A stretch of 64,000 bases of DNA from the NCBI GenBank assembly GCA_963842945.1, contig CAWJIM010000016.1, positions 64,001 to 128,000 of the forward strand, given 5' to 3'. The notes under the pieces were generated by a model. It did not search any database, had not been told where the DNA came from, and saw only the letters and a program-made list of their open reading frames with translations. A program made the position numbers and the translations under genes. This document shows, piece by piece, positions 1-64,000 of the stretch (position 1 is its first letter; the number at the start of each line of letters is the position of its first letter). Origin of the DNA: an uncultured Gemmatimonadales bacterium. Its GTDB lineage: Bacteria; Gemmatimonadota; Gemmatimonadetes; Gemmatimonadales; GWC2-71-9.

Positions 1-198
1 CATCTCGAGCAGGATGGCCGGCAGCCGCGTGTCCAGCGTGTGCCAAGGCGCCCTTCGCGGCAGCTCTGAAACCAGCTGCAGCGTACGATTGACCCGCGCC
101 TTTTCGGGCTCGGAAGGAGGGAGCTCTTTGGCAGGCTGTTGGCAGCCCTGGGTCAGTGCGGCAAGCAGGACGACGGTTGCAGCTGGCGGGATCTTCAT
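1..198 (-). CDS. Hypothetical lipoprotein, runs off the window edge
   Basis: Read by hand (not in ORF track): MKIPPAATVVLLAALTQGCQQPAKELPP..., hydrophobic signal with lipobox LTQG-C, open to position 1. Confidence 0.55.
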   Translation of the reverse strand, partial: MKIPPAATVVLLAALTQGCQQPAKELPPSEPEKARVNRTLQLVSELPRRAPWHTLDTRLPAILLEM

Positions 199-327
199 CA
201 CGAGACATAACCTACGTCGCTGAGAGAGTCGCTGATAGGCGACGGCATCCTACGCCGAGGCTGCGTGCTGCGCGGTTCACTGTGCAGCGGATGCATGACG
301 CCGCGGGCACTATGGCCCGATTGCAGA

Positions 328-358
328 GAGGGCTCACCGGTTTGGGCGAGCCCCTTTC
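328..358 (-). terminator. Hairpin downstream of the Kelch remnant
   Basis: agggctcacc-ggttt-gggcgagccc, similar to the hairpin at 642-670. Confidence 0.45.
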
Positions 359-377
359 CACAGTGCTGTGCTGACTA

Positions 378-492
378 CTACGGGACGTATTGGAGGTTGT
401 TGGGCACCCCACGGCAACAGCCGATCACTTCGATCCTCGGCTTGCCGTTCAGAAAGACTCGACTTGCGGCTGCGACTTGAGGATCGGGACAT
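378..492 (-). pseudogene. Kelch-lipoprotein gene remnant with a large internal deletion
   Basis: GGAGG + ATG (492) joined almost directly, out of frame, to ...SRVFLNGKPRIEVIGCCRGVPNNLQYVP*, the same C-terminus as the two intact Kelch genes. Confidence 0.75.
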
Positions 493-583
493 ATGGATCC
501 TCCGGATCGAACCCTGGGTGAAAGACTCGCCCGTGGAAGCGAGGGGCTGGCGGGCGTCCTGTCCCAAGTAATCGGGACACTAC

Positions 584-627
584 AGAATGCATCAGGAGGG
601 CGGAAACCCGTGTGAACCCGGTGTGAA
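584..627 (-). promoter_or_regulatory. Triple direct-repeat promoter, copy 1
   Basis: Minus strand TTCAC-accggg-TTCAC-acgggt-TTCCG-N11-CATTCT. Confidence 0.65.
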
Positions 628-641
628 GGATTCCATACAAA

Positions 642-670
642 AGGGCTCACCGGTGATCCCGGTGAGCCCT
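642..670 (-). terminator. Intrinsic terminator of the Kelch gene
   Basis: Perfect 12-bp stem agggctcaccgg/ccggtgagccct followed by TTT on the minus strand. Confidence 0.75.
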
Positions 671-688
671 CGAGCGATCGTCGGGACG

Positions 689-1774
689 CTATGGGATGTA
701 CTGAAGGTTGTTGCCTGGTGGGCTCCCGCCCACCACCTCGATCCGGGGCTGGCCGTCGAGGAAGACCCGGATTGCCGCGATGCCGTAGCGTGCGGTCGTC
801 ATTGGTGCGGCGGTGGTCCAAGTATTGGTGATCGGGTGATACACCCGGGTGCTTCGGACCGGCTGCCACCCGTTGGCGCCGGGTTGCCGGCCACCCGTCA
901 GGTACAGCATGGCGCCCTGGACCGTTGCGGCTGCATCCACGCGCACCTGGCCTCCGGTGACCTTCATGGTCCACTGGTTGGTAACCGGATCATACACTTC
1001 GATGGTCTTGCCGTCGGTCAGGTAGAGCTTGTCGTAGAGCACCCCACCCATGTGACCCGCCTGGTATACACCTTTGGGACTCGGAAGCCGGGCCCACCGG
1101 TTGGTCACCGGGTTATAGCGGAAGAAGTTCGATATCCCTGGCCGGCCACCCTCCACAGACCCACACTCGTCATAGTAGAATTCTTCAGGCACCCTTTCAA
1201 AGCAGGTACTGACCACGTAGAGCTTGCCCTTGATCACGCCGGTCAGGCCAAGGGCGCCAGACTCCGGCATGTAGGCCTTCCTGGTCCAGATATTCGTGGC
1301 CGGATCGTACTGGAAGAGTCCCCCGACGGGATCTGCGGCCTGAGAATCTTCGTCCAGATAGTACCCGCCGGAGATGTAAATCTTCCCGTTGACCACCCCA
1401 GTCCCGTTCGTGCCATATAGAGCAGTGGGCAGCCTTGCCTTCTGACTCCAGGTGTTGGTGGCGACGTTGTACGCCTGCACCCAGTCCAGGCTCATATCGG
1501 GCACGGAGTACCCATTGGGACTCTGCCCGGACCCCCGACCACCGATGACATAAACGACGGCCTGGCCGGCCGGATTCGATACCGTTGCGATGGCAGGCCA
1601 CTGGACCTCGTGGGGGATGTCGCGCCGGGTGACCCAGGTATTGTGCGCGACAGCGAGCTCCGGACCGGTGACAGTTGGAGTCTTGGTTGGGGCGGTGGTC
1701 TCGTCGGAGCCGCAGGAGGCCAAGGCCAGCACACCAAGCCCGAGGACGGTGTACCCCAGTGGAAGGTGCCTCAT
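689..1774 (-). CDS. Kelch-repeat beta-propeller lipoprotein
   Basis: Lipobox LAS-C; repeated GKIYISGG, YDPATNxW and LYLTGG Kelch motifs; AGGAGG upstream of ATG. Confidence 0.9.
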   Translation of the reverse strand: MRHLPLGYTVLGLGVLALASCGSDETTAPTKTPTVTGPELAVAHNTWVTRRDIPHEVQWPAIATVSNPAGQAVVYVIGGRGSGQSPNGYSVPDMSLDWVQAYNVATNTWSQKARLPTALYGTNGTGVVNGKIYISGGYYLDEDSQAADPVGGLFQYDPATNIWTRKAYMPESGALGLTGVIKGKLYVVSTCFERVPEEFYYDECGSVEGGRPGISNFFRYNPVTNRWARLPSPKGVYQAGHMGGVLYDKLYLTDGKTIEVYDPVTNQWTMKVTGGQVRVDAAATVQGAMLYLTGGRQPGANGWQPVRSTRVYHPITNTWTTAAPMTTARYGIAAIRVFLDGQPRIEVVGGSPPGNNLQYIP

Positions 1775-1839
1775 ACATCCTCCTAAAATCCCAGCCGGGG
1801 TCAGGGTCAGAATGGCCCAGGGACCCAGCTGATGGGAGG

Positions 1840-1883
1840 AAATTGCATCCAGAGTGGCGAAAGGAGGGTGAACCCGTCGTGAA
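1840..1883 (-). promoter_or_regulatory. Triple direct-repeat promoter, copy 2
   Basis: Minus strand TTCAC-gacggg-TTCAC-cctcct-TTCGC-N11-CAATTT. Confidence 0.65.
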
Positions 1884-1897
1884 GAAACCCTCAGCAA

Positions 1898-3400
1898 TCA
1901 CGAAGCCGAGGTGCGAATGGGAACTCGTCCCAGCAGGCTGCCCCAGCTTCGGAGTTGGCTGGTGACCAGAAACAGCTCGTGTACCCGCCGTTGCCCGTTC
2001 CTGCCCCACTCCTGCCGAGCCTCAGGGAGTGCCAGCATCTCGTTGATGGCGCGCTCCAGCTCCTCCCGGTTGGAGGGATCGTCGATGAGCCGCCCGTCGA
2101 GCCCATCGCGGATCTGAGTTCGTGGCCCGACCGCCCGGGAGTTGCTGAGCACCGGAACTCGCTTCCACATGGCTTCGGCTATGGTGAGCCCGAAGCCTTC
2201 GCGCAGCGAGTTCTGCACGACGATCGTTGATGAGCGCTGCAGGGCATTGACCAGCAGCGCGTTCTGCTCCTTTGAGCGCATAGGTAAGGTGACGATGGCA
2301 ATGTCGTCCTGAACCGCTGGGTGCAGCGAGACGTATGCCCCTCGGAGCTCCTCCAGCACGTCCGTCGCTTCCGGATCGTCCTGGATGGCCTCCGCTTCCG
2401 GGCCGGCGAGCACCAGCCGCACTAAGTCCAGCCGGCGGCGGTGGACTGGATCAGGAGCGGTGTCGCCACCATAGATGGATCGCTTGAGAGAGGCGAACGC
2501 CTCCATCAAGGGGCGGAATCCCTTCAGGCGGTCCCAGCGGGAGACCTGCGTCACGATGGGCCGGGTAAGGAGACCGATGTCTTCCATGGCATTGGCTGGG
2601 GCGGAGCTTCCGTCCGGCAAGACACGGTGAGCGGGGTAAGCATAGGGCGGCTCCACCGTGGGTCCGGGACACACCACCAGTCCGCCGGTACAGAGCACCT
2701 GCACGGCACCGTTCAACGACAGCTCGCAATTCTTTTCCGAGAGCGGATCTATCCCGGGATGGATCACCGTGGATCTGCCGGCCAAGCGCTCCGGGATGTA
2801 CTCCGATGCCGAGAACACCGCGTGATCGTAGGCATCAAGATAGGGCGCCAGAAAGTCCCAGGCCGAGCGGGTCGCCGCGTTCTCCTCATCCAGCCCGATA
2901 TGGGAGCGCCAGATGGTCAGCACCGGGACGTGCTCACGCAGCATTCCGGCGAGCGGCAATGGTTGTGGGTCATGCACGATCAGGAGGTCACCGGGACGAA
3001 CCAGCGACTTGAGCTCCTCCGCGTTCTCCCGATTCACCTGCTCGAACAGCTCACGATCGGCCTTTTCCAGACCGGGATCACCGGCGCCGTGGATGAGGTT
3101 GTGAATCCGTTTGGTCAGCGGGAAGAAGGCGGGGTCCCGGGAGCCGATCACCACCCACTCGATGCGTACGCCGAGATCCCGTAACAGCGGGACCATGTTC
3201 ACCAGCATCTCGGCGACACCGCCACCGTGGGCGGTCGAGTTGACCATCCAGACCGTCCGTCCGCTCAGGCGGGGAAGCACCGCTGCGGCCTCACTCCGGA
3301 GGTCGTGCACTGCCTGGGCGAGGTGGGCGACGGCCTCGTACTCCGCCAGGGTTCGTTGCGTCTCCAGCTTAACGCGCTGGAGTAAGGATCGGGTCACCAT
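1898..3400 (-). CDS. treT: GT4 glycosyltransferase, trehalose synthase TreT-like
   Basis: NSTAHGGGVAEML, HDPQP, QVSRWDRLKG and EGFGLTIAEAMWK motifs. Confidence 0.85.
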   Translation of the reverse strand: MVTRSLLQRVKLETQRTLAEYEAVAHLAQAVHDLRSEAAAVLPRLSGRTVWMVNSTAHGGGVAEMLVNMVPLLRDLGVRIEWVVIGSRDPAFFPLTKRIHNLIHGAGDPGLEKADRELFEQVNRENAEELKSLVRPGDLLIVHDPQPLPLAGMLREHVPVLTIWRSHIGLDEENAATRSAWDFLAPYLDAYDHAVFSASEYIPERLAGRSTVIHPGIDPLSEKNCELSLNGAVQVLCTGGLVVCPGPTVEPPYAYPAHRVLPDGSSAPANAMEDIGLLTRPIVTQVSRWDRLKGFRPLMEAFASLKRSIYGGDTAPDPVHRRRLDLVRLVLAGPEAEAIQDDPEATDVLEELRGAYVSLHPAVQDDIAIVTLPMRSKEQNALLVNALQRSSTIVVQNSLREGFGLTIAEAMWKRVPVLSNSRAVGPRTQIRDGLDGRLIDDPSNREELERAINEMLALPEARQEWGRNGQRRVHELFLVTSQLRSWGSLLGRVPIRTSAS

Positions 3401-3424
3401 ACCAATCGACAGCTGCTATGAAGG

Positions 3425-5270
3425 TCAGGGAGGGGTCTTGGCTGGAAGGGCTGCCCGGAGTGCATTCAGTATCACCGCCACATCGATTCCCTCCTGAAGC
3501 AGCGCTCCAGCGACCGGCGGGATATAGCCTAGACTGGCCACGACCATCGCCGCCCCACTCAGACCGAGCCCTGTCCAGATGCTCTGCCGGGCAATGCTCA
3601 GGGTGCGCCGGCTGATGCGGATCGCCTCGCCCACCCGGGTGGGATCGTCAGCCAGGATCACTGCGTCAGCGGCCTCGGCGCTGATGCCCCCGCCGCTCGA
3701 AGCCAGGGCAATTCCGACCGTGGCGGTGCTGAGCGCCGGGGCATCGTTGGTGCCGTCGCCCACCATGAGGACCGGCTCCCCTTCCTTCATCAGTCCCTGC
3801 ACCCAGGCGACCTTTTCTGCCGGGAGGAGATCACCGTGAGCCTCCTCAATCCCAACCGCCTGGGCTACAGCTGCGGCATTGGCCTGGTCATCGCCAGAGA
3901 GCAGGAGGATCCGCCGGACGCCCAGCCGCCGGAGCTGAGAAATGAATTCAGCCAGCTCGGGGCGGAGCCGGTCGGCATACTCGATCACTCCGGCGCCACG
4001 GCCGTCCACCGCCACATACGCCCTCAGCTCGACGCCGGGCGTCTGCGCCAGTAGCTCGCGCAGTGGCGCTTCAGCCGCCGGATGACGGTGCACCAGGAAG
4101 GACCAGCCACCCACAGTCACGGCGCGCCCTTCGACTGCGCCGGTCACCCCTTGGCCGGAAGCTTCGGTGACGTTCCCCGCCTCGGGCAGCTTAATTCCGC
4201 GAGCTGACGCTTCTTGGACGACGGTCCGCGCGAGCAGGTGGCCGGAGCCCTGCTCGATACTGCCGGCCAGCCGCAGCACGTCTTCCTCGGTGAAGGGCGG
4301 GACGGCAAGCACCCGGTCCACTCGGGGCCGGCCGATGGTGAGCGTGCCAGTCTTGTCGAACACAGCCACCACGATCCGGCCCAGCTGCTCCAGGGCGGTG
4401 CCGTGACGGAAGATGATCCCCCGGCGAGCCGCCCGGTTGATGCCGCCAACGATCGCGACCGGGGTCGCCAGGATGAGAGGACAAGGAGTCGCGACTACCA
4501 GCACCGCGAGCACCCGCGTCGGATCGCGAGAGAGAAGGTATGCCGCGGCACAAACCACCAGGGTCAGCGGCGTGAACCAGACTGCGTACCGGTCGGCCAA
4601 CCGCTGGAGCGGTGCCTTGCTCTCCTGAGCGGTGCGAACCAGCTCCACGATCCTGGCGTACTGGCTTTGGCTCGCCGGAGCCGTGACCCGTACCGTGAGG
4701 GGCCCCTCGAGGTTGAGGCTGCCACTCATCAGCCCGACATCGGGATGGGCGCTCACCGGCACCGGCTCCCCCGTCATCCGGGAGGCGTCCACGTGAGACC
4801 GCCCTTCGATGACGACCGAGTCGCAGGCCAGCAGCTCCCCGGGCCGGAGCAGGATAACATCTCCCACCGCGACGGTCTCGGCGGCGACATCTGTGACCTC
4901 ACCGGCGACCAGACGGTGAGCGATCCGGGGCGCTGCGGCCTCCAGCTCCCGGACCGCCTCCGATGCCCGGCCCTGAGCATAGCGCTCCAACGCCTCCCCA
5001 CCGGTCTGCATCAGGACTACGATAAGGCCGGCGAGCGGCTCCCTCAGAAGGAGTGAGGTGACAATGGCCAGCATCGCCACCAGATCGGCGGCAAAGCGGC
5101 CCGAGGCGATGCCCCGAAGCGTCTGCCACACCACTGGAATACCGGTGAGAACCAATCCAGCATTCCACACCGCGGCGGCCACATTGCTCCGCGCCGCGAG
5201 ATGGAGCAGCAACCCGCTGATGATGCAGAGAAGAGCGCCGGCCGGAAGGAGGTAGGTGCGGCCGACCTGA
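3425..5270 (-). CDS. Heavy-metal P1B-type ATPase with P1B-5 signature; start uncertain
   Basis: TGEP, VVATPCP, DKTGT, GDGTND and QEGID; no N-terminal metal-binding domain. Confidence 0.9.
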
Positions 5271-5277
5271 CCCGGAG

Positions 5278-5976
5278 CTAGAGCGCGGGCGAGATCTCCG
5301 CCTCGCCGCCCCGGCGCAGGCTGAATCCCACTCCCCGCACCGTGCTCAGGAGCCGCTCCCCCGCGGCCTCGCTCAGTTTCCGGCGCAGATTCCCCACGTG
5401 GACGTCCACCACGTTGCTCTCCGGATCGAAGTGCATGTCCCATACCTTCTCCAGGAGCGTGGTCCGCCTGACTACCTCTTCCGGATGAAGCATGAAGTAC
5501 TCGAGTAGCTGGAACTCCTTCGCTGTCAGATCCAGCCTCTTGTCATTGACCGTAGCAATGTGGCGCAACCGGTCCAGCGCAATCGGCGGATACCGCAGCA
5601 GGTCCAGTCGCTCGGCCCCGCCCCGGCGATGGAGGGCCCGGATCCGGGCCAGCAGTTCGTCGAACTGGAATGGCTTGGCCAGATAGTCGTCGGCACCAGC
5701 GTCGAGACCGCGGACGACGTCCTCTTTTGCGTCGCGCGAGGTCAGCATCAGGATCGGTGTCTTCCGGCCTTCCCGCCGGAGCTCGGTGGCCACCTGAAAC
5801 CCGTTCTTTTTGGGAAGCACGATGTCCAACAGGATCATGTCATAGTCGTAGACGTGGGCCAGCATCGTCGCCTCCTCCCCGTCAGGGGCGACGTCTACGA
5901 CATACCCCTCTTCCCTGAGGCCCTGCTCGATGAATCCGGCGACTTTGCGGTCGTCTTCCACAACGAGGATCTTCAT
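5278..5976 (-). CDS. OmpR/PhoB-family response regulator (CusR/CopR-like), orphan
   Basis: MKILVVEDD...LLD...GADDYLAKPF receiver; wHTH with SNVVDVHVGNLRRK and TVRGVGF. Confidence 0.95.
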   Translation of the reverse strand: MKILVVEDDRKVAGFIEQGLREEGYVVDVAPDGEEATMLAHVYDYDMILLDIVLPKKNGFQVATELRREGRKTPILMLTSRDAKEDVVRGLDAGADDYLAKPFQFDELLARIRALHRRGGAERLDLLRYPPIALDRLRHIATVNDKRLDLTAKEFQLLEYFMLHPEEVVRRTTLLEKVWDMHFDPESNVVDVHVGNLRRKLSEAAGERLLSTVRGVGFSLRRGGEAEISPAL

Positions 5977-5982
5977 GTATGA

Positions 5983-6025
5983 AATCTGGGTGGTCGTGGT
6001 TAAGGCTGGCGGAAGGCCGCCTGAA
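5983..6025 (-). promoter_or_regulatory. Triple direct-repeat promoter of the regulator gene, probably leaderless, copy 3
   Basis: Minus strand TTCAG-gcggcc-TTCCG-ccagcc-TTAAC-N10-CAGATT-N6-ATG; no SD. Confidence 0.5.
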
Positions 6026-6133
6026 GCTTTCTTCACGTTCGACAGTGGCCTGGAGCTCGCCCGACTGGGCGCCGGCGCGAACTCATAGGTCAATACTACC
6101 GCAGAGGTTCCGACCTCGAAACCCTCAGAAAGC

Positions 6134-6177
6134 TTCGCCCCGACTTCATCCTCCCTTCATAACGCTCGAGCTAAGTT
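6134..6177 (+). promoter_or_regulatory. Triple direct-repeat promoter, copy 4
   Basis: TTCGC-cccgac-TTCAT-cctccc-TTCAT-N11-TAAGTT. Confidence 0.65.
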
Positions 6178-6233
6178 TGGGCCAGGCGAGAGATCCTGAA
6201 CCGATAGTGGCGGCAGTCGAAGGAGGACACATT

Positions 6234-6443
6234 ATGACTCGAAATATCGGCAACCTGGAACGGATCGCCCGATTGATCGTAGGCGTCCTGATCCTGGGTC
6301 TGTACGGCGCCCTCCCGTCGCCCTGGCGATACGTCACTCTGATTGGATTACTCCCTCTGGGCAGCGGCTTGACCGGCTTCTGCCCGCTATACGCCCAACT
6401 GGGCTGGAACCGCTGGCATCCGACCGGCAGGAGGAGCATATGA
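6234..6443 (+). CDS. DUF2892 (YgaP-like) small membrane protein
   Basis: MTRNIGNLERIARL...GLTGFCPLY; AGGAGG RBS. Confidence 0.85.
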   Translation: MTRNIGNLERIARLIVGVLILGLYGALPSPWRYVTLIGLLPLGSGLTGFCPLYAQLGWNRWHPTGRRSI

Positions 6444-7414
6444 TGCGCCAGATCCAATCCATTCTCGTGCCGCTCGACGGCTCCTCGCTGGCCGAGGAGG
6501 CTCTGCCCCTGGCCCAGGCCATAGCCGAGCGCTCCCGGGCCAAGCTCAAGCTGGTCCTGATCCATGAGCCCCACATCCTGATGGAGCCTGGCCCCGCCTA
6601 CACCAAGGTGGAGCTCGCGATGCAGAAGGCCGACCGGGATTACCTCAAGTCGGTGACTACCCGACTCCGCAGCGTGCTCGGCCGCTCGGTATCCTCGGCG
6701 GTGCTGCAGGGAATTCCGGTGGCACAGACGCTGGCCTCGTATGCCCGGGAGCTGGGTGTTGATCTGGTGGTGATGACTACGCATGGTCGGGGCGGGCTTC
6801 GGCGGGCCTGGCTGGGAAGCGTCACCGACCAGCTGATCCGATTCTCGGAGACCCCCATCCTGGTGGTTCGGCCCGGCGAAGCAGGAGTGGCCAAGCCCGC
6901 GACGGAGATAAAGGAGGTTCTGGTTGCTCTCGATGGGTCACCTCTGGCGGAGGCGGCGCTCGAGCCGGCTGTCACCCTGGCCAAATTGTGGGACGCCGAG
7001 ATCTCGCTGGTGCAGGTGGTTCGTCCGATCATTCTGACCGATGGTGCACCGCTTACCTTCCCTAGTGGCTATTCGGAACAGGTCACAATCTTCCGCCGCG
7101 AAGCCGCCCAGGACTACATCAGGGATCTGGCGGAGCGCCTGCGTGAATCGGGAATCAGAGCAAACGGAGTGGCCGTCATCGGCGCCGCTGTTCCCGAGAC
7201 ACTGATCGATATGGCAGCGCCCGAGCGGGTCAGTCTGATAGTGGCAGCCACCCACGGGCTGGGCGGTCTCAAGCGGATGGTACTGGGGAGTGTGGCTGAT
7301 AAGCTGGTACGCGGCGCAAACGTACCAACTCTAGTGGTCCGCCCTGCCGGCCGCAGGGCGCGCCGGAACTCGGAGGAGATGAATGTTCCGGTCAGTGCGG
7401 GCGCGTCCTTGTGA
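6440..7414 (+). CDS. Tandem-domain universal stress protein
   Basis: Two USP domains: ILVPLDGS...THGRGGLRRAWLGSVTD and VLVALDGS...THGLGG..LGSVAD. Confidence 0.95.
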   Translation: MMRQIQSILVPLDGSSLAEEALPLAQAIAERSRAKLKLVLIHEPHILMEPGPAYTKVELAMQKADRDYLKSVTTRLRSVLGRSVSSAVLQGIPVAQTLASYARELGVDLVVMTTHGRGGLRRAWLGSVTDQLIRFSETPILVVRPGEAGVAKPATEIKEVLVALDGSPLAEAALEPAVTLAKLWDAEISLVQVVRPIILTDGAPLTFPSGYSEQVTIFRREAAQDYIRDLAERLRESGIRANGVAVIGAAVPETLIDMAAPERVSLIVAATHGLGGLKRMVLGSVADKLVRGANVPTLVVRPAGRRARRNSEEMNVPVSAGASL

Positions 7415-7486
7415 TGTCGGAGCCGGTGTGAACCGGTCGTGACCGACCATCCATCTCGGTCAAAGCCAGCGGGCGATGAAGCGATC

Positions 7487-7530
7487 TTAATCTGAGCTTC
7501 ATGCCTCCTTCGCAATGCCGGTCTCATTTT
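7487..7530 (+). promoter_or_regulatory. Triple direct-repeat promoter, copy 5
   Basis: TTAAT-ctgagc-TTCAT-gcctcc-TTCGC-N11-CATTTT. Confidence 0.6.
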
Positions 7531-7574
7531 TGACCGGCATTGCCCCTGATCCGCCGAACCCGAGGAGGCACCCG

Positions 7575-8572
7575 ATGGTTCCGCAGAACCCCAGCGTCTG
7601 GGAGGTCACGCCCGATAACTTTCCCCATGCCGCAGCGATCGATACTCAGCTCCGCTTCCTTCTTCGCTACGCGATCCTGGCGCCTTCGCCCAGAAACTCG
7701 CAGCCCTGGACCTTCGCCATCCGCGACAACAAGGTCTTTCTGCTGGCCGACCATGGCCGGAGCCAGCCGGTACTCGATCCCGACCGGCGCGAGCTCTACA
7801 TCGGGCTGGGGTGCGCGCTGGAAAATCTCCTGGTGGCAGGCGAGCACTTCGGGCTCAGCCACGCGGTGAGCTACTTCCCGGACCGCTGGCATCCGGAACT
7901 GGCTGCAACCGTGTTGTTCGAGCCGGGCGGAACTCCCTCAGCGGTCCGGGTGGGCGCCACCCTAGAGACGATTCGGCGGCGGCACAACGACACGGCGCTG
8001 TACCATTCGATCCCGCTGCCGGAAGAGCTGTTGCGCCGGCTGACTGCCTGCTGCGACGAGCCCGATGTGCGGGTAGAATTGACCGAGGACAGTTTGTTGC
8101 ACGATTGGATTCAGGCGCTAACGGTGCAGTCCGATAGCGTGGACCTGGCTAACCCGGGCTTTCGGATGGAGCTGGAGTACTGGATGAGCCAGGGGATCTT
8201 CGGGCCGGACCGAAACGCTTCGGCAGAGGACAATCCGGCCACCATTCTTCAGCGGCAACGGGCGATTACCCTGGGTCAGCTCAGGGTGGAGAGCGCTCCG
8301 GTGCTGGGGCTGATTCGGGGGCGGGCGACAGCCATCTGGTCCATGTGCGCGCAGGACAGCTGTTCGAGCGCATCTGGCTCACGGCGACCGGCCTCGGCAT
8401 CAGTATCAACCCCATGAGTCAGACGCTGCGCCGGCCGGAGCTAAGGGCGGTCGTCTCCGAGCTGATGCCTGCGGTGGGCTGGATTCCTCAGCACCTGTTT
8501 CGGGTGGGATACTCCTCCGCGCCACCGAAGCTGCGAAGCCCTCGCAGAACGGTCGAGGACGTCATGCTCTGA
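7575..8572 (+). CDS. Acg-family FMN-binding nitroreductase-fold protein; frameshift ~8320
   Basis: LAPSPRNSQPW and GCALENL, continuing in another frame with AGQLFERIWLTAT...PQHLFRVGY. Confidence 0.85.
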
Positions 8573-8576
8573 CCAC

Positions 8577-8624
8577 AGTGCCCGAGGCGAGAGTCGAACT
8601 CGCACGAGGTTGCCCTCGGCGGAT
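8577..8624. repeat. att site: 48-bp copy of the tRNA-Leu 3' half
   Basis: agtgcccgaggcgagagtcgaactcgcacgaggttgccctcggcggat, identical to 11649-11696. Confidence 0.95.
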
Positions 8625-8702
8625 CCTCGCAGGCGAGTCGGATGGTCCTGGGGCTCGCCTACTGGAGATATAAAGAGGATCGACGCAAACGTGCTTAAGC
8701 GT

Positions 8703-9101
8703 TCAGACGCTCGCTGGTGCAGGTCTCGATTGCTTCTGCAAGACCCGCCCGACCGCCGCGCTGAGATCGTCGAGCAGGAAGGGCTTAGTAAGCACTGGAC
8801 GGTCAAGCTCTAGGTCGGAGCGAAAGGCTGACATAAAAATGACCTCCGGAGCGTTAGGTAATGCCGCCAGACGGTCGGCGAGTTGATAGCCATCGAGCTC
8901 GGGCATCAGTAGATCGCAGAGCACAAGGTGGACTTCTACGCCAGACTGCTCGAGTACCGTCAGTGCTTCTACGCCATTCCCTGCAGTCAGGACGCGATAT
9001 CCGGCCTGCTCAACCTTTCGCGCTATGACGCGACGAACACCTTCGTCATCGTCGACCACCAACACTGTGTGCGGGAGTAGCTCAGGGGCGGGGGCATTCA
9101 T
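8703..9101 (-). CDS. Single-domain response regulator (CheY-like receiver)
   Basis: VLVVDDD, CDLLMPELDG, MSA and LTKPF. Confidence 0.9.
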   Translation of the reverse strand: MNAPAPELLPHTVLVVDDDEGVRRVIARKVEQAGYRVLTAGNGVEALTVLEQSGVEVHLVLCDLLMPELDGYQLADRLAALPNAPEVIFMSAFRSDLELDRPVLTKPFLLDDLSAAVGRVLQKQSRPAPASV

Positions 9102-9281
9102 GAGACACCTTCTCTTGCTCGGGGGCGGCATAGGAATCAGCCGTATGGGGCCGACGGAGTGGCGAATCGCAGGAAGCGCAGGACGCACTGGAAGGGAGTC
9201 GCTGAATGAATCTACCCCGCACGCCGGTTGAGCACCAACGGAGCCCAGGAAGTGCCGTCAGCGCACCCCGGCCTGAGCTCG

Positions 9282-9520
9282 CTAAAACCGTTGGTGGAAT
9301 GTGATCTTCACCGTCTGTGGGCTGTTCGTCGCTCCGGTAGCCCACACCTTGATTTTGCCATAATAGGTGCCGCGAGGCAGGCCTGTGCCATCGACCCAAA
9401 CCTTCATGACAGAGGGCGCTGTCCCAATTCTCGGCGACCGCTTGATCCAGGTCGCACTCTTGGTGGATGTCCAGTTGAGGATCCCACCGCCGGTGTTGCT
9501 GATGGACAAGGAGCCTGACG
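9282..9520 (-). pseudogene. BACON/Ig-like domain fragment
   Basis: LSISNTGGGILNWT..W..GTYYGKIKVWATGATNSPQTVKITF; no credible start. Confidence 0.6.
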
Positions 9521-9629
9521 ACGGCCAGCAGAAGCCACGAACTTTAGTTCGACCATCACACCAGGCAGGGGTGGCGAGTTCGAAGCCTCTCCGACTGAGA
9601 GCGATAGTGCGGGCCGCCTCCGTCACCAG

Positions 9630-10014
9630 CGCAGTAGAGCGGCGGCTCGATAAGGTCATTCCCTATGTTTTCCACCGGAACGGAAAGCCGATTCACGGAT
9701 ACCTAGACGGCTGGCGGGCAGCCTGCAAACGGGCAGCGGTCGTGAAGCGGGGCGAGCTGGAGGCGGTTGTCCGTCCCCACCTGCTCAACCGGACCCCTCA
9801 CGATTTCCGGCGCACTGCAGCGCGGAACCTCATTCGCGCTGGCGTCCCTCAGCACGTGGTGATGAAGCTCTGCGGCTGGAAAACGGATGCGATGTTCCGC
9901 CGCTATGCCATCGTTGATGAGCGAGACCTGCGGGACGCCGTGGCCAAACTAGCTGGATTCTGGGCACCCGACATAGCGCACAGTGAACGCTTCTTCACAG
10001 AGACATCACGATGA
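9630..10014 (+). pseudogene. Tyrosine recombinase/integrase C-terminal fragment
   Basis: PHDFRRTAARNLIRAGV..VMKLCGWKTDAMFRRY (HxxR, W, catalytic Y); N-terminal domains absent. Confidence 0.9.
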
Positions 10015-10037
10015 CTTCTGAGCGTCGTTGGCATATT
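9994..10037 (+). promoter_or_regulatory. Triple direct-repeat promoter, copy 6
   Basis: TTCAC-agagac-ATCAC-gatgac-TTCTG-N11-CATATT. Confidence 0.6.
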
Positions 10038-10059
10038 GGGGGCAACACAGGAGGTCTAT

Positions 10060-11157
10060 ATGACATACCGGCCAGTGTTGCCCGTCGTCGTGCTCAGCGC
10101 GCTCTGGCTCGCCGCCTGCGGTAACGATACCCCTACAGCCCCTAGCCACCCAGCCCAGCCGGCCAGCGGCGGGGCCGAAATGGCGGTAACGAGTAACAGC
10201 TGGATCACCCGCGCCGCCCTGCCCGCTTCCTTCCGGGCTGAAATGGCCACCGCGACGGTGACGAACGCGGCGGGGCAGTCCGTCGTGTACTCTATCGGCG
10301 GTGTCGACGCCATTGGACATCCGCTCACCAACGTCGCGGCGTACAACGTGGCGACTAACACCTGGACCTCCCGACGGGCGTTGCCCAGACGGTTGGCCTC
10401 GACCAATGGCGCGGGAGTCATCAACGGCAAAATCTACGTGTCGGGAGGGTATTCCTCCCTTGACGACGCGCTCTCGTGGAGGCCATGGCTCTACATGTAT
10501 GATCCCGCCACGAATACCTGGACCCGGAAGCGTGACCTGCCAGCGGTGACGGTGTACGGCGTCCGCGAATACCCCGCCGGCGAGGGCGTGACCGGGGTCA
10601 TCGGGGGGAAACTCTACGTCGCCAGCCACGTTTTCGTTGATTATGGGGACCCATCCTCGGGTCTTGACAGGGGGTACGGTACACTGTTCCTCCGGTACAA
10701 TCCGCGGACAGACGAGTGGGTCAGACTCCCGGAACCGTTTGCAACAGAGGGAGAGGCCGTACGGCCCACCGGCGGTGGGGTCATTGATGGAAAGTTCTAT
10801 CTGATGGGCGCGACGACTGGAGACAGAAACGGTCGTCTCGCCGTGTATGATCCGGCCACGGACGAGTGGACCACAAGAACCCCGCTACGCCTGGGCCGGC
10901 CGTCGGCGGCATCGGCAGTACTCGGAGGCAAGCTCTACGTCATGGGCGGAAGCCGCTACAACGCTAAAACGGGGTACTCTGACCTCCTGGACGTTACCAT
11001 CGCGTATGATCCAGTGAAGGACACATGGACTCCCCTGGCCCCGCTGCCGAGCCCTCGGTACCGAGTATCGGCCACCAGGGTCTTCCTCAATGGCCGGCCG
11101 CGGATAGAGTTGGTAGGTTGGTTTGCGCCGGGGAACAACCTGCAGTATGTGCCGTGA
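10060..11157 (+). CDS. Kelch-repeat beta-propeller lipoprotein, paralog of 689-1774
   Basis: Lipobox LAA-C, Kelch repeats, C-terminus RVFLNGRPRIELVG..PGNNLQYVP; AGGAGG RBS. Confidence 0.9.
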   Translation: MTYRPVLPVVVLSALWLAACGNDTPTAPSHPAQPASGGAEMAVTSNSWITRAALPASFRAEMATATVTNAAGQSVVYSIGGVDAIGHPLTNVAAYNVATNTWTSRRALPRRLASTNGAGVINGKIYVSGGYSSLDDALSWRPWLYMYDPATNTWTRKRDLPAVTVYGVREYPAGEGVTGVIGGKLYVASHVFVDYGDPSSGLDRGYGTLFLRYNPRTDEWVRLPEPFATEGEAVRPTGGGVIDGKFYLMGATTGDRNGRLAVYDPATDEWTTRTPLRLGRPSAASAVLGGKLYVMGGSRYNAKTGYSDLLDVTIAYDPVKDTWTPLAPLPSPRYRVSATRVFLNGRPRIELVGWFAPGNNLQYVP

Positions 11158-11568
11158 GGTACGGGGAACCGTGAGCGGATTACACAATACGTGAGCGGTG
11201 AGCGGGCGCTGTTGAACGAGCAGTTAGGAGTTATCATCCAAAGCAATGAGCGGTAGCGGGGATCAGCTCCCGCTTACCGCTCACGCTCGTTTCAATCCCT
11301 CAAGTTTTTGTTAGTGCGAGGGTCACGCCGACACCAAAACGGGCAGTAATAAGCCACCCTCAACATTGCTGGCGTAGATCGGTCATTTGCCCGTGTCCCT
11401 GCGCTTGCGGGCCTGCCCGATCTGGATGAATCCGATGACCGTGCAGACAACGCCCGGCCCGGACGCCGAGAGCCAGCACACCGCACTGATCCGGTCTCCA
11501 GCGTCGAGTCACGAGCAGCTTCCGAAAGGAACTGCAGCCGTCGGGTTTGGACCCAAGTCGGCTGATCA

Positions 11569-11588
11569 GGGGCACAACGGGGGCACAA
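11569..11588 (+). repeat. Tandem GGGGCACAA repeat, possible integrase arm-binding sites
   Basis: 9-bp unit at 11569 and 11580, about 60 bp from the att core. Confidence 0.45.
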
Positions 11589-11650
11589 TCAGCGGTGAAG
11601 GCCCTGCAGGTGGCTCGATGAAGCGTGACCTAAGTTGTTGCGGGGTAAAG

Positions 11651-11733
11651 TGCCCGAGGCGAGAGTCGAACTCGCACGAGGTTGCCCTCGGCGGATTTTG
11701 AGTCCGCTGCGTCTGCCATTCCGCCACTCGGGC
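11651..11733 (-). tRNA. tRNA-Leu(CAA)
   Basis: GCCCGAGTGGCGGAATGGCAGACGCAGCGGA-CTCAAAA-TCCGC...GTTCGACTC...CTCGGGCA; long variable arm; CCA not encoded. Confidence 0.97.
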
Positions 11734-11921
11734 CTGGCCCAATAATAACCAGTCCAGCCCTCCTTGCGGGTTCCCTCCGGGAGATAGCTTCAGTCATTAC
11801 CGCGCGAGAATAGCTCCGGTCTCCTAGTCGCTCTCCTCCGTCCGGAGCCTTTGTGGAACTCAGAGGCTACCCCGCCCTGCTCTACCCGCGCAACCCGAAC
11901 GATGACCTTCGGTCCGGCCTT

Positions 11922-12503
11922 CTACCCTTCCCTTTCATTTCTCAGCGCTAGCGGCGGATCCAGGATCTCCCGCCACACCACGGCATCCCGGAGCTGCTGC
12001 GGGGTGTAGCTGCGGGTGGCGGTGTGATCGGCCGGTGCGGGCTGAAGAACTTCCGCCGGCTTCCCTTTCCTCTGTCCGCTCCGCCCGGCGTCCCGCGCCT
12101 CCGCAGCCTGGATCCGCCCGGCCTCGATGCCGGCGGCCTCGTCGTCCCGGTCCACCACCTGGCGCTCCTCCCGCTGCACCTCCCCTTCCAGGCTCCGGAC
12201 CTCGGGCTCCCCCTCCAGCGACTCTGCCGGCTGCCGCTGCTCCCGTCGAGCAACGGGTCTGTCCGACGGCGACGCGGTCTGCGCCGCTTCCTCCAACGCC
12301 CGGCGCAGTTCTCCCAGCACCATTTGCAGCCGGAATCCCTCCTGCTGAGTGGGATCGGGCCGGGACGGCAGCGGCTTGGGGCCGGGATAGCTCGATGGTC
12401 CGGGCTGCCGAGGACGAGAGGACTTCCCTTTGGCTCTGGTGATCAGGGTCAGCAGGAACCAGAGTGCGCCGATGATCAGAAAGCCATTCAGCTCGCCGGT
12501 CAT
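11922..12503 (-). CDS. YqfB-like membrane-anchored protein
   Basis: N-terminal TM helix, C-terminal [18 protein letters not shown], directly after floA. Confidence 0.6.
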
Positions 12504-13504
12504 CCGCTACCCAGCGCTCCCGTCGTTCCGGCGTCGGTCTGGCCCGCGATTGCCTGACGCATGGTGGTGTCGGCCTGGACGTTCCGGTACCGCTGATAGT
12601 CCATCACGCCCAGGTTGCCGTTCCGGAACGCCTCAGCCATGGCGAGTGGGATCTGGGCCTCTGCCGCGATCACCTTCGAGCGCTGGTTTTGCGCCTCTGC
12701 CTTGAACTCCTGCTCCATCGCCACGGCGAGCGCTCGCCGCTCTTCCGCTTTCGCTTGCGCGATCCGTTTGTCAGCCTCGGCCTGATCGGTCTGCAGCTCG
12801 GCGCCGATGTTCTTGCCTACGTCCACGTCGGCGATGTCGATCGACAGGATCTCAAACGCGGTCCCGGCATCGAGTCCCTTGGCCAGCACGGTCTTGGAGA
12901 TGAGGTCGGGGTTCTCCAGTACCGCCTTGTGCGACGTGGCCGAGCCGATGGTGCTGACGATTCCCTCACCCACCCGGGCCAGAATCGTTTCCTCGCCAGC
13001 GCCGCCCACCAGCCGGTTCACATTCGCGCGAACCGTCACCCGCGCCAGCGCGAGGAGCTGGATTCCGTCCTTGGCCATCGCGGCAACTTTGGGCGTGGTG
13101 ATCACCTTGGGATTCACGCTTACCTGTACCGCCTCGAACACGTCGCGGCCGGCCAGGTCGATCGCGGTGGCCTGCTGGAAGGTGAGCGGGATCTGCGCCT
13201 TGTCGGCCGAGATGAGCGCGTTCACCACCCGCTGCACGTTGCCGCCCGACAAGAAGTGGATCTCGAGCTGGTCTATGGTCAGATCGAGTCCGGCCTTGCG
13301 CGCCGTGATCAAAGGATCCACGATGGCGGCTGGGTTCACCTTGCGGAAGCGCATGCCGAAGAGGGTGAGGAAGGAGACCCGCACCCCCGAGGCCGCCGCC
13401 CGGATCCAGAGGCCTATGGGGATGAACCGGAAGAAGATGACGGCAAAGATGAAAGCGATGAAGAACAGCGCGAGCACCAGGCCGAGGCTTAGGGAGTCGT
13501 CCAC
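12500..13504 (-). CDS. floA: Flotillin-like protein FloA (YqfA, UPF0365)
   Basis: [31 protein letters not shown] and [19 protein letters not shown]. Confidence 0.95.
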
Positions 13505-13513
13505 GGGTATGTC

Positions 13514-14338
13514 CTAGTAGAGAGTTGGTCGGGAGTCGCGAGACGCGGGTCGGGAGTCAGGAGACGGATGGTCGCAGAAACTCGTGTCCCGCGACTCGTG
13601 ACTCGTGACTGAGCTCCTGACCGACCCTTCCACGACATGCCGATACCCATCACTCCGCACCACCCGCACCCGGCTGCCCTGGGCGACGTACTCGCCTTCG
13701 GTGACCACGTCGATCCGCTCCTCTCCAACCCGGGCGGTCCCCGAGGGACGGAGGTCGGTGATGGCGGTGCCATCCTTGCCGACCAGCTCCGGCCGGGCCG
13801 GCGCGGTGATGAAGCCCGCGTCCCGATGCCCCGCGCCCTTCAGCAGCAGTCCGCTGAACCGTCCGCTGTTCGGCAGATGGCGCAGCCAGGCGTAGACTAC
13901 CGCGGCGGTGATGAAGAAGCTCGCGCCCAGCACAGCGAGCGCCTGGGCGACGTCGCCGCTGGTCGGGTGGCTGCCGACCAGGGCAAGAAGTACCGATGCG
14001 GTCACCGCCAGGATGCCGACGATCCCGGCAATCCCGAAGCCCGGAATGATGAACGCCTCGACCGCGAGCGCGATCAGCCCGAACCCCAGCAGCAGCACCT
14101 CCTGCCATCCGGCGAGGCCGAGCATGAAGCTGGACGCGAAGAACAAGCCAAGGGAGACCAGGCCGAGCAGCCCACCGAGGCCGAAGGCGCCGGCCTTGAT
14201 CTCGAAGATCAGGCCGAGAATGCCGACCGAGAGCAGCACCGGGGAGACCAGCGGGTGGGTCAGGAACCGGAGAAGCCCGTCGGCCCAGGCAGGGTCAGGC
14301 TGCATGAGAGCGAGCGTCAGCAGAACGAAACGGCGCAT
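13514..14338 (-). CDS. nfeD: NfeD family protein (membrane + OB domains, no protease domain)
   Basis: VEAFIIPGFGIAGI and TDLRPSGTA..RIDVVTEGEY; upstream of floA. Confidence 0.85.
   Translation of the reverse strand: MRRFVLLTLALMQPDPAWADGLLRFLTHPLVSPVLLSVGILGLIFEIKAGAFGLGGLLGLVSLGLFFASSFMLGLAGWQEVLLLGFGLIALAVEAFIIPGFGIAGIVGILAVTASVLLALVGSHPTSGDVAQALAVLGASFFITAAVVYAWLRHLPNSGRFSGLLLKGAGHRDAGFITAPARPELVGKDGTAITDLRPSGTARVGEERIDVVTEGEYVAQGSRVRVVRSDGYRHVVEGSVRSSVTSHESRDTSFCDHPSPDSRPASRDSRPTLY
13530..13612. repeat. Heptamer repeat cluster (GAGTCGN / GACTCGT)
   Basis: gggagtcgcgagacgcgggtcgggagtc...cgcgactcgtgactcgtgact. Confidence 0.7.
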
Positions 14339-14374
14339 CGCGGTGCTCGTTGGGTGAGATGGGGGAAATGTAAG

Positions 14375-14510
14375 GAGTCGCGAGTCGCGAGTCACGAGCA
14401 AGGAGTCGGGAGTCGGGAGTCGGGAGTCGGGAGTCGGGAGAAAACTCCTGGCGCAAGTGTAGCCATGGGCCCTGCACTTTCGGTCACTCGCGACTCGCGA
14501 CTCGCGACTG
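14375..14510. repeat. Heptamer tandem repeats: (GAGTCGG)n followed by inverted (GACTCGC)n
   Basis: Five ggagtcg units at ~14402-14437, then cgcgact units at ~14489-14509. Confidence 0.85.
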
Positions 14511-14521
14511 TATTCTTGACC

Positions 14522-15227
14522 ATGCGACGCCCGAGCGTGATCGCCCATCGCGGCGCTTCCGGTTACGAATACGAAAACTCCCGCGCCGCCTTCCGGCGGG
14601 CGGTCATGCTCGACGCCGACGGCATCGAGCTGGACGTGCATGCCACCCGGGACGGCGGCATCGTGGTTCACCACGACCCGGAGATTCCCGGCGTCGGCCC
14701 GCTCGGCGGTCTCTCGCTCAGCGAAGCTCGGCAGCTCAAGATCCCCAACGGGGAGCAGCTCCCGCTGTTGTCGGAGATACTGGAGCTGGTGGGGAACCGG
14801 GACGTGTGGGTCGAGGTAAAGAGTCTGCCGGCTCTGCACGACCAGAAACTGCTGGAGGTGCTGGATCGGGGGCCCGCGCCCCGATCGGTATGCCATCCAC
14901 AGCTTCGATCATCGGATCGTGTATCGGCTGGGAGAAGCCCGGCCGGCGCTTCACCGGGGAATCCTGTTGAGCGCCTACCTGAGGGATCCCGTGTCGGTCA
15001 TGCGCGCCGTGGGCGCCACCACGCTCTGGCAGGAATGGAAGCAGGTGGATCAGGAGCTGGTCACCCAGGTACACGAGGCGGGTGGCGCCGTCATTGCCTG
15101 GACGGTGAACGAGCTGGGCGACCTGGACCGGATGGTCCGGCTTGGTGTCGACGGACTCTGCGGCAACTATCCCGACCGGATCCGGGTCGCCATCGCGCCC
15201 CGGCTGGATCAGGCCTCCCGGGCCTGA
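14522..15227 (+). CDS. Glycerophosphodiester phosphodiesterase; frameshift ~14880
   Basis: IAHRGAS..ENS, IELDVH, VEVK, continuing with HSFDH...AWTVN...GVDG. Confidence 0.9.
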
Positions 15228-15581
15228 GTCTCCGGTCGACGGTTCCGCGGTCTCGGAGCTGACCGTGGCGGGCGCGTTCTGCGCCGAGCCCCGGTCCGGG
15301 TGCTCCGCCTGGACTGCGCGATCTGTTGCTCCAACCTGGCTATTTCGCTCTGAAGATCATCGAGCCGCAGCATGAGCGCATCGATCCGGCGGGACTCGAC
15401 CGGACTTCCGCGTTCCCGCCGGTGAAAGATGAGCCCCAGCTCCCGCGCGGTGTGATCCTGCCGGCGCCGAACGCGGAGCAGCTCGATCTGGAGCTTCCCC
15501 TCGTCCAGAGCGGCCTGAGCCTTCTTGCCGAAGGCCTCCAGCTCCTGATTCAAGCCGATCGAAGAGAGTGGATTTGGTCAT
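15209..15581 (-). CDS. Hypothetical coiled-coil protein; frameshift near the start
   Basis: MTKSTLFDRL joined to NQELEAFGKKAQAALDEGKLQIELL... Confidence 0.6.
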
Positions 15582-15592
15582 GGTTGACCTCC

Positions 15593-15737
15593 GGGAGCTG
15601 GGGGCTAGGGGCTTGGAGCTTGGAGCTAGAGGGACGGAATCGCCGTCCCGATGGTTTCAAAAGCTAACAAAAAGGGGACGCGGAGTGGCTCCGCGTCCCC
15701 GAGCTCCCGAGCTCCCGAGCTCCCGAGCTCCCTAGCT
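15593..15737. repeat. Octamer repeats (GGAGCTNG / CCCGAGCT) flanking the rpmA terminator
   Basis: ggggctaggggcttggagcttggagctag ... (cccgagct)x4. Confidence 0.75.
15669..15700 (-). terminator. Intrinsic terminator after rpmA
   Basis: ggggacgcggag/ctccgcgtcccc stem with a T-tract on the minus strand. Confidence 0.85.
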
Positions 15738-16001
15738 GCGCTCAGCCTCCACCGGATACACCGACACCTTCTGCCGGTTCTTGTCCCGGAACTCGAACTT
15801 GACCACGCCGTCGATCAAGGCGAACAGGGTGTCGTCGTTGGCGCGCCGAACATTCCGGCCGGGGTGGAACTTGGTGCCGCGCTGGCGCACGAGGATATTG
15901 CCGGCGACGACCTTCTCGCCCCCGTAGCGCTTGACGCCGAGATACTGGGGATTGCTGGTCCGGCCATTCCGGCTGGAGCCTACGCCTTTCTTGTGTGCCA
16001 T
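15732..16001 (-). CDS. rpmA: 50S ribosomal protein L27
   Basis: [14 protein letters not shown]...[15 protein letters not shown]. Confidence 0.99.
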
Positions 16002-16008
16002 TGCTTCC

Positions 16009-16324
16009 TCAGCCCAGCTTGAGGTCGGTTATGCGGACCTCGGTGTAGCCCTGCCGATGTCCGGTCTTGCGGCGATAATTCTTCCGCCGCTTGAACTTGA
16101 ATACGTAGATCTTGGCTTCCTTGCCCTGGCCGACCACTTCGCCGGTGACCTTGGCGCCTTTGACCAGGGGCGCGCCGGCCTTGATGGTCTCTCCGTCGGA
16201 CGAGAGGAGCACTTCGTCGAAGGTGACCTTGGAGCCCGCCTCCGCTTCCATCAGCGGGAGCCGAAGGGTCTTGCCCTTCTCGGCCTTGAACTGTTTGCCC
16301 ACCGGCACGAATGATCGCGTACAT
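16009..16324 (-). CDS. rplU: 50S ribosomal protein L21; apparent frameshift near codon 9
   Basis: MYAIIRAGG joined to KQFKAEKG...[14 protein letters not shown]. Confidence 0.97.
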
Positions 16325-16367
16325 GAAAGAACCAATCGACTAAAAGGTGGTCAGACAATAGCCCGTA

Positions 16368-16396
16368 AAACTAGGCAGGCACGGGGGTTGTGACAA
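16368..16396 (-). promoter_or_regulatory. Sigma70-type promoter of rplU-rpmA
   Basis: TTGTCA-17 bp-TAGTTT on the minus strand. Confidence 0.6.
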
Positions 16397-16399
16397 GGG

Positions 16400-16595
16400 G
16401 CAGTCCGGTTTGGGTGTTGGCCACGTGAATACGGACTGTGACTGCCCATGTGGTCTGACCGGGTGTACCGACAGCTTCAAACTGGCAACCTTCGGTGAGC
16501 CAGGATGGCGTGCGCCCACCTAGGATCTCGGCGTTTCTGGACACGACGGACCCTGCAAGGAGAGGTGCGGCGACCGGCATCCCTTCACTCTCGGA
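16400..16595 (+). ncRNA. Candidate structured ncRNA, 6S-RNA-like
   Basis: Nested helices with G-U pairs that work only on the + strand, cUUCGg loop, about 190 nt. Confidence 0.5.
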
Positions 16596-16645
16596 TACGA
16601 CCTAGCGAGCGGTGAAACGATGCCGCCGCTTCGCTCATGCCGCTC

Positions 16646-18355
16646 TTACGCGACCGCGTAAAGATCGGTCACATCCCGTCCAGCCGGCCGGCTCATCAGC
16701 CGGAACTCGTCCAGCCGCATCATGGGATCGTCCCTGAGCTCGATATCCACGCCGGTGATCTTGGTCAGGGTCTGCAGCAGCCTGGGCTCCTCTTCCAGGA
16801 GGTACAGCGCCACCTCGGGGTGCAGCCGTACGGTGAGCTGGCGCTCGCGCCGTTCGTGCCCGGCCCGCTTGAGCGCACGCTCGAGCCGGCGGGCCACCAC
16901 CTCGGGCGTGAACACCCGTCCGGTGCCGGCGCAGGTGGGACAGTCGGTGGTCATCGAGTGCCACAGCGAGGGGCGAACCCGCTGCCGGGTCATCTCGACC
17001 AGACCGAGCTCGCTCACAGCCAGGGCCTTGGTCCGGGCGCGGTCACGTCCCAGGTGGGTCCGCAGCTCCTGCAGCACCTTGTCCCGGTTGGACCGGGTCT
17101 CCATGTCGATGAAGTCGCAGACGATGATGCCGCCGATGTCGCGCAGCCGGATCTGCCGGGCGATCTCGCGCGCCGCCTCGAGGTTGGTCCGGAGGATGGT
17201 CTTCTCCGGATCCTTCTTGCCGGTGTAGCGGCCGGTGTTGACGTCGATGCTGATCAGGGCCTCGGTCGGCTGGATCACCAGCGAGCCGCCGGTAGGCAGC
17301 TCGACCCGCGCCTTGAACAGGTCGCGGATCTCCGACTCGATGTCGAACTTGTCGAACAGCGGGAACCGCGTCGGCGTAGAGATGAACCCGGCTCATCAGC
17401 TCCGGATCAATCTGCTGCAGATACTGCTCGATCTCGTTGTAGAGCTCCTTCATGTCGACGTGCAGCGCGTCCACCTTGGCGCTGAAGAGGTCGCGAATGA
17501 TGCCCCGGGTCAGGCTGGTCTCCCGCTGCAGCAGCGCCGGCGCCCGGCGGACGAAGGTCTTCTTCCGGTTGATCTTCTTCCACAGGCTCAGGAGTGAGTC
17601 GATCTCTCGGCGGAAGTGCTCCTCGGTGACTCCCTCCGCCACCGTCCTGACGATCACCCCTCCGGTGTCCTTGGGCAGCAGCTTGGAGACCATCTCCCTC
17701 AGCTTGGCCCGCTGCTCCCGGCTCTCGATCTTGCGGCTGACCCCGACCTTCGAGGCATAGGGCATGTAGACGAGAAATCGCCCCGGAAGGGAGATCTGGG
17801 CCGTAACGCGGCATCCCTTGGTGCCGATCGGCTCCTTGGTCACCTGGACCGGGAGGCGTCTGCCCCTTCTTGAGGATGTCCTGAATGTTGGGGAGGGCTC
17901 GGCGGGGAGAGATCTCACGTTGGCGGCGCTCGCTCGGCTCGGAGCGCTCGCCCGGCGCCGTTGTTCCGGCGGCGACGGCGGTCGCGGCTGCGCCACGGGC
18001 CTTTCCGTTCCTGGGCGGGGTCTTCGACCGCGCCTTCCACCATTCCTTCGGAGGACGCCACCTCGGCCTCCACGGCGGTCTCGCCCGGCTCGTCGACTTC
18101 CTCCTCATCCGGCTCTTCATCCTCCTCCGGCTCCAAGAGGTCGGACGCGTGGAGGAAGGCGCTCTTTTCCTGACCGATGTCGACGAAGGCCGCCTGGATG
18201 CCGGGGAGAACCGCTTCGACTCTTCCGAGGTAAATGTCACCGACCGTCCGGCGGTGGTCGGGACGGTCCACCAGCAATTCGACCAGCCGATCGTCTTCCA
18301 GGATTGCCACGCGCGTTTCCCGCTGGCTTCCATTGATCAGGATTTCACGCTTCAA
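16646..18355 (-). CDS. Rne/Rng family ribonuclease; several frameshifts
   Basis: GDIYLGRVEAVLPGIQAAFVDIG, VQVTKEPIGTKG, SIDVNTG, LRDIGGIIVCDFIDM and C..C.G.G. Confidence 0.93.
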
Positions 18356-18487
18356 TACGACCTCAGCCGCGGCTGGATTCGATACGCGAAAGACGCGCTC
18401 GTCGGCTGGCCTGCACCACCGAACGAGGAGCATGCCGCGAGAGCGCGTCTGCTGCTGTAATTGTATAAAGGAGGCGGGCTTAGTGGT

Positions 18488-18597
18488 AGTCGCGAGACCC
18501 GAGTCGCGAGTCCGAGTCGCGAGTCCGGATGGTCAGGGACCTACAAGAACCGTTGCGACTACTCGTGACTCGTGACCCGTAACTCTCGACTCTCGAT
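18488..18597. repeat. Heptamer-type repeat cluster forming an inverted pair
   Basis: gagtcgcgagtccgagtcgcgagtcc...actcgtgactcgtgacc..actctcgactctcg. Confidence 0.7.
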
Positions 18598-19815
18598 CAA
18601 TCCACCAACTCCCCCAGAATCTGCCTCCCGATCACGATCCGCTGAATCTCGCTGGTGCCTTCGCCGATCTCGCAGACCTTGGCGTCGCGCATCATTCGCT
18701 CGACCGGATACTCGGTGGTGTAGCCGTAACCGCCGAAAATCTGCACCGCCTGAGTGGTGGTGCGCATGGCCAGCTCGGAGCAGAACAGTTTGGCCATCGC
18801 CGCCTCCTTCTTGAACGGCCGGCCGTTCTGCTTGAGCCACGCCGCGTGATAGAGGAGATGGGTTCCCGCCTCGATCTCCAGCGCCATGTCGGCCAGTTGG
18901 AAGCTCACCCCTGGAAGCTCCCGATAGGCCGCCCGAACTGTTTCCGCACTCCCGCGTAGCGCAGGGCCTCCTCATAGGCGCCTTCGGCGATGCCCAGCGA
19001 GAGAGCGGCGATGCCGATCCGGCCGGCGTCCAGCGTCTTCAGAAAGTTGATGAAGCCGTAGCCCGGTCTTGCCCAGCAGGTTCTCCTTGGGCACCACGGC
19101 ATCCTCGAAGACCAGCTCGCGGGTGTCGCTGGCCCGCCAGCCCATCTTCTCCTGCTTCTTGCCCGCGCGCACTCCGCGAGTCTTGGGCAGATCGGGAGCG
19201 TGTCCCACGCCGAGCTTCCGGCACTTGCTCGAGGTCGACCGTGTCCTTGGTGACGATGAAGCTGGTGATCCCCTTGTTCCCGTTGCCCGGCTCGGTGCGC
19301 GCGGTGGTCACGAAGACCTCGCCCACGCCAGCGTGGGTAATGAAAATCTTGGAGCCGTTGATGACGTAGTGGTCGCCCCGGTCCACCGCGGTGGTGGCGG
19401 TGCTGCCGGCGTCGCTGCCCGCGCCGGGCTCGGTAAGACCGAAGCCGCCCAACACCCGGCCCGACGCCAGCAGCGGGACGTATCGCCGCTTCTGCTCTTC
19501 GGTGCCGAACTCGACGATGGGAGAGGTGCCGAGGTTGGTATGCGCGCTGATGGTGAGCGCGTGGCTCGCATCGACCTTGGCCATCTCGTGGATGGTGATG
19601 TAGTAGGAAAGCTGGTCCATCCCGGCGCCGCCCAGCTCCTCGCTCCAGGGTACGCCCAGCAAACCGAGCTCACCCATTGCCTTGATGTTTTCCCAAGGGA
19701 AGGTGGAGGTACGATCGAGCTCGGCGGCGACGGGCGCGATGTGGGTCCGGGAGAAGTCGCGAACCATCTCGCGGACTTGATGGTGCTGCTCGGTGAAATA
19801 GAGGGAGTCGTCCAT
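18597..19815 (-). CDS. Acyl-CoA dehydrogenase; frameshifted
   Basis: GLTEPGAGSDAG, INGSKIFIT, RKQFGRPI, FGGYGY and IGEGTSEIQR. Confidence 0.92.
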
Positions 19816-19890
19816 GGCAGCAGCAACTTAACCGCTGGACCGTTGGCGGACCATTACCGGGACACTAGAGAGTCTCACAGCGGAGCTTGG

Positions 19891-20466
19891 TCACCGGCCG
19901 AAGCGTATGCCGAGGGTCAAGGGAATGAAGTGACTGTCATCGGCATCCGTGAATACGGTGTGGTACCGGGCCTCGAGGTACAGCACAATGCGGCTCACGG
20001 TGTAGTTCAGTCCCAAGCCGCCGTTGACGCCGAAATCGGTTGAGGAATCATCGCCAAATAGATCGGCATCGTTGCCGATTCCCTTCGAGTTGTACACTCC
20101 TCCCCCAGCAATCACATAAGGATCGACCTTGGAGGTTTCCGAACCGGCCCGCTTGAAGCGGTAGACCAGATTTGCCGTCCCGTAGATCCAACGCTGCTTG
20201 ACGTCGAATCCCTCGACATCGAACCCGAGCTCCGAGTACGTGCCATCGATTAGTAAGCCGAGCCGGCTGTCGTGCCGCCCAAAGTTGATTGAACCCGTTG
20301 CATGCCAGCCCACATTGGCGAGCTCACTGTACTTTCCGGTGGGGAACGAGGCGCCCCCACCGAGGGCAAAGCGGTTGCCCTGAGCATACAGCGAAGGAAC
20401 CGCCAACAACGTTCCTACGAGGATTGTCCCGACCGCGCAGACCAGAAGTGGCCTGGATCTATTCAT
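19891..20466 (-). CDS. Outer-membrane beta-barrel protein
   Basis: Signal peptide, alternating beta strands, PYVIAGGG and EARYH..IPLTLGIRF. Confidence 0.8.
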   Translation of the reverse strand: MNRSRPLLVCAVGTILVGTLLAVPSLYAQGNRFALGGGASFPTGKYSELANVGWHATGSINFGRHDSRLGLLIDGTYSELGFDVEGFDVKQRWIYGTANLVYRFKRAGSETSKVDPYVIAGGGVYNSKGIGNDADLFGDDSSTDFGVNGGLGLNYTVSRIVLYLEARYHTVFTDADDSHFIPLTLGIRFGR

Positions 20467-20635
20467 GGTCTGCCCCTTTATGCCGGTGTTTTCACCCATA
20501 ACTCCGATGGCGCCCATCCTTATGATCTGGGCAGTATAGTCCCCGCGACCCGGAGGAAACAGGGCAGAAGTACATCCATGTTATTTCCTCGCGGCGGCTG
20601 CTGCGAGAAAGGGTGCTTCCGGTATTTGCGCGGAG

Positions 20636-22467
20636 TCAAGCTCTTGGACTGGACGCCAGCCCAGTAATCTCCAGCAGAGTGTCTCCGAACTTGGCCAGGG
20701 TTCGGGGCCCAACCCCTTGGACTCGCGCCAACTCCAGACGGGTGGACGGCCGTTGCGTGACGATGTTGCTCAGCGCCGCATCCGGCAACACGGTATATGC
20801 CGGCACTCCCATTTCTCGCGCCACTCCAGCCCTCCACTGCTGCAACACCAAGATCAGCGGATGGTGACTGGGCAACGATTTCTCGGGCGTGCCGGCCAGG
20901 GCGGCGAGTATAGTGCCACTCAACCGGGCAGCCAGAGCCGGACCCACACCCGGCACATCGGCGAGCGCGGCCGCGGTTGACGGGGGATTTCGAGCCAACC
21001 CCAGCAGCACCTCGGGCTCTAGCGGGCAACCACCCCATATAGTCTTGCTCTGAAGCAGCGCGGAGCGAAGCCGGTTCAGCCGAGTCGAGACATCTCGATT
21101 TTCGGGGGTGAACGTTGCTCTGGTGCCGCAGCAATCGCACCCGCTGCAGCGAGCCAGCCGCTCTCCGAAGTATCCCACCAGGCGGGCCCGCCGACAGCGG
21201 GACTCACTAGCATAGTTGGCGACCGCCTGGATTCGGAACTCGGCCTTCCCGCGCCGCTCCGAGATCGGCCGCCAATCCACCGGGCCACGCTCCGGCCGGA
21301 GCTCCCGTCTGAGCCGTTCCGCTGATTGGAGCACGTTTTCCGGAACGCCGCTCACTCTCCCGGCTTTGCTCCAGATTCTTTCCAGCTCCGGACGGGGAGG
21401 AAAGGTGACGTCCAGCTGCCGCCGATGGAGCACGGCGTCTCCCGGGCGCCAGAGCATGACGCAGCGGGCAAACTCTCCATCTCTGCCCTGCTCTGCCGGC
21501 TTCCTGATAGTAGGCCTCCGGCGTAGCCGGAGGTGTCCAGTGCACCACCAGCCGCACGTTGGGCTTATCGATGCCCATGCCGAAGGCGCACGTTGCCACG
21601 ATGACGTCCACCCGGTCCTGGAGGAAGTCGTCGAGCGTGACCCGACGGAGCAGCTTGCTCAGGCCTGCGTGATAGGGGGCGGCCCGGTGCCCCGCTTCGC
21701 GCCAGCGCGCGGGCAATTGCCTCCGTGCTCCCTCTCGTGGGGGCGTAGACAATGGCCATGACATCATCGCCTTGGAGCAGACGAAGCAGTGCCGCCAGGC
21801 GCTCCCGCTCACTATTAACCCGCATCGCACCGAACCACAGGTTGGCCCGATCGAACGAGCCCAGGTGCAGTACGTAGCCTTCACGAAGCCGAAGGCTCCG
21901 GACAATTTCCGCTCGGACTGCGGGTGTGGCGCTGCCGGTCAACGCGACGGTCTGTGGCGTTCCCAATCGGTAGCGCACCCGGGCAAGCCTGCGATAGCTT
22001 GGCCGGAAATCGTGGCCCCATTCGGCGATGCAGTGGGCCTCGTCGATGACCAGGAGGCGGGGACGGATTCCCGCCGCCTGCAGCTCCAGGCTCAGGCGCT
22101 CGAGCCTTTCAGGGGAGACGTAGAGAAGGCGAACCGATCCATCCCGGATGGAGGAGCGAACCCGGCTCTGCTCCTCCTTGCCCAGCGAGCTGTTGAGGCA
22201 AGCTGCGGGAATGCCGCGAGCAACGGCGGCCTCCACCTGATCCTGCATCAGAGAGATCAGCGGTGAGACGACGATGTGCAATCCGCCGAGCACCAATGCG
22301 GGAACCTGAAAGCAAATGGACTTCCCGCCCCCGGTGGGGAGAACGGCGAGGGTGTCCTTCCCGTTCAGAATGGAGTAGATGACCGCGGTTTGCGCCGGCC
22401 GGAAGTCGGGATATCCGAAGTGATGCTGAAGGAGGCTGCGGGCCTGGGCCATGAGATCCATGGCCAA
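20636..22467 (-). CDS. recQ: RecQ family DNA helicase with two HRDC domains; frameshifted
   Basis: LPTGGGKS, DEAHC.AEWGHDFRP, AFGMGIDKPNVR, YYQEAGRAG, CRR..C..CD.C, HRDC repeats. Confidence 0.93.
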
Positions 22468-22663
22468 AGCTCGCGGCCATCTTGCGAGCTACTTAACCAC
22501 TATCGTGCGAAACGGCGCCAATCTGCTCGGTTTGTCTCACCCGCCGAGGCAAGACGCCGGCACCTGCTCCCCCCTCACCTTGGTGAGCCTGCACCACCGA
22601 GACTTCCACGGAGCTTCCAGCGGTGCTGCAGGTCGAGGAGCAGATGCCTGATGCAAAGCCTGG

Positions 22664-23239
22664 TTAATGCCCACCCAACCTTATACCCAGAGTAATGGGA
22701 ATGAACTGGGTGCTGGCATCCTCGGTGAAGATGTTGTGGAACCGGCCTTCGAGGAAAAGCCCGATCCCGCCGGTCTTGATATCGAATCCGGCTCCGGCAT
22801 TGACGCCGAAGTCGGTCTCACCGCCGGGCAGAATGTCACTGGGATCGTCCGACCCGGTGATCTTGGAGTTGTACACCCCACCGCCTCCGATCAGATACGG
22901 CCGGAAGGTGCTCTCCTCCGAGGTCTTGAACTTGAAGACGATGTTGCCGGTACCCATGAGATAGCGATTCTTCAGGCCGGAGAATCCGGGGAAAGCGGCA
23001 TCGTCGAGATTGAACTGCTGATACGAGCCATCGAACTGTATCCCCACCGGCCAGCCGTTCGGCACGAAGGAGATTGCGGCCAGTCCGTGCCAGCCCGTCT
23101 TGGCCGCGTCGTCGAAATCACCGAGCGGAATTCCGGCACCGCCGCCTAATGAGAATTCAGCACCCTGCGCACGGAGCGCGGGGGCACCGAGCAGCATTCC
23201 GACGGCGAGTGCTGCTATACCCTTTGACAAACCCCTCAT
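22664..23239 (-). CDS. Outer-membrane beta-barrel protein, paralog of 19891-20466
   Basis: Signal peptide, GWH, PYLIGGGGVYNSK, DFGVN and FIPITLGIR. Confidence 0.8.
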   Translation of the reverse strand: MRGLSKGIAALAVGMLLGAPALRAQGAEFSLGGGAGIPLGDFDDAAKTGWHGLAAISFVPNGWPVGIQFDGSYQQFNLDDAAFPGFSGLKNRYLMGTGNIVFKFKTSEESTFRPYLIGGGGVYNSKITGSDDPSDILPGGETDFGVNAGAGFDIKTGGIGLFLEGRFHNIFTEDASTQFIPITLGIRLGGH

Positions 23240-23330
23240 GTTCTCCTCCTGGTGGCGTGGTGTTGACTCTCGAGGGGCCAAAGTAGCTCGGGCCGAATCG
23301 GGATAGTGAAGCCGTCACCTGTGACAGCCG

Positions 23331-23483
23331 TCACAAAGACCTGCGCCGAAGCCACAGACGCAGCAGCAGGGACACCGCCAGCAAGACGATTGCCACCCAC
23401 CCCAGGCGCCGCTCGTCCAAGGCGACACTCAAGGCTGCCAGGAGAAAGCCCGCCAATGCCAGCGCGAGCCTCAGCCGGTTCAT
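23331..23483 (-). CDS. Small two-TM membrane protein (50 aa)
   Basis: Read by hand: MNRLRLALALAGFLLAALSVALDERRLGWVAIVLLAVSLLLRLWLRRRSL*; ATGA overlap with the upstream stop. Confidence 0.7.
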   Translation of the reverse strand: MNRLRLALALAGFLLAALSVALDERRLGWVAIVLLAVSLLLRLWLRRRSL

Positions 23484-24235
23484 CGTTTCAGGAAGCGCGC
23501 GATGGCGTCGCGAAAGTCGGGCGTCGCCCGGGCCACGGCGTTGACCTGAGCCCCTCGAGCGATGCCCTCACTCAGGGTCGTGCCATCCATCTGGTAGAAG
23601 AGCTGCTTGGTGAGCGCGATTGCAGTACCGCTGCTGCCGGCGAGCTGACCGGCCAACTCGAGCGTCGAGGTCTCCAGTTCCCGGTCAGGGAAAACCCGGC
23701 TGACCAGACCGGCGCGCTCGGCCTCGTCTGCCGAGAGCAACCGTCCGGTGAGGACGAGATCGAGGGCGACCTTTTCCCCCGCGGCGCGTCGAAGAAGCGC
23801 CATCACCATGGCCGGCACAAATCCGCGCTGAATCTCCGGGTAGCCGAGCTGAGCTCCCGCTCCGGCGAGCACGAGGTCGCAGGCGGTGGCAAGGCCTGCG
23901 CCTCCGGCCAGTGCTCGGCCCTGCACTTTGGCGAGCACCGGTTTGGGCAAAGTGCGCATCCGCTCGAACAGAGAGCCGAGCTGGAGCGCCGCCGCCTCAT
24001 TCTCCTTGACCGTCTGATTAGCCGACGCGAGCAGCTCGTCGAGATCGGCGCCGGCGCAGAAGTCCTTGCCAGCGCCGCGGAGCAGGACGACGCGGACGGC
24101 GGCATCCAGATCGGCCCGCTCGAACGCCTGATGCAGGGCTTCGATCAGCTCGGCGTTCAGGGCGTTCCGCTTCTCGGGGCGATTGAGCGTGAGGCTGAGG
24201 ACTCCGGATGCGAGCGAGCTGAGGAGCGCGGTCAT
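23480..24235 (-). CDS. Enoyl-CoA hydratase/isomerase (methylglutaconyl-CoA hydratase-like)
   Basis: LNRPEKRNAL, FCAGADL, GRALAGGAGL and YPE. Confidence 0.9.
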   Translation of the reverse strand: MTALLSSLASGVLSLTLNRPEKRNALNAELIEALHQAFERADLDAAVRVVLLRGAGKDFCAGADLDELLASANQTVKENEAAALQLGSLFERMRTLPKPVLAKVQGRALAGGAGLATACDLVLAGAGAQLGYPEIQRGFVPAMVMALLRRAAGEKVALDLVLTGRLLSADEAERAGLVSRVFPDRELETSTLELAGQLAGSSGTAIALTKQLFYQMDGTTLSEGIARGAQVNAVARATPDFRDAIARFLKR

Positions 24236-24671
24236 TGCGGCGGCTCAGACGGCGAGCCAGCGCAGCTGGAACCGGGATCTCCATCCGGAGCAGCGCGGTG
24301 GAGTACACCTTTCCCTGGGCATCGGTCTTGAGCGAGATGGTGCCTCCGCCATCGAGCGCGCCGTGCAGCAGGAAGTTCAGCGCGTTGAGGTTGGGCAGCT
24401 CGAATCGCTCAACCCCGATCACCATTCCCTTGAAGTGCCGGGCGACGCGCGCGGTGGTGACCTCCCGCCGGAGAATCGGGTAATACTCCGGCTCCAGGGC
24501 GATCAGCCCCACGTTGGCCGTGTCGCCCTTGTCGCCGGAGCGGGCGTGGGCGAGATAGCGGAGTTGCAAGCGGGGCAGCGGGGCAGCGGGGCGGCGGGGC
24601 CGTCCAGCGCCACCGGTGCTTACGCCTGCCCGGCTGCTCTTACTTTTTCTTTTCCCCGGCTTCTTTGCCAT
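24232..24671 (-). CDS. AtuA-related small protein; stop probably lost to an indel
   Basis: AHARSGDKGDTANVG and ALDGGGTISLKTDAQGK. Confidence 0.8.
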
Positions 24672-24697
24672 TTGATCTCCCGCTCACCGCTCACCGC

Positions 24698-26076
24698 TCA
24701 CGCTTTCAAGATCTCCACCCTCACCTCGCTCTCTACCACCCGCCGGTCGATCAAGGCCGGCCAGTAGGCCACCACTTCCTCGACTGCTGGTCTGCCGCCG
24801 GCAAACCCGGTGACGCTGGGCGGCCCGGTGAGCACCAGCGGTGCGATCTCCCGGGTGAATCGTTCCACCGGCGCCTTCTCCCGGGCGCGAACCCCGATTC
24901 GCAGCTGCACCTCGGGCGCATCCGGGTTCGGGGGACCGCTCAGATTGCCGTGGGTGGCGTTTGCGCCGACGAACTCGGTGAGGATCTGCTCGTACTCGAG
25001 TCCCAGGTTCTTCAGTCGAGCCCGGAGGATTCGGTCGGCGGCACGCGCCTTCTCGTACGCCTCGGGCCAGGAGTACACCAGCGTCCCCACGGCCTTGTAG
25101 CCGTAGAAGTAGGCGATGGAAACCTTCAGCATCGGGGTGCGCGGGCCCCCCTTGATCCCGCTCACCTGTAACCCGGTCGCGCCCAACCTGCCGGAGCTGA
25201 ATGGTGGTGAAGTCGGCGATGCCGTCGGGCGTGATGTAGCTGTGCGGGTCGCCCATCTCGTAGACCAGCTGTTCGGTCACCGATGCCACGGAGACCACCC
25301 CGCCGGTGCGCGGGTGCTTGGTGACCACGAAGCTCCCGTCAGTCGAGGCCTCGACGATGGGAAATCCGGGGTTCTCCAATCCCTTCACCGAGCGCCAGTC
25401 TTTCAGCAGGTTGCCGCCGGAGGCCTGTGCGCCGCACTCGATGATGTGGCCGGCGACGGTCCCCGCCGCAACCTTGTCCCAGTCGTCGCTGGGCCAGCCG
25501 AACTCGTGAAAGATGGGACCCAGCGTGAGCCCGGTATCGGTGACCCGGCCGGTGATCACCACGTCCGCGCCGAGCCGGAGCGCCTCGACGATGGGCGCCA
25601 TCCCGAGGTAAGCGTTGGCCGACAGCACCTTGTCGCGGATGTCGGCCAGCGGCTGTCCGGTCTCCATGTTCGCCAGCGCATGTCCGGCGCGGATGAGCTC
25701 GTCCAGTCGTTCCCAGGATGTCGTCGCCGGTGACGAGTCCGATGTTCAGCCGCCCCGTCAGACCGAGCCTTTGGGCGACGTCCAGCACCGCCTCAGCGCA
25801 TCCGCGCGGATTCACGCCACCGGCGTTGGAGGTGACCTTGATCCGCCGCTTCACCACCTCCGGAAGAATGCGCTCCATCAGCGGGACGAAGTCGCGGGCG
25901 TAGCCGGCTTTGGGATCGCGCGACTTCTGCTTCTGCATGATGGACATGGTCACTTCGGCGAGATAGTCCATCATCAGGTAGTCGATAGGCCCGCCGTTCA
26001 CCTGGCGTACGGGAGCCTCCAGCCAGTCGCCCCAGAAGCCCTGCCCCGCGGCAACCCGCACCAGGCGATCGGTCAT
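24698..26076 (-). CDS. Acyclic terpene utilization AtuA family protein; frameshifted
   Basis: [36 protein letters not shown] and EQLVYE. Confidence 0.9.
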
Positions 26077-28947
26077 CGCATCATCGGAGGATTGGGGAGC
26101 GGCAGTCCGCCTTCCCGGGTCCAGCTGTGCTCCTCAGCCCGGACCACCAGCACTCCCAGAGGAAAGAACCCGTCGCCCAATGGCCAGGGATTTTCCGGGA
26201 GTGCGAAGTTCACGCTGGAAGTCTTCTTCGGGGCTACGGTGACGATCGAGTCTGTCGGTGTGGCCGGATCCAGCGCGACGGCAGAATCGGCATAGAGCCG
26301 GATGGCAGCCCGGAGCGTCCAGTTTTCCTCTCCGTCGGGATCGGCGAAGCCGGGGAACAGGGCCAATCGGAGCGGCATGGTTCCGTGATCGTCCGGCAGC
26401 TTGGCCTGAAGCCGGCCGAATGCGTAATTGAGCGGCTGTTTCTCGATCTGGCGGCCGACCGAATCGAACAGGGTGACGCCGAAATCGGTGAAGCGGCTCC
26501 ACTGCGCCCGCTCCATCGTGAGATCGACTACCACCGCCTTGGCCCAGGCCGGCGCTACGAAGGGGATTTCCCGGACGCCCGATCCGCGGGCGACCACCGT
26601 CTCGATTCGCTCGCCCCCGCCGAGGAGCATGGCCAGATCGGCCCGCACCGGAGCGGCGGTCAGATTGGTGAGCTTGGCCACGGCCAGGTTCTTCTCCGTC
26701 CCCAGCTGGAGGCGCACCGGCGATTGGGTGACCCTGACATTCACCGCAATCCGCTGAGCCGTCGGAGCGACAACCACGGCCTGATACGCTCCGGGCACGA
26801 CGTCTCTGGCGTCTACCAGATACACCGCCTCCCGCTCGGCTGCTCCAATGGGCCGGGTGTACTCGTCGCGATACGGCATTCCGTCCGGCTCATGGAGAAA
26901 GGCGAGCCCCTTCTGCCCGACGCTCGCGCTGGAAATGCGTAGCTCGTAGGGCCGGGCGCTGTCGGCCTTGAAGAAGGTGCGCAGCTCACTGCCGGCCTCG
27001 ACCGGCGTGCCAGACCTCACCTCGCGCGAGGCCGCCGCGATCGGCTCGGGGGCCGTCACGGTGGTCACCAGACGGAATGCGGGTCCCGCGAGACTGTCCG
27101 CGCTCCAGCCGCTCACCGTTGCGGTGTACCCGCCGGGCGCCTTGAGCCCCGACACGCGATAGCGCACGTCCACGGTTGCGGTCCGGCCGGTGAAGGTCAC
27201 GCTCGCGGGCGCGGAGGCCCAGGGAGCGTCGGAGCGAAGCGAGTACACCTGCCGCCCCGCAGCCGAGTCGAAGCGAGTCAGCTCGAAGCGCTGAACCCAG
27301 ACCGAGTCGGACGGCGCCTTCTGATGCAGCCCCGCGGTAGGCCGGCCCTCTGCGTTCAGTGCCCGCACTGCGATATCGGCGATGGTGCGCGGCTCGCTGA
27401 GCCACTGTGCCGCCTGGGCGACGTCGGGCAGTCCGGTCCCCTCGTCCACCAGACTCGCTCCCTGGAGGGGCCGCGCGGTAACCATGAGTGCCTGCTTGAT
27501 CTCCGCGGCATTAATGGTGCGCTTCTCCTGCAGCAGCTGGGAGACGAGCAGCGCCGCGAGTCCCGCCGCGTGGGGCGAAGCCATGCTGGTGCCCTGCTCG
27601 ATCTCGTGACCGGTATTCCATCGGGGCACGGTGGAGTAGGCCACGCCGGGGGCGATCAGATCGGGTTTGGCCAGCTCGCCCCCGCGGGAGCTGAAGTACG
27701 CCAGCAGATCGTCATGCGAGCCGCTGGGATTGGGCGGCAGAAAAGTCGAGGGCAGCGTGGCGCCGATGCTGATGCTCCGCCGGGCTGATCCGGGGAATCC
27801 CATGGTGGAAAGTCCCGGACCGTCGTTACCCGCGCTGATGACGAACGTCAGCGCGGGATTGGCGGCGAGGATCGAATCGATGATTCCGTCGATCCGGGCG
27901 GTGCCCTCGACCTCGTTTCCCACCCCGAAGCTCAGATTCAGCACCAGAGGCAGCCGCCGGGTCTGAGCGAATTGAATGGCATACTCGATAGCGCGCACCA
28001 GGCTGCCGGTGGTGGTGATGCTGCCCTGGGCGCTGTTGGCGATCTTCAGCCCGAGCAGCTGGGCGCCGGGCGCGACTCCGTTGAAGCCGGTGACCCCGTA
28101 CATGTCGTGAGCGGCCGCGATGCCGGCTACGTGGGAGCCGTGACTGTAACTGTCGAACACGAGATCCAGCTGAGGATCCTTTCCGCTGGACGAGAAGTTG
28201 GCTGCCAGGTTCATCCCTGGGGCGCCTCCCCCGCCGAGCCCATCCGAAGCTCTCTCGCGAAACCAGGTAGTCATGCACCGGCCGCTCACCGACTAGCGAG
28301 CCATCGCCATCGGTGTCGGCAAAGAGCACCCACCCGTCGGTGGCTCGGGTGACGACCAGCGGGAGCGTATCCGTGTCACTGCCGTTGCCGTTCAGGTCGG
28401 AGGCCGGAGGCTCCCCCAGCGGGAGCTCCGCGATGGTGCCGCCGTAGTAGGGGCCGCCGGTACTCACGGCGGCCACCCGGCCGAATCCCTTGAGCCGGTG
28501 TCCAGCGATGTCGATCGAATCTCCGACCGGAGTCACCGGCCGAAGCGGTACCGATCCTTCGTGAGAGAAATCTCTGAGATCCAGCAGCTTCGGCGTGTCG
28601 GTACTGGTCTTCAGCAGCCCGGGGATGCCGGGATCGATTCCGGTATCCAGAATGCCGATGAGCACGCCACGCCCGTCGTAGGTGGGATGCAGCTGGAGGA
28701 ACTTCTCCACTCCGGTGCTGCTCAGTGCCATCCACCCGTGGCTGTAGGCCGCCTCGGGCGGGACCATCGGCTGCGGCGGCTCCTCCGCTTCCGGCTCCTT
28801 GCCGGGCGGTGGCGTTTCCGGCGGCTTGGTGGAGACGCGGCCGGGATCGATGTTGGGCTTGGGCGGCGGAGATTCGGGCTCTGGTTGCTTCGGAGCGCAG
28901 GCGAGCGTCAGCACCAGGACAAGGAGGCTGCGGCAAATCCAGGGCAT
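26073..28947 (-). CDS. S8 serine peptidase lipoprotein, tripeptidyl-peptidase II-like; frameshift ~28240
   Basis: Lipobox LTLA-C; YDGRGVLIGILDTGIDPG, HGSHVAGI, SAGNDGP and GTSMASPH. Confidence 0.9.
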
Positions 28948-28954
28948 TGAGTTC

Positions 28955-30587
28955 CTAGCGGAGAGTGGCCGCGTCGAGCTGCGGAAGCACGAAGGGCCCC
29001 AGGTGGGGCCCGGCGTAGTTGGCGGTAATCCGAAGGGTGAAGGCGAGCAGGTCGCGGGTGTCTTCCGGGGTAATGATGGCGTCGACGAATCCGCGGGCGG
29101 CAGCGAAGCGGGCGTCGAGCTGCTGCTCATAGTCGGCCCGCATCGATTCCATGGAGGCCTTGGCCTCGGGCGATGGCTCACGCTTTTCACGCTTGGCCTT
29201 TTCCAGCTCGGCGCCGTGCACCGCCATCACCGCCGATTCGCCTTCCATCACGCCCATTCTTCCGGTAGGCCAGCTCAAAATGAAATCCGGGTCGAACCCC
29301 TGTCCCGCCATGGCGTAATACCCGGCGCCGGACGCGTGATTGATGGTCAGCACGATCTTGGGCACGACCGCCGTTGCCATCGCTTCTACGAAGTGCGCCC
29401 CGGCCCGGATGATGCCCGAGTGCTCGGCTTCGGGTCCGACCATGAAGCCGCTCACGTCCTGGATGAACAGGATCGGCAGCCGCTCCCGGCTGGCTGTTTC
29501 GATGAAATACGCCGTCTTCTCGGCGCTCCCGGTATACACGATGCCGCCGAAGCGGGGACGCTCACCCGGCTGGCCCTTCACCACTCCGCGCTGGTTGGCG
29601 ATGACCGCGACGGGTCTGCCCTCGATGTGCGCGTGACCGCAGATCATTTCCCGGGCGACGTCGGGCTGGAACTCGTCCAGCTCGCCGCCATCCAGGATGC
29701 ACGCCGAGCACCTGGCGCATGTCGTAGGACAGCCGATGGTCCTGGGGAAGGATTTCGTAAAGGTCGGTGGACGGCCGCGCGGACGGACGGGCGGACAGCG
29801 TGCGGTGGCTGATGCCTTCATGCCGGGGAAGACGGGCGATGTACTGGCGAATCCGCTCCAGGCATTCGGGATCGTCCGCCGCGCGGTAGTGGGCCACCGC
29901 GCTCACCTCGGTGTGAGTCTTGGCTCCGCCCAGGGTCTCGGCGTCGATGGTCTGTCCGGTGGCGCCCTTCACCAGGTTGGGGCCGCCCAGCCCCATGAAG
30001 CTGGTGCCTTCGACCATGAAGATCACGTCGGACAGCGCCGGCAGGTACGCACCACCGGCGACGCAGCTTCCCATCACGGCGCTGACCTGCGGCACATGGA
30101 GATAGCGCCGCATGATCGAGTTGTAGTAGAAGATCCGGGCGGCGCCATACTGTCCGGGAAACACGCCGCCCTGATAGGGCAGGTTCACGCCGGCGCTGTC
30201 CACCAGATAGACGATGGGGATGCGCTGCCGCATCGCCACTTCCTGGGCTCGCAGAATTTTCCTGATGGTTTCCGGCCACCACGAGCCGGCCTTTACGGTG
30301 GCGTCGTTTGCCACCACCACGACTTCGCGGTCTTCCACCAGGCCTACTCCGGTGATCACCCCCGCGCCGGGCGCCTGCCCCTCGTATTGGTCGTACGCCA
30401 CCAGCAGTCCCAATTCGAGCCAGGGGGAGCCCTTGTCCAGCAGCCGCTCCACCCGTTCACGCGGGGCAAGCTTCCCCTGCTGGTGCATCTTGGCCACCCG
30501 GGCCGCGCCGCCGCCCTGCTTCAGGCGGTGCGCCAGCTGCTGAAATTCCTCAGTCAGCGTACGCAGGCGCCCTGCCGCCGGGCTCAT
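28955..30587 (-). CDS. Acyl-CoA carboxylase carboxyltransferase (MCC beta-like); frameshifted
   Basis: [30 protein letters not shown] and GAGYYAM. Confidence 0.92.
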
Positions 30588-31003
30588 GACTCCAGGTGCG
30601 CCGCGGCCCACGACTCGATGTACTCGATGAGCTCGGAGGTAGGCGTGCCGGGTCCGAACAGCTGACCGATGCCCAGCTGCTGCAAGGCGGCCATGTCTTC
30701 GGGGGGAATGATGCCGCCGCCGGTGACCAGTGTGTCGGGCCGGCCCATTTGCTCCAGGAGCTGGCGCACCCGGGGGAACAGGGTCATGTGGGCACCCGAG
30801 AGTATGGAGAGCCCAACCACGTCGACGTCCTCCTGCACCGCCGCCGTGGCAATCATCTCGGGGGTTTGGTGCAGGCCGGTGTACACCACCTCCATGCCGG
30901 CGTCGCGTAGGGCGGCAGCGACGACCTTGGCGCCGCGGTCGTGGCCATCCAGGCCCGGCTTGGCGACGAGGACGCGGATCGGACGGGTGGGCTTAGCTGC
31001 CAT
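30584..31003 (-). CDS. Cobalamin-binding subunit of acyl-CoA mutase
   Basis: [13 protein letters not shown] (DxHxxG), SILSGAH and GGIIP. Confidence 0.95.
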
Positions 31004-31703
31004 TGCGTCCCTGGGGGGAGAGAAGATCATCCACCAGGTCTGGTATCGAAGAGGTCACCCGGCAGTCGAGCTCGGTCATATGCTCATGGCTTGCCAGCAG
31101 CACGGCTTCCAGACCCGCCGCTCTGGCTCCCAGCACATCGATTTCGTAGAGATCGCCCACATACAGCGCCTCCTCTGGTGCGACGCCGAGGGCCTCCAAC
31201 GCCGCGTGGAAGATACGCGGATCGGGCTTCTCCACACCTAGGAGCGCGGAATCGATCACCACGTCGAAGTAGTGGCGAACGCCGGCGGCGGCGAGGGCCT
31301 GCTCCACTCTGCCGTCGCTGTTGGACACCACACCGAGCTTGAGACCGGCCTGACGTAACCGGGCCAGCGACTCGGCAGAACGGTCGGCGAGCACCGACCA
31401 AAGGTGACGCTCGCTGTGCATGCGGCTGAGGCAGTCGCGCACCTGGTCGAGGGATTCAGGCGGAACCCCGCTGAGCAGGAACAGAGACTCGAGGTAGGCT
31501 GCGGCCCGGTGATGGTCGCCGCCGCTGGCGGACTCCATGGCCTGGGTAGCGGCGGCGCGGTGCCGGGCCAAGCCCTCCCCCGTCAGCGGCAGCCCGACGG
31601 CAGCGCCGACCTCTTCGGCCAGGCGTGCGTAGTCGAGAAAGACCAGGGTATTCCCCGCGTCGAACAGTACCGCGCGGAGTCCCGCTCCCGGCCGCTTGCT
31701 CAA
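30993..31703 (-). CDS. HAD-family hydrolase
   Basis: [17 protein letters not shown] and VGD...DV.GA. Confidence 0.9.
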
Positions 31704-32853
31704 CGAAAGCGGAGCAGCCCGCCCAAACCGTCGATCGCTACGCGGGCCTCGGGCTCGTAAACCACGTTGACGTCCACTCCCTGCCGGAGCGCCTCTTCGA
31801 TCGCGTCGTCCACCACGTCCAGAACCGGAATGGGCTCGCCTTCACCGCGGCACTCCCGCTCGGCGAACGCCAGACGGCCCGAATCCCCACAGCGGAAGCC
31901 CGGCTGACTTGCGTCGGCGTCCACCAGGAGAGAACGAATCTGGCCGCGCGACAGCGCGCGAAGCGTCGGCGTAAGGCCGTTCACCCCCCAGCCGGTTCCC
32001 ACTCCTTCGAGCATCTCGTGCACCAACGTCCGCTCCGACGCACGCTCATACTCCTCGCGTACTGCCAGCGTAGTGTCGTGTACGGCCGACAGCGTCAGGT
32101 TTTTAGGGTTGAGCCGGGCGGTGCCGATCAGCCGCTCGGCGAGATAGGTATGAAGAAACGGCTTCACCGCTCCGGCTTCGGGGCCGGGTCCGGCCAGCAC
32201 GATGCCGTGGGCCGGCTGGCGGCGATCGATGGTAAACAACTTGCGGGCGATGGCCTCGTAATGCCGCTGTTTCTCCTGGCGGATCCGGTTGTGGTAAGTG
32301 TGCTCACCCCAACCGCCGGAGCCGTCCTGATCGCCGTGAAACCGCTTGCCGCGGGTGCTATTGGACCGGAGTCCCGGCAGCTCCTGCGTATTGTAGGCCG
32401 TGACCTCGAAGAAGCGCGCACTCGCCCGGTCCACCACTACCGTCAGCAGCCGGCCGAACTCGTCCTCGACGGAGGCCAGCTCGCGGACCAACGGACTCCC
32501 GTCGATGGCAAGGCGAGACCGGTGAACCACGGGTAAAGGCACCGCCTCAAACAGCTCGATTCCTTCGCAGGCGAACACCGCAACCCCTTGAGTTGACGGG
32601 AGATTCCCCTGCGTCCTGAGAAACTGCTGGATTCGGTCCAAGTCGCGCAGTACCGGTTCAGATATGTCGCGCTCCAAGCCCAGTCGGGGCAGCCCCAGCA
32701 CCGCAGCCTTGACCCGGTTCTTCAGCTTGATCAGGTACTTTCCGCGGCTCCGGTCCCTCGGCTCCAGCTTCAGATAACAGCTGACGACCCGGTGGTGATC
32801 GGGCTGAATCCTGGTGAGTCGCTCCAACAGTTGACCCGGACCCCGTCCGTCAT
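31700..32853 (-). CDS. Bacterial archaeo-eukaryotic release factor (baeRF1)-family protein; indel near the start
   Basis: VVSCYL, GVAVFAC, LVRELASVEDEF, VVVDRASARFF, GIVLAG and C-terminal L7Ae-like domain ending GLGGLLRFR. Confidence 0.8.
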
Positions 32854-32939
32854 ACTCCAGCCGGGCCCCGTTTCCTCTGGAGAATTGATCGGTTCCGACC
32901 TTTTCACGCCCTTCCCGTCTTTCCCGTCTTTCCCGTCCT

Positions 32940-34648
<1,709 letters not shown>

Positions 34649-34652
<4 letters not shown>

Positions 34653-35728
34653 ATCTTCTCTCCTTGCTTCAGCTCCTCGAGCACGTCCTGGGCCAGCTCA
34701 TAGGGACTCACCTGCCCTTGCGCCACCTCGTCCAACCTCTCATTGATCAGCTGCTCCGCCCGGGTCTCCTCCCACACCCACTTCCGGGTGGCCCGGTCCA
34801 CCACTTCGCGGGTCCGCTCCAGCAATCTGCGCCGCCGCCGTTGCTCCAGCGCGCCGCTCTGCTCCAACCACTGATGATGCCGGTCCAGCGCGCCGATCAG
34901 ATCAGGCAGCCTTCATCCTTCACTGCGCTGGTCAGTATCACTGGCTGGGCCCAGGGTGCGGGAGAGTCGGGGACGTTCGGCCGCTGGCCACGATACCGGT
35001 CCGCATGACCCGACTGCCCCGCCGGCCCGCCTGCCCCCTGACCTCCGCCGCCCATGATGTGCCGGCACGTTCCGAAAGGCATTGCCCCGCCGGATCCCGA
35101 GGGTGACCTCGATTTCCTGTCGCAGCTTATCCGCCCCACTTCGATCTGCCTTATTCACCACGAAAATGTCCGCGATCTCCATCACACCGGACTTGAGTGT
35201 CTGGATGCCGTCGCCCGACTCCGGCACCAATACCAGCACGGTAGAGTCGGCCATCCGTCCCACGTCCAGCTCCGACTGACCCACGCCCACGGTCTCCACC
35301 AAAATGCGGTCGAACCCGGCCGCATCGAGCAGGTCGCAGACCTCGCGCGTGGTGGTTGCGAGCCCCCCGAGCGAGCCACGGCTAGCCATCGAGCGGATGT
35401 AGACCCCCTGATCGAGCGCGATGGATTCCATGCGAATCCGGTCACCCAGGAGGGCGCCACCGGTGAACGGACTGGTCGGATCGACCGCTACGACGGCCAC
35501 CTTGAGCCCGGCCGAGCGATACTGCGCCACCAGGCGTTCGACCAGCGTAGATTTGCCGGCGCCGGGGGGACCGGTGACCCCGATGCGACGAGCCCGGCCG
35601 AGCGATCGGTGAACTTCACCGAGGAGACGCTCGAAGCCGGGCCTTGTGTTCTCGACCACCGAGATCGCCCGAGCCAGTGCGGCAGTCTTGCCCGCCACCA
35701 GCTCGGCGATAAGAAGGTCGAGATCCAT
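34649..35728 (-). CDS. meaB: MeaB/ArgK GTPase chaperone of the mutase; frameshifted C-terminus
   Basis: [37 protein letters not shown] and NKAD. Confidence 0.93.
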
Positions 35729-35822
35729 GCTGAAAGGTCGCCACAGGCACGGGGTCAGGCAAGTTGTCGGAATGCTGCAAGATTTTACAGCGGAGGCTCT
35801 GCGGCGGAGTAAATTCGACAGC

Positions 35823-36566
35823 ATGACTGGGAGCTTGCCGCAGAAAGTGGAGACGAGCACAGTGCTCGGGGAGCAGCTCGACTACTATCGGGCACGCGCG
35901 GCTGAGTACGACCAGTGGTGGCTCAGGCAAGGGCGATACGACCGTGGCCCTGCCCTGACGGCGCAGTGGTTTGCCGAAGCTCCGGAGGTGCAGGCGGCGC
36001 TGGTCGCCTTTCGGCCCGCAGGGCGCATCCTGGAGCTGGCCTGTGGCACCGGCATCTGGACCGAGCAGCTGCTGCCCTTTGCCACTGAGCTGACCGCCGT
36101 TGACGGATCCCGGGAGATGCTGGCGATCAATGCCGTGCGACTCGGCTCACCCATGGTGCGATACGTCGAGGCCGATCTGTTCCGCTGGCGCCCGGCGGCG
36201 AAGGAGCGCTACGATACCATCTTCTTCGGGTTCTGGCTCTCCCACGTGCCTCCGGAGCGGTTCGCCCAGTTCTGGACTCTCGTCGCTTCCTGCCTGGCCC
36301 CCGGAGGTCGAGTCTTCTTCGTGGACTCTCGCTACCACGAGACCTCAACAGCGGTGGACCACATCCTGCCCGATCGCTCCGCAACTGTGCTGCAGCGGCG
36401 GCTCAACGACGGACGGGAATTCCGGGTCTATAAGGTTTTCTACGAGCGAGACGAGCTCACCCGGCACCTTATGGAATTGGGGTGGACCTTCGAGATCGAG
36501 GAGACCACGAACTATTTCATGTACGGCGCGGGATGCCGTATGAGCCGGGAATCTGGGAATGGCTGA
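35823..36566 (+). CDS. Class I SAM-dependent methyltransferase
   Basis: LELACGTG, VDGS and FGFWLSHVP. Confidence 0.88.
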   Translation: MTGSLPQKVETSTVLGEQLDYYRARAAEYDQWWLRQGRYDRGPALTAQWFAEAPEVQAALVAFRPAGRILELACGTGIWTEQLLPFATELTAVDGSREMLAINAVRLGSPMVRYVEADLFRWRPAAKERYDTIFFGFWLSHVPPERFAQFWTLVASCLAPGGRVFFVDSRYHETSTAVDHILPDRSATVLQRRLNDGREFRVYKVFYERDELTRHLMELGWTFEIEETTNYFMYGAGCRMSRESGNG

Positions 36567-36922
36567 ACCGCTGCCCGACCCAAGAGTCTATTTCGCGGCG
36601 GAGCGCACCATGCTGGCCTGGCTCCGCACCGGGATCGGCATCATGGCCTTCGGCTTCGTCGTGGCGCGGTTCGGGTTGTTCCTCCGGCTGCTCCGAGAGT
36701 ACGGGCGGAACCGCGACGCACGGGATCTCGCCCTATCTGGGCGCCGCCCTGGTAGGAATCGGCGTGGTTACTACCGCTGCCGGCGCCATCCAGTATCGCC
36801 GCTTCTGTCGCACCCTGCCTCCCGACGCCACACCGAGTACGGCCAACCCCGCCTTTCTCCTGAGCGTGAGTTGGGGTCTGGTGCTGATCGGCGTGGTGTT
36901 GGGCCTGGTGTTGATTCTGTGA
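36559..36922 (+). CDS. DUF202/YidH membrane protein; frameshifted
   Basis: DPRVYFAAERTMLAWLRT. Confidence 0.85.
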
Positions 36923-37036
36923 GTGTCAGCACCGGTTTCCGCGATTTTGTTCTGGGGCAGCTCGGCCGGGTGGCCGGCGGCATTCGGGGACGCAGCATGT
37001 TCGGCGGGGTGGGGATCTACAGCGGCGATCGGTTCC
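36919..37036 (+). pseudogene. TfoX/Sxy N-terminal domain fragment
   Basis: VSVSTGFRDFVLGQL...RSMFGGVGIYSGDRF, after which similarity ends. Confidence 0.65.
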
Positions 37037-37071
37037 CCCTCGCCGTTGATCCAACCAGCCTCGGAGTCTGC

Positions 37072-38139
37072 ATGCGTGTCATGATTGCCCTCCTGCTCGG
37101 GCTCACACTCCCAGGTCCGACCACCGCCCAGGTGGCCGAGCAGCCTGATACAAGCATTGATGCTGCGACTCGCAATCGGGTTATCGAAGGGGTCTTGCAA
37201 CGGCTCAATGAAGGGTACGTATTCCCCGACAAGGCGGCAGAGATGGCGCGGGCAATACGGGCACAGGTGAAGCGCGGCGCCTACAATCATCTAGCCAGCG
37301 CTCGGGGCTTCGCCGATACGCTCACCCGAGACCTTCGGGCGGTGAGCCATGACCTGCATCTCGAGGTCGTCTACCAGCGCGAAGTGCGCGACGAGGTGCC
37401 CGACGCGGAGCCCTCGCCCGCGGAACGGCGGGAGCGCGCCGCTTTTGGCCGGCGAGTCAACTTCGGCCTGGAGCGGGTCGAACGGATGAGCGGCAACGTT
37501 GGCTATCTGGAGATTCGCAGCTTCAATTTTGACGCGGCGGACGTCGACTCGACCCTCACCGCCGCAATGAACTTCCTGGCTCACACCGATGCACTGATCG
37601 TGGACGTCCGCCGCAATGGCGGCGGTGAGCCGGCCATGGTGGCCGCGGTCTGCAGTTATCTCATGCCAGCCAATACGCTGATCAACAAGTTTTACTGGCG
37701 ACCGCAGCGCCGCTGGGATGAGTTTCGGACCGGTCCAGTCCGCGGACGACACTATGGGCTGACACGTCCCCTGTACGTGCTCACCAGCGACCAGACCTTC
37801 TCCGGCGCCGAGGAATTTGCCTACGATGTGCAGACCCAGAAGCGCGGCGAGGTGGTGGGTGACACCACGGGTGGAGGGGCTCACCCGGGCGGGCTCCGGC
37901 GCGTCACCGATCATTTCGGGGTCTGGATTCCTTCCGGACGAGCCGTGAATCCCGTCACCGGCACCAACTGGGAGGGAACTGGCGTTCGCCCGGACGTCCC
38001 GGTGCCGGCCGAGGCAGCACTTCGGACCGCGCATCTCCGCGCGCTGGAGCGCCTCATGCGGAGCGAATCGGATGAGGACCGAAAAGCGGCACTGCAGCAG
38101 ATCAGCGACCAGGTACGGGACTCGTCCCGCGTGCCGTAA
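37072..38139 (+). CDS. S41 family peptidase (IRBP-like), secreted
   Basis: GNVGYL, IVDVRRNGGG, TFSGAEEF, TGGGAHP and WEGTGV.PD. Confidence 0.9.
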   Translation: MRVMIALLLGLTLPGPTTAQVAEQPDTSIDAATRNRVIEGVLQRLNEGYVFPDKAAEMARAIRAQVKRGAYNHLASARGFADTLTRDLRAVSHDLHLEVVYQREVRDEVPDAEPSPAERRERAAFGRRVNFGLERVERMSGNVGYLEIRSFNFDAADVDSTLTAAMNFLAHTDALIVDVRRNGGGEPAMVAAVCSYLMPANTLINKFYWRPQRRWDEFRTGPVRGRHYGLTRPLYVLTSDQTFSGAEEFAYDVQTQKRGEVVGDTTGGGAHPGGLRRVTDHFGVWIPSGRAVNPVTGTNWEGTGVRPDVPVPAEAALRTAHLRALERLMRSESDEDRKAALQQISDQVRDSSRVP

Positions 38140-38179
38140 GTCAAACTTGTGCTCGAGCCGCCGTCGATTACCCTGAGGC

Positions 38180-39469
38180 ATGGCTCAACCTACGCGAATC
38201 CTCGTGCTTGGCGGCGGGTTCGGAGGAGTGGCCACCGTCCGCCGTCTCGAGCGGCTCTGCCGGGGCCGGGTCCCGGTGGACATCACGCTGGTAAGCCGGA
38301 ACAACTTCTTCGTGCTCACCCCGCTTCTGTTCGAGGCGTGTTCGGGCCGGCTGGAGCTACGGCACTGCGCCCAGCCCATCCGGCCCGCCTTGAAACGCGC
38401 CCGATTCCTGGAGGCGAGGGTGGAGGGAGTGGATGTCGAGCGGCGGCAGGTCCGGGCAGTGGCCGGCGACGGGACCGTCTACGATTTGCCCTACGATCAC
38501 CTTGTCGTCGCACTTGGCGCCGATACCAATGAGGCACTGATACCGGGCTCCGCCACCTCGCTCACCTTCAAGACCATGTCCGATGCTCTTCTGCTGCGGA
38601 ATCACCTAATCGAACAGCTCGAGCGCGCCGACGCCACCGCAGATGCAGCGAACCGGCGCCGGTGTCTCACCGTGATCATCATCGGAGGCGGTCTGGTGGG
38701 CATGGAGCTCCTGGGCGAGCTCACCGCCTTTGCCGACGACGTGCTACGCTACTATCCCCGGATTTCCCGAAACGAGCTTCGGTTTCATCTCTTCGAGGCA
38801 GGTCCGCGCACCTTGCCGGAGATCGATCACAAGCTCGCGCAGGTGGCCTCACGGGTGCTGATCAAGCGTGGCGCCGACATTCGCGTGTCCGCCCCGGTGC
38901 GCTCGATCGAGCCGGGACGAGTCCACCTTCCCGACCAGACATTCGAGGCCGCGACGGTTGTGGTCGCCACCGGTATCGTGCCCAGTGCCGCGACTTCGGC
39001 GATCCCGGTGGAGCACGATCAACGAGGAAGAATCGTGGTCGACGCCGAGATGCGGAGCCGCAGTCACCCGCAGGTATGGGCACTGGGTGACTGCGCTGCA
39101 ATCCCCGATCCACAGGGCCGGCCTTATCCGGCACTGGCGCAGCACGCCATTCGGGAGGCTCGACGCCTGGCGGAGAACGTGGCTGCGGTGCTCCAGGGCA
39201 AGAATCCGAAGCCGTTCGTCTTTCGATCGTTGGGGACGATGGCGTCGCTGGGGCATTCCCGGGCGGTGGCCCAGGTGTTTGGGATGCGGTTGAAGGGGTT
39301 TCCGGCCTGGTGGCTCCGGCGAACGTACTATCTGATGCAGATGCCGCGCTGGGATCGCCGGCTTCGCATCGTGCTCGACTGGACCGTCGCACTCTTCTTC
39401 CGACCCGACATCACCAAGGTGGACATCACCAGCGAGCGGCCACTGCCTCAACTCTCCCGGGAGACCTGA
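38180..39469 (+). CDS. NDH-2 family FAD/NAD(P) oxidoreductase
   Basis: GGGFGG, GGGLVGME, ALGDCA and AQHA. Confidence 0.9.
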   Translation: MAQPTRILVLGGGFGGVATVRRLERLCRGRVPVDITLVSRNNFFVLTPLLFEACSGRLELRHCAQPIRPALKRARFLEARVEGVDVERRQVRAVAGDGTVYDLPYDHLVVALGADTNEALIPGSATSLTFKTMSDALLLRNHLIEQLERADATADAANRRRCLTVIIIGGGLVGMELLGELTAFADDVLRYYPRISRNELRFHLFEAGPRTLPEIDHKLAQVASRVLIKRGADIRVSAPVRSIEPGRVHLPDQTFEAATVVVATGIVPSAATSAIPVEHDQRGRIVVDAEMRSRSHPQVWALGDCAAIPDPQGRPYPALAQHAIREARRLAENVAAVLQGKNPKPFVFRSLGTMASLGHSRAVAQVFGMRLKGFPAWWLRRTYYLMQMPRWDRRLRIVLDWTVALFFRPDITKVDITSERPLPQLSRET

Positions 39470-39470
39470 C

Positions 39471-40112
39471 GTGTCCAAGCTGCGCCTTCGCATTTCCCTA
39501 TCGCTGGACGGCTACGTCGCCGGCCCCCACCAGAGCGTTGACGAACCGCTGGGCCAAGGCGGGGAGGAGCTCCACCAGTGGATCTTTCCGCTGGCTGCCT
39601 GGCGAAAGCCGCATGGTCTGGAGGGCGGGAAGACCGACGAGAGCACGCCGGTGGTGGAGGAGGAGCTGAGCAACATCGGGGCGACCATCATGGGCCGAAA
39701 CATGTTCGGCGGCCACCCCGGCCCCTGGAACCCGGCTGAGCCATGGAACGGCTGGTGGGGAACCAAACCGCCGTTCCATCATCCGGTGTTCGTGCTGACC
39801 CACCACACCCGGGCTCCCCTCACTCTGGAGGGTGGGACCGTGTTCACCTTCGTCACCGAGGGCATCGAGCAGGCCTATGACCTGGCCCGGCGCGCCGCCA
39901 AGGGGAAGGACGTGGCTCTGGCGGGAGGGGCCAACATCGCCCAGCAGTATCTCAATGCCGGCCTGGTGGACGAGATGCAGCTGCACATCGCGCCCATCTT
40001 GCTGGGCTCCGGAGAGCGGCTGTTCGACGGGGTGCAGGATCTGCATGGCCTGACGCTGGTGAAGACGGTAGGCGCGCCGAACGTCACCCACCTCAAGTTC
40101 GTCCGAGCGTGA
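39471..40112 (+). CDS. Dihydrofolate reductase/RibD C-terminal family protein
   Basis: SLDGYVAG, MGRNMF, GGA..AQQ and LLGSG. Confidence 0.88.
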   Translation: MSKLRLRISLSLDGYVAGPHQSVDEPLGQGGEELHQWIFPLAAWRKPHGLEGGKTDESTPVVEEELSNIGATIMGRNMFGGHPGPWNPAEPWNGWWGTKPPFHHPVFVLTHHTRAPLTLEGGTVFTFVTEGIEQAYDLARRAAKGKDVALAGGANIAQQYLNAGLVDEMQLHIAPILLGSGERLFDGVQDLHGLTLVKTVGAPNVTHLKFVRA

Positions 40113-40639
40113 AGGCCTCCGTTTTCATCGGCATCAGCCTCGACGGCTTCATCGCTCGAGCCGACGGTGGCCTGGATTGGCTCCCGGCGGATGGCGGCGA
40201 GGAACACGGCTACGAAACCTTCATAGCGACGGTGGACGCGCTGGTCATCGGCCGGAAAACGTATGAAACGGTCCTCGCCTTCGATGCCTGGCCCTACGGC
40301 GAGAAGCCGGTCTACGTGCTGAGCAGTGGATCCCTGGAGCCTCCGCCTTCTGGCGCCAGAATGGAACAGCTCTCGGGCGACCCCCAAAGCATCGTTCGCC
40401 AGCTTGAACAACGCGGCGTCGGCCATATTTACGTGGATGGGGGGATCACCATTCAAGGTTTTCTCCGGGCCGGCCTGATTCAGCGGCTGATCATAACCCG
40501 GGTCCCTGTGCTGTTGGGGGAGGGCATTCCACTCTTTGGACCGCTGCCGCACGATGTTCGGTTGGAGCACGTCGCCACTCGGCAATACCGAACCGGCCTG
40601 GTACAAAGTGAATACCTAGTCTTGCCGTCCCCGCGCTAA
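40109..40639 (+). CDS. Dihydrofolate reductase/RibD C-terminal family protein
   Basis: SLDGFIAR, GRKTYE, YVDGG and PVLLGEGIPLF. Confidence 0.88.
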   Translation: MKASVFIGISLDGFIARADGGLDWLPADGGEEHGYETFIATVDALVIGRKTYETVLAFDAWPYGEKPVYVLSSGSLEPPPSGARMEQLSGDPQSIVRQLEQRGVGHIYVDGGITIQGFLRAGLIQRLIITRVPVLLGEGIPLFGPLPHDVRLEHVATRQYRTGLVQSEYLVLPSPR

Positions 40640-40654
40640 ATTCACACTATAGAC

Positions 40655-40817
40655 CTCGGCGGATGATCCGCGCCCAACCTCGCCGGCCCGGCCCCAGCCC
40701 GGGCCCTCGTGAGGCAAAGGGGGGCACACTCCCGGATCCGTTCTGATCGAGCCTTTGGCGAGCCACTGGCGTCGCCGCTGGGGGGCAGCGCCCGTGGCCT
40801 GACCAGAGGACCACGCC
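40655..40817 (+). promoter_or_regulatory. Candidate structured 5' leader RNA
   Basis: Several consecutive and nested stems filling the whole intergenic region. Confidence 0.5.
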
Positions 40818-41492
40818 GTGCCTACCGATAAAGACTTCAAGCGCCTGGTTCGCGGGCGCATGCGGAAAACGGGCGAATCCTACACCGCGGCCCGCGCTCA
40901 ACTCCGGAAACAAAAGCCAGTCAGTTCAGCGGCACCGCGGCCGGCACAGTATGCGGCCATCGCGGGCAAGAGCGACGCACTCATCAAGGAGAGAACCGGG
41001 TGCACCTGGGAGCGCTGGGTCAAGGCGCTCGACCGGGCCAAGGCGCACAGCTGGCCGCACCGGGATATCGCCAGGTATGTCATGGAGAAGTACAAGATCC
41101 CCGGCTGGTGGGCCCAGACGGTGACGGTGGGCTACGAGCGGATCAAAGGGTTACGCGCCGTGGGCCAGCGCCGGGACGGCACTTTCGAGGCTAATAAGAG
41201 CAAGACATTCCCGGTACCGTTGAATCGGTTGTATCAGGCGTTCGCGGATCAGCGCACCCGGGCCCGCTGGCTTTCCGGGATTGACCTGACGGTCCGCACC
41301 GCCACTCGGGACAAGTCGATGCGGATCACCTGGCCGGACCGGACGTCGCTCGAGGTCGGTTTCATGAGCAAGGGAGCAAAGAAGAGCCAGGTCGCGCTGC
41401 AACACGGGAAGCTGGCGGACCGAGAGGCGGCAGCGCGGATGAAGGAGTACTGGGCGGAGCGGCTTGCTGTGCTGGAGCAAGTCATCGGCTGA
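40818..41492 (+). CDS. Hypothetical: basic N-terminal KRLVRxRMxKTGESY module, DUF4287-like domain, SRPBCC-like domain
   Basis: GTG start with AGAGG; TGxxWxxW...GWWAQTVTVGYER; C-terminal START-like pattern. Confidence 0.75.
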   Translation: MPTDKDFKRLVRGRMRKTGESYTAARAQLRKQKPVSSAAPRPAQYAAIAGKSDALIKERTGCTWERWVKALDRAKAHSWPHRDIARYVMEKYKIPGWWAQTVTVGYERIKGLRAVGQRRDGTFEANKSKTFPVPLNRLYQAFADQRTRARWLSGIDLTVRTATRDKSMRITWPDRTSLEVGFMSKGAKKSQVALQHGKLADREAAARMKEYWAERLAVLEQVIG

Positions 41493-41508
41493 CGAGGTTC
41501 AACACGTC

Positions 41509-41543
41509 GAGATGGGGGTGGGCCAATGGCCCACCCCATCTCA
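41509..41543. terminator. Hairpin between convergent genes
   Basis: gagatgggggtgggcca-a-tggcccaccccatctc. Confidence 0.75.
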
Positions 41544-41550
41544 TCTCCTG

Positions 41551-42300
41551 CTACTTCTGCTTAATCCACGCCGGCGTGTGATACGTCAGCGGGTCGTACA
41601 GATCCGGTTGAAGCTTCACGTCGGCCTGAATGTCCCGGTACTTCTCCCGCTGTAGCTCCTTCCCGTCGACCTTGATCACGCAGGTCGGCGCGATCCATCC
41701 CTTGCCCAACGGCTGGTAGTCCTCGAAGGTGATGTCGAGAATGGCAGGCTTCTCGGTGGGCTTCTTCGGGTTCTTGTGCTCCTCGAACAGCCGCACGAAG
41801 AGCAGCCGGTCCTGCTCGATCCAGAACTGATCGGTAGCCGTGTCGCCCTTCTCCGCCCCGACGACCCACACCTTGGTCCCTCTCCAGCTGTCCTCCCGGA
41901 TCTTGCTCAGGTCCACATGAGCGGCCTTGAGCTGAGCGATCGTGGTCTGCGGTGGCTGGCCGTACACATCGAAGCCGAGGGTCATGAGGAGGTTCCGGTC
42001 CTCTCTGGCTCCCACCCGCTTGCCTCCCTTGAACACAATGGCGGAGTCGCCCAGGTACATGAACGCGTTCATGCTGTCGAGTGGCGCGATGTCTATGCGA
42101 AGTTTCCCGGGAATTTCCCCCGCCTCATACCAGGTTTCCGCGGGCCTATCAGGAAAAGTGGTAGTCTGGATGAAAGTCAGGTTGTGGTACCACTTGCCGG
42201 CGTAGCGCTCATGCATCTGGCGGACCAGCTCCTCACCGGATTTGGGCGCGGGATGGTTGCCAAGCAACACGAGGGGGACCAGCAGGGCGAACAGTCGCAC
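41551..42300 (-). CDS. Secreted hypothetical protein, possibly LolA-like fold
   Basis: Signal peptide, AGGAGG RBS, WYEAG..PGKLRID. Confidence 0.7.
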   Translation of the reverse strand: MRLFALLVPLVLLGNHPAPKSGEELVRQMHERYAGKWYHNLTFIQTTTFPDRPAETWYEAGEIPGKLRIDIAPLDSMNAFMYLGDSAIVFKGGKRVGAREDRNLLMTLGFDVYGQPPQTTIAQLKAAHVDLSKIREDSWRGTKVWVVGAEKGDTATDQFWIEQDRLLFVRLFEEHKNPKKPTEKPAILDITFEDYQPLGKGWIAPTCVIKVDGKELQREKYRDIQADVKLQPDLYDPLTYHTPAWIKQK

Positions 42301-42387
42301 GCAGCCTCCTAAGAGTTGTGTCGTTTCAAGGGCGAACAATGGCCCTACGCCGCCGGATAGTTGAGAGTTTCCGCGGGTTTGCCCACC

Positions 42388-44577
42388 CTAGTTCTGCGCC
42401 GCAGCGCCCCCCGGGTGATACGACCGTTCCGTGTGGCCCTGGAACTGCCCGGGATAGAAGTAGACCTCGCGCAGGTTGCCGCCGGCGTACCGTTCCGCCT
42501 GGTCATTGAAATGCCGCGAGCGAGGATCGCCGCTCTCACCTCCCGGGCTTACCGCCCTGGCCCGGACGCTGTCCTTTCCGAATTCCACCACCGCAACGAA
42601 CGTGTTGCCGAAGGTTCCGTATCGGCGCTTGGTTCCGGGGTACGTCTTGGCGCCGTAGGCCGCCAGGGACCCCCACTGCGCCGACGTGAACGGCACAGGG
42701 GTGCTCGGCGCCGAGTCGCGGAACGTCTGCTCGACATCACCAGTGAGCCGTTGGAAACGATTGATCTCGCCCCAAGGAGTCTTCCAGCTTCCGAAATCAC
42801 GGGTAAGGCGATCCTGCGCTGCCTGAAGAGCAGCCAGAGCCTGCGGAGGGCGGACCCGTGCCGTCATGTACTCATAGGTAGTCATGCCCGCATCCGCCGC
42901 GTATGCCTGTACCGACTGGGCCAGCGCCTCACCCCAGTAGACCGCCAGCGCCGTCGTCACCGAAGCTGCGCTCCAGCGATAGTTCCACTTCCTGAGAGAG
43001 TCTATCGGCTCCGCCAGCCGCCGCTTGAGCGTGTCCCCGGCTGCCGGGATCGAGTCGTAAGCCGCAATCAGTGCCGGCACCAGCCGGGCAAATGCCGGGA
43101 GGTAGCTGTCGAATGCCGCATCCTGCAGCCGATCGAGGCTGAAGTCCTTCTTTCCATCCAGCACCATGATGGCGTGGAGGCCCCGAGGGCTCTCTCCGGC
43201 GTTGTCCATGTAGGCGGGGAACTTCTTCTGCTCCGGGCTGTAGCGGCCCGCGGCTGAATAGGGCCAGTTGTTCACATTCTGAATCCAGCCGTTGGGCGGG
43301 TCGATGACGTGCGGACTGTCCTCGACGCCGTGCACTCCCTTCCATTCAGTAGCCGGATTGCTTCCGTCCACCGGCAGATCCCAATTGAACCGAACGTCCC
43401 GCCGGGGCACAAACTGGGGATGGAAATATGCGATGTGCCCGTCTGCGTCGGCGTAGACCGTGTTGTTGGACGAGTTCGCGTGCAACTCCATAACCTTGCG
43501 GTACTCGGCGAGCGAGCGGGCCTTGGTGCGTAGATACGACTGGCTCAGCGCCTCGATCGGCTTCTGCATCAGCCGCACACTGATCCACGCATCCTCTGCC
43601 GCTCGAACAATCGGGCCGTGATGGCTTCGGTAGACCGTGAACGAGCGTGACTGCATGCCTCCTGGTGTGCGGTAGGGTACCGTGATCCGCTGGCTCACCA
43701 GCGGGAGCTCCTTCCCACCATACCGATAAAAGAGCCGATCCCCCCGGCGTATCACCGTCTCGGCGTACTCATCAATAGCGTCAGCGCCGGTGGATGTATG
43801 CATCCAGCCCAGCCGGTCGTTGAAGCCCTGATAGATGAAGAACTGGCCCCAGGTTGCCGCCCCATAGGCGTTGAGCCCCTCATCGCTGGTCATCTGCAGC
43901 TCGGAGCGAAAGAAGAACGTGGTGTGGGGGTTGATCAGCAGGAGGGCCCTGTGATTCACCGTGTTGGCGGGGGCGATCGCGAAGCCGTTCGACTCGGATT
44001 TCAGGGTGGCCCGGCGGGTCGAATCCAGCGGAGAAGGGCGGCTCGCGGTGTCGCCGTAGAACTTTCGCAAGTCATCGAGGTCTATGCTCTCGATGTCGCC
44101 GCCGATGCTCCCCTCGGTGAAGCTGAGCGCCATCCAGGGCTCGAACCGCTCGATCACCCTGGGTTTTACCGCCGGGTGAGTGTGCAGGTAGAAATTCAGC
44201 CCGTCGGCCCAGGCGTTCATCAGGCGCTGAAGCCATTCAGGACTTCGGGTGTAGGTCGCCCGCAGGCTGTCGGGATCGATGAACAGCTTCATCCGTAGGT
44301 CCTGCCAGACCGCACTCTCGCCGGCGGCTTCGCCCAGCCTTCCGAGTGCGTTCAGATAATTGATCTCGACCCGATTGAAGTCGTCCTCCGCCTGGGCGTA
44401 GATCATCCCGAACACGGCCTCGGCGTCGGTCTTCCCGCGGATATGGGCAATGCCCCACTCGTCCCGGGTGATGCTGACTGCCCTGGCCTCTGCTACCCAG
44501 CGCGCCAGCGAGGAATCGCCCTGGGCGGGCGCCTGGATCAGGGAAATTGCGGACAACACAACTGGAAAGATTTGCAT
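42388..44577 (-). CDS. Penicillin acylase family (S45) Ntn hydrolase
   Basis: RDEWGIAHI, YAQAED, SNGFAIAP (beta-chain Ser) and LLINPH. Confidence 0.92.
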   Translation of the reverse strand: MQIFPVVLSAISLIQAPAQGDSSLARWVAEARAVSITRDEWGIAHIRGKTDAEAVFGMIYAQAEDDFNRVEINYLNALGRLGEAAGESAVWQDLRMKLFIDPDSLRATYTRSPEWLQRLMNAWADGLNFYLHTHPAVKPRVIERFEPWMALSFTEGSIGGDIESIDLDDLRKFYGDTASRPSPLDSTRRATLKSESNGFAIAPANTVNHRALLLINPHTTFFFRSELQMTSDEGLNAYGAATWGQFFIYQGFNDRLGWMHTSTGADAIDEYAETVIRRGDRLFYRYGGKELPLVSQRITVPYRTPGGMQSRSFTVYRSHHGPIVRAAEDAWISVRLMQKPIEALSQSYLRTKARSLAEYRKVMELHANSSNNTVYADADGHIAYFHPQFVPRRDVRFNWDLPVDGSNPATEWKGVHGVEDSPHVIDPPNGWIQNVNNWPYSAAGRYSPEQKKFPAYMDNAGESPRGLHAIMVLDGKKDFSLDRLQDAAFDSYLPAFARLVPALIAAYDSIPAAGDTLKRRLAEPIDSLRKWNYRWSAASVTTALAVYWGEALAQSVQAYAADAGMTTYEYMTARVRPPQALAALQAAQDRLTRDFGSWKTPWGEINRFQRLTGDVEQTFRDSAPSTPVPFTSAQWGSLAAYGAKTYPGTKRRYGTFGNTFVAVVEFGKDSVRARAVSPGGESGDPRSRHFNDQAERYAGGNLREVYFYPGQFQGHTERSYHPGGAAAQN

Positions 44578-44737
44578 GGCTATGAAGTACTCACCGGAGC
44601 GAGAGAGAGCACGAAGACAGGGAGGTTATACGCGACTTTCGCGTTGCACCACTGGCCGGCGGAGAGCTCGCGTCCCATTATCAAGTGATCTCCTTGGGCA
44701 GGTCCGCTTGGTCCGCGGACACATTCTGGAGGCAGAT

Positions 44738-45097
44738 GTGCCAAGGCTCCCACGTGATGGTGCGCGACTTCGCAAGCTGGCGCTCTCCTATCCCGGCGCG
44801 CACGAGGACATGCCCTGGGGCCATCACGCCATCAAGGTCAAAGGAAAGTCCTTCGTCTTCCTGGCCGCGGATGAAGACACCTTCTCCCTTTCGGCGAAGC
44901 TGCCCTCCTCCGCCGGGGTTGCAGTGAAACTCCCCTTTGCCTCCCCCACGGAATACGGACTGGGCAAGAGCGGCTGGGTCACCGCCCGGTTTCCGCGCTC
45001 GGCCAAGGTTCCGGTAAAGCTGCTCCAGCTCTGGATCGACGAGAGCTATCGTGCGATTGCGCCCAGGAAGCTCGTGGCCCAGCTACCCGACGAGTGA
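44738..45097 (+). CDS. MmcQ/YjbR family protein
   Basis: EDMPWG..KVKGKSF..YGLGKSGWV..WIDESYR.IAP. Confidence 0.85.
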   Translation: MPRLPRDGARLRKLALSYPGAHEDMPWGHHAIKVKGKSFVFLAADEDTFSLSAKLPSSAGVAVKLPFASPTEYGLGKSGWVTARFPRSAKVPVKLLQLWIDESYRAIAPRKLVAQLPDE

Positions 45098-45500
45098 GGA
45101 CGACGCGGCTTCAAGCCCCATTCGCTGGGCTGATCCTGGCCCAGACCGCCCATTCGATCGAGGAGTATGCCGGCCGGCTTTGGGAATCGTTCCCGCCGGC
45201 CCGTTTCATGTCCGGCCTGATTTCATCCGACCTCGAGCGGTAACTTCCTGCTCCTGAACGGCGCCCTCATCGCCTTCGGAGTGTGGTGCCTTTTCTGGCC
45301 CGTTCGCCGGGGCTGGCCGGTGGCTCGGACCCTGGCCTGGATCTGGGTAACGATCGAGGTGGTCAACGGTGTGGGCCACACGTTGTGGAGCCTCCTCCGG
45401 GGCGGGTACACGCCTGGGGTTGCGACGGCCCCCGTGCTGCTGCTGCTGGCCGGGTACCTTGGATACCGGTTGGGGCAGGAGGACGCGGTATTCGGCATGA
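45094..45500 (+). CDS. HXXEE-domain membrane protein; frameshifted, end approximate
   Basis: AHSIEEY, NGVGH and YTPGVATA. Confidence 0.75.
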
Positions 45501-45596
45501 ACCTCCCGGCATGGTTCTGGCGAATGTCGACAATTTCGGGTATAAGCAGCACAGCGAGCGCGCACGAAGAACTTCAACCCGCCCGGCAGGACGACC

Positions 45597-46103
45597 ATGC
45601 CAGATCCGGAATACGAACGCCCGGCGGTTTCCGTCTGGCATATCCTGCTCGGGCCGCTCCCGCCCGATGCCACGCCAGTCCGGAAACCGGTTGTGCCACC
45701 CGGTATGATTCCCGAGCCCGAAGCCTCGGCCGTGGCCGGCTGGGAACAGCTCATCCTGCATCTCTCGGCGGGCGACGCGGGCTCCCGCACGATACAGGTG
45801 GTGCTCGACGGCAACGGTGCCCTGCTCAGCGCGGGTGACGGCGTGCTGTACCGCAGCGGTCTCCAGAATCCCGCTCCGCCACCCATCGAGGAACCAGCCC
45901 TGATTCAGCAGGAGAATCTGGGGGGTCGCTTCGAGCCGGACGGCAGCTTTCATGGAACCCGGTGGCGCTCAGTAGCCATCGACAGGGGAGAGGAGGAGCT
46001 GGATTGGGAGATGGCCCGGAGCGAGCCCAGTGCCGAGGATGTCGCCGGTCTACGAGCCGTCGTGGATGAAGTAATCCGGCGTCAGTCGCCCAAATCTCAG
46101 TGA
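45597..46103 (+). CDS. Hypothetical protein
   Basis: 168-aa ORF with AGGA RBS, fits the gene string. Confidence 0.6.
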   Translation: MPDPEYERPAVSVWHILLGPLPPDATPVRKPVVPPGMIPEPEASAVAGWEQLILHLSAGDAGSRTIQVVLDGNGALLSAGDGVLYRSGLQNPAPPPIEEPALIQQENLGGRFEPDGSFHGTRWRSVAIDRGEEELDWEMARSEPSAEDVAGLRAVVDEVIRRQSPKSQ

Positions 46104-46112
46104 GGTGAACCC

Positions 46113-46415
46113 ATGCTCGGTGGCCGTCCCTGGAGCGAGTGGATCACCCGATACTCCCATAGTCATCAGCACCCGATCAATCGGTTCTGTCACACGCTCG
46201 GCATACCCCTGATCGCGCTCTCGATTCCGTTGGCGGTAGTCGGCATCTTCGTGTCCGGGCTCTGGCCCGTTGCACTCGCGATGTTCGTGGCGGGCTGGAT
46301 CTTCCAGTTTGTCGGACATGCCTTCGAGGGCAAGCCGCCGGAGTTCTTCCACGACTGGCGCTTCCTCTTTGTGGGCCTGCGCTGGTGGATTGCGAAGATG
46401 CGGGGGCGGGCCTGA
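46113..46415 (+). CDS. DUF962 / Mpo1-like membrane protein
   Basis: HQHPINRFCHTLGIP and GWIFQFVGHAFEGKPP. Confidence 0.88.
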   Translation: MLGGRPWSEWITRYSHSHQHPINRFCHTLGIPLIALSIPLAVVGIFVSGLWPVALAMFVAGWIFQFVGHAFEGKPPEFFHDWRFLFVGLRWWIAKMRGRA

Positions 46416-46429
46416 ATTCTGGCTTTACC

Positions 46430-47125
46430 ATGATTCCAGTCGCCCTGGCCTGGAGTGGGGGAAAGGATTCGAGCCTCGCGCTCGCGGCACTGCAGACCGA
46501 TCCAGCCTTCCAGCCTGTCGCCCTGCTCACGACCGTTACCGGCGGCTACGACCGGATCAGCATGCACGGCGTCAGGCGCAGCCTTCTCGATGCCCAAGTC
46601 AGAGAGCTCGGCCTTCCTTTGGTCGAGGCCACGATCCCGCCCGCAGCCAGCAACGCGATCTACGAGGAGGCCTTTGCGGCCGCGCTGGACGTTGTCCACT
46701 TGCAGCGTCCCGACCTCTGCCACCTCGCCTTCGGCGACCTCTTTCTCACCGACGTTCGCGCTTATCGCGAGCGACTGCTGAGCCGGCTGGGCTGGACCCC
46801 GGTGTTTCCGCTGTGGGGGCGGGATACGACACGGCTCGCGCGGCAGTTCATCCGTCAGGGCTTCCGCGCCGTCCTCACCTGCGTGGATACGACGCAGCTC
46901 GGCGCGGAGTTCGTCGGACGGGAGTTCGATGAGGAGCTGCTAGCCGACTTTCCCGAGCCGGTGGATCCCTGCGGGGAAAGGGGCGAGTTCCACACCTTCG
47001 TGTATGATGGGCCCATTTTCCAGCACCCCATTCACCTCGAGCGGGGCGAACGGGTGCGTCGTGACGACCGATTCGAGTATTGCGATCTGGTCCTCCCCGT
47101 CGTTCGGCCGGTTGCCGGAGGTTAG
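46430..47125 (+). CDS. Dph6/MJ0570-like ATP pyrophosphatase
   Basis: WSGGKDS PP-loop, FGDLFL and DPCGERGEFHTFVYDGPIF. Confidence 0.9.
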   Translation: MIPVALAWSGGKDSSLALAALQTDPAFQPVALLTTVTGGYDRISMHGVRRSLLDAQVRELGLPLVEATIPPAASNAIYEEAFAAALDVVHLQRPDLCHLAFGDLFLTDVRAYRERLLSRLGWTPVFPLWGRDTTRLARQFIRQGFRAVLTCVDTTQLGAEFVGREFDEELLADFPEPVDPCGERGEFHTFVYDGPIFQHPIHLERGERVRRDDRFEYCDLVLPVVRPVAGG

Positions 47126-47129
47126 CAAC

Positions 47130-47534
47130 ATGAGAACACAGCGATTCCTGATCGCCCTCTCTTTCCTGAACCTGCTCCTTCTCTCGTTCCTCCTGCTTTC
47201 GAGGACCAGGTCCGCATTGGCGAGCTCAGAATCCCCTGTGCTGCGGGGACGCGCGCTGGAGATCATCGATGATCAGGGACGAGTCCGAGCCAGCATCAAG
47301 CTGCACGAGGCCGGGACCTTCAAGCAGACCGGCAAGAAGATGCCGGAGACTGTGATGCTGCGGTTGATCGATCCTGCGGGTCGACCCGAGGTCAAGATCG
47401 GAGCCTCGGTCGAAGGTGGTGGACTGTCTCTGGTGGGAGAGTCAGACGCAACCCAGCTGCTTCTTCTGGCGGACAGCGGAAGCTCACTGCGATTGAAGAA
47501 TCAAACCGGCCAAGAGCGGGTGATCCAACCCTGA
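47130..47534 (+). CDS. Hypothetical membrane-anchored protein
   Basis: N-terminal TM helix, GGAGG RBS. Confidence 0.65.
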   Translation: MRTQRFLIALSFLNLLLLSFLLLSRTRSALASSESPVLRGRALEIIDDQGRVRASIKLHEAGTFKQTGKKMPETVMLRLIDPAGRPEVKIGASVEGGGLSLVGESDATQLLLLADSGSSLRLKNQTGQERVIQP

Positions 47535-47692
47535 CCAAACTGCTGGGCTTCGTCGGCGCCACCGCCGGTGGCTATGTGGGCTGGTGGGTCGGAGCGCCGG
47601 TTGGGACCATGACGGCGTTCATGCTTAGCATGCTCGGCACCGGTGCCGGACTCTACTACGGACGAAAGCTGGGTGACTACTACTCTCCCTGA
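47531..47692 (+). CDS. Small glycine-zipper-like membrane protein (CTG start or sequencing error)
   Basis: Read by hand: LTKLLGFVGATAGGYVGWWVGAPVGTMTAFMLSMLGTGAGLYYGRKLGDYYSP*. Confidence 0.6.
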   Translation: MTKLLGFVGATAGGYVGWWVGAPVGTMTAFMLSMLGTGAGLYYGRKLGDYYSP

Positions 47693-47699
47693 TACTGAG

Positions 47700-48143
47700 A
47701 GTCGCCCTCAGCTTCGAGGGAGGCACGTCCTGGTCGCGCGCCGCAGTTCTCCTGCTGGCCGGCTGCGGCCCGAATCCCTCACCGGCTCCCTCCCCCACCC
47801 TGAGCTGTGCCGTCGGCGACACAGCACTGGTCCGGGAGACGCTCTACTTCGGCCGCAACCGGCCGGGCGGCACGGTGTCGGACAGCGAATGGAACAGCTT
47901 CCTTGCCGATGTGGTGACGCCGCGCTTTCCCCAGGGACTGACGGTCACGGAGGGCGTGGGCCAGTGGAGAGGTGCGGACACCGGCGCGGTAGAGCAGGAG
48001 CGATCTGAAGTGGTCACCCTGTTCCATCCGGACAATGAAGCGGCCCGCCAATCGGTGCAGGAGATCGCCCGGAATACAAGCGACGGTTCCAACAGGAGGC
48101 GGTTCTCCGGGAGCGCACTCCGAGCTGTGTCCGGCTGGAGTAA
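47700..48143 (+). CDS. DUF3574 lipoprotein; frameshifted, start uncertain
   Basis: LLAGC, LYFGR, VTPRFPQGLTV..GQWR and YKRRFQQEAVLR. Confidence 0.8.
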
Positions 48144-48208
48144 GAGGCGGAAACCCCTCCCACCCTCTGGCCTCCGGCTCTCCGCCCCTCCGTCCGATAC
48201 TCAGAGGC

Positions 48209-48850
48209 ATGATCTCGAGCATCGATCAGGCCGACTGGCACTACGCCGGCGACTTCCCCCGCGAGCTCCCTCCCGAGGCCGGGGGTACCCACATCGGGAT
48301 GTACCTCGCCTGGATCATCCAGCGGGATCTGGGGAGCGCCACGCTCCGGAAGTACGCCCGCGATTCCCTGCCCCTCCTGCGCCAGCGGAAGCTTACCGGC
48401 CGCGAGCTGTTGTTCACCGAGCTGGACGAGAAGTTCTACCAGACCCTGCTGACCAAGGTGGGCCGGGAATTTACCCGGGACTACTACGAGACCGGCTGCT
48501 ATATCGACGATTACGATGAGGTCCTGGGCGGCTCCTTGGCAACCATCTATCACGTGATGGACTCCTGGAGCAACTACGATCGGCTTGCGCCCGATCATCG
48601 ACAACCGCTATTGCCCAGTGGAAGGAAGGAAACGCCCCCCTTCCCGGTACGCTGCAAACCCAGCTGAAGTTGCTGGAGGAGGAATATCTGGACACCATCC
48701 TGGCGGTCGCCGGTAAGCTCCCGGCTGACCCCCACGCGGCCCTGGCGATCTTCCAGGAGTATCTGGCTCGGGAGCCATTACCAGCCTTTCGAACCCGGGT
48801 AGTCCGTGAGATCGAACGACTCCGCCTCAAGTACCAGCTCGACGACTGAA
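48209..48850 (+). CDS. Hypothetical protein; frameshift ~48600
   Basis: DQADWHYAGDFP..THIGMYLAWII. Confidence 0.6.
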
Positions 48851-48920
48851 GCCCGCCGAGAGCCGAACTTTTTCTCCGGACATTCCGTAGATTTTCCCAT
48901 ACCTCATCCGGAGGTTCGGC

Positions 48921-49392
48921 ATGGTACGTCCGTTCATCCTGGTATCGATATTCCTGCTCTGTCTCTCAGTGCCAGCAACAGCGCAAACGTCTCCCTCCGC
49001 CGAAAAGGCCTCGGTTAAACGCGCCATCGATGCCGGGAAACGCCGCCTACATCGCGGCCTTCAAGCAGGCAGACGCAAAGGCGCTGTCTCAGGTTTATGA
49101 CCCGCAGGGCTCCCGTCTCAACGAAGGTGGGATCGTGGTCCGCGGCCGAAGCGCCATTGCCGACGATGTCGGGAAGTTCGTCAGCCAGGTGGGGCCGGTG
49201 AAGGTGCAGCTCGACAGCAAAGAGGTCTGGCTCATCGACGACAAGGCGTACGAGACCGGGATCTGGTCCTACACCTTCCAGCCCAAAGGCAAAGCCGAGC
49301 AGCACATCGGCGGACACTACGTGACGGTGTGGAAGAGGCAGCCCGACAGCGGGTGGAAGATCTGGGCGGACATGGGTGTACCGGGGACATAG
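48921..49392 (+). CDS. Secreted NTF2-like (DUF4440/YybH) protein; frameshift ~49035
   Basis: Signal peptide; AYETG..Y and G.YVTVWKRQPDSGWKI. Confidence 0.8.
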
Positions 49393-49480
49393 TGGAGAGT
49401 CGGAGGGGCGGAGGCTCGGAGGTCGAGAGTCGGACCGCCTGGCCGTCCGACCGCCCGATCGTCTGACCGACTCCGACCCA
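49393..49480. repeat. Octamer-type repeat cluster forming an inverted pair
   Basis: ggagagtcggaggggcggaggctcggaggtc...ccgtccgaccgcccgatcgtctgaccgactccgacc. Confidence 0.65.
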
Positions 49481-49504
49481 TTTGACCCGTATCTTCCCCT
49501 CTCA

Positions 49505-52183
49505 ATGGACCAAATCTTCGAGGAGCTCAAGTCGGCCCTCGCCGAGCGCTACCTGCTGGAGCGCGAGCTCGGCGCGGGCGGGATGGCCACTGTGTTCCTG
49601 GCTCACGACCCGCGCCACAACCGGAAGGTCGCGATCAAGGTCATGCATCCAGACCTCGCGCTGCTGTTCGGTCCCCATCGCTTCCTGAAGGAGATCGAGA
49701 CCACCGCCAACCTGCAGCACCGCATATTCTGCCGCTGTTCGACTCGGGCCAGGTCGCCAATACCGTCTTCTACGTGATGCCCTACCTCCAGGGCGAATCG
49801 CTCCGGGCCCGCGTCACTCGGGAGAAACAGCTCCCGGTGGCCGACGCACTCCGCATCGCGAGCGAGATCGCATCCGGGCTGGACTACGCTCACCGCCACG
49901 GCGTGGTCCACCGCGACATCAAGCCCGACAACGTGCTGTTCCATGACGGCCGGGCGCATGATCGCCGACTTCGGCATCGCGCTGATCCGAAGCGGCGGCG
50001 ATACCGGCATTCGCCTTACCAAGGCCGGGGTGAGTCTGGGCACGCCGCAGTACATGAGCCCCGAGCAGGCGTCCGGCGTCGCACGATCTCGACCCGCGGA
50101 CCGACATCTACTCGCTCGGCGCGGTGCTCTACGAAATGCTGAGCGGCCAGCCGCCGTTCGTGGGTCCGTCGGTGCAGACGATCGTGGCCTCGATCCTGGC
50201 GGATGAGCCGGTGCCGCTGGAGCAGAAGCGGAGATCGGTCCCGCACCACGTCGAGCGCCGCCGTCGAGCGCGCGCTGGAGAAGCTCCCCGCCGACCGGTG
50301 GCAGACCGCCGCTGAGTTTGCAGACGCGCTTGACAGGCAGACCCGGCCGTCACGGAGACGGCTGGCTCCGCTCGGTCGGCCGGACGTCGCACCTGGATTC
50401 TCTGGGCCGGCGCAGCTGCGGCGGCCGCGCTGGCTCTCGGACTCGGTGCGCTTCGGGTGCGCCCATGGCGGGGCCCGGCCTCACCGCCGTCCGCCGGGCC
50501 GGTACGCTTCGAAGTGGAGTTCGATTCCGGGGTCACGCCGACGGTCACCCCGGTGATTCGACTCAGCCCCGATGGCCGGCAGCTCTTCGTCACCGGCATG
50601 GTGGGCCGCCAGGAAGAGGTGCTCCGCCGAAGACTCGATCAATCGCAGATGCAGGTCGTCGCCGGCGCGGGACAGGGAGACCAGGGGACCGGCAACAGCC
50701 GCCCGTTCGTCTCCCCGGACGGTCGTTGGATCGCCTCCTTCAAGCAGGGAAAGCTGAGGAAGATTCCGGTAGAGGGAGGGCCCGCCATCGACCTGGCTGC
50801 GTCCGACTGGGCCGGCGGGAGCTGGGGCCGGAACGGGAAGCTGGTGTACGGCCGCTCCTATAACACCGGGCTCTGGATGGTGAGCGAAGCCGGCGGCGAC
50901 GAGCGGATGATCAGCCGGCCGGATACGTCCAAGGGAGAGCTGGGCCACTGGTGGCCCCAGATCCTGCCCGACGGCGATCACGTGATCTTTACCGCCTACC
51001 GCACCCCGATCGACCGGTCCACCATCGAGGTGCTCTCGATCAGGACGGGACAGCGCAAGGTGCTGTTCACCGGCGGCGTGTTCGGGCTTCTACGTGCCGG
51101 CGGGTTATCTGATCTATGCGGCGGGTGAAGCGATCCGGGCGGTGCCGTTCGACCTCAAGCGGCTGGCTGTTACCGGGACTGCGCTTGCGGTGGTCGACAG
51201 CGTCGCGATGAACCCCACCGATGGCGCCGTCGCCTTCGACGTCTCGGAGAACGGCACCCTCGCCTACATGCCGCTGAGCTCATACGTCACCGAGAGCGAT
51301 GTCGTCTTCGTGGACCGGCGCGGCAAGGAGACCAGGGCGATTCCGGCGAGCGACCGCTACGATCATCCGCGGCTCTCGCCCGACGGCCGACGCATTGCGG
51401 TGGACATTCGCTCGGCCAATTCCGCAGGAGACGTCTGGGTGTTTCAGGTGGGGCGCGCGGGCGGGACCAGGGTCACCGCGGAGGGCGGGCGCGACTTCGG
51501 CAGCGAATGGACGGCCGATGGGCGCGACCTGATCTACAGCAGCGAGCACCCCTTCTACGATCTGTACCGCCGCGCGGCTGACGCAAGCCGGCCGCCTCAG
51601 CCGGTGGTGACCGGCGGCTTCGACCGCTACACCGGCAGCGTCTCCGCCGATGGCAAGCTGCTCGCCTTCATGCTCAGCGCTCCCACCAGCGGCTCGGAGC
51701 TCTGGACCGTACCGCTGGACGATCCCCACCGCGCTGCCCGGTATCTGGCGAACGGCTTCGATCTGGCGCACCCGTCGATTTCGCCCGACGGCCAATGGAT
51801 GGCGTACGACTCCAACGAGGGAGGGCGGGTCGAGGTGTACGTCCAGTCGTTTCCCGACCCAAAGCGGCAGCGCTACAAGATTTCCCCCAGCTACGGCTCG
51901 GAGCCGCTGCTGGACTCGTGGAGGCCGCGAGCTGGTGTATCGCAAGGGCGACAGCGTCATGGCGGTAAGCCTGGATCTCGCGAGCGGCCAGATCGGCCAG
52001 CCGGTCGCCCTGTTCGGGGGCCCCTACCCCGACAATCCCGGCTGGACCCGGCCCCGGAGCTATGACGTCACCACCGATGGCGAGCGGTTTCTCATGACCA
52101 AGCTTCCGGCCAACCGCCTTCGACCGCGTATTGCGGTGGTGCTCAATTGGTTCGACGAGCTGAGGGCGCGAGTCGGCCGATAA
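49505..52183 (+). CDS. Hanks-type Ser/Thr kinase with C-terminal PD40/TolB-like propeller; several frameshifts
   Basis: LGAGGMATV, VAIK, HRDIKPDN, DFG, GTPQYMSPEQ and SPDG repeats. Confidence 0.9.
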
Positions 52184-52515
52184 GTTACCGCCCAACCGCC
52201 ACCTTCCCTCGAACGCTCTCCTGAGCGCGGCGACATCCAACTCTTCATCGATCGCTTCCGTCGCATTGCTCCGCTTTTCCTTGTCCCCATCGCTCACATC
52301 TGGATCATCGGCACCGGTGAATGATCTTAATGCTATGCGATAAATTACTTCACGTTTAGGTCGTAATGCCTAGCTAATGTTATGTGCTTTCGAATAAACG
52401 CTATAGTGATTTAAGGTCGCTGGCATCCAAACATCTGCACTTGAGTTTCGCTTGACCTGGGTGTCTTACCCTGAGCCACATGAAAGCACACCGTATCCCG
52501 CTTTAGAGGTTCCCA

Positions 52516-53615
52516 ATGGCCACCCGACGTCTTCGTGCCCTGCCGCTTTGGATAGCATCGTTCGCCTTGATGAACTGGGGTTGCTCCTCGGACGACCGTC
52601 GCCCGTTGGCCCGAATGCCCGCCGAGCTGAGCGCACCGCAACCGCCACTATACACATTCGACACCTTGGACTCTTCCGGGAGAGGCCTTCGGCATCAACA
52701 ACGCCGGCGTAGTGGTCGGCGCAGCACCCTGAGTGCCTACCGCATCCGAAGCCAGCTTCATGTGGAAGGCCGGAGTCTTCAAGGACCTGGGGACCATAGT
52801 GGGCGGCAATGAAAGTGCCGGGCGAACGACATCAATAACGATGGCGTCATCGTCGGCTGGAGCCGCAACAGCGCGGGCGACATGCGCGCCCTGCGCTGGG
52901 CGCGCCGACGGAAAGAAGCGAAGTCTGGGAACACTGGGCGGGCGCAACAGCGAGGCCCGGGCAATCAACGACTTCGGCGTCATCGTCGGCTGGAGCGAGA
53001 CCCTCGAGCGGGCGGCGGCACGCCTTCCGCTGGGAGAACGGCGTCATGACCGATCTCGGCACCATGGGGGGAGCCAGCTCGGAGGCGTATGACATCAATC
53101 GGGGCGGCGCCATCGTGGGTCGAGCCGGATGGCCTCGGGTGAGCTCCACGCCTTCAAGTGGAAGAGCCGGCGTCGTTCAAGGACCTCGGCACCAAGTCCG
53201 GGGGGGCGCAGGATGCGGTTCAGCTGTCGCCACTGCAGTCAACACCAAGGGTCAGATCGCCGGGATCCTGGGTCCATCGCTCGATGCCCAGGGCGAGGAG
53301 GTGGATCTCCCGGGGGGTTCCTGTTCTACCAGGACGTGATGACTACCTGCTGCCGGTTCCGCCGTCCCACCACGGAGGTGAAGGACATCAACCCCAACGG
53401 GATCATCGTCGGCTGGGAGGAGGATGTGCGGGGGGCGGAGGACCGACGATAACGAGGACGCCTGGGTCTATGAGGCAGGGACGACCAGCTCGCCTTCCCG
53501 AGCTTTCGGAGGGACACAGTGGGGCCGAGGGCATCAATCTCGGCGGCGACATCGTGGGCTACAGCCAGCCTTCGCTCGTCGGACCATTCACGCGGTGCTC
53601 TGGCGGCGGCAGTAA
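52516..53615 (+). CDS. HAF-repeat extracellular (lipo)protein; heavily frameshifted, possibly a pseudogene
   Basis: DLGTx[14 protein letters not shown] and HAF.W repeats spread over frames. Confidence 0.75.
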
Positions 53616-53748
53616 CCTGCACAGGGAAAACGGGGGCAGTACGCCCGGGGCTATCTTCTCCCCTCGCCGGGTGAATGGAACGGCCACGAGCTCCGTGATG
53701 GAATCTCGCGTCCGTACGCATTGCCATGACCATATCTCAGGACGGCAC

Positions 53749-55825
53749 ATGACTCCCCCTCGCACGACTTCCGCCTCCTTGCCGCGCGGCGGCGCTGGCG
53801 GCAGCTCCCTCGCTCAGCGTGCTCAGGGCCCAGACCGGGCAACAGTCTTCCGGCGCTGGCATCGATGTCTCCGGCATGGATCGCTCGGTCAAGCCGGGAG
53901 ACGACTTCTTCGACTACGCCAACGGCACCTGGCTCAAGAACACCGAGATCCCGCCCGACAAGTCCAACTACGGCGCGGGCGCCATCCTGAACGATCAGAC
54001 CGATAAGCGGGTGGCCGATCTCATCCAGCAGGTAGCAAAGGGATCGGCACCGGCCAACTCCGAGCGGAGCAAGATCGGGCTCTACTACACCACCTTCATG
54101 GATACCGTGGCTATCGACAAGGCCGGCCTCAAGCCGCTCAAGGCCGCGCTCGATTCCATAGCCGCAATCAGGGATCGGCGTCAGCTGGCACAGTTTCTCG
54201 GCTCGACTCTGCGAGCCGACGTTGACGCGCTCAACAGCACGAACTTTTACACCGAGAACCTGCTGGGCCTCTGGGTGGCTCAGGATCTGGATGATCCGAC
54301 CCAGTACTCGCCCTTCCTGCTCCAGGGTGGCCTGGGCTTGCCCGACCGCAGCTACTACGTGGATACCTCCGCGGGGATGGGCGAGATCCGCGCCAAGTAT
54401 CAGCAACACGTCGCCGCTCTTCTGGGGCTGGCCGGCGTAGCCGACAGCGCCCGAAAGGCCGAGACGATCGTGCAGCTGGAGAACAAGATTGCCCAGGCCC
54501 ATTGGACCCGAGAGGCCTCGGGCGATGTCAGCAAGGCGAACAACCACTGGACCCGGGCGGAATTCAGCAGCAAGGCGCCGGGACTCGATTGGGGCGCCTA
54601 CTTCGCCGGAGCAGGCCTGGACCAGGCGGCTCGATTCAGCGTGTGGCAGCCCAGCGCGGTCACCGGCATATCGGCGCTCACGGCAAGCGAGCCGATCGAG
54701 ACCTGGAAGGACTATCTGACCTTCCACGCCATTCAGTCGAGGGTCGCCGTCCTTCCAGCGGCCTTTTATCGCCAGACATTCTCGTTCTTCGGTCCGGTAC
54801 TGAGCGGCGCCCAGAAGCCGCGCGACCGTTGGAAGCGGGCGGTCAGCGCCACCAACGCCGCGCTGGGCTACGCGATCGGGCGGATGTATGTAGCGCGCTA
54901 CTTCCCGCCGGCGTCCAAGGCGAGAGCGCAGGAGATGGTCAGCAATATCATCGCCGCGTTCCGCGACCGGATCGACAGCCTCGACTGGATGGCGCCCGCC
55001 ACCAAGCAGGAAGCGAAGGCCAAGCTCACGGTCCTCAAGGTCGGCGTCGGTTACCCCGACAAGTGGCCGAGCTACTCCGGTCTGCAGATCGTCAAGGGAG
55101 ACGCTTACGGCAACCTCGAGCGGGCCCGGTTGTACGAGTACCGCCGCTCGCTGGAGAAGCTGGGCAAGCCGGTGGACCGGGACGAGTGGGTGATGACGCC
55201 GCAGACGGTCAACGCGGTGAACCTGCCCGCCATGAATGGACTCAACTTTCCCGCCGCCATCCTGCAGCCGCCGTTCTTCGATGCCAAACGCCCGGTGGCC
55301 ATGGATTACGGGGCGATCGGCTCGGTGATCGGCCACGAGGTGAGTCACAGCTTCGACAACCAGGGCGCGCTGTTCGATTCCAAGGGACGCTTGCACAACT
55401 GGTGGACGGCGGAGGACTTCAAGCATTTTCAGGCTTCATCGCAACAACTGGTGGCTCAGTACAATCAGTACCGTCCTTTCCCCGACCTCGCGGTCAACGG
55501 CCAGCAGACTCTGGGAGAGAACATTGCCGACGTGGCCGGCCTGGCCGCCGCGTATGACGCCTTTCATCGCTCGCTCAAGGGCAAGCCCGCACCCGCGGTG
55601 CAGAAGTTCACCGGCGACCAGCAGTTCTTCATCAGCTTTGCCCAGGCTTGGCGGGGGAAGGCCAGAGAGCCGGCGCTGCGCAACCAGATCCTGACCGATG
55701 GCCACGCTCCGGCCAGGTACCGGGCCAGCACCGTGCGCAATTTGGATCAGTGGTATCAGGCCTTTGACCTAAAGCCGGGGGAGAAGCTGTACCTGGCGGA
55801 GAAGGACCGTGTAAGGGTCTGGTAA
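53749..55825 (+). CDS. M13 family metallopeptidase (PepO/neprilysin-like); indel in the signal region
   Basis: PGDDFFDYANG.W, VNA, HEVSHSFD, GENIADVAG and DGHAP. Confidence 0.93.
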
Positions 55826-55992
55826 GCGGGGAGGCTGGAAAGCGGGGAGGCGGGGAGGATCAGCTGAGCGGCAGCTGCGAAATTCGTGGGTACCACCTAC
55901 ACCTGGAAGTTTTGCCGTTAGGCAGGCGCCCTACCGCATCCGGGGCATCCCGCCGTATCCTTCTGGGGTGCCCCCGCAGCAACGAGGCCGGT

Positions 55993-56367
55993 ATGCCCGC
56001 CAAGTATCTTGCGCTCCTTTTGCTCCTCCCCCTGGCCCCAGCCTGTGAGAGCTCCAGCGCGCCAGCTGAGGACGAGTTCACTATTCAGACCACCGGAGAA
56101 GAGATCGTCCTGAGCAACGCCGCCGACAAACCCACGTTCTACTTCATCGTGGAGCGGCAGACGGCGGCGTTGCTCGACTTTGCCACCTGCGTTCAGGGCC
56201 GCGACTGCAAGAGCGTCGCCCCGGGGAAGACGGTTCGAATTCCTTACCGCCAAATCGCCGGGTACAAGCCCGAGCGCAAGGAAGCCATTGTGTACTGGTG
56301 GAGGACTGTGCTCGCCGCTACCGGTCCTCGGGTGGACAAGCTGCGGAGCCAGGTGGTGGAGCTATAG
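55993..56367 (+). CDS. Hypothetical lipoprotein
   Basis: Signal peptide with LAPA-C; GAGG RBS. Confidence 0.7.
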   Translation: MPAKYLALLLLLPLAPACESSSAPAEDEFTIQTTGEEIVLSNAADKPTFYFIVERQTAALLDFATCVQGRDCKSVAPGKTVRIPYRQIAGYKPERKEAIVYWWRTVLAATGPRVDKLRSQVVEL

Positions 56368-56488
56368 TGAAAATGATGAGAGTGCCTCAGCCGGAGCCGC
56401 ACCCACAGCCGTATCCCAACCCGACCAACCCGTCTCGTCGGCCGGAGCCGCCACCCCGTCCGGAGCCTCAGCCCGACGGCGAGCCGGA

Positions 56489-57082
56489 CTAACCGATCTG
56501 GTCCCCCGCGCTCTCGCTGTCGTCGAGGTGAAGCTCGTGCCGGGCGGTCCGATGGATGATGAACACGATCACTGCGCCCACCAGGAGCACACCCAGCAAC
56601 CAGAGCTCCACCCGTTTCACCTTCCCCAGTATCGCGATGGCACTCCCACTCACGAGGTAACCGAGTCCGGTAAACACCAGCGTGCCCATAGTACAGCCGA
56701 TAGCGTCGATCAGCAGAAACCGGCCGACGCGAAGACCATGCAGTCCCCAGAACAGCATGCTGGCCGCCTTCGTGCCGTAGACGAAGCGTGCCGCCAGCAG
56801 TTCCCACGGGCCTAATCGGTAAGCCAGTCGCTCGATGGTGGGACCTACTCGGCGATACAGCTTTCCCTGCCGGAATCTCGGCCCGCGCAGCCGGCCAAAC
56901 CCGAACCAGATCGAGTCACCCACAAGGCTCCCCAGCACGCCCGCGGCTATGGCGTGAGGAAATGGGAAAATGCCGAGGTGGGATACAACGCCCGCCAGGA
57001 TCAGACTGAAGTCCCCTTCGAACGCCGCTCCCAGTACTACCGCCAGCAATCCGTAGCGGATCAGCAGCTCCTGCAGGTGCAT
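56489..57082 (-). CDS. DedA family membrane protein
   Basis: FEGD, GD.IWF..GR..G and ARFVYG. Confidence 0.88.
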   Translation of the reverse strand: MHLQELLIRYGLLAVVLGAAFEGDFSLILAGVVSHLGIFPFPHAIAAGVLGSLVGDSIWFGFGRLRGPRFRQGKLYRRVGPTIERLAYRLGPWELLAARFVYGTKAASMLFWGLHGLRVGRFLLIDAIGCTMGTLVFTGLGYLVSGSAIAILGKVKRVELWLLGVLLVGAVIVFIIHRTARHELHLDDSESAGDQIG

Positions 57083-57086
57083 CGGA

Positions 57087-58781
57087 TCAGGCGCTGCTTT
57101 GAGGGGTTGGGGACGGCTGCTCCGGGGACAGGCCCAAGTGCTTTCGGGCCAGCGCCAGCGCGTCGTCGATGTTGGCGCACAGAAACTCCTCGCCGATCTC
57201 GTCCAGCAGCTCCGACCGGCCCAACGCGATGAGGGGCTGAGCATGAACGTCGGACAGCAGCACCAGGGTGCCATCCTTCCGAGTGCGCCGCACTAGATCT
57301 CTCAGCGCATGCATTGCAGTGGAATCGATGGCCGGCACGTTTCGCATGCGGACAATGAGGACCTTGGGCTTCTTGGAGACCTCCGAGAGAGTGTCCTTGA
57401 ACTTCTCCGCGGCCCCGAAGAAAAACGGGCCGTTGATCTCGTACACCTCGACGCCCTTGGGGACCTGCCGGCGATAGATGGCTCCGGAGACATCCCGGCT
57501 GGTCTTCGGGTCCTGGAACTCCTGGGACACCATGGTGACGTTGGTGACCTCCGCCATCCGTTTCATGAACAGGAAGGACGCCAGCACCATCCCTACCCCG
57601 ATGCCGGTGGTCAGGTCCACCAGTACGGTGAGGAGAAAGGTGGTTAGCATCACGATGGCATCACTCTTGGGTGCGCTGAGCTCGCTCTTGAAGACCTGCC
57701 ACTCCGCCATCCGGTAAGCCACCCAGAGCACGATCGCCGCGAGGGTCGCCAGCGGGATCAGTCCGGCGAGCCGGCCGAAGAACAGGGTAACGATCAGGAG
57801 CGTAAGCGCGTGAACGATGCCGGCCACCGGCGTGCGCCCGCCGCTCTTCACGTTTGTGGCGGTTCGGGCGATCGCGCCGGTGGCGGGGATTCCCCCGAAG
57901 AGCGGGGTCACCACGTTGGCCACTCCCTGGGCCACCAGCTCCATGTTCGAGCGGTGGCGCCCGCCGATCATGCCGTCCGCCACGACGGCCGAGAGGAGCG
58001 ACTCCACCGCGCCCAGCGCCGCGATCGCCAGAGCGGGCACCACCAGCTGACGCCCTTCGGCCAGTGAAACGCTCGGCAGCGAGATCCGGGGAAACCCGGC
58101 GCTGATCTCCCCAAATCGAGTTCCGATAGTCTCCACCGGAAGATGCAGCAGATGGCTCAGGACGGTCGTCAGGATCAGCGCCACGAAGGGCGCCGGCACT
58201 CGGTGGCTCACCCGGGGCCAGAACCGGAGTACCAGGAGCGTAACGAGAGAGATCCCGACCGCATAGGCATTCACCGTCCGGATGCTGGAAAGGTAGAGGC
58301 CCAGCCGCTCGATGACTTCCGGGGGCGCTGACGTCATCCGCACCCCCAGCACGTCCCGCAGCTGCTGAACGATGAGAATGACGCCGATGCCGGAGGTGAA
58401 GCCGGTGACCACCGGAAAGGGGATGAACTTGATGGCCGCTCCCAGACGGGCCAGCCCGAACCCGATGAGGATCAGCCCGGCGAAGATGGTAGCCACCGTG
58501 AGTCCGTCCAGGCCGTATCTTTGGACGATGCCGTAAACCACCACCACGAAAGCTCCGGTGGGTCCGCCGATCTGCACCCGCGATCCGCCCAGCGCCGAGA
58601 TCAGAAAGCCAGCGATCACGGCGGTGTAGAGGCCGCGCTCGGGGGTCACTCCGCTGGCGATGGCAAAGGCTATCGCCAGAGGCAGCGCCACTATCCCGAC
58701 GATCACCCCCGCAGTGAGGTCGGCCAGGAACTGGGCCCGGGTGTAGGTTTGGAGGGTGGTGACGAGCTTAGGAAGGAGCAA
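57087..58781 (-). CDS. SulP/SLC26 anion transporter with STAS domain
   Basis: ADLTAGVIVGIVALPLAIAFAIASG, GGPTGAF, TGAIARTA and STAS. Confidence 0.95.
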   Translation of the reverse strand: MLLPKLVTTLQTYTRAQFLADLTAGVIVGIVALPLAIAFAIASGVTPERGLYTAVIAGFLISALGGSRVQIGGPTGAFVVVVYGIVQRYGLDGLTVATIFAGLILIGFGLARLGAAIKFIPFPVVTGFTSGIGVILIVQQLRDVLGVRMTSAPPEVIERLGLYLSSIRTVNAYAVGISLVTLLVLRFWPRVSHRVPAPFVALILTTVLSHLLHLPVETIGTRFGEISAGFPRISLPSVSLAEGRQLVVPALAIAALGAVESLLSAVVADGMIGGRHRSNMELVAQGVANVVTPLFGGIPATGAIARTATNVKSGGRTPVAGIVHALTLLIVTLFFGRLAGLIPLATLAAIVLWVAYRMAEWQVFKSELSAPKSDAIVMLTTFLLTVLVDLTTGIGVGMVLASFLFMKRMAEVTNVTMVSQEFQDPKTSRDVSGAIYRRQVPKGVEVYEINGPFFFGAAEKFKDTLSEVSKKPKVLIVRMRNVPAIDSTAMHALRDLVRRTRKDGTLVLLSDVHAQPLIALGRSELLDEIGEEFLCANIDDALALARKHLGLSPEQPSPTPQSSA

Positions 58782-58823
58782 GTCAGCGGGGTCGGGTGAT
58801 AAGCTGGTACCAGAGTGGTCGGT

Positions 58824-60155
58824 TCACAGCAGCAGCGTCCCTGCCAGACCCAGCAACAGGAGGAACCCGCATACATCGGTGAACGTGGTCACGAAGATCG
58901 AGGAGGCCACGGCGGGATCGGCACCGAGGCGCTCAAGCAGGATGGGGATGAACGCGCCGGCAAAGCCGGCCACCATCAGGTTTCCGCTCATGGCCAGGAA
59001 GACCACTACACCGAGCTTGGGCCCTTCGCCGACCAGTGCAGCGACGGTTCCCACGGCGAGACCCATGACAATCCCGTTGGTGACACCGACCAGGATCTCC
59101 TTGCCTACCACCCGTGCGAACAGGTGCACCGGAATCAGACCCAAGGCCAGCCGGCGAACGGTGACGGCGAGCGCCTGAGTACCCGCATTCCCGCCCATTC
59201 CAGCGATGATCGGCATCCAAATCGCGAGTGCAACGGTGTGCTGGATGGTGTGCTGGAACAGGTACACCACGCCGCCGGCCAGGAACGCGGTCAGCAGATT
59301 CACCGACAGCCAGGGCAACCGGCTTCGCACCGCCGTCTCCCAGCCTGCGCCGAGATCCTCGTCGGCGGACACACCGCCGAAACGGAGCATGTCTTCCGTA
59401 GTTTCCGCTTCGACCACGTCAATGACATCGTCGAAGGTGACCCGTCCGAGCAGCTGCCGCTGCTCGTTCACCACGGGGATGCTCGGCAGGTTGTATCGCG
59501 CCATCAACCGAGCCACCTCTTCCTGGTCCAGCTCGGGGGTGACGAAGATGTCGGCGTCTTCCATGAAAGACCGGACCGGCCGGTCGGGCCGGCTGATCAC
59601 CAGGTCTTTGAACGGCAGGATTCCGACCAGCCTCCGGTCGGCGTCGACCACGAACACCTGGTAGAAGTCCTCGACTTCTTCGGACTGGCGACGGATCTCC
59701 TCCAGAGCCTCCCCCGCGGTCGCCGTGACCGGAACGGTGACCATGTGGGTGGTCATCAATCCACCCGCGCTCTCCTCGTCGTAGCGAAGGAGCTGTTCTA
59801 CCTCGGAGCGGTCTTCGACCGCAGCGAGGATCTGCTCCTGCCGGGAGGGATCGAGGTTTCCCAGGATGTCGGCCGCGTCATCGTCATCGAGCTCGTCGAC
59901 GATCTCCGCGGCAAGATCCGGATCGAGGGCCGCCAGCGTTTCGCCCGCGTGGGCCTCTTCCGGCATCTCGGCCAGGGCTTGGCTGGAGAGCTCGGGCGGC
60001 AGCGCCTGCACCGCCGAAACCCGCTGTTTCACGTCCAGAGCGGTGAGGACTTCTGCCAGGTCGGCCGGCTCGAAATCATGGGCGCGGCGGGTAAACAGGC
60101 CAAGCTCACCCTTCCGGACCAGGTCCACCATCCGGTCGAGGAGCTTTCGCATCAT
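58824..60155 (-). CDS. mgtE: Magnesium transporter MgtE
   Basis: [11 protein letters not shown] pair, [14 protein letters not shown] and DPAVAS..VTT.TD. Confidence 0.95.
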
Positions 60156-60159
60156 GGCG

Positions 60160-61342
60160 CGGGTGTGAGAGGAGTGGGCGGTAGCTGGTCCGGAGCGGAT
60201 CAGCAGCCGCTCGATCCGGGTAGGTGAGGCCTGTACGACATCAAACTCCAGTCCCTGTACCAGGAACCGTTCGCCGGCATTGGGGATTCGCCCGGCCCAC
60301 TCGACCAGCAAGCCTCCCACGGTCGTGGAGCGTCCCGAGGGAAGCGACACCCCGAACCGCTCCTCAATGGCCTGGGTGGAGACGTTCCCATCGGTCTCGA
60401 ACAACGTGGGCACTGGCGAGAGCGTCGATGCGACCTCTTCGTCGTGCTCGTCGAAGATCTCGCCCACCAGCTCCTCGAGCAGATCTTCCAGCGTCGCGAT
60501 GCCGAGGGTTCCGCCAAACTCATCGAGCACCACCGAGAGGTGGCGCCGCTCCCGCTGCATGTCGAGAAGGAGGTCGCCGCAGCTCCGGCTGGCCGGGGTC
60601 ATCGCAACAGGGCGGACCGGCAGCGGATCGCCCGGCCTCGAGCTTGAACAGGTCGAAGGCGTGCAGCATCCCGATGATGTCATCCAGCGTTCTCCGGATC
60701 ACCGGGATTCGGCTGTAGCCGCTGCCGGCAAAGACCAGCCGGATCTCCTCCAGCGGAGCATTCTCCTCGATGGCGACGATGTCGGTGCGTGGCGTCATCA
60801 CTTCACGGACGGGCCGGGAGGTGAACGCCATCACCCCGCCGACCATCATCAGCTCGTCGTCGCCCTGACCGCCGACCGCCGCTCCCTCCCGCCAGATCGA
60901 TCGAAGATCGGTGGGCCGGGTTGCGGTTCGGGCCGGCAGCAGGAGGCCCAGCGCCCTGGACCACGGCCGCAGGATGGGCGTGACCCGGGCCGCCACACTC
61001 TCGGCCCGCGGGCTGGGTCAACCAGCGGGGCACCAGATAGGCGGCAAAGAGGACCAGCGGCACCGCAACCAGCACCAGCGCCACGAGCGACCTGGGAGCA
61101 CTGCCCGCCAGCAGGCCGGGCACGGAGGCGCCGAGCAGCAGAACCCCGAGCGACGTTGTGGCCGAGGCGGCGGTTAGGTAGCGGTCGATTTGCGCCAGTC
61201 CGGCCAGCGAGGCCGCGGCCCCCCGCAGTCTCCGGCCAACCGCCCGCGTGAGCTCGGCCCGGCTTACGGTGATAAGCGCTGACCCCGCCGTGGCGCCGAA
61301 GACGGTGAGCACAACGCCGAGAGCGACCGCGAGCCAGATCAT
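60160..61342 (-). CDS. Hemolysin/CNNM-CBS-CorC family protein; frameshifted, stop lost
   Basis: [32 protein letters not shown] and CorC_HlyC domain. Confidence 0.85.
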
Positions 61343-62532
61343 CGAGCCGCGCGCTCCTGCTCGACGGGAACGTCGACCGGAGTGCGGTACACTCCGATCC
61401 GTCTCACCCGCCGGCGCACCACATGCTCCACCACCAGCCGGAAGCCTTCGACATCGATGGACTCGCCCGACCTCGGTACCCGTCCAAACTCCGCCAGAAC
61501 CAGGCCGCCCACGGTACTGACGTCGTCCCGGTCGAAGCTGTGTCCCAGCGCCGCTTCAAGCTCGGACAAGGCCACGCCGCCTTCGACTCGCCACTGATCT
61601 TCGCTGACCACCTGAATGGGGGCGACCTCGTCGGTATCGTACTCGTCCTGGATCTCTCCGACGATCTGCTCCAGGATGTCTTCCAGGGTGACGATTCCAG
61701 CGGTACCGCCGAACTCATCCACGACCACCGCCAGATGGCTGGGGCCCCGCTGAAAGTCACGCACCTGCCGGTCGAGCGTCTTCCCCTCGGGCACGAACGC
61801 CGCCGGACGGATCAAGGCGTGCCAGGGCCGGGGATCGTCCTGGCCGATCGCCAGAATGTCCTTGGCATAGATGACGCCGATTACGGCATCCGGATTGCCG
61901 TCGTAGACCAACAGACGGGCGTGCTCCGAGCTTCGGAGCGTCTTGATGACCTCGTCCGGCTCGGCCGAGAGGTCTACCGAAACGATATCCATCCGCGGCG
62001 TCATCACCTCGGCGACCGTGGTATCTGCCAGGGAGAATACCCCAAGCAGCATGTCGCGTTGGGCCTCTCCCGATTGCCGGCTGATATTGGCCGGCGCTCG
62101 GGCGCGGGCCCGGGCATCGGCCCATGCGGCCAGCCGGAGCAAGGGACGGAACGGCACGAGGGTCGGGATTGCGGCCCGGCGGACCGGCACCGTGATGTCA
62201 GGAGCGACGGCCGCAAGCAACCGGGGCACCAGGTCGCCCAGGACCCAGACCAGCAGTACCGCCAGGAACAGCCGCACGAGACCGAGCGCAGGCGACCAGG
62301 CCCACCAGGCAACGGCACCCCCGGCCGCAGCGCCGGCCAGCATGAGCAAGGCAAGGTGGGCGATGTGAAGGTTGCGCGACACCGTGCCCGCTCCGCTGTC
62401 GCTGCCGATCTGACCGCTCAAGGCACGGGGCAGATCGGCGTCCGATTCGGCGGCGAGCGCCAGCCAGGCCGCCCAGAGGGTGAGCAGGGCCGCGAGCAGA
62501 GGCGCGATGAACAGCTGCAGCATCGCGATCAT
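61339..62532 (-). CDS. Hemolysin/CNNM-CBS-CorC family protein
   Basis: VAEVMTPRMD and VVDEFGGTAGIVTLEDILEQIVGEIQDEYD. Confidence 0.9.
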   Translation of the reverse strand: MIAMLQLFIAPLLAALLTLWAAWLALAAESDADLPRALSGQIGSDSGAGTVSRNLHIAHLALLMLAGAAAGGAVAWWAWSPALGLVRLFLAVLLVWVLGDLVPRLLAAVAPDITVPVRRAAIPTLVPFRPLLRLAAWADARARARAPANISRQSGEAQRDMLLGVFSLADTTVAEVMTPRMDIVSVDLSAEPDEVIKTLRSSEHARLLVYDGNPDAVIGVIYAKDILAIGQDDPRPWHALIRPAAFVPEGKTLDRQVRDFQRGPSHLAVVVDEFGGTAGIVTLEDILEQIVGEIQDEYDTDEVAPIQVVSEDQWRVEGGVALSELEAALGHSFDRDDVSTVGGLVLAEFGRVPRSGESIDVEGFRLVVEHVVRRRVRRIGVYRTPVDVPVEQERAAR

Positions 62533-62944
62533 GCCAGTGCCTCGACGTAGCGCTCCTGCCGGCGCCACATGGTGGAGCGGGTGCGCTCCGGACCTTCGGG
62601 GTGGTCCCGGCCGAGCGCGTGCAGCGTGCCGTGAACGATCAGCCGGATCAACTCTTCCCGAAACGAGATGCCTCGGGCCCGGGCTTCCTGCCGGGCCACC
62701 CAGGGGCAGATGTACACGTCTCCCACGATTCGGCCCGCGGGACCGGTCAACGCGAAGGTGAGCACATCGGTAGGGCGGTCGTGTCCCTTATGCTCGGCAT
62801 TGAGCCGGCGCATGGAGTCGCGGCCAAGGAACGTAACGGAGATCAGGGCGTTGCGGCGCTCCCGGCGAAGCACGGTCTGGACCACCCGCTGACCAGCGGA
62901 CGGGAGATCGGCAAGCGGCGTCCGCTCACCGCGACTTCACTCAC
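62529..62944 (-). CDS. ybeY: rRNA maturation RNase YbeY; indel near the start
   Basis: LN...GHDRPTDVLTF and HGTLHALGRDH. Confidence 0.93.
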
Positions 62945-64000
62945 GCTCGGCCGGCTGGAATTCCGGGGTGACACTGCCACTGGGCCGAGGATAGCCGATG
63001 CGCTTGTGGTAGGTGCCCGACATGACCCGGGCGAACTCGCGCTTGATCCGATCCAGATCGCGCAGGGTCAGCGGCGCATCATCCAGCTGACCCGAGCCCA
63101 TCTTCTGTTGAACCAGATGTTCGATGGCGCTGCGCACCGCTTCGGGTGTCGGGTTACCCAGCACCCGCACGGCTGCTTCGGCCGAATCGGCCAGCATGGC
63201 CACCGCCGTCTCGGCGGACTGCGGGCGCGGTCCCGGATAGCGGAAGTCAGCAGGATTTATCCGGCCTTCGGGATCGTTGCCTCGAGCCCGGCTCAGGAAG
63301 TAGGTGATGTACGTCGTTCCATGGTGTTCCGGAATGAAGGCCTTCACCACCTCCGGCAGCGCGGCAGCCTCAGCCAGCGCCAGTCCATCGAGCACGTGAC
63401 TCCGAATGAGTTTGGCCGACTCCAGCGGGGTCATCTGGTCATGCGGATTGGGCGCGGTGCCCTGGTTCTCCATGAAGTGGCCGGGGCTGGCCAGCTTGCC
63501 GATGTCGTGATAGTAGCAGCCGACGCGCGCGAGAAGTCCGTTTGCACCGATGATGTTGCAGGCCGATTCACAGAGGCTCGCCATGGCCAGACTGTGGGCC
63601 CAGGTGCCCGGGGCCTCGAGAGCCAGGCGCCGAAGCAGCGGTCGTCCCAGATCGGACAGCTCGACCAAGGTGAGGTCGGTGGTGATCCTGGTAGCCGACT
63701 CGGCCAGCGGCATTACGATCATGGCCAATGCGGCGCTGGCCAGCGCGATCACCAGGTCGAGCAGGCAGCTGCCCACAATGGTGCTGGTGGCCCAACCTTG
63801 TTCCAGCCCAACGGCAATGGTGGCGAGTATGCCCGCTCCAGCCACCACGCCGATGGTCAGGTAGAGATGCCGCCGGCGACGCACTACCCGAATACCCACC
63901 GCTCCGGCGACGCCGCTCACCAGGCCAAAGAACAGGACATAACTCTCCCGCAGGGCCCACTGGCCATCGAGCAGAATGGCGAGAGTCACGGCCGCGAACA
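62937..64000 (-). CDS. 7TM-HD phosphodiesterase (PgpH/YqfF-like), 5' part outside the window
   Basis: TM helices followed by APGT..HS, YYHDIGK, EHHGT, FRYPGPRPQ and MLADSAEAA. Confidence 0.9.
   Translation of the reverse strand, partial: FAAVTLAILLDGQWALRESYVLFFGLVSGVAGAVGIRVVRRRRHLYLTIGVVAGAGILATIAVGLEQGWATSTIVGSCLLDLVIALASAALAMIVMPLAESATRITTDLTLVELSDLGRPLLRRLALEAPGTWAHSLAMASLCESACNIIGANGLLARVGCYYHDIGKLASPGHFMENQGTAPNPHDQMTPLESAKLIRSHVLDGLALAEAAALPEVVKAFIPEHHGTTYITYFLSRARGNDPEGRINPADFRYPGPRPQSAETAVAMLADSAEAAVRVLGNPTPEAVRSAIEHLVQQKMGSGQLDDAPLTLRDLDRIKREFARVMSGTYHKRIGYPRPSGSVTPEFQPAERE

Follow-up and report, generated by a model that had tools for sequence, protein, structure and literature searches.

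An 11-bp direct-repeat promoter architecture shared by an OmpR-type regulator, stress genes and Kelch lipoprotein genes in a soil Gemmatimonadales bacterium

Six promoters in the first 10 kb of a stretch of Gemmatimonadales DNA share one architecture of direct repeats, and are best explained, taken as a whole, as activator-dependent promoters of a conserved regulon in which a DosT/DosS-like GAF kinase would signal to an OmpR-type regulator, a reading to which we assign a probability of roughly 0.7. The likeliest inducer of the regulon is a haem-type gas sensor, signalling via the regulator whose gene lies beside these promoters. The window, by which the whole stretch of DNA analysed is meant, comprises 64,000 nt (GCA_963842945.1, contig CAWJIM010000016.1, positions 64,001-128,000, forward strand), and all coordinates below are window-based. 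Its source genome is a Gemmatimonadales MAG of a soil bacterium, 86.9% complete and 6% contaminated. Members of this order are common in soils and their genetics has hardly been studied; a description of this regulon was sought in the open-access literature and none was found, PMC11537054 being concerned with PdtaS, a different system.

Promoters of the window and their genes

The earlier note on this DNA had described six sites, each with three TTCRY-like pentamers and a -10-like box, and their coordinates, pentamers, spacers and boxes are all confirmed here. Scores are given in bits from a relatives-only matrix, built on 173 sites from other genomes and none from this one. The site designated S1 (584..627, minus strand; pentamers 623-627, 612-616 and 601-605; -10 box CATTCT at 584-589; spacer 11 nt; 25.6 bits) lies upstream of a 38-codon remnant of a Kelch gene (378..492, minus strand), of which only the C-terminal end is left; its DNA is 69-71% identical to three Kelch paralogues at their 3' ends, and a Pfam search found no family in it. 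S2 (1840..1883, minus strand; pentamers 1879-1883, 1868-1872 and 1857-1861; -10 box CAATTT at 1840-1845; spacer 11 nt; 0 mismatches; 29.8 bits) precedes a Kelch-repeat beta-propeller gene (689..1774, minus strand; Kelch_1, E 1.8e-29). S5, the weakest of the six (9994..10037, plus strand; pentamers at 9994, 10005 and 10016; -10 box CATATT at 10032-10037; spacer 11 nt; 3 mismatches; 18.6 bits), precedes a Kelch-repeat lipoprotein gene (10060..11157, plus strand; Kelch_1, E 2.2e-32) with an L-A-A-C lipobox read from the sequence. The account in the earlier note is corrected for S1, which is followed by this remnant and by no intact Kelch gene.

The promoter of the regulator gene itself, S6 (5983..6025, minus strand; pentamers 6021-6025, 6010-6014 and 5999-6003; -10 box CAGATT at 5983-5988; 21.5 bits), has a spacer of 10 nt and a weak middle half-site. 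It opens an operon composed of the OmpR/PhoB-family response regulator (5278..5976, minus strand; Response_reg and Trans_reg_C), a P1B-type heavy-metal P-type ATPase (3425..5443, minus strand; TIGR01525, 510.6 bits, over the cut-off) and, as the final gene, a TreT-like trehalose synthase/glycosyltransferase (1898..3400, minus strand; TreT_GT1, E 1.2e-46; a second TreT match falls under the family cut-off). The ATPase has its ATG at 5443 with GGAGAAGG upstream, and its open frame overlaps the 3' end of the regulator by approximately 166 nt, an overlap that recurs in the related locus L050. A deleted kinase gene upstream of S6 was considered and rejected, the only trace being a 17-nt stretch that agrees at 16/17 positions (E 0.007) with the junction of kinase stop and promoter in L050 and is too short for such a claim.

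On the opposite strand, S3 (6134..6177, plus strand; pentamers at 6134, 6145 and 6156; -10 box TAAGTT at 6172-6177; spacer 11 nt; 0 mismatches) is the top-scoring site of the genome at 44.6 bits, and precedes genes for a YgaP-like/DUF2892 membrane protein (6234-6443, plus strand; PF11127, E 2.1e-17) and a tandem universal stress protein (USP; 6440-7414, plus strand; Usp, E 3.4e-49 in two stretches). S4 (7487..7530, plus strand; pentamers at 7487, 7498 and 7509; -10 box CATTTT at 7525-7530; spacer 11 nt; 1 mismatch; 27.5 bits) is followed by an Acg-family FMN oxidoreductase gene (7575..8581, plus strand; NF047509, E 9e-43, profile positions 2-181 of 319) that is read in two frames, with the change of frame between 8195 and 8342 and tblastn pieces in frames 2 and 1.

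Recurrence of the pattern and its architecture

The pattern TTCRY-N6-TTCRY-N6-TTCRY-N11-YAnnnT, allowing up to 3 mismatches, occurs 8 times in the 64-kb window; the expectation is 0.67 (sd 0.74, maximum 3 in shuffled sequence), and 0 of 100 shuffles attained 8. These are the five sites with 11-nt spacers, S2 shifted by one repeat, and matches at 7663 and 24661 that look like chance; S6 is missed since its spacer is 10 nt. The earlier note had proposed scanning the genome and its relatives with a matrix of the six sites, and this matrix finds 13 genome positions of at least 20 bits (the six seeds and 7 new ones) against 0-1 in 10 column-permuted controls. The relatives-only matrix yields 32 positions of at least 18 bits genome-wide against 0-1 in 6 permuted controls. 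Near the regulator gene in related loci, a matrix search gives 185 matches, whereas its 8 permuted controls give 0-3. All matrices were seeded from the initial six sites, and the seed-free evidence consists only of the exact-pattern searches and a spacing count in related loci. That count was made without a matrix and covered 80 related loci (1.08 Mb). The spacing k in TTCAY-Nk-TTCAY is 6 in 103 cases and 17 in 51, with 0-14 cases at the other spacings; a YAnnnT box stands exactly 11 nt behind the pair in 71 cases, with 0-3 cases at the other distances. A clear spacing peak is seen only when loci centred on the regulator in relatives are counted; this genome alone shows no clean peak at 6 (32 versus 8-57) over the coding background. 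An enrichment search for k-mers in upstream regions was uninformative because the home-made gene calls on which it was based span only 79% of the genome, and distances from sites to their next genes are rough for the same reason.

These permuted-matrix and shuffle controls rule out chance. The earlier note had also held that simple duplication does not explain the six promoters, which stands for the set as a whole; the exception is S1 and S2, whose spacers and downstream Kelch sequence are alike and which are probably paralogous, judging from these similarities. A likeness arising by chance or through local duplication of one promoter, for which this pair would speak, is nonetheless refuted as an account of the whole set and is almost certainly wrong, as the same architecture, with diverged spacers and non-homologous genes, is found at more than 100 loci in other genomes.

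The sites are composed of TTCAY half-sites at an exact 11-bp period, placed exactly 11 nt from a TAnnnT -10 box, and the relatives retain this rigid arrangement while their spacers have diverged. A -35 consensus was sought at -35 to -30 and the positions there hold 0.07-0.56 bits, with no TTGACA; A is enriched at +1. A regulator occupying -50 to -24 could in principle repress, the sites overlapping the region bound by RNA polymerase. However, the sites are phased to the -10 box with single-base precision, which speaks against a repressor because a repressor needs no fixed distance. The lack of a -35 element together with rigid phasing is typical of promoters that need activator contact with sigma region 4, such as pho boxes, and repression is considered very unlikely. 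An inverted TGAA at -60 to -57, weakly conserved and present in about half of the sites, fits poorly with a simple head-to-tail model. A second repeat family, TTCACG-N5-TTCACG-N9-TAnnnT, gave no Rfam match, and no Pfam family was found in 9 small ORFs downstream of it.

Extent and conservation of the proposed regulon

The claim of a regulon is supported, and its size is about sixfold that given by the six sites: the genome holds 38 such sites, 17 of them within a 47-kb island that includes window positions 1-10 kb, and site density near the regulator gene is approximately 13 times the genome average. The predicted regulon comprises about 35 promoters in this genome and is conserved in Gemmatimonadales. 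Searches of 41 genomes of the genus with the exact pattern returned 124 matches against 1 with a backwards control. Of the 30 genomes that have the kinase/regulator pair, 27 contain at least one exact match and 3 contain none; among the 10 genomes without the pair, 1 has a match. This is a comparison among related genomes that are not independent samples. The single genome lacking the system that has a match, G017, has just the one.

Predicted targets include USPs, Acg, HSP20, CBS proteins, P-type ATPases, trehalose enzymes, clade II NosZ and one subfamily of Kelch lipoproteins. USP genes account for 62 sites across 51 related loci, a site precedes nosZ in 9 of 10 close orthologues, and HSP20, CBS, Acg and multicopper oxidase genes are recurrent bearers of sites in relatives. 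The closest orthologues of the Kelch genes are preceded by a site in 5 of 7 related loci, a proportion that, together with the recurrence of the pattern, its presence at regulator genes and its co-occurrence with the system, supports the proposal of the earlier note that a shared 11-bp-repeat promoter links Kelch lipoproteins to a stress locus. One metatranscriptome run, X1, contained 6% of the sampled words and yielded only a few short contigs, which match parts of the genes for TreT, the ATPase and the USP with 0-2 mismatches; such contigs cannot show starts, strand or level, and X1 therefore supports nothing on transcription starts or induction.

The regulator and its putative sensor kinase

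The window regulator bears a receiver domain (PF00072, E 5.5e-31) and a C-terminal winged-helix Trans_reg_C domain (PF00486, E 3.8e-26), and has 59 relatives of solved structure at E 1e-20 or better, PrrA being the nearest (E 5.9e-48). Its start codon lies 6 nt past the -10 box, and its mRNA would accordingly be leaderless. The same arrangement is seen in 30 related loci, where the site ends 0-3 nt ahead of the regulator start codon and this codon follows the -10 box by 6-8 nt, the intergenic space before the regulator in related loci consisting of the promoter alone. Regulator orthologues at 64-76% identity (L030-L032) have the -10 box and no repeats, and the loci of other OmpR paralogues (L034-L040) have no sites except for one 25.4-bit match in L035.

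This regulator had been described as an orphan, which is not really the case. A second copy, 93% identical, is found on another contig, C24, adjoining a kinase with a DosT/DosS-like haem-GAF domain. The copies differ at 17 of 229 aligned residues; the motifs VVEDD, ILLD, LMLTS and AKPF, which we take to hold the phospho-acceptor residues (acidic pair, Asp, Thr/Ser and Lys), are kept, and the stretch ESNVVDVHVGNLRRKL of the DNA-binding domain is identical in both. The two copies could stem from two strains, given that the MAG is incomplete and contaminated to the degree stated above and that the kinase is situated on a separate contig. The kinase is arranged as one GAF domain (residues 19-159) followed by HisKA (PF00512) and HATPase_c, and its GAF domain matches DosT (2VZW) at E 1.6e-43 and 3.9e-42 and DevS entries at E 1e-33 to 1e-36. 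Its His107 (HHPPM) and Tyr129 (FGNLYLTEK) fall opposite the haem His and the distal Tyr in the alignment, 22 residues apart as in DosT. In PMC4082495, the proximal His is given as DosS His149/DosT His147 and the distal Tyr as Tyr171/Tyr169. The alignment suggests that the C24 kinase is a putative haem-type gas sensor, responding to O2/NO/CO or to a redox signal.

The presence of two copies bears on whether there are two sub-regulons served by different factors or oligomeric states. The consensus does differ between classes of promoter, in that Kelch and nosZ sites have the form TTCAC-N6-TTCAC followed by a weak third repeat and USP sites the form TTCg-N6-TTCAT-N6-TTCAy, so that the strong repeats are 1+2 (Kelch, nosZ; mostly TTCAC) or 2+3 (USP, Acg; mostly TTCAT). 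The earlier note had suggested that TTCAC and TTCAT might belong to two regulators, but the fifth base varies between C and T at every repeat and does not by itself separate two. All classes share the same period and -10 distance, the two copies are almost the same protein with an identical stretch in the DNA-binding domain, and most relatives have a single regulator copy yet both promoter classes. Division into two sub-regulons is thus unlikely.

Alternatively, the motif could be bound by a different protein, either another OmpR-type regulator or an unrelated winged-helix protein, with the window regulator a mere member of the regulon. Besides the 93% identical pair, four full OmpR-type regulators were detected, making six in the genome; TCAC-like half-sites are frequent in this family, and the match in G017 occurs without the system. 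Set against this are the co-occurrence of motif and system, the concentration of sites around the regulator gene, the site fixed at the leaderless start of the regulator in all 30 loci, and the identity of the other regulators to the window regulator, which is 45% or less. Another binder is accordingly quite unlikely, and these observations support binding of the shared promoter by the OmpR-type regulator, as the earlier note had put forward from sequence.

Proposed mechanism and significance

In the preferred reading, the cytoplasmic kinase, with its GAF domain homologous to the haem GAF-A of DosT/DosS, would phosphorylate the OmpR/PhoB-family regulator, of which there are two copies. The phosphorylated regulator would then bind three TTCAY half-sites head-to-tail, starting at -50, -39 and -28 when the -10 hexamer is placed at -12 to -7, where they would substitute for a -35 element, and the TAnnnT box would be read by the housekeeping sigma factor. 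The regulator would also activate its own leaderless gene. We infer binding by the window regulator, activation rather than repression, and the positions of transcription starts from the arrangement of the sites.

The gene content, nosZ included, points to a dormancy-like response of the oxygen/NO type. PMC11406998 describes how Gemmatimonas phototrophica at 10% O2 induces a cbb3 oxidase and hemN, together with a universal stress protein. A broader proposal, that a DosT/DosS-like sensor wired to an OmpR-type regulator is the master switch of a dormancy-like low-oxygen/NO programme, including clade II nitrous-oxide reductase and secreted Kelch lipoproteins, in abundant soil Gemmatimonadales, is held at about even odds. 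Should it be true, a haem sensor would directly govern the consumption of N2O, by way of a promoter code readable from sequence; the nosZ link bears on the timing of the consumption of this greenhouse gas. Such a code, together with a probable sensor, yields predictions that can be tested on dozens of genes in each of hundreds of MAGs.

Comparison with known systems

Full-length similarity of the regulator to PrrA of M. tuberculosis and DrrD of Thermotoga (E 5.9e-48 and 2e-47) is of the general family level only, and no shared type of partner kinase or known DNA motif was found. Closer in promoter design are the pho box bound by PhoB in E. coli and the PHO boxes bound by PhoP in Streptomyces, in which direct repeats of 11-bp period, set at a constant distance from the -10 box, overlap the -35 element and stand in for it, and are served by an OmpR/PhoB-family activator. 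The PHO box of Streptomyces PhoP is built of GTTCACC units of 11 nt, resembling the half-site core described here. Repeats of 11 bp at a fixed -10 distance and the lack of a -35 consensus are both found in the present sites, but these have three units that extend as far as -24, leaving just 11 nt before the -10 box, and in about half of cases the extra inverted TGAA near -60. The type of sensor also differs, and no phosphate genes are present in the regulon.

The DosS/DosT-DosR (DevSR) system of Mycobacterium shares the homologous haem GAF-A domain, with proximal His and distal Tyr aligned. DosS and DosT have two GAF domains (GAF-A/GAF-B), a HisKA_3-type kinase core and a NarL-type partner, whereas the kinase described here has one GAF and a HisKA dimerisation domain, and the combination of tandem GAF, HisKA_3 and NarL partner is absent. 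The output regulator is an OmpR/PhoB winged-helix protein rather than one of the NarL/LuxR type, and its DNA site consists of direct repeats at 11 bp, in contrast to the palindrome recognized by DosR. Regulon content runs parallel, on family assignments of the individual Rv genes that we presume, in USP, Acg/Rv3131-family oxidoreductase, HSP20/alpha-crystallin, a CBS protein, a P-type ATPase and trehalose enzymes. The DosR genes compared are those of Table 1 of PMC4082495. The ATPase here is of the P1B heavy-metal type rather than CtpF-like, nosZ and Kelch lipoproteins are added, and the phylum is a different one. Reached through another class of regulator, the parallel with DosR would clearly exemplify how a sensor module can be recombined with a different output and, if true, a mycobacterial-style dormancy regulon would have arisen, or been rewired, independently in another phylum.

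Six promoters of common architecture

All six promoters listed in the earlier note, here S1 to S6, are present in the window sequence with the pentamers and coordinates ascribed to them. Each bears three TTCRY-like pentamers whose 5′ ends lie 11 bp apart, followed 11 nt on by a YAnnnT box, this distance being 10 nt in S6 (5983-6025, minus strand). A degenerate form of the pattern, with up to 3 mismatches, matches the window 8 times compared to 0.67 expected, and none of 100 shuffles reaches 8; five of these matches are sites of the earlier note, one is S2 moved by one repeat, and the remaining two look like chance.

S2 (1840-1883, minus strand) precedes a Kelch propeller gene (689-1774) and S5 (9994-10037, plus strand) a Kelch lipoprotein gene (10060-11157). 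Downstream of S1 (584-627, minus strand) lies only a 38-codon remnant (378-492) resembling Kelch 3′ ends. Near-identical, terminator-like G+C-rich hairpins (GGGCTCACCGG...CCGGTGAGCCC) follow the first of these Kelch genes and the remnant, at 640-670 and about 340-365, respectively; this fits an origin of S1 and its remnant by partial duplication of the S2-Kelch unit. S3 (6134-6177, plus strand) precedes genes for a DUF2892/YgaP protein (6234-6443) and a tandem USP (6440-7414), S4 (7487-7530, plus strand) that for an Acg oxidoreductase (7575-8581), read in two frames, and S6 a minus-strand operon encoding the OmpR/PhoB-family regulator (5278-5976), a P1B ATPase (3425-5443) and a TreT-like protein (1898-3400). 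The ATPase open frame begins at an ATG at 5443 inside the regulator gene, with GGAGAAGG upstream, and this overlap of about 166 nt (5278-5443) recurs in the related locus L050.

Several other features occupy this region. A GTCAC-N6-TTCAC element just past the USP stop codon (7425-7445, minus strand) resembles repeats 1 and 2 of Kelch-type sites, scores below 14 bits without a -10 box and may be a decayed promoter. A stand-alone receiver-domain protein (8703-9101, minus strand) is encoded between the Acg gene and the C-terminal fragment of a phage-type integrase (9385-10014, plus strand), which ends within S5. Genes read in two frames or in pieces include those for Acg, NosZ, two P-type ATPases, an ABC ATPase and a ROK kinase (window 8195-8342; contig C16:43741-43745; locus L001, 6920-9422 and 11626-13566), and so many split genes are suggestive of assembly indels, not of genuine pseudogenes.

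Distribution of the motif in the genome

The window, C16:64001-128000, belongs to a genome of 4.30 Mb in 24 contigs (65% G+C; 86.9% complete, 6% contamination), and the relatives of this genome considered here are Gemmatimonadales MAGs. The scan matrix was built first from the six sites, iterated, and then rebuilt from the sites of other genomes alone. With the six-site matrix, the genome scan proposed in the earlier note returns 7 further positions of at least 20 bits versus 0-1 with 10 column-permuted matrices. With the matrix from other genomes, 32 positions reach 18 bits versus 0-1 in 6 permuted controls, 38 distinct sites reach 14 bits, and S1 to S6 range from 18.6 to 44.6 bits. An island on C16 (27.4-74.0 kb), its right end formed by the window's first 10 kb, holds 17 of the 38, and beyond those 10 kb the window has no further site of at least 14 bits. 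Clusters also lie on C21 (72-88 kb), C19 (740-742 kb), C24 (486-488 kb and 406 kb), C4, C14 and C1.

Behind the sites outside the window stand genes for a PEP synthase/PPDK-type enzyme, two CBS-pair proteins, a DUF4389 protein, a metallophosphoesterase, a Sec-type clade II NosZ split by a frame change, a third Kelch lipoprotein and Kelch fragments, a CheB-like protein, a receiver/kinase operon, HSP20, a TonB-C protein, YceI, a single-domain USP, a tandem USP, a two-domain multicopper oxidase, Acg fragments and aldehyde dehydrogenases. A same-strand gene start lies within 300 nt of 24/38 sites, a lower bound because the home-made gene calls cover only 79% of the genome. The CheB-like methylesterase gene begins 1 nt past the end of a 32-bit site (C16:53951-54006; locus L002, 8951-9006) and appears to be leaderless, as does the regulator gene discussed below.

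A second repeat family, TTCACG-N5-TTCACG-N9-TAnnnT, has two repeats and a -10 box 15 nt from where the second begins; it occurs at C3:51570, C3:51807, C3:65137, C19:9873, C21:57709, C21:109600 and C21:285504 (loci L151-L156). The small ORFs downstream (68-120 aa) matched no Pfam family, and Rfam returned nothing for the repeat family itself, which may be bound by a different OmpR-type regulator.

Conservation of the motif in relatives

Regulator orthologues at 79-94% identity provided 80 MAG loci (1.08 Mb) from among 532 confirmed relatives. The matrix scan of relatives, also suggested in the earlier note, gives 185 matches of at least 18 bits versus 0-3 in 8 permuted controls, corresponding to 173 distinct sites. 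The cleanest evidence of the architecture is a matrix-free spacing count over these loci, in which TTCAY-Nk-TTCAY peaks at k=6 (103 occurrences) and k=17 (51, from repeats 1 and 3), with 0-14 occurrences at every other k in 0-20. YAnnnT follows TTCAY-N6-TTCAY at exactly 11 nt 71 times, versus 0-3 at other distances of 5-17, and two control words gave no comparable spacing peak in the same loci. With the -10 hexamer set at -12 to -7, the promoter logo displays TTCA at -50, -39 and -28, TAnnnT at -12 to -7, enrichment of A at +1 and little information at -35 to -30.

At -60 to -57, ahead of repeat 1, about half of 172 related sites bear a weaker inverted half-site, TGAA (TGAAG-N4-CTTCA), which in the window lies at about 7477-7480 (S4), 9984-9987 (S5) and 6032-6035 (S6). 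It could reflect either a fourth, oppositely oriented protomer or a UP-like element rich in A.

The regulator and its probable sensor kinase

The genome was found to encode only 6 full OmpR-type regulators. The earlier note took the window's regulator for an orphan, which it is not: a 93% identical copy (212/229 residues) on C24 follows a kinase of 417 residues with one GAF domain, HisKA and HATPase_c. This GAF domain matches the haem-binding GAF-A of DosT (2VZW; E 3.9e-42) and DevS/DosS (E about 1e-33 to 1e-34). The His of its HHPPM and the Tyr of its FGNLYLTEK, 22 residues apart, align with the haem His and distal Tyr of DosT/DosS, described as the proximal ligand His149/His147 and the ligand-discriminating Tyr171/Tyr169 of DosS/DosT (PMC4082495). 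NCBIfam names neither kinase nor regulator specifically above cut-off, and the 120 closest kinase homologues bear generic names only.

Around the C24 pair lie three sites, one each ahead of a divergent tandem USP gene, the regulator gene (17.7 bits) and a multicopper oxidase gene. The usual order in relatives is a divergent USP gene with its site, then kinase, site, regulator and ATPase, and the window copy therefore looks like the same unit without the kinase. In 30 related loci the site ends 0-3 nt ahead of the regulator start codon, and in L050 the 58-nt gap between kinase stop and regulator start is exactly the promoter. The -10 box thus lies 6-8 nt from the start codon, implying a leaderless regulator mRNA, which is independent support for YAnnnT as a true -10. 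In the window, S6 is this very promoter, its spacer shorter by 1 nt.

Most genomes of the genus likewise carry the regulator, and in 41 genomes of this genus the exact pattern TTCAY-N6-TTCAY-N11-YAnnnT has 124 matches versus 1 for the pattern read backwards. At least one match occurs in 27/30 genomes with the kinase-regulator system versus 1/10 without it (G017, one match), the genomes being related, not independent, and 58 to 99% complete. The 30 are 28 with the regulator at E 1e-90 or better plus G015 and G047, with both genes in pieces; absence was assessed at looser thresholds for G008, G017 and G023 only, and by separate search for G005, G014 and G022. The unpublished G003 (2 matches, regulator present) is included; without it the count is 26/29, and no claim depends on that genome by itself. 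A rival explanation, held much less likely, is that another protein binds the motif: the lone match in G017 leans towards it, and the co-occurrence and the site before the regulator's own gene lean away.

Conserved target genes

Clustering of the genes downstream of the 173 related sites places USP first (62 sites in 51 loci), followed by the regulator itself (30), an unknown protein of 147-167 residues (8), multicopper oxidases (6), CBS proteins (5 + 2), an unknown protein of 141-161 residues (5), DUF2934 (4), NosZ, PAS-GGDEF(-EAL) and BON (3 each), and Acg and HSP20 (2 each). Among the single cases are PEP synthase, trehalose-phosphate phosphatase, cytochrome c, cytochrome oxidase subunit I, PQQ dehydrogenase, PRPP synthase, phospholipase D, MgtC/DUF4010 and a TonB-dependent receptor. 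For close nosZ orthologues (79-95% identity, this genome included), a site stands 24-153 nt ahead of the match in 9/10, and nosZ shares a contig with the regulator or kinase in 8/9 of those relatives.

The 80 related loci have no Kelch gene closer than 10 kb to the regulator, and Kelch orthologues were therefore searched directly. A same-strand upstream site of 19.7-29.8 bits was found in 5/7 of the closest loci (47-62% identity; G047, G020, G011, G056 and G010), whereas none of 22 loci of more distant paralogues has one of at least 16 bits. One Kelch subfamily is therefore a conserved regulon member, which supports, for that subfamily, the linkage of Kelch propellers to a stress locus drawn in the earlier note. 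The alternative of two sub-regulons, with the Kelch and nosZ promoters set apart from those of USP and Acg, is held much less likely.

Proposed mechanism

The best reading of these sequences is a class-II-type, activator-dependent promoter, with direct repeats on one helix face from about -51 to -24, no -35 and base-exact spacing to the -10. The haem-GAF kinase would phosphorylate the regulator, which would then bind the direct repeats and positively regulate its own gene. Regulator binding, activation, transcription starts and signal are what we infer; the promoter features speak against the rival that the regulator acts by repression, to which activation is preferred.

Comparison with known systems

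The earlier note called the regulon undescribed, and no description was found in the open-access literature searched. Its code is legible from sequence in an uncultured, abundant soil order. The system is alike to mycobacterial DosS/T-DosR in input and gene content, and to PhoB/pho-box promoters at output. From the parallel with the DosR gene set, the signal would be low oxygen, NO, CO or redox state. The DosR regulon counts about 48 genes, including acr/hspX, ctpF and Rv2032 (PMC4082495). The present system differs from DosRST in its one GAF domain, HisKA core, OmpR-type partner and direct-repeat site, and for these reasons falls outside that family as usually defined; this rewired pairing of sensor and output, the legible code and the link to nosZ are its main points of interest.
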